This document shows positions 1 to 64,000 of a stretch of 64,000 nt of DNA, in pieces. The notes beneath the pieces were generated by a model. It saw nothing but the letters and a program-made list of their open reading frames with translations, did not search any database and was not told where the DNA came from. The DNA is taken from contig NC_042997.1 in the NCBI RefSeq assembly GCF_006345805.1, forward strand, positions 107,756,001-107,820,000, given 5' to 3'. The translations under genes were made by a program, and so were the position numbers. The number at the start of each line of letters is the position of its first letter. The stretch's first letter is position 1. The stretch comes from Octopus sinensis. Its lineage: Eukaryota.

Positions 1-786
1 GGCAAAAACAGGCAATGGAGCCTGCTGTGGCTCCCAGCCATACCAGCTCCTGTCAGATCATGTAACCCATGACAACATAGAAGATTATAAAATGATGGTG
101 GTGATGATAATGATGATAATTAGATCTGAATGAAATTCAACAAAGACAGCAATATTGATAACCTGACCTATTTTAATCTAATAATAGTTTTAGCAATAAA
201 AGTAACTATTTACAACAAAAAAAAAAAACCCAACTAATTTTTAAAATTGTCATGCCAGAAATTTTAATGAGGTCAGAATAGTGTCACCAACACAGTTTCT
301 TTTAATTAGAGAGATTTTATTCATTGGCTATGAGTTTAAAAATGAAAGGTGGGGATCAGAGATAGAGAGACATTGGTGTCTGTCTTTAAAAAGTTTCAAC
401 AGATAAACAAACTCTATACTTGAAAATATTTATTATATATTCACGTAAGAAAAATTCATGTTTAAAGAATTAATAAAGTTTACCATCATCAAAATCATTC
501 CAAATTCTAATGAAAACATGGCTACCCCTGCTTGTCCTAGTCATCCACCTCTCTACCGTCTCAAATAGTCAAGGGAGTTTTCCTTCTTTTCCTTTTTCTC
601 CCCTATTTTGTAAGCTACTCAGCAACTGCACAAGCACTAGTGGCACGAAACAGCTGTTAGAGACTCTATATCTATATTTTCTATCTAAATTGTCTTTTTC
701 AAGTGATGCCAAATGGTTTACCTTTTTTTCATTTTTACTTAATTCTAAAATAATTGTGAATATAGATTTATAAATATAGTTTTCCT

Positions 787-1120
787 CATCATCATACCTC
801 CGTTCTCCATGCTAGCATGGGTTGGACGGTTCGACTGTGGTCTGGGAAGCCAGAAGGCTGCACCAGGCTCTAGTCTGATCTGGCAGCGTTTCTACAGCTG
901 GATGCCCTTCCTAACGCCAACCACTCCGAGAGTGTAGTGGGTGCTTTTTACGTGCCGCCGGCACAGGTGCCAGGTGAGGCTAGCAACGGTCACGATCGGA
1001 TTGGTGCTTTTTACGTGCCACTGGCACGGAAGCCAGTCAAGGCGGCGCTGGCATCGGCCACGTTCGGGTGGTGCTTTTTACGTGCCACTGGCACGGAAGC
1101 CAGTCTAGGCAGCGCTGAAA
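787..1120 (-). mobile_element. RTE 3'-UTR fragment/SINE with CAT tail
   Basis: Matches 3913-4250; three copies of the GTGCC-NNN-GGCAC unit. Confidence 0.8.
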
Positions 1121-1458
1121 ACTATATATGTATGTGTGTGTGGTTTTTGTGACACCGCAAGAAGTTCTTAAATCTATTCAGCAAAGTTTCTAAGTCTCCT
1201 GTAAATTTGAACTGAAAAATTGGTCAAAAAACAATATATATTTATTTACTACCCACAAGGGGCTAAACACAGGGAACAAACAAGTACAGACAAACAGATT
1301 AAGTCGATTACATCGACCCCAGTGCATAACTGGTACTTAATTTATCGACCCTGAAAGGATGAAAGGCAAAGTTGACCTCGGCGGAATTTGAACCCAGAAC
1401 GTAGCGACAGATGAAATACGGCTATGCATTTCGCACGGCGTGCTAACGTTTCTGCTTC

Positions 1459-2035
1459 TGGGTTTGTCTAGCATATACTGTCAGAAATGTGCCTGGCCCT
1501 TATATCCCATTATACCATCTTCAATTGATAGTTGCCTCTTTGTTTTATGATATTTTCGTATCTGCTATAAACATATGGAAGTGATAATTTCAGATCACAT
1601 CATACCTTAGGCCATGCTGTGGTTTTTCCCTGTATGAACTACTTGACTGGCCCTTGTGCCGGTGGCATGTAAAAGCACCCACTACACTCTCGGAGAGGTT
1701 GGTGTTAGGAAGGGTGTCCAGCTGTAGAAATTTTGCTATTTCAGATTGAGCCTGGTGCAGCCTCTGGCTCATCATTTCTCAGTCAAACTGTCCAACCCAT
1801 GCCAACATGGAAAGCGGACGTTAAACAATGATGATGATGCTGCCACCACTGTCGCCACCGCCCGTAATAGTACTCAATACTTAGCTTGCTAATCTCGCAA
1901 ATATTGATACCCTATTTTGTGGGTTTGTCTAGCATATTCTGTCAGAAATGTGCCTGGCCCTTATATCCCATTATGCCATCTTCAATTGATAGTCACCTCT
2001 TTGGTTTATGATATTTTCGTATCTGCTATAAACAT
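1459..2035. repeat. 116-bp direct repeat pair
   Basis: 1459-1574 versus 1920-2035, about 5 mismatches. Confidence 0.9.
1640..1840 (+). mobile_element. RTE 3'-UTR fragment, (ATG)n tail
   Basis: aaaagcacccactacactctcggag...ggaaagcggacgttaaacaatgatgatgat; reverse complement of the 787-1120 family. Confidence 0.8.
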
Positions 2036-3912
2036 TACCAAGAAGGTTCTTAAAGTAAGGATTCATAATTTTCTAGTCCACTTACTGGTGTATTGCCAGT
2101 GTCTTTTATGTGTAAGAACTGACGTGATTTCAAACAATCTTGTCTGTCTCGTAAATACTGGAAGGTTTGTCTGTATTCCAGTAGTTTTCATCTCCATAAA
2201 AATGTTTTGGGCAAAAGTGTCTTAATTTCGTTTAGGCATGTAGCAGACCAGAAATTGTCTTTTGTTTTCCCTTCGTTTGTATTCTGTGTAACAGTTTGGA
2301 ATAACTGAAAAGGAAAAAAAATATTATATATAAAACCATTATTTGCCTTTGATTCATTGGAAAGACTGTAACTGGCTCAAGTCTTGTCTGAAAAATCTTT
2401 TACAAAAAAGAAATACTTTAAAAATCCTTTCCTCATTCTGTTTCTGGTAAAACTTGCTTTTCCTATCGGAACTGTTGTCAGAGTTGTTGCTTTCACATTT
2501 GGAATCAAAATTTCTGGTTCTCCATTGCAGGTGGCTATATTTGTTGCATATTGGTTTTACCCCCCCCCCCCCGCGAAAAATCCAAATCAGTATCTCTTCT
2601 TTTGAGTGAACTGGTGTCTATTTTTCTTTTCCAGTTGTGATGGGGTAAAAATATCTGAAAAATTAATAAATCTGTTAATTGCATATCTTGTTGGAGTTGC
2701 ATGTTTCAATGAGTGGAGCAGCAAGATTTTGTGTTGAGATTCTCATTTTAGATCGAGACAGGGTCATTTTAGCTGGTTTCCTATTTCAAGTCGTTTTCAT
2801 TGATCAGCGAGGAAATTGTTCTGATTGCACTGAGGTTCACTGAAATTATATAACTCTATGTTAGTTGTAATTGAGCTGATCTATGATCAAAGACATTCCA
2901 GTTGTGACTATCCCATCTTTTATTCGGATTTAACTATCTAATGTGGTCCAATATATTTTGAGGGAGATTTGGCTACTTTTTCTATTTAGGTTGAGTGATG
3001 TGTGTCACCCACAGAGACAATATGATCTGAATAAACATTTTACGTCCTTCGTTTGTCTGATTTAGTTGACTTCTTTCTGGCAATAAAATGCCATCACAGT
3101 GGCAAGGCTTTATCTTTCAGAAATATCTTTTAACCGTCAATTAGGTTGGATTAAGACCATTTCTTGGATTCAATTTGTATTTTTATTAATTTCTTTCTTA
3201 ACTCAGAAACTGAAAGTTGTGAGTTATATAAAAGCACTTGTCATCATCGTCGTCGTCACACCACTGAAATTAGCAAGCATTCTTTTCCTCCTTTGACCTA
3301 TTTTATTTCCAGTTAAACATTTTTTTCTTTTCTAATAATTTCTTTTAATTCCCACTTGATAAATTTATGGCATTTTTCAAAACATATTTACAACTATGCA
3401 TGTGTGTTTGGGTTCATAATTATTTTACTGGCCACTTTTCCATGCTGACATGGGTTGGACAAAACTTAATGAGACAATTTTTTCTTTCTATAGTCCCATG
3501 CTCTTCTTGTCACAAATCTTGTTTCCAAATAAAACATTGTTTCTTCTAGTCCTATTCAGACCTGTTAGTGGCCTTATATTTGTCTTGTTTGTTGTAATCC
3601 ATGTATATATTAACAAGAGTTGTCTTTCTGCTCCAAATTTTTTCCCACATGTCTGTTATATTTTGAATATTGTAATACATAGTGTTTAGTTGTCTATAAA
3701 TCCATACAGTAATTATATATATTACGTGATAGTGACCCTGCTCTGCTGCTGTTTATATCTGGTTTTTGTAGCATTTAAACAACTTGCTACCCCATCTTAC
3801 TGACCTTTTGGCCTCATGACAATTTGTCTTATTAATTTTACATAGTTCTTGCTACAAAACAAGATTTGAGGTTAATTTTCTGTGAATATTTTTCTTTTAT
3901 CTCCTCTGCTAC

Positions 3913-6767
3913 ATCATCATCATCATCATCATCATTTAGCGTCCGTTTTCCATGCTAGCATGGGTTGGACGGTTCTACTGGGGTCTGTGAAGCCAGAAGG
4001 CTTCATCAGGCCCAGTCAAATCTGGCAGTGTTTCTACGGCTGGATGCCCTTCCTAACACCAACCACTCCGTGAGTGTAGTGGGTGCTTTTTACGTGCCAC
4101 CCGCACTGGTGCCAGACAGAGCTGGCAAACGGCCACGAACGGATGGTGCTTTTTATGTGCCACCGGCACGAGGGCCAGGCGAGGCTGGCAACGGACACGA
4201 AACGGGGCGGTGCTGGCAACGGTCGCGAAACGGAAAGTTCTCTTACATGCCACCGGCACTGGTAACACATCTGCAATTTCCATTGATCGATTTCCATTGA
4301 TCGATTTCGATTCTGATCCTCACTTGCCTCAATGGGTCTTCACAAGCAGAGTTTCGACATGCCACCGGCACTGGTAGCACATCCGCAATTTCCATTGATC
4401 GATTTCGATTCTGATCCTCACTTGCCTCAACACGTCTTCACAAGTAGAGTTTTGTGTCCCAAGAAGGGAAGGTATGCATACGTAGGCTGGCTCCATCCCA
4501 TGTAGAAGGCCACGGGTTGTGGACTCACTTGTCCTGCCGGGTCTTCTCGCGCACAGCACACTTCCAGAGGTCTCGGTCTCTAGTCATTTCCTCAGTGAGA
4601 CCTAAAGTTCGAAGGTCGTGCTTCACCACCTCGTCCCAGGTTTTCCTGGGTCTGCCTCTTCCACAGGTTCCCTCAACCGCTAGGGTGTGGCACTTTTTCA
4701 CACAACTATCTTCATCCATTCTCGCCACATGACCATACCAGCGCAAACGTCTCTCTTGCACACCACAACTGATGCTTCTTAGGTCCAGCTTTTCTCTCAA
4801 GGTACTTACACTCTGCCGAGTGTGAGTACCGGCATTACACATCCATCGGAGCATACTGGCTTCATTTCTAGCGAGCTTACGCATATCCTCAGCAGTCACG
4901 GCCCATGTTTCACTGCCATGTAGCATGGCTGTTCGTACACACGCATCATACAGTCTGCCTTTCACTCTGTGCGAGAGGCCTTTTGTCACCAGCAGAGGTA
5001 AGAGCTCTCTGAACTTTGCCCAAGCTATTCTTACTCTAGCAGTTACACTTTCAGCACACCCACCCCCGCTGCTGACTTGGTCACCTAGGTAACGGAAACT
5101 ATCAACTATTTCTAGTTTTTCTCCCTGGAAAGTGACGGAAGTTGGTCTCAGAGCATTTTCAGTGTTTATTGAGCATCTGCCACATACAAAAACCATCTTC
5201 CTAGTTAGCCTTCCTTTGACATTGCTGCATCTCTTATGTGTCCATAGCTTACACTTGGTGCATCTTATAGAGTTTCTACCTACACCTTTTCTACAGATCG
5301 AGCAGGGCCATCTACCTGAAGGTGTTTGTGATTTGTCTACCTTCCTACTGATTACGACTTTGGTTTTAGCTAGATTGACTCTGAGGCCCTTCGATTCTAA
5401 TCCTTGTTTCCACACCTGAAACTTCTCCTCCAGTTCTGATAGCGACTCAGCAATTAGAGCAAGGTCATCAGCATAGAGGAGCTCCCAAGGGCATCCTGTC
5501 TTGAATTCCTCCGTTATTGCCTGGAGGACTATGATAAATAGGAGGGGGCTGAGTACTGAGCCTTGGTGGACCCCTACCTCTACCCGGAATTCTTCACTGT
5601 ACTCATTTCCAACCCTCACCCTACTAGCGGCGTCCCTATACATGGCCCGCACAGCTCTCACTAACCATTCATCTATCCCTAGTTTTCTCATTGCCCACCA
5701 GATAAGGGATCGGGGGACCCTGTCGAAGGCTTTCTCCATGTCAACAAAAGCCAGGTACAGGGGCTTATCTTTGGCTAGGTATTTCTCCTGCAGCTGCCTT
5801 ACCAGGAATATAGCATCAGTAGTACTTTTCCCTGGCACAAACCCAAACTGCATCTCATCTAAACTAACTCTCTCTCTAATTAGTTGGGCTATGACCCTCT
5901 CCGTAACCTTCATCACCTGGTCCAACAGCTTGATACCTCTGTAGTTATTTGTATCTAGGGCATCACCTTTACCTTTGTAGCAGTTGACTATTATACTGCT
6001 ACACCAGTCATTGGGTATGACCCCTTTGTGTATCACCTGATTAACTATATGGGTGACTAGGCTATAGCCGACACTACCAGACATTTTGAGCATCTCTGCA
6101 GTGATTCCTGATGGGCCTGGGGCTTTCCCTGTCTTCATGCTTCTAATTGCCTTAGCTACCACAGAACTATCAACTCGGATAGCTGGTCCCTCTGTTGGGT
6201 CAACATTCGGCAGACTCTCTTTATCCCATTCATTTTCTTCATTCAGCAACCTTTCATAGTGGCATCTCCAAACCTCTCTCTTCGCATCCTCATTTAGCGC
6301 AAGTGAACCATCTTCCATGCGAACACACTTCTCTCCTACCACATCACGATTCTCTCTCAAACACTGTCTTGCAACACGAAACACCTCCAGTCTTTGGTCC
6401 TCACGGCGCAGAACATTGGCAAATTTTTTCTTATCTGCTTCCCCTCTGGCTAAATAAACCTGTCTCCTAGCTTCTCTTTTGGCAGTCTGATACAATTCCC
6501 TGCTACCCCCATTTTTCCAGACCTTCCAAGCCTGTCTCTTTTCTCTAATAGCCCTGTCTACAATATTGTTCCACCACCACGTTATTCTAGGTCGAGAGGG
6601 GACTTTGCACCAGCCACAGATCTGGTCAGTGGCTCTCAGCAGGTTGTCCCTTAGAAACGTCCAGCTGTCTTCTACCCCCTGTGATGCTCTATCCCCTTCT
6701 ACTTCGTCAGAGGCTTCAAGTAATATGTCCCTAAATCTCTGTCCATTTGCAGGATCTTTAAGCTTCC
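3913..6767 (-). mobile_element. 5'-truncated RTE-clade LINE with uninterrupted RT frame and (ATG)n tail
   Basis: ORF 4525-6495 (YADD motif, QGSVLSP, zinc-finger-like CSICRK..CTKC); the frame stays open upstream to ~6770; 3' UTR 4524-3935; (CAT)7 tail at 3913. Confidence 0.92.
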
Positions 6768-6872
6768 TAATTTCTTATCAACTGCTCTTTCCATTTTATT
6801 TTATTTGGGAGTATTTTTATGATTAAACTTTATTTAGCGGCAGATGACTCCTCACCTTCATTCATGATGTTT

Positions 6873-9003
6873 ATCATCATCATCGTTTAACATCCGCTTT
6901 CCATACTGGCATGAGTTGGACAGTTTAATTGAGGGCTGGTGAGCCAGAAGGCTGCACCAGACTCCAATCTGATCTAGCAAAGTTTCTACAGCTGGATGCC
7001 CTTCCTAATGCCAATCATTCCAAGAGTGTAATGGGTGCTATTTATGTGCCACCGCTATGAGGGCCAGTCAGGCGGTATTGGCATCAACCACGCTCAAATG
7101 GTGCTTTTTATGCGCCACTGGCACCGGAGCCAGTCAGGCAGTACTGGCAACAGCCACATTTGAATGGTGATTTTTTTTTATGTGCCACTGGTACAGGATC
7201 CAGTCAGGCGATGCTGGTGACAATCAAGCTTGAATGGTGCTATTAACGTGCCACTGGCATGGGTGCCAATCAGGTGGTACTGTCATCGGCCATGACAACA
7301 ATTTTACTTGCCTTAGCAACTTTTTGCAAGCGCAGTTTATTGCCCAATGATTGAAGGGTGCTCTTAAATGGGCTGGTTATGCAACACTGACATAGGCCAC
7401 GGTTATGGTCTCACTTGGCTTGCTGAGTCTTCTTAAGTACAGCATATCTCCAAAGACCTCAGTCACTTGTCATTGCCCCTGTGAGGTCCAGTGTTCGAAG
7501 GTTGTGCTTCACCACCTCATTGGGTCTACCTCTTCCACAGGTTCCCTCAACTGCTAGGGTGTGACACTTTTTCATACAGCTGTCCACATCCATTTGCAAC
7601 ACATGACCATACCAGCGCAGTCGTCTCTCTTGCACACCACATCTGATGCTTCTTAAGTTCAACTTTTCTCTTGGGGCACTGTCGAGTATGCACACTGGCA
7701 TTACACATCCAGTGGAGCATACTAGCTTCATTCCTTGTCAGCTTACACGTGTATGTAGCATGACTGTTCACACACATGCGTTAAGAGCTCTCTGAACTTT
7801 GCCCAGGCTATCCTTACTCTAGCAGCTACACTTTCAGAGCATCCACTCCTGCTACTGACTTGGTCCCCTAGGTACTGGAAGCTATCAACTACTTGTATTT
7901 TTTCTCCTTGGAATGTGATGGAAGCTGTTCTCTGCACATTTTCAGTGTCTATTGCTCCTGAGCATTTGCCACATACAAAAACTATCTTCCCAGTTAGCCT
8001 TCCTTTGATATTGCTGCATCTTTTATGTGTCCATAGCTTACACTGGGTACATTTTATAGAGTTTCTACCTACGCCTTTTCAAAAATCGAGCAGGGCCAAA
8101 TACCTGAAGGGATTTGTGGTTTGTCTGCCTGCCTACTTATTAAGACTTTGGTTTTTGCTAGGTTAACTCTAAGGCCTTTCAATTCTAGACCTTGCTACCA
8201 CACCTGAAACTTCTCCTCTAGTTCTGATAGTGACTCAGCAATTACAACAGGGTCATCAGCATAGAGAAGTTCCCAGGGGCAGCCTGTCTTGAATTCATTC
8301 CTCTGTTATTGCCTGGAGGACTATGATGAATAAGAAGGGGGCTGAGGACTGATCCTTGGTGGATCCCTACTCCTACCCAAAATTCTTCACTGTACTTGTT
8401 GCCAACCCTCACCTTACTGACAGCATCCCTGTACATGGCTTGTACAGCTTTCACTAACCATTCATCTATCCCTAGTTTCTGCAGTGACCACCAGAAAAGG
8501 TATCTGGGGACCCTATCAAAGGCTTTCTTTATATCAATGAGAACCAAGTACAGAAGCTTATCTTTGGCTAGGTATTTCTCCCGTAGCTGTCTTACCAGGA
8601 ATATAGCATCAGTGGTGCTTTTCCCTGGCACAAACCCAAACTGCATCTCATCTAGACTGACTCTCTCCCTAATTAGTCGGGCTATGACCCTCTCTGTGAT
8701 TTTCATTACTTGATCCAATAACTTGACACCTGTAATTAAGTGGATCTAATTGCATCACCTTTACCTTTGTAGCAGTTGACTATGGTGCTGCTACACCAGT
8801 CATTGGGCATGACTCCTTCATGTATCTTATCACCTGGTTGACTATACAGGTGACTAGACTATAGCTAACACCGCCAGATATTTTAAGCATCTCTGTTGTG
8901 ATTCCTGATGAGCCGGGGGCTTTCCCTATCTTCATACCCTTAATTGCTTTATCTACCAAGGTACTGTCAATTCTGATAGCTGGTCTCTCTGTTGCGTCGA
9001 CAT
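6873..9003 (-). mobile_element. Degraded 5'-truncated RTE LINE, same family
   Basis: Frameshifted fragments (8242-8718, 7743-7937, 7459-7731) closely resemble the 4525-6495 protein; same 3' UTR and CAT tail. Confidence 0.9.
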
Positions 9004-10006
9004 GTTGTTAATCCTAAACAATGGTTAGATTGTTAAACCTGATCAGGCAGACTTATGGTCAAAGTTAATCCAGCCATGACTGCCTCATCTTATAGTGTAT
9101 CTAGGACTACAATGTTTTTTTCTAGTGTTTTAGGTGACGTTTTGTTGGTAATGGTGTAATAGATAGCTAAAGACATCCAAATGAACTTTATTGGTTCCTC
9201 TATTGATGGAATATAGATTTGTTAGAAACTGGGTGTGTCTTAGCTCCAGCAGTAGATGAGGCAAGTTTGGAGTCAGTTAGGTTTGCAAGGTGAATATTGA
9301 TAATATTAAAATGTTTTGTTGGTCATGTACCGAGGTGGGATCTCTAAATATTTGGATTGGTGATTCAGTCAGTTCCAACATATTGGTTGTTTGGTTGGTA
9401 GTTTCACAACAGTAGTAACATTCTGTCCCAAATAAATGCCTACTTTGTCCATTTTTGTGGTTTATTCAAAAAATGAAGGGGGAACAGTAATATTGATGGT
9501 GAAGTGGAAATGGAAGCCAGAAGTTGAGGTGGTTCTTTTAGCAATCAGAAATCAACACTTCAACATATTGTTTGACTACAGATTAATAGCACATTGAACT
9601 ACGTAACCAAGGTAGCTAAGGGCCAGTTGATGTCAGTCATTGTATTTTAGTTGAGTAGTGAGACTTTGAACCTAGGAGTAATGGGTTTCTGGTTTCCTTT
9701 TTATTTGACTCTGCCAGAGTAATGACTATGGTCTCCTCTTTTCACAGTTAGTCAAAACGAATTCAAATCTTTAAATTATAGAAACAAATTAATAGAAAAA
9801 TTTGGGCTTGAGGCCAGCAATTTTGAGGGTTTGGGGTTAGTCATGACTATTGACCTCAGCACTAGACTGGTACTTTATTATATTAACCCTGCAGTAACAA
9901 AAGACAAAGTTGACCTCCGCTGGATTTGGACACAGAACTTGTCAGAGAAAGCTCTGCAAAGCATTTTGTTTTCCAACATTCTTATGGTTCTGCCTGCTCA
10001 CCACTA

Positions 10007-10208
10007 CACTTTAGCATTTAAACTGACCATATCCTGTTTTACTTTCAAACTGACTAGATCCAGCCTCTCACACCTATCTACAATGTCATTCTAAAAATAA
10101 GCAGTCACATCATTGAAATTTTGGAGTTAGAGAATAATGCCTGATTAATTCAAAGCAATGTGAATGAATAAGCATTGCATTTGACAGTGAGGTCTAAATG
10201 CTAAAGGG
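10007..10208. mobile_element. Second TTAA MITE family (TIR CCCTTTAGCATTTA)
   Basis: ctttagcatttaaactg...ctaaatgctaaaggg|TTAA; homologous copies at 18840-19058 and (truncated) 19402-19545. Confidence 0.7.
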
Positions 10209-11171
10209 TTAAGAGACCTGTATGGAAATAACAATATATGTTAAGGCAACTCTCTCTTCAAAACCTCTTTTATTGTTTATTCAAAGAGGAAAAGGAAAGA
10301 TTTTAAAGACATCTCTAAACTGCTGAGGGAAAGCAATCATTGGTGATAATAAAACAGATATTCAATGGCCTCTAACAGAGGCACAAGGCCTGAGATTGTA
10401 TTAAGGTGATTGGGAGATTAATAATAATAATAGTCTGAAGAGTTGAACAATGTTGCCTAACACTTGTACCTCTCACAACTGTTGTTTATACGAGGAACAT
10501 TGAAATATATTTTATATTTTTGGATATTGGAATGCCTGGCCATTACTGTTTTCAGCATTTTTCAAGCCGTGTGAAAATTGAGAGGAGTAATTACAATTAA
10601 GATTTCATTTTAGTTGTCATTCAAGTTTTATGTTTAAAGAAAATTACTAAGAAATAATAGATTGTTGCTGTTGAAATATTTGCAGCTCTTTGGTAGGACA
10701 ACTAGTAAAACCATGAGCATTTGTATGAACTGAGTAAATATTTTTAATGTTAATCATCATCATCATAATCTTTTAATGTCTGCTTTACATACTGGCATGG
10801 GTTGGACAGTTTGACTGAGAACTGGCAACTCTGAAGGCTTTACCAAGCTCCAATCTGATCTGGCAAGATTTCTACAGCTGGATGCCCTTCCTAATGCGAA
10901 CCACTCCGAGAGCGTAGTGGATGCTTTTTACGTGCCACATATTCCAAGCTGCTGACTTTTAAAATTATTCTTATTTTTCTGTACTTACTAATTTTTATTT
11001 TCACTTGAATTTTCTCTGGATACCTAGTTCTAATATGGAAATTGCTGTTTCAATGCCCTTTTGACACTCCACACCCTCAACTCAATTTTGATTTTTAATT
11101 TTCATGTTAAAAGAAAAAAATATTTGTTCAGTGAAATTGAAATTTTGCTTTGTACTGATTTTCTTTTGTAG

Positions 11172-11275
11172 GAATTGGTATGGACTCGAGTGTGACACCC
11201 CTGCGGCACGGTGGGCTCTCATTGGTACAAACAACGGACTTTTTCTATCCCCTTGTAGATGACCCTTACATGATG
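11172..11275 (+). CDS. SPS2: Selenophosphate synthetase (SelD/SPS), first coding exon visible in window
   Basis: tag|GA ATT GGT ATG...; translates (G)[34 protein letters not shown], matching the SPS family; ends ATG|gtaag. 104 bp. Confidence 0.95.
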
Positions 11276-12233
11276 GTAAGTAGTCCTTCAGATATTTTTA
11301 GCCATGGGGAACAAAAACGTTACTCTAAACATGTTAATCTGTCTCACTTGTCAAGTCTTTTGTACCCAAAGGTTTTTAAGAAGACTGGGACCATAAACAG
11401 CTCATGGCTAAACACTTCTTAATATTCCAATTTTATCTAAGGTGGCAAGCTCACAGAATTGTTAGCATGCCAGGCAAAATGTTTAGAGGCATTTAGTCAG
11501 TCTTTGCTTTTCATCCTTTCAAGAGGTCAATAAAATAAGGACCAGTTGCATGGGAGATGCATTCAGTTTAACCCCCAGCACCCACTCCCTGCCATTCTCT
11601 GAACTTGCATGCTTTGTGCCAGAATTTGAAATCCATATTTCAGTTTTATCCAAATCAACGTTTTAAGTAATAAATATAAGAATAAGATAATGTAAAAATA
11701 TTATTTTGCTACCTTGAGATTTATGTGATAATTTATTTTAGAAAATTGTAATGTAAACAGGAATTAGTAAAATAAAGAAAAAAAAAGCTGTTTAAAAAAA
11801 TCAAGGAGATCCAATAGATAAGGAATTCAAATATTTGGTGAGAGGGGTGGATTAAAAATTAACGAGTATTGGGAAAATTAGCCATAAGAGTGTTGGAAAA
11901 CAATTTGTTTTTGCTCACTGTTGTCTGCATTTAGTATGTTGTTCAAGCAGAAGGCGCTCATTAGATATATGTCATTAATAACCTAATTAGTGAATTAACT
12001 CTAAATTCTTTCTGTGGTTCATTGAAGAGACGTTTATCACTGTAAAGTACTTATTCCTTCAGCCCATAGTGTCATTTAATCAATCTAAAGAAAATTCAGA
12101 GTACCCCATTGCTTCCCTTTTTTGTTTTGGTAGTGGCGGTGGTGGGATCCTAAGGTTTAATTAATCTGCACTTTGCTCTCTGTCCTTCATGCAGGTATTG
12201 CTAGGCAAAGTTCTAGTGGCTACATCAGTTTAG

Positions 12234-13372
12234 CCCTTTCAATACTATATTTCTGACCAAAATACACCCCTTATGTGTTTCAATTAATTTCTAACATAAT
12301 CATAAATTTAGTCTGGTTTCATTAAACAGCTATAACTTTTTTATTTATCGATATTTTAATGTGATTTTTGGAAGATAATTTAATGAAAGGTTTTCAACCA
12401 ATTCTATACCATAATTTTTGTCACAAAGTGACTCTCATTGCAGGTAGATACAGGTAAATACAGGTAAATTCAACAAAGTATCATCATCATCGTTTAGCGT
12501 CCGTTTTCCATGCTAGCATGGGTTGAAAATTCAAATTTTTGTTCAAACATCGCTATAGAAAATGGGTTATTAGCTAATATTCAATTGGGTATACAACAAA
12601 ATTTTACTATAGAATTTGTTATTCTGGGTAACTTTCTGATACCCATAATAATATTTATGGCAAAATAGGCCTTAATTTCATTTAAGGTTGTGGGAAACCA
12701 CAAACTATCCTTTCTTTCGCTTTGTTTACATTTAGCGTAATGATTCGTTTCTGCCGTAATGATTTCAAATAGGCTCATTTGAAAAAGTAAAAAAAAATAG
12801 TCTACGTGCTTTACTCTCCTGGGAAAGACTGTGGCTTGGTCCAGTTTCTTCAGAAAAATCACTGGAAGAAACAGTTTTTAAATTTTCACTCCATTCAGGT
12901 GCCAATTCATTTTCTTTATCGCTGTCGGAGCTCTCGGATTCACTGCTTTCACTTTCGGAAAATGAAACATCGGATTCATTATCAAATACCACATGCTTTT
13001 TTTTTTTTTCAGTCATAGTTAGATTTATCAAGGTCTTCAGTAGGAAATCCTTCGAATTCTGACTCACTGCTTGATAGAATGAAATTCATATCCATTTTTT
13101 GTCAGAGTTACAAATTTTGAAAACACAATAGGAACAAATTTGGAAAAAAATCTCCCAAAATTCACGGAATTAAAATTACGCGTCGATCGTCGTACAAAAC
13201 TGTAGATGAACTGTTTACAAAGTATAATCACGTGTTTTCACGAATGTACTAATGAGATTTGCTCTGATATTCTCATTTAAATATGAATAGGTAATTATGG
13301 GCAGTTTTGGGCGGCTTGGTCACATGAACCAAAATTTATTTCAGGTGGCTTTGGGCGGTTTGGTAACGAAAG
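12234..13372 (-). mobile_element. piggyBac-like internal deletion derivative (transposase N-terminal remnant)
   Basis: Ends CCCTTTC...GGTAACGAAAG, left flank TTAG (decayed TTAA); remnants EIITAETNHYAK..W.PTTLNEIKAYFAINIIMGIRKLPRI and an acidic Ser-rich N-terminus typical of PGBD transposases. Confidence 0.8.
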
Positions 13373-14831
13373 TAGCTGTCAAATGCTACAATTTGTAGGA
13401 ATTGGTTCCCATTGCCTGCCCCTATTTAGAGCAGTTTTATGTCAGTTCTTTCCCTTCATGTATTATCTGTTGAGCAGTGTTGTCTTGTGACTTCTGTCTT
13501 CCTTTTTGGCTCAGATCTGAAGTTCTTCATCAAGAAGTTTAACCTGTTGCTCCTCTTTAAATGCTAATTACTATTGGATGTCATTAACAATGCCCACCAT
13601 GGATTCTCTTCTCCTATTATTGATATCCATTCAGTAAAAGTCTGGTTCCCTGTTCCACACCCTGTGTTCATCTTTCAATGTTTCAATAAAGACAAAGACT
13701 ATCTCAGGCAGACAGAAATGGAATATTGGTTTCATATCCATTATCATCATCATCAAACGTCCACTTTCCATGTTGGCATGGGTTAGAGACAAGATGTTAA
13801 TACATTGTTAAAATCCCAAATGGCCCTTATACTCATAATGCCATCAATAGGAACTTGCATGTGTGAATTATTGCAAGCAACTTTAAAAATTATTTTGTAA
13901 GACATCTATGAAAGAAGCATGTCAGCAAAATAATCTGATGCAGCATCTATAAGGGTGTGCTTGTGAAAACAGTCCAAACTAGATACATGGCCCAACGTCT
14001 AAGTACCCCCAACAGTTCCATGTCCTGCTGGCATCTCTACAGCACAACATCTCCATAGTTCTACAGTTCTCTAATTCAATAGAAATCATATAACTGAGAT
14101 TTATTTCCATCACAATCCTACATTTTAGAAATCTTTCATTCTTTTTCAAATCTTATTTTTACTGACATATTTTGTCTCTTCAGATCTACCATACATATTC
14201 TGGCAGTTATCATTTTCTATAAATTGTTCAGACCACCTTGGGGCAAATGTCTTCTACTGTATCCCTCAGCTGACTGAAGCCTTGTGAGTGGATTTGGTTG
14301 ATGGAAACTGAAAGAAGCCCATCTGTATCTATCTAATATGTAAATGGTATACATGTTTGTGCCTTCTCATCTTGATAGTGTGGGATAGTTGTAAAATGAT
14401 TGTCCCTGTCATATATGCATTGTCATTCATTTCCAGTTTTGTGCGAGGGCCTGCCTGGCTATGGACAATATTACTTTGGGAAACGGGTGAGGGTTAGCGT
14501 CAGGAAGAGCATCCAGCCACAGAAAATCTGTCTCAAATGCCATTTGACTCTTATTTGACTTATTTCTGTGTTGCTTTTTTTATTCTTTTACTTGTTTCAG
14601 TCATTTGACTGTGGCCATGCGGGAGCACTGCCTTTAGTCGAGCAAATTGACTCCAGGACCCCTTGTTCTTTGTAAGCCTAGTACTTATTCTATCGGTCTT
14701 TTTTTTGACGAACTGCTAACTTACGGGGATGTAAGCACCTCAGCATCGGTTGTTAAGCAATGGTGGTGGGCAGATACATACACAAATATCTATGTGTGTG
14801 TTTATCTATCTATCTATCTATCTATATATAT

Positions 14832-15073
14832 ATCATCATCATCATCATCATCATCATCATCGTTTAACGTCCGTTTTCCGCGCTAGCACGGGTTGGACGG
14901 TTTCGACCGGGGTCTGGGGAGCTCCAGGCTCCAGTCTAGTCTGGCAGTGTTTCTACAGCTGGATGCCCTTCCTAACGCCAACCACTCCGCGAGTGTAGTG
15001 GGTGTTTTTTACGTGCCACCTGCACAGGTGCCAGAGGGGTCTGGCATCGGCCACGTTCGGATGGTGCTTTTTA
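14832..15073 (-). mobile_element. RTE 3'-UTR fragment, (CAT)9 tail
   Basis: Same cgtttaacgtccgttttcc...gctggatgcccttcctaacgccaaccactcc sequence. Confidence 0.8.
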
Positions 15074-15329
15074 TGTGGGGGGGGGTGCAGAAATATAGGG
15101 AAGCACCAGTGGGGAGGGGTGGTTCAGAGAAATGATGACATGTTCTAGGCAAGTAGAACGTAGGATATCGAGAGAGGGGTAATGCATGGTGAAATAGCGT
15201 ATTGAAGAGGGGGGGGGTTCGAAGAGTAGACACCTATAATGGTGGTGGGAGAAGCGACATCCGGTATAGATGGAGCAAAAATATAGATATCCAGTATTGG
15301 TGGTGGGGGTGGGTAGGGCGGGTGCACCG

Positions 15330-15536
15330 CGAAGATACGAATGTTGATTAATACGAGGAGAAATGATATGAAATGAATAAGATTAGATAAGATAGACAGA
15401 TAGAGAAATTTGATAAAATTATGAATGGTCAAAGATAGACAGAGAAATTTGATAAAATTATGAATGGTCAGTAAAGAGTTGAAAATAGCAATTCAAAACA
15501 CCTATCTTGTTCGCAATCGGAAATTCACAGCTTGTA

Positions 15537-15594
<58 letters not shown>

Positions 15595-15842
15595 TACATG
15601 TGAATTAGAGAGAAAAGGCTTCAAGATGGCACGAAGATACGAATGTTGATTAATACGAGGAGAAATGATATGAAATGAATAAGATTAGATAAGATAGACA
15701 GATAGAGAAATTTGATAAAATTATGAATGGTCAAAGATAGACAGAGAAATTTGATAAAATTATGAATGGTCAGTAAAGAGTTGAAAATAGCAATTCAAAA
15801 CACCTATCTTGTTCGCAATCGGAAATTCACAGCTTGTAGATG
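15330..15842. repeat. 211-bp direct repeat flanking (GA)n
   Basis: 15330-15540 and 15632-15842 look identical; ~(GA)25 plus ~40 bp lie between. Confidence 0.9.
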
Positions 15843-15984
15843 GATGATGATAATCATTTATAGCTATCCCATCATATAAAGACAAGGAGACACAAACACA
15901 CACACACATAATTAATATATATATATAGTCCAACCCATGCTAGCATGGAAAGCGGACGTTAAACGATGATGATGATGATATATA

Positions 15985-16160
15985 CACACACACACACACA
16001 TGACAGGCTTCTTACAGTTTCCGTCTACCAAATCCACTCACAAGGCTTTGGTTGTCCCGAGGCTATAGTAGAAGACACTTGCCCAAGGTGCCATGCAATG
16101 GGCCTGAACCTGGAACCATGTGGTTGGGAAGCAAGCTTCTTATTACACAGCCACGCCTTC
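15985..16160 (-). mobile_element. tRNA-derived SINE family 2 (representative copy)
   Basis: Minus-strand head aggcgtggctgtg..ggttcaggccc, core ggcaccttgggcaagtgtcttctactatagcc, then (TG)n. Related copies: 14238-14330, 14570-14790, 24445-24800, 32695-32940, 54180-54290. Confidence 0.7.
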
Positions 16161-17206
16161 ACTTATTCATGTAAAATATTGTTCCTATTTTCATTCTCTT
16201 CGTGTAACAATCTGTCCTGGGGTCAGGTTTTAAAGAATTGAAATTGAACTGATTGAGTTTAGATGATGTTATATTTAATACCAATCACCCTAGTGACTGA
16301 AGTTAAATATAAAAAAGTTGTCTAATCCAGAATATTTCCATGTCTTTTATAAATAAAGTTTAGTCTTGTGGTGGTCTCTTTTAAAATTTCACATGTTAGA
16401 GGTTAGGGTTTCACTCAACCTGTGTGGCCCATCTTATCACGAATGTATATAGGTGGTTACATTAGGTCGCCTGTTATCATCACCTTGTGTTATGTCAGCT
16501 TATCTAACAGCATACTCTAGTTCCTTTTCTCAAAGACTCTGTCATCTTCCTGCCATCTCAGTTATATTGCCTTTGATACACCTACCCATCTCTCAGAATA
16601 TTATCTACTCTATGACTCCTTCTCCTCCTCTTCTTGCTCACATCCCTCTCATCACTATCACTCATATTTCTCACTCTAATGGAACAGACAACTGAAAAGT
16701 GACAGCCTGGAAAGTGGTTGGTGTTAATAAGGGGATCCACCTGTGGAAACCAAAGCATAATGGAGCCAAGTGTATAAAGTCCCCCTGTCTCGGAGAGCAG
16801 ACCTGTCCCACTCGTGCCAGCATGGACAGTGGACATAAAATAATAATGAAAGAAACCAGAGTTAGAAATGAAGAGGAACCAAGTTTGTTTAAGGAAGCAG
16901 GACAGCTCTCAAAGAACAGAAGAAGTTTTAGAGTGGGGAGTTGGTCTCTATGTTTGCAACGGGGTTCAGCAACAGGCAGTCAGGTGATGGAAAACTAAAA
17001 CAGTTCCTCTGATGGGTTTCAGCATAGTTTTCATGTGATTATACAAGCTTTGTACCTAAAACTATAGAAGATATACTGTGAGATTGAACCCCAAAACATG
17101 AAGTTTGTAAAGCAAACTTAATCTATACTACCATAGCTGCACCAATAACTTGTATAGAAAGGATTGAATTATCTCCCTTTGTTTGAACTTTATTTTTAAT
17201 TTTTAA

Positions 17207-18279
17207 CCCTTTCGTTACCAAACCGCCCAAAGCCGCCCGTATTTACCTATTCATATTTAAATGAGAATATCAGAGCAAATCTCTTTAGTACATTCGTGAA
17301 AACAGGTGATTATACTTCGTAAACAGTTCATCTACAGTTTTGTACAACGATCGACGTGTAATTTTAATTCCCTGAATTTTGGGAGATTTTTTTTCCACAT
17401 TTTTTTCGGCATCGATTTTTCTTCAACTTTGAAAATGGATAGGAGTTTCATGTTATCAAGCATTGATTCCAAATTGGAAAATTTGTGAAGCAAATACTGG
17501 GTATTGTTGTGGATTTAGTTTTTATACAGGGAAACTAATGTTAGTCAGCATGGCTTAGGGTATGATGTGGTCTGGAAGTTATTGTTTGAAGCGATCAATG
17601 TGGAAACAAACTTACACAGGATGTAAACAAACACAAAATGGGGGTTCAAATTTCGGAAAATTTGTGAAACAAATACTGGATACTGCATGGATTTAGTTTT
17701 TATACAGGGAAAATAATGTTAGTCAGCATGGCCTAGGGAATGATATGGTCTGGAATTTATCACTTCCATACCATAATCAGGGCCGTATATTATTTTTTGA
17801 CCGATTTCTTTAGTTCGGTCAAACGTGCGGTGGATTCCAGTATTTCACTTTATTCCACCTTTATGGTACACCTGTTGTGCATTAAATTCAACTGATGATA
17901 TAGTGATGTGCACAATTCTTCTTTATCAAAATTTTGTTGCATACCCATTTGAATATTAGCTGATGATTCATTTTCTATGGTGATGTTTAAACAAAATTTT
18001 AATATTTTTACCTTTTGCTCAATTTAAAATTTTAATATTTTTACCTTTTGCTCAATTTACCTGGATTTACTTGTAATTAAAGTCACTTTGAGACAAAAGT
18101 TATGCAATAGAATTGATTAAGAATCCTTTCTTTAATTATGTTCCAAATATCACATTAATATGTTGATAAGTAAAAAAGTTAGTTATTTAATGAAACAAGC
18201 CTAAATTAATGATTATTTTAGAATTTAATTGAAACTCATGAGGGGGTGTATTTTGGTCAGAAATATAGTAACGAAAGGG
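17207..18279 (+). mobile_element. piggyBac-like deletion derivative with intact TTAA target sites
   Basis: TTAA|CCCTTTCGTTAC...GTAACGAAAGGG|TTAA; internal remnants EANTGYCCGFSFYTGK (duplicated) and PYHNQGRILFFDRF; both ends match 12234-13372 in opposite orientation. Confidence 0.85.
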
Positions 18280-18589
18280 TTAAACTTAGTATTTTCTTAA
18301 GTATTAACAGTTTGTTTCTGCTTGTTTGATTGGTTTAGTAAATATTTGTGAATTAATAATGTCCTGTTTGTGTACAAGGTCTACCATTGTATATTTTATA
18401 CAAGACAACACGTAACATTGAACAAGTTTGTTTAACCTATTCCATTTAGTGGGACAACACTTCCCAAACAGTAAATCTCTTAAAAGTGTGATATCTATTT
18501 TTCATTGGATGTGCAATGACTATCATCTAAATTGAATTAAATAACGATTTCATGTAAATAATTCTGTTTCCTTTTTTTTTTTTTTTTAG

Positions 18590-18739
18590 GGTAAAATTGC
18601 TTGTGCCAATGTGTTAAGTGACTTGTATGCCATGGGCGTCACTGAATGTGACAATATGCTCATGTTGCTTGGTGTCAGTAATAAAATGACAGAAAAAGAA
18701 AGAGATGTGGTCGTTCCAATTATGATGCGTGGTTTCAAG
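18590..18739 (+). CDS. SPS2: Selenophosphate synthetase exon
   Basis: Long poly-T tract + ag; [50 protein letters not shown]; donor gtcagt; phase matches neighbours. Confidence 0.95.
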
Positions 18740-18839
18740 GTCAGTTTTACTGTTTTCATTTTAAATTAGTGAATTAATTAGAAAGACACTCTTAATTAAT
18801 ATATCTGTCTGTTGTTTGCTGTGGTATTTATTGCTTTAA

Positions 18840-19058
18840 CCCTTTAGCATTTAAACTGGGCCATATCAGGCCCAAATATCTGACCTGCTTTATGTTAACA
18901 CTAGCCAGATCTGGCTTCTCGCACCTACCCTACAATGTCATGCTAAAAGTAAGTAATCACATTGAAATCTCAAGGCTATGAAATCATGTATGATTAAATT
19001 CATATCGATGCGAATAAATCTGCTTTACATTTGACAAAATAATCTGAAAGCTAAAAGG
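18840..19058. mobile_element. Second TTAA MITE family copy
   Basis: TTAA|CCCTTTAGCATTTAAACTGG...ctaaaagg|ataa; body matches 10007-10208. Confidence 0.7.
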
Positions 19059-19087
19059 ATAAAAGTTTGATGGATGAAACAATTCGA

Positions 19088-19322
19088 AAGGCAGTGAGCT
19101 GGTAGAAACGTTAGCACGCCGGGTGAAATGCTTAGTGGTATTTCGTCTGTCGTTACGTTCTGAGTTCAAATTCTGCCGAGGTTGACTTTGCCTTTCATCC
19201 TTTCGGGGTCGATAAATTAAGTACCAGTTACACACTGGGGTTGATGTAATCGACTTAATCCCTTTGTCTGTCCTTGTTTGTCCCCTTTATGTTTAGCCCC
19301 TTGTGAGTAGTAAAGAAATAAG
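19088..19322 (+). mobile_element. tRNA-derived SINE family 1, tail type A (representative copy)
   Basis: A-box-like ggcagtgagctggtagaa, B-box gagttcaaattc, core gcctttcatcctttcggggtcgataaattaagtacc, tail ...tttagccccttgtgagtagtaaagaaat. Other type-A copies: 1243-1455(-), 60242-60432(-), 63520-63925(-). Confidence 0.8.
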
Positions 19323-20127
19323 AAACAATTCAAAAGGAATCAGTGGATTTGGGAAATAGAAATGAAATACTTTGGTATTTCATTGTTTTTATTGATTTTA
19401 ACCTTTTAGCATTTAAACTGACCATATCCAGCCTAAATATTCTTGTTGTTTTATGTTCAAACTAGCCGGATCTGGCTTCTCACACCTTCCCGAGAATGTC
19501 ATTCTAAAAAAAAAAAATAAAGTATCACATCTTTGCAATCACAAAACTACAAGATAGTAGATACCATATTTGATGGCCTACAAGATGTACCTTTTTTTTA
19601 TCCCAAAATGGCTTTAAAAAAACCCCTGTGTCCAGTGCATTCAATGTAGGCTCAAAAAACTCAGACTGCATTTCTGATACTATATTTTATAAGAAAGAAC
19701 ATGGTAATATCAGAGGGGGAAGGGTTTGTGGATGGCAAGGCATTACAAAACGTGTGCTGCCATCTGTCTGTGGTATGTTTAAATTGAATGTGGATGCAAT
19801 AAATTGCTTATAATTACTGCTAATAACATAAAGTGGAGGAATTAAAACATTATTTTAGTAGTAATTTATTTTACAAAAGTATAGCCTAGGCTGGGTGTGT
19901 TCTATGCAATCGTGCATCTCATAGGCCATCAAATACAGTAATTAATTCAAAACAATGTGAATAAATAAGAATTACATATGACAGAGCAATCTGAATTTCT
20001 AAGAATATAAGAAAATGAAAGTCTTAGCCAACTTGGAATTTCAGGTTTGGTTGATGTAAGAATTCTGATGTAAATCTTGAGGGAAATATTTAACATTTTA
20101 ACAATTTGAAGAAAAGTTACCATCAAT

Positions 20128-20570
20128 ATCACCATCATCGTCATCATTTAATGTCTGTTGTCCATGCTGGCATAGGTTGGATGGTTTGACCAGGGTTGGT
20201 AAGCTGGAAGGCTGCACTACATTCCAGTCTGATTTGGCATGGATGCCCTTCCTAACACCAACCACTCCAAGAGCTTAATGGGTGCTGTTATGTGCTACTG
20301 GCGCGAGTGCCATTTGCATGACACCAGTATCTGCCACGACTGCAATTTTGCTCGGCTTGTTGGGTCTTTTTCTCAAGCACAACGTAATGCCAAAGGTGTT
20401 GGTCATTGCCTCTGTGAAGCCCAATGCTCGACAGGAACTCGGCCACTTTGCCTTCATGAGGCCCAACTCTCGAAAGGAACTCAGCCACTTTACCTTTGTG
20501 CGGCCCAATACCCCAACAGTGCTCATTATGTGCCACCAGCATGTGTGCCAGTTAGACACTAACATCAACC
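20128..20570 (-). mobile_element. Non-autonomous RTE-tailed element carrying two 39/40-bp units
   Basis: RTE tail at 20128-20290; the body at 20430-20515 contains the reverse complement of the 30434-30902 repeat unit. Confidence 0.65.
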
Positions 20571-23324
20571 ATAAAAAAAAAATGTTTTTGTTATGAGTGC
20601 CATTGACCTTAAGGTTAGTATTGTTTTCTTGAATGAGGTCATAGAGAGCCTGGCATTTATGATTGAGGGATGGAGTTGATTCAGTCGACACTTGGAATAT
20701 TGATCACTAAATTGTATTCCTCACCATTTCATTCTTTCAACAGTATAATTGTGGAAAGAACCAAATTTGGCAGTTCAAAGAACTGTTATTACATGGAAAA
20801 ATGTGAGCATGAAAAGTAATATTCTTAAGATTTTAACCCTGGAAAAGTTCAGGACAAGTTATTACACTTGGAAAATAACAGGACAAGTCATTACACCTGG
20901 AATTGTATAGGACAAACTATTCTAGTAAAGAATAAGAAACTTTTTACTTAAAATATTGCAACTAAGAATGCCAGTTCTAATCACTCTTTACAGTTCTCAT
21001 CTTTTAAATTTATTGTACAAAACTGTTCAGCTAATTTGTAAGTTTGTCTATTAGTCACTTTTTTCTGTATTTAAGGTTGTAAATTAGCCAAATTCTACTT
21101 ACATAAGTATTGTGTTATTTGTAAACTATAAGTTTTGATATTTAATTTTAATTTTAGCTGCAATATTTTAAGTAAAAAGTTTCTTATTATTTACTAGAAG
21201 TAAAAGCTTGTCCTATACTTTTACAGGTGTAATAACTTGAATCTTAAGAATATTACTTTTCATGCTCGCATTTTTCCATGTAATCCTTGATTTTTCCAGG
21301 CATTGCTATTACAAGATAATTAATATGTCAATTAATAATTTAAGATTTTACCTTATAAAATACTGAAAGATAATTAAATTTTTTTCATGTTTAATTTAAA
21401 TATTTGTTGTGATTGAATTATTTGATATTACCCATCCACACCAAATTAATGACAGGGATTTTTACCATCTTGTTGGTTGCACCATGGCTCACCGAAAGTT
21501 ACAAACAACAAGACCCCAAAACCATCAGTTGCCAGGCTCACCTTAAGTAACCTCATTTTGCAATATTAGGAGGTCACAGGAATTCATTCAATGAAAAAGA
21601 AAATTTCCACTGATTCCAGGATTAGTGGCCCCCCACCCCCATTTTTTCTGAGCCAGAATAAGGGATTTGCAGCATATTAGGAGGTCAGGGTACTTTATTC
21701 CACACAAAAAAACTTTTTTTTTTGCTTAGTGAAAATCATGTGTGTATTAATATAGAAATTACCATAATGTTGTTATTTAGCTTCAAATCAACCCTGATAC
21801 TGCATCAAAGACATTCCAGCCTTCAACAAACTGTCTTTTTAGGGATAATCTAGGACATTATGTGCAATGGGTTTGTGATTTAGGTAGGGGGATATTTTGG
21901 CTGCTGTTTTTAGCATGTTGAGCAATCAGGTAGAGGCTCTTTCATTGGTTCAATTCCGTGATGAGATTTTTTTACATGTATATGTAACATGTATATATAT
22001 ATATCATCAGCAGAAGTTGGAGAGTTTCATGTATTGCCACTTATCAAACTCTGTAACTTCTGATGAAATAACTTCTAAAATACAAAATTTTGTAAAAAAC
22101 GTTTAGAGTAAACCCTGTTCTATGTGACACATTCTACCAGTATCAGAAGTTTCAAAGTGTTTAGTTATAAAAAAATGAATTAAATAATCTGTATGTCAAA
22201 TTGAATAAATCTGAAATGGATGAAAGGCAAAGTCGACCTCGGTGGAATTTGAACTCAGCACGTAAAGACAGAAGAAATACTGCTAAGCATTTTGCCTGGT
22301 GCGCTAACATTTCTGCCAGCTTGCTGCCCCAGAATGTAAACATTTATTTTAGAAATATATTCTTATTGGTTGGGGGCGTTACTCCTTTACTTACTTCCTC
22401 GCTTATTTTATATTTTATGACATTTCACCTCATAACTTATTTTCTACTAATTTTTGTTCAATGCGACTAACAATTCTGTATTCCTCACACATTTTTCTAT
22501 CATTTAAGCCTAAGAAAAGTATACTTTTATTTAAAAATTTAAAAAATTATGTTAATTGAAGAAGGATACCTGCTTTACTGCCCAGCTTTAGACCCCACAT
22601 ATTTTGTTGTAATTTTTTTTTCTTACTGAACCAAATCTCAAACTATTTATGCCAAAGTGTAGCTGAAGAAATGTCCTCTTTAAGACTATTAACAATTTGC
22701 AATTTAGTTGAGAACTGAATTAGTGGTGAAGCTTGGAAGCTGCTGTGATTGACGAAATGGTTGACTTAAGAATATATTCAACCACTACCGTGGTTGAATG
22801 ATTACAAATCACACACTTTGTGTAACAGCATCAAAGTTAAAGTAAAATGGTTTGGAAGTGAGAACTGGATCTTGTTAGAAAAGAGTGGGGATGCAATTCT
22901 ACATGTCCATTCTTTTCTCTCACTCATCTATGTTTGGAGTTATGATGACCAAAACTACCATTAGGTATCCACATCTCATACTGTACAGACTGCAATCTCC
23001 TCCTTCACTCTGCCAGACTTTCTACTGGATCAAGCACCCTGACTACATCAGTAAGTGAACTTGGACACACAGATATAGGTGATGGTGGTGGTGCAGTTAG
23101 TGTGACTTTAGTGAAACAACTACAGGTAATTATAGGATATTATCACTGATGGTGATGACAATATGTGTCTCCTGCCAACATTAGTAAAATGTATTACCTA
23201 GTCCATGCCATTTGGGTGCATGGACAGAAGTTGGAAAATATAGAATATTTCCAGTATATATATGTCATATAAAAGTAAACTTAAAACATTTGTGGCTGTT
23301 GTACAGTTAGTATTCAATGAAATA

Positions 23325-23870
23325 TCATCATCATCATCATCATCGTTTAACATTCGCTTTCCATGCTAGCATGGGTTGGACGAATGACTGAGGGCTGGCG
23401 AACTAGATGGCTGCACAAGGCTCCAATCTTGATCTGGCAGAGTTTCTACAGCTGGATGCCCTTCCTAACGCCAACCACTCTGAGAGTGTAGTGGGTGCTT
23501 TTATGTGCCACTGGCATGGGGCCAGTCAGGTGGTACTGGCAACGACTTCGCTCGAATCCTTTACACATGCCCCCGGCACAGGTGCCAGTAAGGTGATGCT
23601 GGTAACGATCACGCTCGAATGGTGTCTTTTACGTGCCACCAGCACGGAAGCCAGATAGCCACTCTGGCAACGATCACGCTCGGATGGTGCTCTTAATACC
23701 CTACTAGCACGGGGCTTGAGTGCCAGTAAGGCGACACTGGTAACGATCACGCTCGAATGGTGCCTTTTAAGTGCCACTGGCAAGGAAGCCGGTTAGCCGC
23801 TCTGTCAATGATCACACTCGTATGGTGCTCTTTGCACCCAGCTAGCATGGACGCCAGTCATCGAATTTGA
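23325..23870 (-). mobile_element. RTE 3'-UTR fragment with expanded VNTR (5-6 units)
   Basis: CAT tail, shared tail body, then repeated tggtgcttttacgtgccac..ggcaacgatcacgctcgaa units. Confidence 0.8.
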
Positions 23871-24309
23871 TTTTGATTTTTGAAATATAGGTTTCAGATT
23901 TTGGCACAAGGCCAGCAATTTTGGGGCAGGGGCTGATTCAGTGACATCAACCTCGGGACTCAACTGGTATTTAATATAATTAACCTCAAATGATTGAAAG
24001 GTGAACCCGACTTTGGTGGAATTTGAACTCAGAACATAAAGACAGATGAAATGCCACTAAGTATTTTTCTAATGATTCTGTCAGCCCCCCCCCTCCCCCG
24101 GACTAATCATGACCCGAAGACACCAATAATAGAATGTGGCCAATGGAAATACAAGTTGTAATCTGTAGTTGATAGATGATGATGAATAAGTTGAAATTAT
24201 ATTTAGTTTAATTTTTTTCTGTTTAATTGTTTTTTTTTTTTTTCCTGAAAACTTTCCTATCCTATTTTCTTGTAATTTTTTGCATTGAATCTCTTGTAAA
24301 TTCCTGAAG

Positions 24310-24422
24310 GACTTGGCTGAAGATGCTGGCACCCAGGTATCAGGTGGTCAAACAGTTATTAATCCCTGGCTGACCATTGGTGGAGTAGCAACTACAGTAT
24401 GTCAACCGAATGAATTTATAAT
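24310..24422 (+). CDS. SPS2: Selenophosphate synthetase exon
   Basis: aag|[37 protein letters not shown]+AT|gtaagg. Confidence 0.95.
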
Positions 24423-25812
24423 GTAAGGAAACAAATATATTTATTCTCTTTTATCTTATTCGTTTCGCGTGTTAAAACGCGGCCATGCTGGGGCACCGGC
24501 TTGAAGAATTTCCAGTCAAATGAATTGATCCCAGTACTTTTTTTTCTTTTCAAGCCTGTTACTTTATCATTCTTTACTGCCAAACTGCTAAGTTACAAGG
24601 GCTGTAAACAAACCAATACTGGTTGTCAAGTAGTAGTGGAGGACAAGCAAACACACATTCACATGATGGGCTTCTTTCAGTTTCCGTCTACCAAATCAAC
24701 TCACAAGGCTTTGCTTGGTCCAAGGCTGTAGTAAAAGAAACTTGCAGTGGGACTGAACCCAGAACCATGGAGTTAGGAAACAGACTCCTTTCCACACTAA
24801 TGATTTAAATTAATAAAACACTTTCGACTAAAACATTTTTACAAAGTTAATTCCCCATAGCTGTACTTTGTTGTCTTTAAAATACTAATTGGTTGTGTCT
24901 CGATTAAGGACGGAGATATTTGGTCTACTGCTATACTCAAGAAGAACCGTCTGCCACAGAACTGGTGCTGGTGCCACATAACAAGGCATCCAACCATAGA
25001 AACCCTACCAGAACAGACCCTGGAGCCTGGTGTGGCCCTTGGCCTTACCAGCTCCAGTCAAACCATCCAACCCATGCCAGCATGGAAAACGGATGTAAAA
25101 TGATGAGTTCTTCAACAGTCTCATTTAATGTCATCAATAATTATTTTCAAAAAATAGTAAAATATTTTCCTTGCAATTAGAAGATTGACTCCACACTTTT
25201 GTAATGTCTTATAGAAACTGGTTTTTCCATAGTTATAGCCTAAAACAACTTATGAGAGGGAAGGAGAGAGGGACAGGCAGAATGAAATGAACGTACCCGC
25301 ACCAGACAAGTTGCTTGGACCCTGGCATGGCTATCTTCTAAAAGAGTCTAACAATATTTGATACAAGCGCCCAACTGGTTTCCTTGTCTCTCACCATCAT
25401 ATTTAGTTAATCTTACTACAGTCCACTCTGAAGGTGGTCAGTGGTTTCTTTTTTTTTTTTTTTTTCCTGAAGGTTTTCTTACAGAATACTTTGCTTTCTC
25501 TTTAATATTGGTTAAATTTTTTGTTTTATTCAGTATTTAAAATGTTTTTTTAGAATTTTAGTTACTATTGGAAACAGTTTGTTGTTTGTAAATAATTTTT
25601 ATCTTTATCAGTTGATTAGTTAAATATGTAAATGTATGTGTATAGTTAAATCCTAGACAGGGCATTTTAAAGGTACTTCTATAGTTAAAAGCCGTATCAA
25701 CTGGGCTGAAATCTCAAGAGATTATTCCTTCTAGATTCCCTCAAATATTGAACTCTTTTTGTAAAGAAAAGTATTTTAAAAATGCTTCTTTTCCTGATTT
25801 TATTTCTTTCAG

Positions 25813-26003
25813 GCCAGACAATGCTGTAGTGGGTGACGTTCTTGTTTTGACCAAGCCCCTGGGTACTCAGGTTGCTGTGAATGCCCATCAATGGTTAGAT
25901 GAACCTGAACGAATGTCTCGGCTCAAAATGGTTGTCAGTGAAGACGATATTCGTAAAGCTTATCACAGAGCAATGTGCAGCATGTCAAGACTAAATCGCA
26001 CTG
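25813..26003 (+). CDS. SPS2: Selenophosphate synthetase exon
   Basis: ttcag|G completes Met; [63 protein letters not shown]+G|gtatgt. Confidence 0.95.
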
Positions 26004-26348
26004 GTATGTGTTACGATTTACCTTACTAATATCTTCTTATAATGATAATAGACTCAACCAACCACACTTAGTGTGTATGAGTTCCATCTTACGCTCCTCT
26101 CGCTTCTACAGTAAGAGTTACTCCTTTGCTTTTGTTACTGTTACAATATTTATTCTCTTGACGAATGTATTCGAATTTACCGTTTCTATCAACAGCACTT
26201 AGTGTTCTTTTTTTTTAAAAGAAATTTCGAATCATCGTTTCTTTTTTATTGTATTTTAAAAAATTAATTCTAAATAAAATTTTGATCATTCTGTAACTAT
26301 TAATGGCTTCATCTCATTTGAATGCTTATTTTTTGTTGTTCTTTCCAG

Positions 26349-26561
26349 CTGCTAGACTGATGCACAAATATAATGCACATGGTGCCACTGATGTCACAGG
26401 CTTTGGCCTAATTGGCCATGCAAAGAACTTGTCAAAAATTCAGAAAAACGAAGTCAGTTTTGTCATTCACAATCTGCCAATAATTGCCAAAATGGCTGCT
26501 GTCAGTAAAGCCAGTGGAAATATGTTTGGATTGTTTCAAGGACAGTCCGCAGAAACATCTG
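26349..26561 (+). CDS. SPS2: Selenophosphate synthetase exon
   Basis: ccag|(A)[27 protein letters not shown]...GQSAETS+G|gtaag; contains the conserved TDVTGFG motif. Confidence 0.95.
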
Positions 26562-27180
26562 GTAAGTTGACAACTAAAGCATTGATGTCTCTATTTCTTT
26601 TACATTAGCTGATTCTGTGTGCATGCGTTTACAGCTGTTACTACATTTTGGGACTGGCTTTCCCTTGAAGGCAAATGAAAGTAAAAATCCTTCATCCATT
26701 GCTACACAACAATTTCAACTTTGCCATACTTTGAGTGATACAGACATTTTGATATTTTGTAAATTATTTAGAAAACTTTCATACTAAAATTTTATCATTA
26801 ATTTAGAAATTAAAATTTTATTAGTAAATCTGGTACCATGTAAAAAGCACTTGTAGCAATGCCCCATAAAAAGCACTGGTGCTGGTGCCACGATGTTTAG
26901 AAAACAAAGTAAATCTACTCCAGAATAGTTGAAAAGTTTCGTTCTCTTTGTCCAGCACCGTTTACAGTACCAGAAAGTTTGAAATTTCTGATTGTCTCCA
27001 TATCCTCAATGAGTTAGGCTTGATACAATTTGTTTTTGTAGCATTTGAAAAAAAATCAGTCAAGTTCACAATTATGGTGTATGAAACTTTTATTTAATAA
27101 CAGTAGAAATAAGGCCCCTCGCCCCACCTTAAAAAAACGAAAGTTGTGTTAAAAAATGTTAGATGGCTTAGAATGTTTAA

Positions 27181-27394
27181 CCCTTTTGTTACCAACCCGG
27201 CCGAAACCGGCTCTGAGTACAAATGCCTTGTTTTCATAAGTTTTGAATTAAAATCTTCAACCAAACCTTAGTCACAATTTATGTTTGTAACACTAACTGA
27301 ATGATAACCAAGTTATTTTACTAAATTCTTTGTTATATTTAAAGTAATTCAAAGAAACACAGAGCATCTCAAAATAAATACGGTATCGAAAGGG
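27181..27394. mobile_element. piggyBac-type MITE
   Basis: TTAA|CCCTTTTGTTACC...GGTATCGAAAGGG|TTAA; 214 bp, non-coding. Confidence 0.85.
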
Positions 27395-27975
27395 TTAATT
27401 GATGATGATGAAGTAACAATATTTATGTTAATGGTTTGACTTAACCCTCTCATTACCATATTTCTGTTGAAATCCTCTCTTTGTTTCAATTGAAAATAAT
27501 GAAGACTTTAGTAAAATAACTCTGTCATTATTAACCGTTTCGTTATTTCTAACCAAAGTGGAATCGCATGTTTTCACGAATGTATTGACTAGATTTGTGC
27601 TGAAATTCACAATTAAATGACAATGGGTTTACTCGGCTGGCTTGAAAGTTGTGTTAAAAAATGTTAGATGGCTTAGAATGTTTAACCCTTTCGTTACCAA
27701 CCTGGCTGGGTTGATTGTTTGAGCCAAAAAATTTTTCAGCTGTGAAATTTTTAAGCTGGTGTCTGGGATATAAATTGAAATTTTGATTGAAGGTTTTAAT
27801 TTCCATTGTTATTTATATCATAGAACCAGGGGTATTTTCAGGTGGGTAATAATTAATGATTGATAATTGTTTTTCATTTAGTAGGAAATGGATTTTCTTT
27901 GTCCATAAAGCTTTTGATCATTCCTGTCCTGCTGATGTAATAAATGGTTTATATGAGGTGCTGTTTCTTTTGTAG

Positions 27976-28160
27976 GTGGTTTGCTGATTGCGCTTCCCCG
28001 AGAACAAGCTGCTGCATATTGCAAAGATATTGAAAAGCAAGAGGGGAACCAAGCTTGGATTATTGGAATTGTGGAGAAGGGCAATCGAACTGCCCGAATC
28101 ATCGACAAACCGCGGGTAATAGAAGTACCAGCAAAGGAAAAAGATGGAGAATTGTGGTAA
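27976..28160 (+). CDS. SPS2: Selenophosphate synthetase terminal coding exon
   Basis: tgtag|(G)[60 protein letters not shown] then TAA at 28158-28160. Confidence 0.95.
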
Positions 28161-30205
28161 TCGCCTCCCCCTCCTTCCTAGTTCTACCAATGGTTATGTG
28201 GACCAACAAGTGGGCATAATGTTGTGAGGAGTTGGTAACGAAGTTCAGAAATGGTTAAATCTTTAACAACAAAACAATTTTTAGAGCTTTTGTTGAGAAA
28301 TGTAATTCCTCTAACAAAATCATCAAAGTTTTTAGTTTAATCTTAATTCCTGGTCACTGATTTCTAATCTCAATTTTTGATCATTTTTCTCTTTTAGATT
28401 AGTTTAATCTTTGTATTTTGGGCATTTCTTTATGGTAACATTTTGATTTTCAAATTTGAAAAATCAAAACTCTTTTATTGTATTTCAACTTTAATAGTAG
28501 CGTATTTAACTAAACTTGTCTGTTTTCACCTTAATTTAATCTCTTTTACAGAAATAGTAATTTTTAAAAACTTTTTATTCATACAATTGCAATTTTTATC
28601 TCTAGCAGACACATATGAACGAATAATATGAATTTTTCTGGCTTAAAATAAATTCCTGTTCTGAGGTTTAAATGTTACCAAATGCTTCTGGAGTGGTCAG
28701 ATTTTAGAGTTTAATTTAGAGAGAATAAGATGAGAATGAGGAGGAGGAGGAGGAGGAGTATTTCAGGCCAATTTACTATAATTTGGTACCAGAACTGCTG
28801 GAATTGTCTTCTCTTGCCATAGCTTTATTTATCAAAAACTATTTTCGCACATTTCAACACAGAGCCAGAATAATTTACGTTTTCTGCCTAAATTTTTCTC
28901 TTAAACACTTAAATATTTTCTGGAAATAACCACTTCTATCTTGGAATTGTTTTTTTAGCCATTTAAAAACAAAGAGAAATCGTTCAGATCATTTTGTCCA
29001 TGATGGAATTTTTCAGTTTCAACAGATTTAGTCAATTCACTTGCCAAATAAGTACAACTTTGAAATTTCTAAAAATAATCTAAGGTCTTGTTTGTTTCCT
29101 CACTCTATTCTAGATAATATATATTTAATATGACCTGAAAAATCTCCAGTATTTCTGCTACTGCAACAGTTAAGAATTATCTTTTTCAAAATTTAGAAAG
29201 TTTTGTCTTATTACTTCAAACTTTTGAAAATTGTTCCAACTTTGATGTGAAGTAATTTTTTTCAATGTTTTCTAAAAAATGAATTAATGTGCTATTTTCT
29301 ATAAATGCCTCTGCTTTTGTGTTCCATAAAAGAAGAAAAATGGATTTGTTTGCTTCTCTTTTGCAATTATATTTGCCCCTTTTATATTGGTTAAAAGTCC
29401 TTGTCCATGTAAATATTGGTTGAACCGCTGAACATAAATTGAACTTTGACTGGTCTTTGATATAAGCTAATCAATAGTTACTGTCCATTCCATTCCAAGG
29501 CATTTTGCTTTGTCCAGGGTTGTTGTCATTCAATTCTAACCACAGTTAGGAATCCTGCATCCGACTTTTCTTTTTTTTTTCTCATTTCATCTCCACTTTT
29601 CAGCCACTCTCATCCCGTCCTTCCCCCAAGTCCTTTTTCTAGTAAACATAAATAACTTTGTTCATTAAGTTTTGGCATTCATTAAGGATCTACTTTGGAA
29701 AATTGAAGCTGGTTTAAAAAAAAAAAGCAAAAAAATTTTATTTTACAAAATTTTATTTTTTCTTCGTAGAAAATGTTGTTTAAAATTTGATGCAAAAATC
29801 GTGTTTTTGTAACTTAATTTGGTATTTTTACTGTCCCCTAATATTTTTTCTTGCTTCCTTCAGAATACCCTTTACAATTTTGTAACATTTTTATTCTGCT
29901 AAGGAAGCAATAAAAAATAGCGCATATTCAACTGTAAACAGGGACCTGTTTTTGGTTGCCAATAAAACCAGAAATGTCTCCCTAATATTGTGGTTCCATC
30001 CCTGGAGAACAACTGTCTGTTGAGAAAGCTGCTGGTTTTTAGGAGTCAATTTTTTTCTATGTATAATTTTTTTTTAAATGTTCAAAAGAATTTTTTTGTA
30101 AATTTTTCTTGTGTTGTTAATTCTAGTTTTGTACTAATGAGACCTTGAGCAAGTCCTGTACATCTAGATATTTAGTTCCAGGAAATCTCTTGTTGAAAGC
30201 TGTTT

Positions 30206-30276
30206 AATGGTCATCTTAATGAAATGACATTGGGAATTCGATGTCGAACCAGTGGCATGGATAACTGATGACCATT
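30206..30276 (+). promoter_or_regulatory. Type II SECIS element in the SPS 3' UTR
   Basis: Helix I AATGGTCATC/GATGACCATT (10/10); core ATGAA...GGAT; helix II ATGACATTGG/CCAGTGGCAT (one mismatch, one G-U); unpaired AA 12 nt after ATGA; apical mini-helix TTCG-ATGT-CGAA. Confidence 0.88.
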
Positions 30277-30314
30277 TTACGTTCAACGTGATTTCCAATC
30301 ATCTTTAAATCAGA

Positions 30315-30320
30315 AATAAA
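30315..30320 (+). terminator. Probable distal polyadenylation signal of SPS
   Basis: AATAAA ~40 nt after the SECIS, followed by a GT/T-rich tract (ctgttttctgtgttttttt). Confidence 0.6.
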
Positions 30321-30433
30321 ACACCAGTTTCACCAGATTTCTGTTTTCTGTGTTTTTTTTTTTCTTTTCTTGGAATATTGATGAAGGATGGCTTTGATGT
30401 GAATCTTTTGTTTATAACTGCTGAGTTGTTTTT

Positions 30434-30902
30434 GAGTGTTGGGCCTCACGGAGGCAAGGTGGCTGAGTTCCTTTCGAGTGGACCTCATGAAGGCGAGATG
30501 TCTGAGTTCCTTTCGAGTGGGCCTCACAGAGGCGAGGTGGCTGAGTTCCTTTCGAGTGGACCTCATGAAGGCAAGGTGGCTGAGTTCCTTTCGAGTGGAC
30601 CTCATGAAGGCGAGGTGGCCGAGTTCCTTTCGAGTGGACCTCATGAAGGCGAGGTGGCCGAGTTCCTTTCGAGTGGACCTCATGAAGGCGAGGTGGCCGA
30701 GTTCCTTTCGAGTGAGCCTCACGGAGGCGAGGTGGCCGAGTTCCTTTCGAGTGGGCCTCACGGAGGCAAGGTGGCCGAGTTCCTTTCGAGTGGGTCTCAC
30801 GGAGGCGAGGTGGCTGAGTTCCTTTCGAGAGGGCCTCATGAAGGCGAAGTGGCCAAGTTCCTTTCGAGTGGGCCTCACGGAGGCGAGGTGGTCGAGTTCC
30901 CT
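30434..30902 (+). repeat. 39-bp minisatellite, 12 units
   Basis: Consensus GAGTGGRCCTCAYGRAGGCRAGGTGGCYGAGTTCCTTTC; gives 13-aa repeats (GPHEGEVAEFLSS) in ORF 30378-30965. Confidence 0.95.
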
Positions 30903-32690
30903 TTGGCAGGGAAATGGGTTGATAGGATGGTCGTGGTAATCAGGGTGTTATGGCAGGATTGTTAAACTCACTTTGGATAATGTAACTCTACATATCTCTA
31001 CATGTGCTCCTCATGCTGAGCTGGCACATAATCAGAAGGAGCAATCACAGGAAGTTCTGCAGATCACCTCGATGAGGAATAGCAGTGACTGTTGACTTCA
31101 ACAGACATATTGAACAACATTCCAACAGATTTCATGGCGTGCATGCTAGTTACGGCTTTGGTTCTAGAAATGCGGAGAGAGCAAGGTTGCTGGGGTTTTG
31201 TGATGCAAATGGTTTGTTGAGCTGCCACAATATCCTCAGGAAACATGCTAGTTATCTATCAATATGGTGGCCACAGAAGAGCCAGATTGACAACATTCTC
31301 ACAAGAAAGAAGAGATAGTAGTGGATGCCAAGTCCCTAATGAGATAAGTGGTTAGTGACTCCAGATTTAGGGATAGAAGGACTCTGAGATGCAAACCAGA
31401 CTGGGAAAGAAGGCTATGTAAGCTTAAGGATCATTCGAATGATTGGAGATTTAGAGGCATTCTAATTGAAGCATTTGACGAGAAGATAAAGATTGAGGAC
31501 AACTGGAAACTTTTACGGGACAACCTACTTAAGAGTGACAAATTTGTGGCTGGGGCAAAAATTTCGTGAAACTGAAGGTGACATGGTGGTGGAATAGTGA
31601 GGTAAAGAGGGAAGGAAAATGGGGGCAGCAGAGAACTATATCTAGTAGGCAGACGACAGGTCTATTTAGTAAGGGCAGAAAGAAAAAAGTTCGCCATTGT
31701 TTTACAACTTGAGGATGAGAGGCGATAGGCGTGATGGATTGCATAATAGTGTTTAAGAGAATCAAGATGTGGGAGAGAAGTGTATACGGATGGAGAGTGG
31801 CCTTAGTGACCCTGAAAAGAAAGAAGCACGGGAGTGCTATTAGGAAAGGTTAATAAACGTAGAGAATGCATGGGAGAGAGAGAGAGTCTCCCCAACAGAG
31901 GATGCCAGCTATCAGTTGTGTGCTTGACACGGTGATGGAAGATATGAATGCAGGGAAAGCCCCTGGTCCATCAGGAATCACAGCTGAGATGCTTAAAATA
32001 TTTGGCAGAGATAGGTTATAGCCTAGCCAGCTGTATACTTAATCAGGTTATATAGGTCGGTGTCATCGCAATAACTGCTTTAAAAGCATCAGTCAGCTGT
32101 TACAAGCGTAAAGATGTTTTAGATAGCGGTAACTACAGAGGGCCAGGTTAGGAAGATTATAGCAGAGTAAAAAGAAATTTGATGAGATGCAGTTTGATTA
32201 TGTGTCTGGAAGGAGTGCTACTGATGCTATCTTTCTGGTGAGATAATTGCAGGAAAAATATTTAGCCAAGATTAAACCATTGGCATCCATTGATTTGGAG
32301 AAAGCCTTTGATAAAGTCCCTTACTCTGTAATATGGTGATCTCTGAGGACGCTGAGAGATAGATGAATGGCATGTGAAAGCAGAACAAGCCATGAACAAG
32401 GCAGCTGTCAGTAAGAGTTAACCATGAGTACAGAGACGAACATAATAATGTGCAGGTGGGCGTTCACCAGAGCTCAGTTCTCCTCCCATTCATCATTGTA
32501 CTGTAGACCATAACAGGAATTTAAGACCACGAGCACCAGGGAACTACCATATGGTGAGAGCCTCATTCTCATCGCGGAATCTGTAACAGAAAAGAAATTC
32601 CAGGTGTGGAAGCAAAACTTGGAATCGAAGAGTCTTAAAGTTAACATGGCAAATACCAAAGTTCTATTAAGCAAGAAAATATAAATCAAA
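30903..32690 (+). mobile_element. Degraded RTE LINE (mid-endonuclease to RT, both ends truncated)
   Basis: Fragments LAGKWVDR, VDFNRHI..HGVHASYGFGSRNAER (AP endonuclease), gggaaagcccctggtccatcaggaatcacagctgagatg (GKAPGPSGITAEM) and LEKAFD remnants; many stops and frameshifts. Confidence 0.85.
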
Positions 32691-32940
32691 TCGATCTCAG
32701 TACTTTTTTTACTTTTTAAGCTTGGTATTTACTCTGTTAGGCTCTTTTGCCGAACTGCTAAGTTACGGGAACTTAAAAATATCAACACTGGTTTTCAAGA
32801 GGCTGTGAGGGATAAACGCAGACACACACACATGCACGCACGCACGAACGAACGCGCGCGCGCTCACACACACACACACACATACACACACACACGACGG
32901 ACTTCTTTCAGTTTCCGTCTACCAAATCCACTCACCAAAG

Positions 32941-33016
<76 letters not shown>

Positions 33017-34299
33017 AAAATCTTTGAACGATGCAGGTAAGGAGCTTAAGGTGGGTGTCAGAGAATGAAAACGAAGAGGTTGTTTAATGATCTTATGATA
33101 TTCCGAGAAAATCCACATTTCAAATAGACGAAAGCATGTATGGAGTTCTGAGGAATGTGTTGTTATTATCAAGCGATTCCAGCGTTGTGGCGAAACGCAT
33201 TTATGAAAGTATCTGTTGTTATGGTCGGTTGTTACCAATTGCAAGAGGATGTGGCAAAAGCAGCAGCAGCGAGTGCGGGTGTAAAAAGGAGTGATGGGTG
33301 AGATCAATGAGCTTTAATGTTAGTCAGTAGATAAGGAATTTTGAGAATTTCTTAGTTCATACTATTCTGTATAAGAAAAAGTTGTGTTCAAATATGTACG
33401 TTTCAGATTATATTCTTTATCAAAGAGAAGGAAAAGAAATAAGAAATGTAAGAAAAGCATAAAATTGAAACGATACAGAATCCACGTCTGTTTACATTAC
33501 AGGCTTATAGTAAAAGGGAAGTGGGCGAGTGGGATAGTAGGACTAGAAGTGAGGATCTGCGGAGCGAAAAAAGGAGAGAGCGCATAAGGAAGAAAAAGGA
33601 GGAGAGGGCGGGAAAGAATATGAGAAAGTTGAGGGAAAAGGAAGAGAATGAATGAAGTGAGGAGAAGAGGGGTAGCTCAAAATATCGGTGTATTTATAGT
33701 GTAGTTAATGTTCAATGTTGTCATTATGTCGGTGTTAATTAATATCTAACTTGTATCAAGGAATAGAAACTTCATGACATGGTATTCTGCAGTCACGCTC
33801 ATAATATAAAATATTCAGTTAAGAATAAACGTACACATACGCAGACAAACCCAATGCAAGATCGTCTGAGATATTGCGAACAATGTGAGGTCGTTATTAG
33901 TATAGCGATCAATGTAATAACGTTAATAACACCGGGAAAAAAGTTGGGTCTTTCTTAATCATGGGGTGAAATAGGTCGGAACATATTCTTCTTAGAAAAT
34001 ATTATCACGAAGATCTTCCTCCCGACATATCCTAGAACCACCCGTTTCTTACTCTCATCTACAGCAACTGTCTTAAAATATATTTCCAGTGCACTGATTG
34101 AATTCTTCCAATTATTTGCTATCGAAGCTGGCGGAGTCGTGACGTCGGAGTGCTGTGCTGGGTTTGGATAATGTTTGCTACCATTATATCCGGTAACGCC
34201 TCGCTTCAGTGTTTATTAACGTAGATTCCCAAACAAAGTTGTACTTGTAAAAGGTAATTTATTTCTGGAGGTTTTCTTCAATTCACTGGCCAAAATTTC

Positions 34300-35330
34300 T
34301 TCATGCTGGCAGAAATGGTCGTCCGACCACCGGATTGAGTCATGTGAAATTGTGAATCAACATAAATTGTGGGAAGCATGTAAATCTACCACCGTACGAA
34401 TGTTACAAAGGGAAGTGATTCACCAAAGAAAATTTCAGGATTTGACAAGGTATGCCAACAGAAAGAATGGGATAGTGTGGTCATTATGACATACGTTGCT
34501 CTTGAGGGCAGAGATCTTACAAACCAACTTCTAAGGAAGGAAAACAGGAAAAACCCTGAAGGATAGTGTATTTCACGCTTCATGAAGAATCGGAGAGGGG
34601 TGTCATCTCCGATTCTAGATCTGATGCTATTGAAACAGCTGAGAAATGTATTGGGACTCAGTTACCATTATTCTGTGAAAGGCCAGCTTCACCAAGAATG
34701 ATTTTTACATCCACTGGAACTTGTGAGAAAATGATTGACTATCTTAAAGTCGAACAAATATTAATGTTGGCGGTAAAGTAACTATTTAATGTTTTAGCAA
34801 AGACAGTAACTGAAGATCTTCTCTGAAATGTTTGGAGAGGACATGTTACGAGGGCTTCATATTATGTTTCTTGTTTTTAGTGAAGTTTGATTCATTGTTA
34901 TATAACGGTTTCCGGTGAGTCCGACCATAAAGAATTGTCTTCATCTTACGAAATTTGGCCACCACAGTTTGCTGTCATTTTGGCAATTCTGCTAGATTCA
35001 CCAGTTTTAAATGGGTCGCAGAGATGATGCTCTGCACATACCTTGAGTAAATATGGCGTACTCAACCACCGCAGTTTCTAACTCCTCCCCACAAAAGCGG
35101 ACCCTCGTTAGTTGAGAAGAATACAAAAATAGAATCACACACCTCGTATGCTATTCCAATAGAGCATACTATTGTGATTTCTGTTATGTGGGCAATGAAG
35201 GCTTCCGATAAACTAAAATTATATAACTTTAAAGTTTTGTAACTTTTAATTATTAATTTCAAGACAAAATGAATGTGATTTTCGTCATCAGCTAAACTGC
35301 GCCAGAATGGAAAAAATCTGAAACAACTCT
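34300..35330 (-). mobile_element. Highly decayed Gypsy-like integrase region
   Basis: Scattered motifs on the minus strand: LLWGG, H..VNL...LWWPNF (zinc-binding region), SNPEIFFGESL; many stops. Confidence 0.35.
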
Positions 35331-35363
35331 GCTGGTTGGAAAATAAAAAAAATTTTAAAGATC

Positions 35364-35454
<91 letters not shown>

Positions 35455-35573
35455 CACACACGTAGGCATACACACACGCACACACACACACGTAGGCATA
35501 CGCACACACGGACCCCCCCACACACAGAGTATACACACACACACATATACATACATATATATATATATATATA

Positions 35574-37935
35574 CTAGCAGAATTGCCCGGCGATGCTCGG
35601 GGCTGAATTGCTTGAAAGTACTGTTAATGATTGCACTGAATTATGATGATTATTCAGGCAAATATTGATATAAGTTTACGGCGAATGAATGTATTTGTAA
35701 GTGTATAGAAAGCCGTGTAAAGGGGTTCCTACCCCCTCGTAGAATGGTGTAAGAATTGAATGCGAGGTTGCCTTGAAAAGAGCGATGTAATTGTTCTCAT
35801 AATTGTAAGAATTTGATAGTCGTGGAAGGCGGTGTAAAACGTTCGCAGGTGAATAGGGTCTCTTCGTTTTCCACGAACGGCAACGGATGTGCTGTTACAA
35901 AACTTCATGCTGTGTTAAAAGAGAATGGATGCCCTATATAGGCAAGAAGGGAATGAAGCATGGGTAAGTAAATATGGGTAATTTATAAAATATAGAACAA
36001 TAGCATCTACTCACCATATGCCAGACCGGCAAGACTGTAGTGGTGCTGAATAGATGAATCACAACACAGTGGTGGAGATGTTTTCATTGATGGGCGTTAT
36101 GATTAAATTTGTTGTTGTATAAAATGATCTGTTGCTTAGTTTCCAAAGTGTATGTTGCGATCGTGTTGTCGCTTATGTAAACTTTAACATTGAGAGTGTA
36201 GATGTAGGGGTAGATGTGTCATGTACGTTGGATATAGAAGATGAGGCTGGTGGTTTGATGATGAATGGATAGAAATAGAGGTGAGCGAAGGACAGGTGTT
36301 GGTTAAGTGTGAATTAATGTCATGAAACGCCTAAAAATGTAAATGCCATCATAAAAGAGAGTCGTATGTAAGTGAAATACTAACGTGTTCGAAAATGATG
36401 AAACGTAGTAATCCTATAAAACCTCCTTGTACACAATGTTTTTTGTTTTTCGTTGTGGAACGAATGCGAAAGCATCACTGTTGCTGCCGACACGCGAGCA
36501 GGCAACATAAAGCTGACCATGAGAGAAACATGGCTCTCCCAAATGTATTCCCGCCACAGACAGTGTTTGACCCTGCGCTTTGTTAATTGACATTGCGAAA
36601 CATGGCCTTACTGGGAACCGGGACCTCCGAAATATGAAAGGTAGGTCTGCTCTTGATGGGAAAAGATGCATCCTAGGTATGAGCACAACGTTGCCTCGAC
36701 CGCACCCTGTGATAATGGTGGCCTCAATCAGATTGGGAGATAAGGACTTAACGATCAAACGTGTGCCAGTGCATTGTTTTGGGGGAAGCAAATTTCTAAT
36801 GAGCATTATAGGGGCACCAATTTTAAGTTTGAGAATGTGTGGTGGTGGTCCATGGGCTCAAAGGAATTGAGTACCTCTATTGGATAGTTGATGACGTCCT
36901 CTGGGTCAGGAGTTGTATCGATAGACTTATATACATAGACATCCCCAGGAATGAGTTTTAGCATTTCATCATTAATATGGTGAACAGTTTTATTCCTCGG
37001 GGCCAGAATAGCTCTTTGGCCAATCCAATCCATATTCTGATAATTAGCTTGTAGATCTGGGAACACTGCATCTCTGAGATCAGAAGACGTTTTAACAATG
37101 GTACAAATGGAATCGATGGCAATATTACCACTTTCATCCCCTGGTATTTTGCCTTCGCCAAGTGCAAGGAGGGTGTGAGAAAATGCTGCTGATGTGATAT
37201 CACGTCGCATATGAGCACGCATATTGGTGTGAAGTTTGAGAGTCTTCACCAGTGACCACAATGTGGATGACTTAAGACACGCACTTACTGCATCAGCTGT
37301 AGTCCCTTTGGGAATAACGGGAAGTGTTTGTCGGAAGTCCCTTAAAAAAGAAGTGTTATGCCTCCCATGGGAGCTGAAGAGTGTTTGATGTCTCTGAGAG
37401 ATCTATCTAGTGCCTCAAGAGCACCTCTGTGGGCCATCGTGCATTCATCCCAAATGATAAGCTTGCATCGTCTGAAAACTTCTGCCTGATCGGAGCTGTT
37501 ACTGATGTTGCAAGTTGGTGTCTCAGTCTTCGCTAAATCAAGCGGGAGCTTGAAAGTGGAGTGAGCTGTCCTGCCGCCTGGCAAGAAAGTAGCCGCAATT
37601 CCAGATGATGCTACAGCTAGGGCAATGCTTTGTGTTCGCCTAATCTTAGCCAATATTAATTAGTTGACAAAAGTTTTCCCAGTGCCCCCAGGAGCGTCCA
37701 GGAAAAAAATCCCCTCAGCTTTGGCCCGAACTGAATTAACAACGGAGTTGTAAGCGAACTTCTGTTCTGGAAGGAGCTTTGGCTCATTGTCGGCTATGTA
37801 CTCGGCAAGCTCGTCAACATTAAAACATGTCTCACGCAGCAAATGTGAAGACAGAGTGTTTGTGCCTTCCCGGTTTGTTGAAGGTAGGCCATAGACCGGC
37901 AAGGTACTACCGCCCATATCAAGTACAGTATCTTC
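35574..37935 (-). mobile_element. Helitron 3' portion: decayed PIF1-like helicase plus 3' terminus
   Basis: FLDAPGGTGKT (Walker A), LIIWDECTM, FAMSINKAQGQTL, FSHGQLYVACSRV in broken frames; 3' end CCCG-AGCATCGC-CGGG..CTAG|T in a (TA)n tract; no 5' TC end found. Confidence 0.88.
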
Positions 37936-38161
37936 GAACGTAGTTTGTTACCACACAGCCACACCTGCCCCTATGCATGTGTGTGTGTGTGTGTGCGTAT
38001 GTGTGTATGGGTAGATATATTATGCATGTATATATATGTGTATATATATATGTGTACATATTACATGTAAATCTATATATATACATCTATACATAAAATA
38101 CAAAATACAAAGTTATATCTTGATATCGCTAGTGATAACAATACTCAAAATATATAACAGA

Positions 38162-38573
38162 CTGGAATTGTAGGCCCGTCTCTTGCAATTTCGATCAATT
38201 GGATCTTGTCCTCCCTCTTGTATAGAAGTGTACGGCTGCAGCGAAATTCATTTTTGGACTTTCTTCTATCGAAGGCATTTTAACAAAAATGCTTCCGTAA
38301 AGACGGTGAAAATATTGTCAATTTCCCCAAACAGGGACACAATTCAATTTTTAAACAATAACCAAAGCCCCTTCTCCGGAAGGGGGAGGGTTACGGTTTA
38401 CAATTATTTAACAAATGCAACACAACAACGTTTCCCTGACGAGGAACCAACAAACGTGATTACAATAGTCAAACAGTAATAATAATAACAACAAACATTT
38501 TTAATTTATCCCCATTTATGTGAAACCACTTATTCAAGTTCAAGTCTTTGATGCAATTTTATACGAATTGCTA

Positions 38574-38622
<49 letters not shown>

Positions 38623-39045
38623 ATAAAGGTGAAAAATTGAATATTAATTTGATTAATATGAATTGAAACCAGTGGTGTAGCATATAAGACCATATCGGAT
38701 CTTCCTCTAGCAAAAAGGATGACCAGTATTAATGGCTCATCCCTGTTATATAAATACTTTCACTTTAATAGTTTCACACTTGCAAAGAGAAAGTAGGAGA
38801 AAGTGTCGTGGTAATAGCAGGAGTAAACCACTTGAAATGAGAGAGGGAAATCGTAAAATATTGAATTTTCTCGAATTTTTGCTTAATTGGGGGTCAAATT
38901 AAAAAAACTTTACATGCCATGAACCAATCGAATCTACTTGGAAAAATCATAGGTAAATTCTAATTGAAGAAATTCTATATTGTAGAATTGTATTAAAAAG
39001 AAATATGGGAACAGGCAGAGAAAATCTGCCTTTCATCATAAGAGA
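38162..39045 (-). mobile_element. Possible non-autonomous Helitron-like element
   Basis: A|TCTCTTATGATGAAAG start with a GGCAGA/TCTGCC hairpin and an ...ACGGGCCTACAATTCCAG|T end (CTAG variant); boundaries uncertain. Confidence 0.3.
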
Positions 39046-39360
39046 TTTACACGCACACACACATACAGAGTATATATATATATATATTTATATTTACACG
39101 CACACACACATACAGAGTGTATATATATACTCATTACTACCACTTTTCTCGGTTTCTCTTACTGAGGAATGTTAAGGCGCCAAAAAAAGTGTCTAGAAGT
39201 CTGATAGAGGTCGATACTGAGCAGATAAAAACTTTTCACACTTTTTACCGTAAGTGAACATAGTTTTCTCCAAAATAAACTGTCATGAAATTGCCCTTCA
39301 AAGTTAAAATATGATACAAACAACATATTTGAAAAATCGTAAAGTTTGTTTGTGGAGGTG

Positions 39361-39374
39361 TATATATATATATA

Positions 39375-39450
<76 letters not shown>

Positions 39451-39689
39451 GGACTAGAACTGTTTCATTCAAGAGAAATCTTCAGGAAGCTAGTTAACAA
39501 GAATTGTATTGCCATTTATACATTTAGGCAGGTTTAAAGGGGTGTTGGTGGGGGACTTTTGGGGGTAGGCATAGCGCAAAATATCATACTTGGGGGAGTG
39601 GTCAAGGAGTCAGTGTTAAATTAGATAGAAGAATAAATTAAAAAAAAAAAATATATATATATAAAAAAATGTATATATATATATGTGTA

Positions 39690-39722
<33 letters not shown>

Positions 39723-39743
39723 GTATATGTATATATATGTGTA

Positions 39744-39824
<81 letters not shown>

Positions 39825-40446
39825 GTGTAAGTTTATATGTATGTATCCGTCTATATAATAGGTAACTGCACGTACATATACTTAATATTTATTATTTATT
39901 TTTGAGTATGCATGTATGAATAACTGCGCGTATATATATTTTACTATTTACTTATTTTTTGAGTATGCATGTAAGTATGAATATAAGGAGGCGCGCGTGT
40001 GTGTGTGTATGTGTAAGCATAGATATATGTATACTTTTACGCATGTGTGTACTTATGTGTATATATGGATGCGCGCGCGTGTGTGTGTGTATGGGTACGC
40101 ATGTACATGTGTATGTGCGTGTATGTGTATATGAGTATGTATGTATGTGTGTGCGTATATTTGTATATGTATGTATGTATATGTATGTGTGTGTATGTAT
40201 ATTTATATATATATATATATATAATATATATGTGTGTGTATATGTATGTATATGTATATGCGTATGTGTATGTATTTGTATGTGTATGCATGCGCGTATA
40301 TATATGTATGTATATGTATACGTGTGGGTGTGTGTATGTGTATAAATGTATGTATGTATGGATGTATGGATGTATGTATGTATACGTATGTATGTGTATG
40401 TGTGTATATGTATGTATGTGTATGTGTGTATATATATATGTATATA

Positions 40447-40477
<31 letters not shown>

Positions 40478-40505
40478 GTATATATATATGTGTATATATA
40501 TGTGA

Positions 40506-40537
<32 letters not shown>

Positions 40538-40943
40538 ATTTGTATGTAGGTGTATATGTATGTGTGTGTATTTATATTTATTGGTGTATATGTATAGACT
40601 AGCCTTCTAAGAGTGTAGACATGAATCTGTAGGTACGCGTACGTATGTGTATATACGTGAATGTATGTAGATGTATGTATGTATGAATATAACGCGTGCG
40701 TGCGTGTATGTGTATGAGTGTACGAATGAGTGAGTGTACGTGCTAAAGAGTGTGCGTGAGTGAATGAGTGCTTGTTTTCCAGTAGACAGATAAATGGACT
40801 GGCTGTCATAGCCAAGATGTTTGTGACCAGCGGTCAAAGATAACAAAAGTAATAAATGAAGATAATAAAATTAAAATTAGGGAATGGGTCTGTATTTGTA
40901 TGTGTATATATATGTGTGTATGTGTAGGTATGCATAGGTACAC

Positions 40944-40997
<54 letters not shown>

Positions 40998-41355
40998 ATG
41001 TATGTGTGTGTATATATGTGTGTATGTGTATATATGTGTATATAGGGACTAGTGTGCTGTGTGTGCATGTGTGTGTGTGGATATGTGTGTGTATGCGTGT
41101 ATGTGAGTATGTGTGTGTATGTGTATATATATTTTTCTGTGTGTATATGTATGTGTGGTCGTGTGTGTATATATACATGTGTGTATACGTGTATGCATGT
41201 GAGTGTGTGTATGTATACATATATGTGTATGTGTAGATATGTATATGTATGTGTAAGTGTATATATATGTATATATGTGTGTGTGTATGTATGTGTGTAT
41301 GTATATGTATATATGTTTGTATGTGTGTGTATATATGTATACATATGTGCATAGG
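39361..41355. repeat. Dense (TA)n/(TG)n/(TATG)n microsatellite field
   Basis: Nearly continuous dinucleotide mosaics; source of the many spurious YIYI/CVCV ORFs. Confidence 0.95.
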
Positions 41356-41620
41356 TATAAGTGAGAATCTCCTTATTTACCTAAAACTCTATTCCCTTTT
41401 TTTATATATATTTTTTTTATATATATATTTTTTAATTTTTTTATTTATTCTTCTATCTAATTTAACACTGACTCCTTGACCACTCCCCCAAGTATGATAT
41501 TTTGCGCTATGCCTACCCCCAAAAAGTCCCCCACCAACCTGCCTAAATGTATAAATGGCAATACAATTCTTGTTAACTAGCTTCCTGAAGATTTCTCTTG
41601 AATGAAACAGTTCTAGTCCT
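39450..41620. repeat. ~220-bp inverted repeat pair (39450-39670 / ~41400-41620)
   Basis: aggactagaactgtttcattcaagag...gaataaa is mirrored by tttattc...gaatgaaacagttctagtcct; one 12-bp indel. Confidence 0.9.
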
Positions 41621-42022
41621 GTAGAAGCTCCTTCTATATAATAAATTAATTTTACTCTGCTATGTATTGAGTACCTTATTTACTGTGGTTAACCCCGAAT
41701 CAACCCGGGACCTACATATATATTATATATATATACCAATTAAGGACTGCACACGAAAAGTGGACAGTCAACATGCTAGATATAGATGTCAAATCGCCCA
41801 AGTATGATATTTTGCGCTATGCCTACCCCCAAAAAGTCCCCCACCAACCTGCCTAAATGTATAAATGGCAATACAATTCTTGTTAACTAGCTTCCTGAAG
41901 ATTTCTCTTGAATGAAACAGTTCTAGTCCTGTAGAAGCTCCTTCTATATAATAAATTAATTTTACTCTGCTATGTATTGAGTACCTTATTTACTGTGGTT
42001 AACCCCGAATCAACCCGGGACC

Positions 42023-42058
<36 letters not shown>

Positions 42059-42061
42059 TAT

Positions 42062-42109
<48 letters not shown>

Positions 42110-42184
42110 ATATATATAACCAATTAAGGACTGCACACGAAAAGTGGACAGTCAACATGCTAGATATAGACGTCAAATCGCCAT
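41490..42184. repeat. Tandem duplication of a 308-bp unit
   Basis: caagtatgatattttgcgc...gatgtcaaatcgcc restarts at 41798; the internal (TA)n is ~20 bp in copy 1 and ~90 bp in copy 2. Confidence 0.9.
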
Positions 42185-43270
42185 CTCCACAAAAAGTTTA
42201 TGTTCTCAGATCAAACTCAGCAAAACCAAAGCAATAAACAAGTGAAAAATATACGAAATAAATATTTACCCATGTACTAAATTTAGTTTCAGCTGTTATT
42301 TTCCGCAAGGAAAAGTGCAGCATCATCAGCATGGTCCCATATAAAATGTAATTTGCTGGACTAAATGCCAACACGACACCAAAATATCACGTGCATGGAG
42401 TACGGCCTATTACATTTGAAATATATATTTCAAATGCCTCTACTTTTGGCGCGGTGAGACCCGAGAAAACTAGCCTGCAGCTAATAGTTAGCAGCAGTTA
42501 ATTTATCGGTTAGAGAACAAATATTTATAAAATTAAATTTAGGGTAAAAATTGATATTTATCAATTAGAACCAGTGGTCTAGCATATTAAAGAAAGAATC
42601 CGAAGATTAAAATATTTATATATACCAATTAAGGACTGCACACGAAAAGTGGACAGTCAACATGCTAGATATAGACGTCAAATCGCCATTCTCCACAAAA
42701 AGTTTATGTTCTCAGATCAAACTCAGCAAAACCAAAGCAATCATTTTTACCCTAAATTTAATTTTATAAATATTTGTTCTCTAACCGATAAATTAACTGC
42801 TGCTAACTATTAGCTGCAGGCTAGTTTTCCCGGGTCACACCGCGCCAAAAGTAGAGGCATTTGAAATATATATTTCAAATGTAATAGGCCGTACTCCATG
42901 CACGTGATATTTTGGTGTCGTGTTGGCATTTAGTCCAGCAAATTACATTTTATATGGGACCATGCTGATGATGCTGCACTTTTCCTTGCGGAAAATAACA
43001 GCTGAAACTAAATTTAGTACATGGGTAAATATTTATTTCGTATATTTTTCACTTGTTTATTGCTTTGGTTTTGCTAAGTTTGATCTGAGAACATAAACTT
43101 TTTGTGAAGAATGGCGATTTGACGTCTATATCTAGCATGTTGACTGTCCACCTTTCGTGTGCAGTCCTTAATTGGTATATATAAATATTTTGATCTTCGG
43201 ATTCTTTCTTTAATATGCTAGACCACTGGTTCTAATTGATAAATATCAATTTTTACTCTAAATTTAATTT
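42119..43270. repeat. 505-bp unit in tandem plus inverted arrangement
   Basis: Order A-B-C-A (42119-42741), then reverse complement B'-A'-C'-b' (42743-43270); a few substitutions between arms. Confidence 0.92.
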
Positions 43271-43298
43271 AATAATTATATATATATATATATTATAT

Positions 43299-43332
<34 letters not shown>

Positions 43333-43377
43333 ATATTATATATATATATATATAATATATATATATATATAATATGT

Positions 43378-43430
<53 letters not shown>

Positions 43431-43439
43431 TATCTTATA

Positions 43440-46166
43440 TCTATATATATAAAGCTGAAGTTGTCTGTGTGTGTGTGGGGAGGGGGGCAGGTTTTTGGTA
43501 GCCTTCAACTAACACTATCTCCTCCGAGACCCTGCGGCGCAAGTTGACCAAAATTGAGAGTATGATAGAAGAAAGCTTGCTCTTCATTCCGTAGAAGACA
43601 AAATTCAAATTGGACCATGTTAAGACCAAAAATTATGTACATAAATATGTGCTTTTTTTTCTACGAAAACCTCTAATGTTTACGATTTTTTGACTGCTGT
43701 GTCGCTATTTTTCGGTGTATTTCAACCAGAAAAATGTTCACTTGAAGAGAATAACAAGCTACATAATGCAAAATTTTTACTTTTCAAAAATTCCAATTCT
43801 AAAGGGTCGAAATGAATTTTTTTGTGATGTCATTGGTTTTGAGCGAACGACGGATCAGCTGATCCAATGCAGAGGAGTAATGTTCGCTGCGTGAATGCAC
43901 TAATTTTCAAGGTCGTCAACTGCTTCAGCGTTGAGTAGAATTTAGCGATTTCAATCGATTTTTTGTGAGAAAAACTAATTGCATTAGCGTAAGACAGAAC
44001 ATTTTGCTTAGTCATTTGGATTGCACTGCCTTTGTATGCTGCAACAGATTAGAGCTGCTATGAGCGTTATACATTGTAAGTTTTTTCCTAAATATTTTAA
44101 AAAATACCAACTTAACTACAGCTGTCAAAAACTTATCTTTGCTACTATACAAGAACTGTTTACCTTCTTTTATGGATTTCGAACTGAGACATTCTTTCTT
44201 AATTATTGTTCAGTAACTATTAAATGAATTTATTGGTGATAACTAACGGAAACATGTAAAATAAAAAAAAATTGTGGTGCATGTTGACGTAGTAGGAATT
44301 AAAAACCCACCTCTTTTTACGTTTTACTTTTTGAAATTTCTTCGCATTTAAGATATACTTTTTGCCACATCATTTTGCCTAAATGTGCTTCACACGACAA
44401 TGCCTAAAAAAAGAAGGCTATAATACAATCGACCCGAAAACAGATGATGAAAGGAAGGAGGCTTCATTCAGCGTCGTTGAGTAGTAGAGAGTCTGAAATT
44501 GCGGGGAGTTCGATTCATGTGGCTGTTATGTCCATAGATGAGCGTTGCTTGAATCGACGGGAGGGAGATAATGTTCCCATTGCATCTTCTCATTCAACTG
44601 AAAATGATGACAAGACTTCGATTCAAGGCAGCAGTAATGCCTCAGCAACTACATTCCCACAGGCTGCGCTGAATAACGAAAATGTTCGACATCAGAACGA
44701 AGGAAATGCAACGATTAATGCAGATGTATAAGCTGCAGACAAAAATAATCGGTGTAGACTTCGTTTAGACCGAAAATGCTGCAGCTACACGAGCTGCAAG
44801 AACTGCAGAGAACGATGGCTCAACGTGAACTACGTCTGAGTAGAAACGCTGCCTCTGCGACATTTGCCAGAGTTGCAGAGACAGCAGATAACAGATCCAA
44901 TCGACTAGGGAGTGTTTCTCAGTACAGGGCCAATAGGCAAGGTATTTCGAGAGCAGTAAAATCACGATGGTCATTGAAGGCTTTCAATTATATTCCTACT
45001 AATGATTTATGCAGACCACCCTGACAATCAGATTGGCAGCATGTCTAAAACTTGTCAATTTTGCAATGCTAAAAAATGGGTAGGTGAACCAGCGGGATTG
45101 TGCTGTTCAAATGGAAAGGTAAAACTCTCTACACCTAGGGACCCACCACAATCACTTAAACTTTTTACAGGTACCCATTCTCTCTCAAGGGCCTTCCTTA
45201 AAGATATCCGACATTACAATTGCGCCTTCCAGATGACCTCATTTGGATCCAGTTATAAATTTGATGAGAGGGAATTTATGACAACTTTTAAAGTTCATGG
45301 TCAGGTGCATCATTTTATCGGCTCTCTGCAGCCTGTTGATAATAATCCACCGCAATTTCTCCAGGTATACTTTATTTCAGACAGCTTTCAACTGGCAGCA
45401 AGGCGAAATGTATTTGCCTTCACAGATGAAAACGACAAATACTCAATTAAACTGCAAGCTAGAATGGGGCTTCTTCTTGAACTGCAGGAAATGCTACACA
45501 GGCACAACAGCTACGTTTAGAGCTTTAAATACGCTTTGGAATCGGCTCCTATGGAAAATTTCAGCGTTGTCATTGATGCTGATAAGCGGCCATCCGGTGA
45601 ACACGGATTCTCCTTCTTTCAATGAGGTCGCGATACTTCTATCTGGGGAGGAGGTTAACAAACGTGACATCGTTATTAAATATCGAGAGCGTGGACTTCA
45701 GCGCATTAATGAGTTAAGCAGATCATACGATCCACTACAATATTCCCTGGCTTACGTTTACGTAGAGGATGGATACCATATCGGTATTCCACATTGGAAT
45801 TCCTCTACAAAAACCGTTTCGTGTAAGGAATTCTACGCATTCCGATTTATGATAAGAGATAACCGTTTCAATTACTTCCACCGCTGCCAAGACTTCTTTA
45901 ACCAAAATGCTACTGATGTGTGCAAAAATGGAATCTGAGCTGCGACAGTTATATACACCTACGTGATGGAATGGATAACGATGCTGACCATAAAAGTCTG
46001 GGAAAAGTATGCATTCTTCCTTCTACCTTCACAGGTAGCCCTCAATATATGCACGAAAAGACTCAAGATGCAATGGTAATTGTAAGACATTACGGTCGTC
46101 CATATTTATTCATAACTAAAGCGCAACTAAAAAACAAGCCCGAGTAACGCCGGGCTATGCTGCTAG
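43440..46166 (+). mobile_element. Helitron with both termini, retaining only a decayed Rep N-terminal region
   Basis: A|TCTATATATATAAAG...CCCG-AGTAACGC-CGGG-CTATGCTG-CTAG|T; CQFCNAKKWVGEPAGLCCSNGKV, YNCAFQMTSFG, YDPLQY, ILPSTFTGSPQYM, YGRPYLFIT; no helicase. Confidence 0.9.
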
Positions 46167-46429
46167 TATATATATATATATCTGGATACAGTCACTAAGT
46201 GGACACAAGCGGGCAAGAATCTGGGTCCAAGGTTCAATCGTGACATGGTTTGTTGTCGCTCTCTTAATCTCTTAATCTGATTAGCGAGAATTGATTTAAA
46301 CCCCGAAATGTAAGCTAAGGAAACGCTTTTCCTTTGGTACAGTTGTGATCTGAGTGTTGAGTTGTAGATGTAATAAGACTTGGGATATTTGAGTGTTAAA
46401 TCTTGGAATATCTAAATGTTGTGGCCATA

Positions 46430-46640
46430 GATACTGAGTAAAGCCTAAGACTCCGAGTAAGGCCATTGGTACTGAGTAAGGCCTTAAACCTCGGGTAAGA
46501 TCCTAGTCGTTGAGTGAAGCCATTGGTATGCAGTACCAATGACTGACCGAAGGCCGTTGGTATTATTAAAGACTACAGACACCGACTAAGGCCATTGACG
46601 CCGAGCAAGGCCTTAGGCTAAATAAGGCCATTGGCACCAA
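46430..46640. repeat. Degenerate ~18-20-bp minisatellite
   Basis: Recurrent (c/t)gagtaaggcc(attgg/tta) units; no open frame. Confidence 0.55.
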
Positions 46641-48336
46641 GTATTATTTATCAATTTTTCGAAACTTAATTCTAATAACTTGATGGTCAATCTCATACCA
46701 TAGTTAGCTGAACTCAGGAATTGGGGGTCTAATGATTAAAGATAGAACACAGTCAATTGTTGCGATGGAAAACTTTTAATCTACTATTGAGACTAGAGAC
46801 AATAGTCAAGTTTCCACTAATCCCCCTCTGTACATTTCCATATCTACAGCCAAAGCAAGACGCCTTCTTTACTTTCCATGCCAGTATTTATACACGAAAG
46901 ACAAAAAGGAAGTCTTTAATCAACGTCAGAAATAAAGACAAACGACTGATGTAGTTTGTTGTTTTATTATACAAAGCAGTTTCTCTTTTGTTTTCTCTTC
47001 CTTATAATTCATTCATCAATGATTAACTTTAAGAAAGTTATTGGGCTTTAAGATCTCACTTATTCCAAATTATAATTCAACGAGTATTACAACTGTTAGT
47101 TTCTATCAAATATTTCCCTCGGAATTCACTTTTATTCTGTCATTGGTTTTTATGTAGGAATTTAGAATAGAAATCCAGTATTCAAAAATCCGCCAGACGT
47201 TCTGTAAAAACAAATTAGAGAATAAATACAGACAAAACATTAGCAACTATCCAAGAGAAAAATAAAGAAGAATGTCATTTATCTTCAACCATTAAACACA
47301 TAAGGAAAACAATGTCCAGTTCTATATTTAAGAGATGAGGACAAATATCCGTCAAATGTAAATAATGTAAAGCAATGTCTTCTAATTGTAGTTTGCTTGT
47401 TTTCTAAAGTTAGAAATTCTTGAAAAGAGACAAAATCTTGGCGATATTTCTACGAACAAGAGATTATTCGCCAAAGCAAAATTCTCTTTAATCAGGGATG
47501 ACACCAAGATATTCAACACCATCGTGAAGTCCTACAATACGCGCTGTCTCTCAGCGCTATTATATGTAATCCCTTTTCTCAGCACTACGATGGGTGCTCC
47601 CTATTCTCAACCCTGCAATGTGCGTCCCTTCAACCACCATCCCACTTTATACCATCATAACAATGCATTCTCCACCACCACCACCACCACCACCACCACA
47701 CCACACCACCACCACCACCACCACCACCAAATTATAATTAAATTGCCAACAAGAAATCTATAGCTTTTACGGCCCCTTATGTCATAGGAAAACTTAAAAT
47801 GTTTCATGAAAATCATGTGACAGGTCATAAGACCGCACGACTTTCCTGTCTACTTCCACCTATCCACTGTTGCTTTCTATTTTTCCCTGTTCTTGAATTG
47901 ACCTCCTTTTCTCGCTTTATTGTTTTTATGTTTTTAGTTGGATAAAGAAGTTTTGTCTCTGTTGTTAAGTGTTTGCTTGATGTCACCAACTTTCGGGGCC
48001 TCAGGCAATCGTCTGCTTTGCCTGCAGCTTAGCCCCGTCTCCTCGACACTTCAATCATCTCCAATGTTATCCTGACAACAGCGCAACTCGCTTATGCAGA
48101 CGACAGTTGAAGGAATTACGACATCTGGAGTGTCAAAGATAAAGGAGTAGCAAAATTTCTTACGGTATTTACAGGTTAAGTTGTTTTTGTCTAGCTCCAG
48201 GTTAACCCTGATGAGGTAGACCTCCATTCCAGCCATGATCATCCTGTCTTTTTTCTGATGTGAAGGGGACACAGGACCGTATTATTCAATGTTTTTTCTT
48301 CTTCTTAGGTAGCGGTGTAAGTGTGTGTGTGTGTGT

Positions 48337-48745
48337 TAGTTAGTTAGTTAGTTAGTTAGTTAATTTGGCTCAAAAGCAAATAGCAAGGCCATGTAGGGGG
48401 ACATGGAGTTAAGTACAGGGTGGTGTTCATGTAAAGAGTTCAGGCCACTTGAGGTCCAGGAAGGCTTTGAACAAAGCGGTCGTCGGCATCTTCACCATCT
48501 CGTCTGGCAGCTTGTTCCACGGATCCGCAACCCGGACGGAGAAAGCTCCTCTCCTTCGATTGAGATGAAATCGTCGCAGGTAGAGCTTTTCGGAATGACC
48601 CCGCAGCCGACGCTCCGGAGCAGGAGTGAAGAACAGCTCTTTCGAGAGGTTACACTTCCCGCTTATGATGTTGTGGGCGAGAATGAGATCACCACGGCGG
48701 CGGCGTTTTTCAAGAGAACAAAGGTCGAGCGTCCTCAGCCTTTCT

Positions 48746-48747
<2 letters not shown>
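48337..48747 (-). mobile_element. CR1-clade LINE 3' end with (TAAC)n tail inserted in (TG)n
   Basis: Open frame 48747-48427: EERLRTLDLCSLEKRRRRGDLI...RGHSEKL...FSVRVADPWNKLP...FKAFLD*; both flanks are (TG)n. Confidence 0.85.
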
Positions 48748-48844
<97 letters not shown>

Positions 48845-50419
48845 CAGAGTGATCTGAGGTATCTTTGTCTTCTGTTTCTAGTATATTGTGTGATCACATA
48901 GAAGATCGTTACTATAAAATTTTCCCGATTATAAACTGTCACATCCTATATTTCTCTCCCTTCCATTAGAACTGATCGATTCGACAACGAAATCTGAGAT
49001 GTTTAATTGACCAAGTTTATTACAGATATTGTGATACCAACCATAGATCAATACCGAAGTTTATTGAATTATAATTTTGATGTTTTCCGGAAAGCCATGA
49101 ACGCCACAACTTCGGATCCTTAACGATTACTGAATTTGATTTCTGGGGAATTGCTGTTTCAACTTCAGTTGGTAGGTTGTCAGTCTACCAATGGTATGAT
49201 TTGCTCAGCAAGACCAGAAGGAGGAGGAGAGGGGCTGTGCTAATGTTTAAAATACACTTTTGAAAATTTAGTGAAACCATTTTAAATATATCTTCTTTTT
49301 ACCATTATACATCTACCTAGATGTTAAAAACATTACGTTCAACTTCTCAACAGTGCTTTCAACGCAGCCTCGTACACCGCAAGTTGCATTCTTCACACGT
49401 TGTTATACGATTCTGTTTTTATTACTATTTTCGTATGAAATAAGTTATTTACTTACTCTCTAGGCACTCCGCGGAGGAATTGGTATTTTCTTGTATTTCC
49501 AAATTGTGTATTTTTTCTTTTTAGACGTCGTGCCACCTGTGGTAAAAGAAACATTTCCAATAAGATGAAGAAACGATAGAAACGTAATTATTTTCACATT
49601 CATTCTGTTTCTCACATCACCTCATCAACCCGAAAAATATAAATATTATTGTCATCATATTACAACAGAAATATGACAGAAATCTCCTGCTTTTCGCAGT
49701 TTTATTTCAAACATGTGTGCTGGTTTTCGTAGTGGGCGGGAAGTTCTCTGTGAACCATTTCTAAAATCAGCCTCCAATGACTGACTGCAGCTATTTAATT
49801 TCACTTACTACGCTAATAGTCTTTAAAAAAGACCCACACGATGTCCAATTCTATTTAGTCTTCACCAAGAGTGCACGTTCTGATGTAATCATTCATTATT
49901 TTAGGCGGAGCACGTGAGCGATACGCGTGCTAATAAATTTTTCGTAGAGAATTCTAGTTTCGACTCGTGACGAAAGTTGATATTTTACAAGTCTGTTAGC
50001 AACGCCCCACAGAAAGTTACGATCAATTCACTGTCTTAAAAATCTAGATGCTGTGCCAAATGGTAACAAAACTAGGGTGGTGAAATATTCAGAGTCGATC
50101 CCGAAAGGATGAAAGGTAAAATTAATCTGTGCGGAAGTTGAACTCAGAACGGAAAGAGTCCGACGCGTCAACGACTCTGCCAAGTCATTGTCTTAAAAAT
50201 TAATGATTTCAAATTTTGGCACAAGGCCAGAAACTTCGGGGGAGGGTTGTAAGTTGATTACATTGACACTCTTGTTCAACTGGTACATGTTTTATCGATC
50301 TCAAAAGGATGGAAGGCTAAGTCGACTTCGGCGGAATTTAAATTCAGAATGTAAAGACGAACGAAGTACCGTGAAGCATTTTCTCCGGCGTGCTAACGAT
50401 TCAGGCAGCTCACTGCCTT

Positions 50420-50632
<213 letters not shown>

Positions 50633-50639
50633 AACAATA

Positions 50640-51112
50640 ACAAGAATAATTGCAAAATCTTATGGGATACAATGATCCAGTGCGATCACCCAACCAGACA
50701 TCGGAAACGGGACATTGTTGTGGTGAATAAAACAGAAAGAACATGCGTGATAATCGACATGGCATGTCTCGGTGACAACAGAATCAATGTCAAAGAAGAA
50801 GAAAAAATAAACTATGACGATTTAAAGTGGGAAATACGAAGGTTGTGGTCAATGAAGAGAGTAGACTGATGTCAAAAGTAGTAATTGGTGCACTTGGAAG
50901 TATCAGCACTCAACTACCATCATGGCTGAAAAAGATCGTTGCAAGTGTGAAGGTAGAACACTGACAAAAATCAGCATTGCTTGGAACTTCAAGAATTCTT
51001 CACGGGGTTCTTGAAGCATGACCAGTAAAACAAGTGTCACCTTAGTCTGCTGGCTGTGGACAGCTGACACTTTCCATAATACCCAGCAAAATAAGTTGTG
51101 AGTTTTTAACAC
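50640..51112 (+). mobile_element. R4/Dong-like 3' fragment (RLE domain)
   Basis: KILWDTMIQCDH..HRKRDIVVVNK...IIDMACLGD...KEEEKINYDDLKWEIRRLW; followed by (AAT)n. Confidence 0.8.
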
Positions 51113-51339
51113 ATAATAATAATAATAATTTCACATTTTTCCACAAGGGCAGCCATTTTAGGGGAGGGGATAAGTCGATTAAATCGACCCTAGTGTTTCA
51201 CTGGTACTTTATTAATCGACCCCAAAAGGATGAAAGGCAAAGTAGGTCTCGGCAGAATTTGAACTCAGAACGTAGCGATGGACGAAATACCGCTAAGCAT
51301 TACGTCCAGCGTGCTAACGATTCTGCCACCTCACCGCCT

Positions 51340-51370
<31 letters not shown>

Positions 51371-51394
51371 AATAACAACAACAACAACAACAAC

Positions 51395-51445
<51 letters not shown>

Positions 51446-51479
51446 AATAACAACAACAACAACAACAACAACAATAATA

Positions 51480-51520
<41 letters not shown>

Positions 51521-51821
51521 TAATAATAATAAATAATTTGGAGCATGAGAACAGTAAAGGTCGTGCCTATAATAATTGACCAAGATATAGCCAAATGGCT
51601 GAAGGAGATTAAAATAGAATGCCCGATAGAACTCCTATAGAAAGTTTGCCTCTTAGGGACTGCAAGGATTACCAGGAGGGTTCTAAGCACTGGAAAGACA
51701 GCTGAAAACTTGTGGATGCCTAAGGTTACTGGTAGATACCCCTTACCCACATAAATCCTACCAGGAATAAGACCGAACCTGAGCTTTATTTCAATATAAT
51801 TATTGTTGTTGTTATTATTGC

Positions 51822-51894
<73 letters not shown>

Positions 51895-51978
51895 TTTTTT
51901 TTTTTTTAATTTTAATTTTTTTTTTCCTTCTTTCTTCAAATTTTCTTCCGTTTCTCGCCGAGTGTTTTCCATACATTA

Positions 51979-52077
<99 letters not shown>

Positions 52078-52100
52078 TTAATAATAATAATAATAATAAT
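51340..52100. repeat. (AAT)n/(AAC)n and (ATT)n tracts
   Basis: 51340-51532 AAT/AAC; 51798-51892 ATT; 51980-52100 ATT switching to AAT. Confidence 0.9.
51533..51797 (+). mobile_element. R4/Dong-like 3' fragment
   Basis: WSMRTVKVVPII...IECPIELL*KVCLLGTARI; its 3' UTR matches the reverse complement of 57390-57510. Confidence 0.8.
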
Positions 52101-52140
52101 TTCATGTATTTGCTACAAAGGCGAAGGATGGGAGGGACAA

Positions 52141-52345
52141 TACAAATAATATGTACGAAATATCCTGGCTATGGAAAATGAAGAAGGTGAAGATAGTGCC
52201 AATTATTGTTGGGATCTTGGGGAGAGTATCAGAAGGCATCAACAGGAATATAAAGGAAATCGGAATAGAGTGCCCAGTAGAACTGTTACAAAAGGTTTGC
52301 CTCCTTGGCACGGCTAGAATAATCAAGAAAGTATTAGATAACTTA
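52141..52345 (+). mobile_element. R4/Dong-like 3' fragment
   Basis: ORF 52151-52393: WKMKKVKIVPIIVGILG...IGIECPVELLQKVCLLGTARIIKKVLD. Confidence 0.8.
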
Positions 52346-52636
52346 AAAGAATGGATAACATGGTACCGTAGGCTGCATTTCACTGGTATTTAATTTATCG
52401 ACCCCCAAAAGATGAAAGGCAAAGTCGACCTCGACGGAATTTGAACTCAGAACATAACGACGGGCGAAATGCTGTGAAGCATTTCGTCCAGCGTGCTAAC
52501 GATTCTACCAGATCGAATGGTAATACCATATTTGCTGAAGTATCCAAATTAAACAAAGAATATAAGGAAGGAAATAAAAATAAAGAAGTTAAAAAATCAA
52601 AAATAAAATTAAAAAAAATTAATTAATGACGTTTAC

Positions 52637-52737
52637 CTGTAATTAAGGATACCACGTTACCTAAGATTAATACAATGACTACTGCTATAAAGGCATACCA
52701 CAGGTAAGATATTGAGTAAAAACCATCCCAGCCGGAC
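52637..52737 (-). CDS. SLC5 symporter exon (last one identified; terminal exon not found)
   Basis: tttcag|G completes Arg; SGWDGFYSISYLWYAFIAVVIVLILGNVVSLIT+G|gtaaac; YSISYLWY motif typical of the family. Confidence 0.85.
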
Positions 52738-53393
52738 CTGAAAGAAAGATTGAAAGAGGAATCAGAAAGATCGAATCATTAATTATGGTGGGGGCCATTA
52801 AAATGATTAAGAGATTTGTGTGTGTGCGTGTATATGGATGTACATGTATATGGATGTAACTGTGAATATGTATATGTGTGTTTGCGTGTGTGTCTGTGTC
52901 TGTATGTGAGCGTGTGTGAGTATGTACCCATACGTGTGTGCGCGCGTAGAACTGTGTATATGTAGGCGTTTATGCATATAAGTATGTGTGTACGTATGAT
53001 TGTGAATATGTGTGTGTCTATTTGGGTGTTTCTAGTTGTGAATATGTAAGTGTTTGTGAGTGAATGAGGGCATTTATAAACGTATATTTACTGCACCTCG
53101 CCAAATAATTCGGTCATTCCAGATGAAGAATATTCTTGTATAGCCCCATTCCAGCAGTTTCTAGCTGTCAGTTACCCTCTATTCCCCTCACTCTCACCCT
53201 CACCCTATATGCAACCCCCATCCTCCCATACCCTTCCTCGAAGTCCGCCTTCAGTTTGTCTTGTTTGATGTTTTCGTTCGCATTCTTTACCTCATCACCT
53301 TTCGTTCACTCCTTCTTCTCCGGATTTCTTCATCATCGCCCCCAATAAATTTAAAATGTCTTAAGTTTTACTTAAAAATATCTTTGAAAAAGA

Positions 53394-53439
<46 letters not shown>

Positions 53440-54727
53440 TGTGTGTTTGTTTGTGTGTGTGCGTGTGTGTGTGTGTGTGTGCGCGTGTGTGTGTGTGCGT
53501 GTGTGTGTTTGTGTGTGCGTTTGTGTTTGCTTGTGTGTGTGTGTGTGTGTGTGTGTGTATTTGTGTTTGCTTGTGTGTGTGTGTGTGTGTGTGCTGGTTT
53601 TTCATCTGTCACTTTCTTTATACAAAATCCTCCCAGGTTCCCTTTCTTCGGTTTATCCCACGGTAAACGATTATCGCCGAGAACGTAAACGCGTTCGAAA
53701 CCACAGTGCGTCTAATGTTTCTTTTTCTGTTCCCCGTGAAAACCAACCATGTGCAACTGTCTAATTATATCTAATTAATTTCAATTACTCCACATGCAGT
53801 GACTACCAAAATCCATGTTTCCTTGTTGTATATTGCAATCGACTTTGAAATAAACGCTCACCCCTCCATCATTCACTTAACTGCTTGCGGTTTTCTGCTG
53901 ATGTAATTAAATGAGAGGCAGCTAAATATTTCATTCTTTTCTCTGCTTATTACTTATCTCTGTCCCTCTTCCGCGAACCGCTTCCTGTTGACCCTTCCCA
54001 GTCTGTAATTGACCACCTCACTAGACACCTGTTGCCCTTCCCCCACACACTTAAAACCAACCCAGCCATTACTCACCTGTCATCTCCCTCTCTCTCATCA
54101 TTCCTCTACTGTATTATCATTATGTCGCTCCCCATCCTGTCTGTGCTGCCAATAACCTTCCTTCCAACTAATCGCTACCCATAAGGCTTCCATCGATCCA
54201 AGGCTAGGGTAAAGACACATGCCCAAGATGCCGTGCTATGGGATTGAATCCAGGACCTCATAACTGCAAAGTGAACTGTTCAACCCTTTGGCCATGCTTG
54301 CGCTTGTCCACGCATGCACGCTCGCACGCACACACTCACACAGAAATATAAGTAACACGAACAACTTGATGATTCCCTCAAGTTCAGCGTTGAAGATAAG
54401 AACGGCAATTGGAGCAACTTCGCTCGTTCTCACTGTGGACATCATTGAACATAACAAACTTGACAGAGAAGGAAAAAGTGCATCCTAGCGACATTGCTAG
54501 ATTGCACCCGACATGAAAAACCCCACATGTTGGAGTGTCAGTCTATTAGTTAGTGGGGGAAAATTGCTTTGTAGATCATGTTTAGAAGTTTGATTGTGTT
54601 GCTAAAGGATTACAAGATCAGAACTGACCGAGCGCTAAAAATTATCGAATACTTCTGTGTCACTTTAGAGCTGTGACCTGGATAGAAACAGCGACAAGAA
54701 CAATAAATAGAAAAGAAAAAAGCTGAC

Positions 54728-54894
54728 CTGTTTTTAAATAAGCTCCGGTCGACCGGCGGTATTGGTGTACATTCAGTGACGTTGGTGCTGTTGTTAGGCA
54801 AATGATGCACTCTGAGTTTATTATTTGTAACAGAATTTCCGATTCCCAACCAGAGGGTCATGATAACAGCCGCGCTAAACCCAACTAAAGTGCC
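54728..54894 (-). CDS. SLC5 symporter exon
   Basis: ccacag|GTLVGFSAAVIMTLWLGIGNSVTNNKLRVHHLPNNSTNVTECTPIPPVDRSLFKN+AG|gtcagc; TM helix followed by a loop with N-glycosylation sequons. Confidence 0.8.
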
Positions 54895-55675
54895 CTGTGG
54901 TGGGGGAAAAAACAAAACAGAAAAAGAAATATTGTCAATGAATAAGTTTCATCTCTTATTTAATTCGCTTGGAAGGCATATTAAATAGGAGATATAATTA
55001 AATAGGAGATCAATTAGGAGATAATGTTGAAGACGTCTAGAAATGTCTTATCACGAATAGAAGAGGTGTGTGTGTGTAGGGGATACTGAGGTATCGTTTA
55101 TGGAGAACATTCGATAACGATGGTCTCCATCTTGTGTGACAACCACCAAAAATGTCTTTCATATCTCCAGTAGCTCAACGGAATATTTTCAACCAATATT
55201 AAACTGATTAAACATTCTGCAATTATAGACTGAAATCGCCATTTACGTTGCTTGTCTGTGGCTTCGTTATGCTGGGAGATGAACTGAGCCAGTGGCAGAT
55301 AAGTATCTTTGTCATACACCCGAGTCTTCACGACGGACAACAAACCGTCTTTTCTTACGTGGGACTCTCGAAAAGATACACTTAATAGCAACCTTCTCTG
55401 AATAATATGGTTGCAACAAGCAAGTTTTCGTACCTGTAGGGTACTTTAAACACTATCCAGGAAGCTGCAGACTAAAATGCAAACAGGAGTACAAACTATG
55501 GCAGCTAATGTATCATATATCCAGGAGTCATGGCCTACATGCAAACCGACTTCCTTAGAGTGAGAGGAATTAAGGGCCAAGACACTTGCATGAAGTGTTG
55601 ATTGCTTCTCTGGAAACCTGATGCTCAGCTCCCACTCTGGAGCAACTTGCTACGTACCTACCTATCTACCTACTG

Positions 55676-55719
<44 letters not shown>

Positions 55720-56248
55720 GTGTATATGTGATCAAACTGGCTCCAAAGAGGCTGGTGTTGCTCTGCACCGGCAAGACGTATATTATATAGCAAAACCATT
55801 AAAAGGAAATTACTAGGAATTTACTGAGACGAGTGGAAAGTCCAATGTTTCAGGCAGCCTCTGGCGTCAAGGAAAAGCTGAATTCTCTCCTTAAAACTTT
55901 TTTTTCTAAAGAACGAGTCTGTCCGAAACATTCGCTTTTCCTCTCGGCAAGTTCATTTCAATCTTTTTATTGATTTTACTATATCCATCCATCCACCCAT
56001 CCGTCTGTTCGTCCAACCATCTGTTATTAATACTAAGAAACTAAATTGCTCCGCCATAGAAATTTTGTTTTCTTTGGAAACGTCGTCTCCTTAAAATAAC
56101 ATCAAAAAGGCTCAAAAAGGAAAACAAAAAAAAAAAAAGGCAAATGAATTGTAAAATAGGATTTTCCAGTAATATTTGACAGTTCCTCTATATTGTTAAA
56201 ACGCATTGAAAACATTGAAAAAACTTGGAGAGTGGAGTAGACACGTAC

Positions 56249-56406
56249 TTTGGTGTTGGCCCATGGGACGAAGAGTCCAAGAACGAACATTCCGGTGATT
56301 GGTCCTGAGATAGTGTTCAAGATTATCAGAGTTGTGTGAAGAATGTTGGGGCTCAAATGATGGATCACGTAGGAAAACAGAACCGCGATGCTACCAAATA
56401 TCAACG
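56249..56406 (-). CDS. SLC5 symporter exon
   Basis: ttcag|(A)LIFGSIAVLFSYVIHHLSPNILHTTLIILNTISGPITGMFVLGLFVPWANTK|gtacgt; GP-x-xGxFxLG-x-x-xPWAN motif. Confidence 0.85.
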
Positions 56407-57087
56407 CTGAAATTAAACACAAAACGTAGAGAAAATGATTTACATTCTGTAGCTAATACGGTTTTCTAATTTTAGCTCAAGGCCAGGTATATTACTGGTA
56501 CTTATTTTAATGACATCAGAACAATCAATGATAAAGTCAATTGCAAAAAGATCTAAAAATCAGAACATAGACTTGATGTTAAATGTTATTGACCCTGGAG
56601 GATTTGAAAGTCAATTCGACTCTGACTGTATTTGAACTTGGAACAGAAAGAGTGCAAAGTACTTAATTTGGTGTCTTATTATTCGTGCTACTCTTCTTTA
56701 CAGTGGGGTGTTAAGGGTGTTAAGGGTTCAAGCAGAACAGCCAGAGATAATATTGATTTCAAATTTTGACACAAGGCCAGCAGTTTTGAGGGGAAGGGCT
56801 AAGGGGATTACATCGACCCCAGTGCTCGACTGGTAATTATTTTATCGGCTCCGGACGGATGAAAGGCAAAGTCGACCTCGGCGCAATTTGAACTCAGATC
56901 GTAAAGACAGATGAAATGCCGCTAAGCATATTGCCCGGCGCGTTAACGATTCTGCCAACTCGCCGTCTAAAGCCAGACACAGTATGTTCGACCAGTATAT
57001 TGTTCTACTTCTACAGCCTACACGTGGTGCTATGATACGACCAGGTAGTGAAAGTGCTACATTGGAAACTGTGCGAAAAATGGGGGC

Positions 57088-57300
57088 TAGAGAGCTGGCA
57101 GAGTCGTTAACACGCCGGGCGAAATGCTTAGCAGTATTTCGTCTGTCTTGACGTTCTGAGTTCAAATTCTGCCGAGGTCGGCTTTGCCTTTCATCTTTTC
57201 GGGGTGGATAAATTAAGTACCAGTCAAGGACTGGGGTTGATGTGATCGACTATTCTCTCCCTCCCCACAAATTCTAGGGCCTTGCGCCTATAAAAGAAAG
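57088..57300 (+). mobile_element. tRNA-derived SINE family 1, tail type B (representative copy)
   Basis: Same head and core, tail ...cccacaaattctagggccttgcgcctataaaagaaagg. Other type-B copies: ~9795-9985, 23890-24065, 50205-50419, 51130-51340, 56752-56965, 63372-63515 (all -) and 59110-59290(+). Confidence 0.8.
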
Positions 57301-57380
57301 GACTATGTTGAAACTATAATTTACATCTGGAAATGGTTAATCGAGTTTTATCTATCATCACCACTATCGTCGTTACCGTC

Positions 57381-59090
57381 ATTATTATTGATTTGACTCA
57401 GATTTGGTCTTATTCGGTTTACTGCATGTAATCTTAAACATTTAATAGTCTTTCCAGTGCTTAGACCTCCTGATAATCTTTCCTACCCTAAGAGGCAAAC
57501 TTTTTCTCTAAAGGACATTCTATTCCAGTCTCCTTCAACCATTTGTCCATATTTTTGTTTACAGTTCCCAATGCACCAATTATTATAGGCATAGCCTTTA
57601 CAGTTTTCATATTCCAAATTCTTGCAATTTCAGATCTTAAAGGATTGTAATTCTTTTTGTTTTTCGTCTTCTTTCTTCACAATTCTGGAACGAAACGGAC
57701 ATGGTAGATCAATTAATAAGCAACTTCGCTTTTCCCTGTCTATTATTGTTATGTTTGGTCAATTATTTTCTAGCTTCTTGTTTGTTTGAATAAGTCCCAC
57801 AGAATCTTAAAATTCTGCGGCTCCAGGACTCTTTCGACTCGATGTTCATACCATGTATCTTCAGCTAAAAATCCCCATTTCTGGCAAAGTTTCTAATGTA
57901 AAACTTTAACAACTTGGTCATGTCTCCATTTCTTGTGAATATATGTGAATATATTCCTTCTTAACCAGAACTGGGCAGCCAGAGATAATATGATTTATTG
58001 CTTCTTGTCCATCTCCACATATTCTGCAGTTACTTGTTATATTTCTTTTCATTACATGTTTTTGGTAATTTCTGGTGGGGAGACTTTGGTCTTGTGCTGC
58101 AATTAAAAATCCCTCTGTCTCTGCTTTGAGTCCTGAGCTTCTCAACCATTGCTGGATTTTGCCTAGCTCCAGGATCCCAAGTTACTTGTACCCATCATCA
58201 CCCGGGCCTTCTATTTTCTCTCCGTTTGGCAATTCTATGACCCTACAATTTACTCTTTACCCCCGCTTCAAAGTAAGCACCGCACTCTTCGAGATACCGA
58301 ATTCCATCCCTATATCTTTGCTGCACACTTGCATAGTCTCAGCCAGCCTCTCCACTTCAGGCCCTGTTTTCGCGAACAGTTTTAAATCATCCATGAAGCG
58401 AAGGTGGTTGAGACGAGGTCCGTTCTTTCTCAGCTCATAGTGCGCGTTGACTTTGCGTAGGACTACAGAAAGTGGCATCCAGGCTATAACAAATAACAGA
58501 GGTGAACAAGAGTCACCTTGGAAGATGCCTCTTTTGATTGTTATCTCAACTAAGTGCTGGTTGTTACAGGAAATATGTGTTTTCCAACTAGGCATGCTGT
58601 TCTTAATCAGTTCACACACGTTCTCAGCTATTCCACACATGGCGAGCGTTTCCAAAATAAACGAATGCGGCAACATGTCGTAAGCCTTTGAGAAATCTAT
58701 CCAATGCAGGCATAAGTTTTTTAGTATCGTTTATAGATCTTCATTATAAACTTCTCTATCCCAAGATGGTCCTTGGTGCCCTTGGATCCTTTTCGGCATC
58801 CCTTTTGTTCTACTGGCAGTAGATTGTTTTCCGCAAGGAATGTATATATTTTCCCTGTGAGGGTACCTGTTAATACTTTCCATAGAAGGTTAAGACAAGT
58901 AATGGGTCGGCAGTTGCCAACTTCATTGCCCTTAGATCGATCTTTCATTAACAATATTGTTTTCCTCTCTACCATCCACTGCGGAACTGCACCGCTATGT
59001 AAGCAATTGTCTAATCGCAACGCACTTCTCTCGTGTGTTGACCTGCGCCACTTGAGCCAGTAGCCTTGGACTCCGTCTGGTCCTGCCGCT
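57381..59090 (-). mobile_element. R4/Dong-like non-LTR retrotransposon (RT, CCHC, RLE), 5'-truncated and decayed
   Basis: NCRPITCLNLLWK, EQKGCRKG, KRGIFQGDSCSPLLF, FMDDLKL, LIAAQDQSL..CRICG....INHIISGC; (AAT)n at both ends. Confidence 0.88.
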
Positions 59091-59821
59091 TTTATTGTTA
59101 TTATTATTTAGGCGGTGAGCTGGCAGAACCATTAGTACGCCGGGCAGAATGTTTAGCGGCATTTCGTCCGTCCTTACATTCTTCTCGGGGTCGATAAAAT
59201 AAGTACCAGCTGAACACTGGGGTCGATCTAATCGACTGGTCCCCTCCACTAAAATTTCAGGCCTTGTGCCTTTAGTGGAAAGGATTATTGTTATTATGTT
59301 GACGAAAACTCTCAACTTGTTTTGTTGGATATTCTGAGCAAAATGCTTAGCGGCATCTCATCATTTATTATTTTAGCGGAATATGGCGCAGAGTCATAAA
59401 TACTACAGGGGGAGGCAAGTGAACTACATTGACCCCAGCGCACCCCTGGTATTTATTTTTTTAAAGGAAGAAGAGAAACGTCTACGATTCCATTATTATT
59501 ATTTTCTATGAAAATATTCTTTTTGGCAGAAAATAGGGTAAAAAAAGAAAATATAATGAAAATGAAAAATAGAAACTGCAATCGCATGTGTTTGTGGTTT
59601 GGCAGAATAGAATATAAAGAATCATCTGTTGATGTCTGAGATATTGGTTGTTAAAGAGACAACAGGGAGGCGCCAACACCTTCAGACTGAACCTGTTGTT
59701 CCTCTCTAGAGAGAGGAACCAGTTATTTAAAGAGGAGAGTAATCATACCACCAAAATTACTTCCAAAGAATGGTTTACTGAGGAATGGAACATTCAATGA
59801 GAACATGTTCCTGCGCGCGCA

Positions 59822-59861
<40 letters not shown>

Positions 59862-60814
59862 TTAACATAACAAATGCTGCCTGGGTGGTTCAAAATTACC
59901 AAAATATTTTCTCAAGAAATGTCTATGCATTTTTATTATTTTTTTAATTCTAGCATCGTTCATGTGATCCTGGGATTAGTCTATTTTGTAAAAATATTAA
60001 GAGCTGGGGATGTTACAAGAGGCTGGAATACTTCTTGTGATGTTGACTATTTAACTGGGAAGTAGGTTGATGACGTGAATTTCGTTAAGTCATTAATTAG
60101 ATAATCTAAAATGCTCGACTGTTCTCTTGATTAGTTCAGCCTGTAATTAAGTTGTTCCGTTGCAACATATAAACATATTCTTAGTTTTCGGTTCAAACTA
60201 AGAAAATTTATTTTCATTTGACACGGAGTTTCAAGCTTTTAATACCTATTTCTTTACCGTCCACAAGGGGCTACACACAGAGGGGACAAACAAGGACAGA
60301 CAAACGGATTAAGTCGATTATATCGACCCCAGTGCGACCCCGAAAGGATGAAAGGCAAAGTCAGGCAAAGACAGGCGAAATACCGATAAGCATTTCGCCC
60401 GGGGTGCTAACGTTTCTGCCAGCTCGCCGCCTTTAAGCTTTTAATACCACGGTGTTTAAAGCCTTGTGGGAGTATATAAACGTGACAATATGTGTTATGG
60501 ACATAGATGTCGCTAGTCATGATTTCTCAGCAGCCAATTGGAAGATAGTCTTTCGACATTGCCGCCATCTTCATTGCATAAATATCAACGATTAACAGTG
60601 GTACAAGGCCAGAAACTTGCAGTGAAAAGAGGAAGTTTTCTGAATCTAGCAAGTACTTTACTAGTGTCTGTTTTTTAGAGGCCCTAGAGGAAAGACAAGA
60701 CAATTTTAGCGAGATTTGAACTCAAAACGTGACTCATAATCCAAGTAAATACTGGCATTGAGTTTCATTGCCGTTTCTTGGCATCACTTCATCTGTAAAC
60801 CGCAACTGACTTAC

Positions 60815-60942
60815 CGATGGCTATTGTTATTTTACCGGAGGTTTTGCCGCCGATTGCTTCTTTTCTCACTTTTAAATAAAGAGGATCAACAAAATCGTAG
60901 TAAGTGACGGCTGCCAAGGAATTGATCCCAGACGATATTGTG
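60815..60942 (-). CDS. SLC5 symporter exon
   Basis: ttcccag|C completes Ser; TISSGINSLAAVTYYDFVDPLYLKVRKEAIGGKTSGKITIAI+G|gtaagt; gives the STxSSGxNS Na-site motif. Confidence 0.85.
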
Positions 60943-61088
60943 CTGGGAAGAGAAAGAAGAAAGATAAAACAGAATTAAAACATTGTATTTGAAATATATC
61001 TGAGACGGAAAAAGAAAGGTGATCGGAAGGTTTACCGAAAGCTTGACTCATGGGTTTTTTGTAAGGGTAGTTATACATTTATGGAGGT

Positions 61089-61119
<31 letters not shown>

Positions 61120-61837
61120 GATGCTCATCACCATCATCCGCTACAGAAGGCCAACTTTACGAATATTGGTTCCAAATTATTGCACAAATCATTTCTGGGG
61201 AGAGTAAGTCGTTTACATCGACACCAATGTTCAACTGCTACATATTTTATCGATCCGGAAAGGATGAAAGGCAAAGTCAACCTCGGTAGAATTTGAACTC
61301 AGAACGTAAAGATGAACGAAATCTGGTAATGATTCTGTAGTTCTCCGTTTTAAACTTGACTAATGTTCAATGTGTTTCCCAGTGTTTATTTTATTTCATC
61401 CCTCGCCGCTCTATGATCGGCCCCACTTGACTTGGCACCCATCTCTTCCATGGCAAAACTATTAAATACCAGTAATACAATGATGTCCAATGTAATTACT
61501 TGAAGTCTTCTCTTGAATAATCGATCTTCTATAGAATAATCAGTCTTCCATTTATATAAGAAGTCAATATTTATTTCAGCCTTCTGATTTGAGCCCCAGG
61601 CCACGATTTAGGTTGCTGGTCGAGACTGCGATACGATTTCCGTCATTTGTAGAAGCGACTTACAGTGTTAATATCTAAAGGAAAGGCATGAACGACTCGC
61701 TCACTTCATTTCGTTAAAATACAACGTCCTTCAATCAAAACAAAAGCTGAATTCTTTCAAACGAACATAAACGATGGAAATGAATGACGAATGTGTTTCT
61801 GTGTCTCGTGAAATCACGAAAAAAATCTTCTACTCAC

Positions 61838-61926
61838 CTCAAAGCTCCACAGAAAATACAGGAAACAAACAAACCGGGAAGACCGCTATACTTGCCTAAG
61901 GCCTGGGTTATAAAATGAGGTAGAAT
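61838..61926 (-). CDS. SLC5 sodium:solute symporter (SLC5A5/6/8-like) exon
   Basis: ttacag|ILPHFITQALGKYSGLPGLFVSCIFCGAL+AG|gtgagt; PGLPGLF-type motif of the family; 89 bp. Confidence 0.85.
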
Positions 61927-63256
61927 CTGTAAGAGAATGACAAAGACAAAAATTAAGGATTTGTCACAGGAACTTTGTTGTTCTAAATATATTGATTCCA
62001 AATTTTGGTACAAGGAGGAGGAGGGGGAGGCAGTAAATCGATTACATCGACCCCCAGTGTTCAAATGGTACTTATTTTATCGAATGAAAAGGATGAAAGG
62101 CAAAGTCAATCTTGGTGAAATTTGAACTCAGATCATGAAGACGGACGAAATGCCGCTAAGCCTTTTGTCCGGCGTGCTAACGGTTCTGCCAGCTCGTTAC
62201 CAGCTTGTCAAAGAAGGTAACGTAAAACAGGGAGGGATTCGAACTAAGAAACGCTGGACATCAATAACGACCTCTGTTTGTTGGAGCAAGCAGGTTTTGT
62301 ATCCCCTCCATTCAGCCAACCCTTCTTATTTGGTCCATTTCTCTTTCCAAAACTCGTCGCATTTTTGTGTCCAGCCATCACACCTCACCTTTACCAGTTG
62401 GCACAATCCTTCTTCTTCAGAATGTTCACCCACTAGAATTTTCTTCCATCACCTCCATCTCATCTTTGCAGGTTTTGTCTTGCATCAGTTTTAAACAGTC
62501 AAGTGCACTGGCCTTTGAAGACTTGCAAAGGCTTCGGGCTGTGTACCTTCTTCTACACTCAACAAATGAGAACAGAACGAATGGTAGTGGCGGGGGGAGG
62601 AGAGAGTTGTGCTGAGGCTGAACCAGTGAACATGTCCGAGTTCTTATTAAATAAACATTTCTTTTAACCTGGAATAAATCCTTGGCATTGGTTCGGGGCC
62701 ACCAACTTGTACAACCGACTGCAGTACATGACTGATGCACGCTTGCAGCTGGGAGAACGTTTGCAAAAGTCATCTTTCTAGAGGAACAACACCGCTGCAG
62801 AGTCAACAGTTGGAACCGGTGACGCGAAGAGCATCGGGTCATTGAACATCGGCTTCAACAAGTTCCGCTGGACCCATGCAACCATGCAAAAAATTGATGT
62901 TAAAACGTGATGATTACACGCACACACACACACACGCACACACACACACATACACACACACACACACTCTATATGTATGTATGTATATATATATAGTTTT
63001 CTTCTGAATTTGTGTAAGTGTGTATAGAATAATATATCAGTTGAATAAAGTTAAAACATGGTTTGGTTTTCATGTTTTTTATTATTGTATTTAGAAAAAA
63101 AAATTCTACAATGTTGAACTTTATGAACATTACAGGGTATTTTTTAATGTTTAATTCACTTCAACGTTGTAAAAAATTTCTTTAAAATATATAACAAACG
63201 TGAAAACCAGACCATGTTTTAACTTTATTCAACATATATGTATGTATGTACAAACA

Positions 63257-63340
<84 letters not shown>

Positions 63341-63371
63341 CATGCACACACATACGCACATATGTATTCTT

Positions 63372-63925
63372 TTCTGCTCTAGGCACAAGGCGCGAAATTT
63401 TGGGGGAGGGAGCCAGTCGATTAGATCGACCCCAGTACGCAACTGGTACTTAATTTATCGACACCGGAAGGCTGAAAGGCAAAGTCGACCTTGGCGGAAT
63501 TTGAACTCAGAACGTAAATACCTATTTCTTTACTACCCACAAGGGGCTAAACATAGAGGAGACAAACAAGGACAGACAGACGGATTACATCGACCCCAGT
63601 GCGTAACTGGTACTTATTTAATCGACCCCGAAAGGATGAAAGGCAAAGTTGACCTCGGCGGAATTTGAACTCAGAACGTAGAGGCAGACGAAATTCCTAT
63701 TTCTTTACTGCCCACAAGGGGCTAAACATAGAGGGGACAAACTAGTACAGACAAAGGGATTAAGTCGATTACATCGACCCCAGTGCGTAACTGGTACTTA
63801 ATATATCGACCCCGAAAGAATGAAAGGCAAAGTCAACCTCGGCGGAATTTGAACTCAGAACGTAATGGCAGACGAAATACCGCTAAGTATTTCGCCTGGC
63901 GTGCTAACGTTTCTGCCGGCTCGAT
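63372..63925 (-). mobile_element. Three head-to-tail family 1 SINE units
   Basis: The core ...gaaaggcaaagtcgacc..ggaatttgaactcagaacgta occurs three times; only the rightmost unit keeps most of the 5' head. Confidence 0.85.
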
Positions 63926-64000
63926 TTCTTTTATTTAGGCACATGGCCTTTATAAAGAGGGGACACCACAAGGGCAGACAAAACAAGACATTGAGGATAC

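Follow-up and report, generated by a model that had tools for sequence, protein, structure and literature searches.

A predicted type II SECIS element 2 kb into the 3′ UTR of an octopus selenophosphate synthetase gene annotated as inactive

Introduction

In Octopus sinensis, a selenophosphate synthetase (SPS) gene that public annotation lists under an 'inactive' name is followed, about 2 kb beyond its stop codon, by a hairpin resembling a SECIS element. Is this gene itself a selenoprotein gene, with a UGA codon read as selenocysteine (Sec) in an exon further upstream, or does the hairpin have another explanation? The SPS2 product generates the selenium donor used in Sec synthesis. The duplications that generated SPS1 have been placed only in vertebrates, tunicates, clitellate annelids and insects, while other metazoans have a single Sec-type SPS2; the text of the same paper names no SPS duplication in molluscs, describes SPS1 forms as SECIS-less, with Arg, Thr, Gly or Leu in the Sec position, and emphasizes that misannotation is usual for selenoprotein genes (Mariotti et al. 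2015, PMC4561486). Here, we analysed a stretch of 64,000 nt of O. sinensis DNA (the window) for which a sequence-only reading had proposed a type II SECIS and a Sec-containing SPS2.

Materials and methods

The sequence derives from GCA_006345805.1, CM016859.1, where it begins at about 107,756,001; locus L086 is 100% identical to window positions 1180-38160. Exons were called by tblastn with a human SEPHS1 query, combined with splice sites, reading frame and transcript L087, a Logan transcript assembly (SRR3401912) from a congener that shares 94-98% nucleotide identity with the window exons. The strict SECIS scan demanded an [AG]TGA core, an AA 9-13 nt further on, no fewer than 9 stacked pairs in helix II and 8 pairs in helix I, and internal loops not exceeding 6 nt. 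The second scanner was SECISearch-like, joining the pattern to constrained ViennaRNA energies.

Results

Six coding exons of a selenophosphate synthetase gene

The following features make up the part of the gene that lies in the window, given under the SPS2 designation argued for below:

11172-11275, + strand: first SPS2 coding exon within the window, ending ...DDPYMM (tblastn, splice sites and frame; 97% nucleotide match to L087)
18590-18739, + strand: SPS2 coding exon, ending ...MMRGFK (tblastn, L087 match, splice sites and frame)
24310-24422, + strand: SPS2 coding exon, ending ...NEFIM (tblastn, L087 match, splice sites and frame)
25813-26003, + strand: SPS2 coding exon, ending ...SRLNRT (tblastn, L087 match, splice sites and frame)
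26349-26561, + strand: SPS2 coding exon, ending ...SAETSG (tblastn, ORF list, L087 match, splice sites and frame)
27976-28160, + strand: last SPS2 coding exon, including the TAA stop at 28158-28160 (tblastn and frame; Pfam domains on the joined protein)
28161-30340, + strand: predicted 3′ UTR of about 2.2 kb, its end taken from the AATAAA

The sequence-only reading had set the first in-window exon at ~11171; the exon exists, but it starts at 11172, behind a TAG acceptor. Joined together, the exons encode a protein with Pfam matches to AIRS (1.2e-13) and AIRS_C (4.5e-18) and with 74% identity to the human SEPHS1 query. Residues of human SEPHS2, e.g. SAETSG, appear to be kept in the octopus protein. 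The gene is very long, with a first intron that already exceeds 11 kb in the part seen in the window. The 101-aa ORF at 26303-26608 had no exact match in the sequence collection.

Other features of the window were recorded alongside. The long SPS2 intron 5′ of exon 11172 harbours, on the minus strand, a 656-aa reverse-transcriptase ORF (4525-6495) with RVT_1 and a weak PHD finger, as well as a second, decayed copy that is 85% identical (8242-8718), and a further reverse-transcriptase fragment occupies 58257-58676 on the minus strand. Exons of a sodium:solute symporter (SSF) gene are located at ~49.4-56.4 kb on the minus strand, convergent with SPS2, in an arrangement for which tblastx showed synteny with the Argonauta locus. 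Many long ORFs are artefacts of very long CA/TA/GT microsatellites and of homopolymer-codon tracts (32865-33011, ~35.0-35.7 kb, ~39.9-41.4 kb and 50.4-52.0 kb).

A hairpin with type II SECIS architecture

Two features close the predicted 3′ UTR:

30206-30276, + strand: predicted type II SECIS element (sequence, fold, pattern and energy scans with shuffles, Argonauta conservation and compensatory changes)
30315-30320, + strand: poly(A) signal AATAAA, inside the block AATAAAACACCAGTTTC and identical in Argonauta

Type II SECIS elements combine a kink-turn quartet, a bulged AA and, above the bulge, an additional mini-stem at the apex, and it is the mini-stem that separates them from type I. On inspection, the plus strand at 30206-30276 has this textbook architecture, reading AATGGTCATC-TTA-ATGA-A-ATGACATTGG-G-AA-TTCG-ATGT-CGAA-CCAGTGGCAT-G-GA-T-AACT-GATGACCATT. 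Helix I is formed by AATGGTCATC (30206-30215) and GATGACCATT (30267-30276) with 10 out of 10 pairs, and above it sits an internal loop of 3/4 nt. The core sets ATGA (30219-30222) on the 5′ side opposite G-GA-T (30259-30262) on the 3′ side, where the GA occupies 30260-30261, and yields the quartet U.U, G.A, A.G, A.G. Helix II pairs 30224-30233 with 30249-30258 and is interrupted by a single A.G mismatch (9 of 10 pairs). Next, a G-AA stretch remains unpaired at 30234-30236, its AA (30235-30236) lying 12 nt past the A of ATGA, in a one-sided 3-nt bulge facing no unpaired bases on the opposite strand. The apical mini-stem TTCG/CGAA (30237-30240 with 30245-30248) has 4 bp and closes a 4-nt loop.

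Thus, the features that the sequence-only reading had enumerated (a 10-bp helix I, the ATGA/GA core, a 10-bp helix II, an AA at +12, a mini-helix and a subsequent AATAAA) are all in place, with helix II paired at 9 of its 10 positions. The unconstrained minimum free energy fold returns the same architecture at -28.6 kcal/mol (z = -4.0), and 1 of 200 dinucleotide shuffles folds as well. The element begins 2,046 nt 3′ of the SPS TAA stop on the sense strand, in line with the spacing of ~2 kb that had been claimed, and the AATAAA at 30315-30320 follows 39 nt downstream of it. About 120 nt past this poly(A) signal, a 39-bp minisatellite begins (30440-30900; 11.8 copies, 90% matches), which yields spurious ORFs of 167-195 aa on both strands.

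The selenocysteine codon in orthologues and the truncated public models

An exon bearing the Sec codon had been predicted to lie upstream of the window, and the data agree with this placement. Neither motif search nor tblastn detected a Sec exon in 1-11171, GCK-type motifs, whether preceded by TGA or not, are absent from all frames of 1-11400, and the first 213 nt of L087 are unmatched in the window. The protein encoded by L087 is identical to the window SPS over all 315 residues and carries an in-frame TGA at the N-terminal Sec site. Its first 213 nt match one exon of Argonauta hians (L088 5438-5650, 92% identity), which lies 4.35 kb 5′ of the next exon, contains a genomic TGA at L088 5535-5537 and ends in ...PRIG followed by gtgagt, in phase with 11172. 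Transcripts L090-L093 and L100-L101, representing two homologues with proteins 95-96% identical, likewise have an in-frame stop at the Sec site (...LKG-stop-GCKVSQEV). All of the 15 sequences ranking nearest in a comparison with 58 related SPS sequences, most of which stem from metatranscriptomes, have TGA at this site; proximity was ranked by identity, as a neighbour-joining tree of 59 SPS sequences resolved poorly and did not place the octopus gene in a clade. Judging from these orthologues, the upstream exon of O. sinensis would be expected to have TGA, too.

Beginning 11 nt past the Sec UGA, a stem of ~15 bp lies both in L087 (98-160; -23.7 kcal/mol, z -1.8) and in L088 (5535-5597; -22.9 kcal/mol, z -1.6). 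It is thus present in both octopods, at a position that matches the SRE of UGA-containing SPS genes; such stem-loops after the UGA have been reported for all UGA-containing SPS genes (PMC4561486).

The NCBI protein of O. sinensis (P0121) comprises 315 aa, is 100% identical to the joined exons and has the Met of GIGMDSS in exon 11172 as its first residue. It lacks the N-terminal active-site region entirely and is named 'inactive selenide, water dikinase-like protein'. Automated models had been anticipated either to truncate the gene or to call it SPS1, and both have happened here. The Argonauta SPS model is truncated in the same way.

Ends of the transcript and a possible second product

How far the mRNA extends bears on whether the SECIS is part of it. 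Transcript L087 spans 28161-28352 of the UTR, and a 26-nt patch at 29401-29426 is common to the 3′ UTRs of transcripts L090-L092. No transcript over 28353-30276 was found among the matched transcripts, 10 small ORFs from 28443-30298 had no exact match in the sequence collection, and the support for the UTR length comes from the 29401-29426 patch and the Argonauta alignment. From these, the mRNA would run to the AATAAA at 30315.

Three further AATAAA motifs precede the SECIS in the 3′ UTR, at 28647, 29909 and 29961, and the Argonauta alignment has AATAAA strings also at the positions aligned to 29909 and 29961. These signals could end some transcripts before the SECIS. An unlikely extension is that one unduplicated SPS2 locus gives two products: the SECIS-containing mRNA ending at 30315 would provide the Sec enzyme, and shorter mRNAs ending at the 28647, 29909 or 29961 signals would lack the SECIS and provide an SPS1-like isoform, the post-UGA stem-loop promoting non-Sec read-through. 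If true, such a locus would represent the 'regulated SECIS inclusion' that was suggested for the ancestral SPS gene of metazoans and never demonstrated (Mariotti et al. 2015, PMC4561486), and the unusually distal position of the octopus SECIS would make the idea testable here.

Conservation in Argonauta and the covariance models

We return to the hairpin as the SECIS of SPS2 and to its orthologue in Argonauta hians. Window positions 29294-30366 align to the Argonauta 3′ flank with 68% identity and many indels, which are not multiples of three, and the aligned region stops just beyond the common AATAAAACACCAGTTTC block. The orthologous SECIS is found at L088 22346-22420, 1.46 kb after the SPS stop there. 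The element itself aligns without gaps and retains CTTAATGAAATG, the 3′ GA and CTGAT. Each helix shows one double compensatory change (helix I C-G to G-C, helix II C-G to U-A, mini-stem U-A to G-C); in addition, an A-U pair has become G.U, and the A.G mismatch of Octopus is a U-A pair in Argonauta. Standard pairs fill 91.7% of pair cells, as compared to 19-48% with the 3′ partners shifted by 1-3 columns; the covariation comes from two distinct sequences only, which leaves a shuffle control without power. Both a de novo RNAalifold prediction and the single-sequence fold of Argonauta (-27.2 kcal/mol, z = -4.7) give the same structure, with an Argonauta mini-stem of 3 bp.

The canonical AA is replaced in Argonauta, where the GAA bulge of Octopus reads CCA. 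CC-type SECIS elements are rare, with vertebrate SELENOM and SELENOO as examples, and with its CCA, compatible with this variant only, the Argonauta element is possibly of the CC type. Conserved CC-type SECIS candidates were likewise seen in L008, L011 and L014. Besides, the Argonauta SPS2 locus and its SSF-transporter neighbour occur twice in the assembly, on different scaffolds (L088, BAAFZT010000002.1; L089, BAAFZT010000006.1). In L089, the SECIS is at 19962-20036; the SECIS stretch and the translation of the Sec exon are the same in both copies, and the gene spans are unequal in length. The doubling may stem from a haplotig, from duplication in the assembly or from a segmental duplication of recent date.

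Covariance models had been put forward in the sequence-only reading as a check on the element, a failure counting towards its refutation; those of Rfam did not recognize it. Rfam 15 cmscan reported no SECIS family in the whole window, in 30100-30400 or in 30200-30282 (an 83-nt slice), even at E <= 10. The controls were equally negative: at the gathering score, no SECIS was reported in 20 related SPS loci, including TGA-bearing transcripts and textbook hairpins such as that of L046, and none at E <= 10 in 5 of these loci. Since the Rfam models miss the related SPS loci as well, their miss at 30206-30276 weighs little and is uninformative rather than a refutation. A MAFFT alignment of SECIS elements across taxa was unsuccessful, also with N-padding for register. 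Of two models built here, R1 (a single-sequence model from L046) matched only L046 and its close relative L056, with filters off, too, and R2 (Octopus plus Argonauta) matched the SECIS in L001, L013, L007 and L046 at 13-16 bits (E = 0.3-1.7), among false matches. R1 being too specific and R2 scoring low, they furnish no independent model-based E-value for the window SECIS.

The Rfam result and the lack of conservation of the AA motif in Argonauta are also what could be cited for a conserved structured 3′ UTR element of another role that resembles a SECIS by coincidence, be it a microRNA precursor, a stability or localization hairpin or an L7Ae-type kink-turn. The best overlapping Rfam match is indeed to a microRNA family, mir-4841, yet with 17.7 bits (E = 0.8) it falls far below the gathering score of 100. 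Moreover, the positions invariant between Octopus and Argonauta are exactly the SECIS-defining ATGA and GA, with stems that co-vary around them; the in-frame TGA in orthologues of the host gene requires a SECIS, and this hairpin is the sole candidate within the UTR. We therefore regard such a coincidental resemblance as very improbable.

Chance expectation

Could a hairpin of this kind arise by chance in AT-rich non-coding DNA, with the real SECIS, if any, elsewhere? Across both strands of the window (128 kb), the strict scan gave 1 match, which is the SECIS at 30206-30276, and 400 block-wise dinucleotide-preserving shuffles, again on both strands, gave a mean of 0.0625 strict sites. With the energy-based scanner, 3 candidates were obtained in the window, that at 30206-30276 being the best by far (-26.5 kcal/mol), and shuffled sequences reached this energy or a better one with 0.095 candidates per window. 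By itself, the pattern is thus about a 1-in-10 to 1-in-16 (6-10%) chance event per 128 kb, and a comparable candidate in this share of shuffled windows is what a chance origin has in its favour. The match falls, however, on the sense strand and within that 1.7% of the sequence searched in which a SECIS would have to lie; given its location within the ~2.2 kb from stop to poly(A) signal, the chance expectation drops to ~0.001. A chance hairpin would also leave unexplained the orthologous Argonauta site with its compensatory changes, in a block that ends at the common poly(A) signal, and a relaxed scan from the SPS stop to 30400 returned no competing credible SECIS candidate. An accidental origin is accordingly even harder to entertain than a different function.

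A SECIS of another gene, and the related SPS loci

Equally hard to sustain is the proposal that the SECIS belongs to another, unannotated selenoprotein gene with its last exon in 28161-30206 and that the SPS gene is a SECIS-less UGA read-through form: although insects have SECIS-less SPS1-UGA genes with a hymenopteran read-through element (PMC4561486) and many related TGA-type SPS cDNAs showed no SECIS in at least 1 kb of UTR in our scans, no ORF longer than 62 aa is present in 28161-30206 (nor in the UTR as a whole, 28161-30340), the Octopus-Argonauta indels there are not multiples of three, synteny reveals just the convergent SSF transporter gene downstream, and a mollusc SPS duplication is not named in the paper text (PMC4561486).

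Several related TGA-type SPS transcripts, e.g. L046, L056 and L037, have a SECIS of the same design as the octopus SPS2 element. At the nucleotide level, no conservation of the window UTR was detected in relatives outside the cephalopods. No SECIS was found in the six longer of the L090-L101 transcripts, with UTRs of up to 1.5 kb, and the SECIS of these transcripts is presumably located past the ends of the contigs. The related genomic contig L002, which has TGA and 3′ flanking sequence of 1.8 kb, contained no convincing SECIS.

The wider set of relatives is of interest in its own right. Among JGI metatranscriptome SPS cDNAs that are 82-87% identical to the octopus protein, the Sec site is TGA in 33, Arg (CGN or AGA) in 26 and Leu in 2; Arg codons were assigned to loci L024, L026, L027, L039, L054 and L057-L085, Leu codons to L049 and L050, and TGA to 33 loci. 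In the neighbour-joining tree, a large Arg-type clade stands beside a TGA-type clade. This suggests that the Arg-type clade consists of SPS1-like duplicates in marine invertebrates, possibly beyond the four duplications of 2015. In the TGA-type transcripts L028-L034, L040 and L043-L045, neither scanner reported a SECIS in up to 1.3 kb of UTR (1.0-1.3 kb in L031, L032 and L043); either the SECIS of these transcripts is further downstream or non-canonical, or they are SECIS-less UGA forms. In other TGA-type SPS transcripts near the octopus sequence, we observed hairpins with a UUGA core in place of AUGA/GUGA and otherwise canonical geometry (L018 2877-2993, also L019 and L020; L006 ~2081-2199; L015 ~1952-2070; L001 900-984); in L018, a poly(A) tail follows ~0.3 kb past the element.

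Discussion

Taken together, the window very probably contains the six 3′ coding exons of O. sinensis SPS2/SEPHS2 together with the 3′ UTR, with 30206-30276 as the SECIS that recodes the upstream UGA of this gene. The earlier proposal of a Sec-containing SPS2 gains support from the conserved SECIS and from the TGA in L087, in the Argonauta genome and in L090-L093 and L100-L101, that is, from orthologous sequences. Octopus SPS2 appears to be the unduplicated metazoan form and itself a selenoprotein.

Mechanistically, the tandem sheared G.A pairs of the AUGA/GA core would fold the SECIS into a kink-turn. SECIS-binding protein 2 (SBP2) would bind this kink-turn and recruit eEFSec together with Sec-tRNA(Sec) to ribosomes that have paused at the UGA, which in the mRNA should lie ~3.1 kb 5′ of the SECIS and whose exon in the genome should be located 5′ of exon 11172, at a distance of more than 11 kb. 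The in-frame UGA in the N-terminal ...LKG-U-GCKVPQ... would then be read as selenocysteine and not as a stop, probably aided by the stem-loop that follows it. The protein-binding and recoding steps are those of established eukaryotic Sec insertion, and the present tests addressed the RNA features alone.

The result corrects public annotation, in which the NCBI SPS proteins of O. sinensis and Argonauta hians are without the catalytic Sec/GCK motif. Taken at face value, the 'inactive' label of the O. sinensis protein would imply cephalopods without an active selenophosphate synthetase; this SPS1 name reflects annotation transfer and is no description of the octopus gene. SPS2 is a marker gene for selenocysteine use, and its confirmation indicates a working Sec pathway in octopods. 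Besides, the locus adds a new mollusc data point to the history of SPS1/SPS2 duplication. In a literature search, we found no paper describing a cephalopod SPS2 or its SECIS. As to its biology, octopus SPS2 is a new, mis-annotated example of the well-established metazoan SPS2 with a 3′ UTR SECIS, and ordinary in this respect.

Compared to known systems, the octopus gene resembles metazoan SPS2/SEPHS2 (PMC4561486) in its SelD-type AIRS/AIRS_C architecture, the UGA at KG-U-GCK in its orthologues, the single SECIS in the 3′ UTR and the post-UGA stem-loop, the latter again in orthologues. It departs from the described metazoan SPS2 in being a cephalopod member with a very long gene, a SECIS 2 kb into the UTR and a public model that is truncated and misnamed. 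The hairpin itself shares with type II SECIS elements the AUGA/GA quartet, the 10-bp helix II, the AA at 12 nt, the 4-bp mini-stem, the 10-bp helix I and the 3/4-nt loop, whereas the placement of the octopus AA in a one-sided 3-nt bulge, the Argonauta CCA and the miss by the Rfam SECIS models set it apart. With SPS1 of the Drosophila SelD/Sps1 type, the octopus protein has ~83-86% identity to insect proteins bearing the 'inactive' name; unlike SPS1, the octopus orthologues have TGA at the Sec site and the octopus gene has a SECIS. Finally, an in-frame UGA followed by a stable stem-loop is also a feature of insect SPS1-UGA (PMC4561486), yet the octopus gene has downstream of it a canonical SECIS, which the insect genes lack, so that Sec insertion is to be expected here rather than SECIS-independent read-through.
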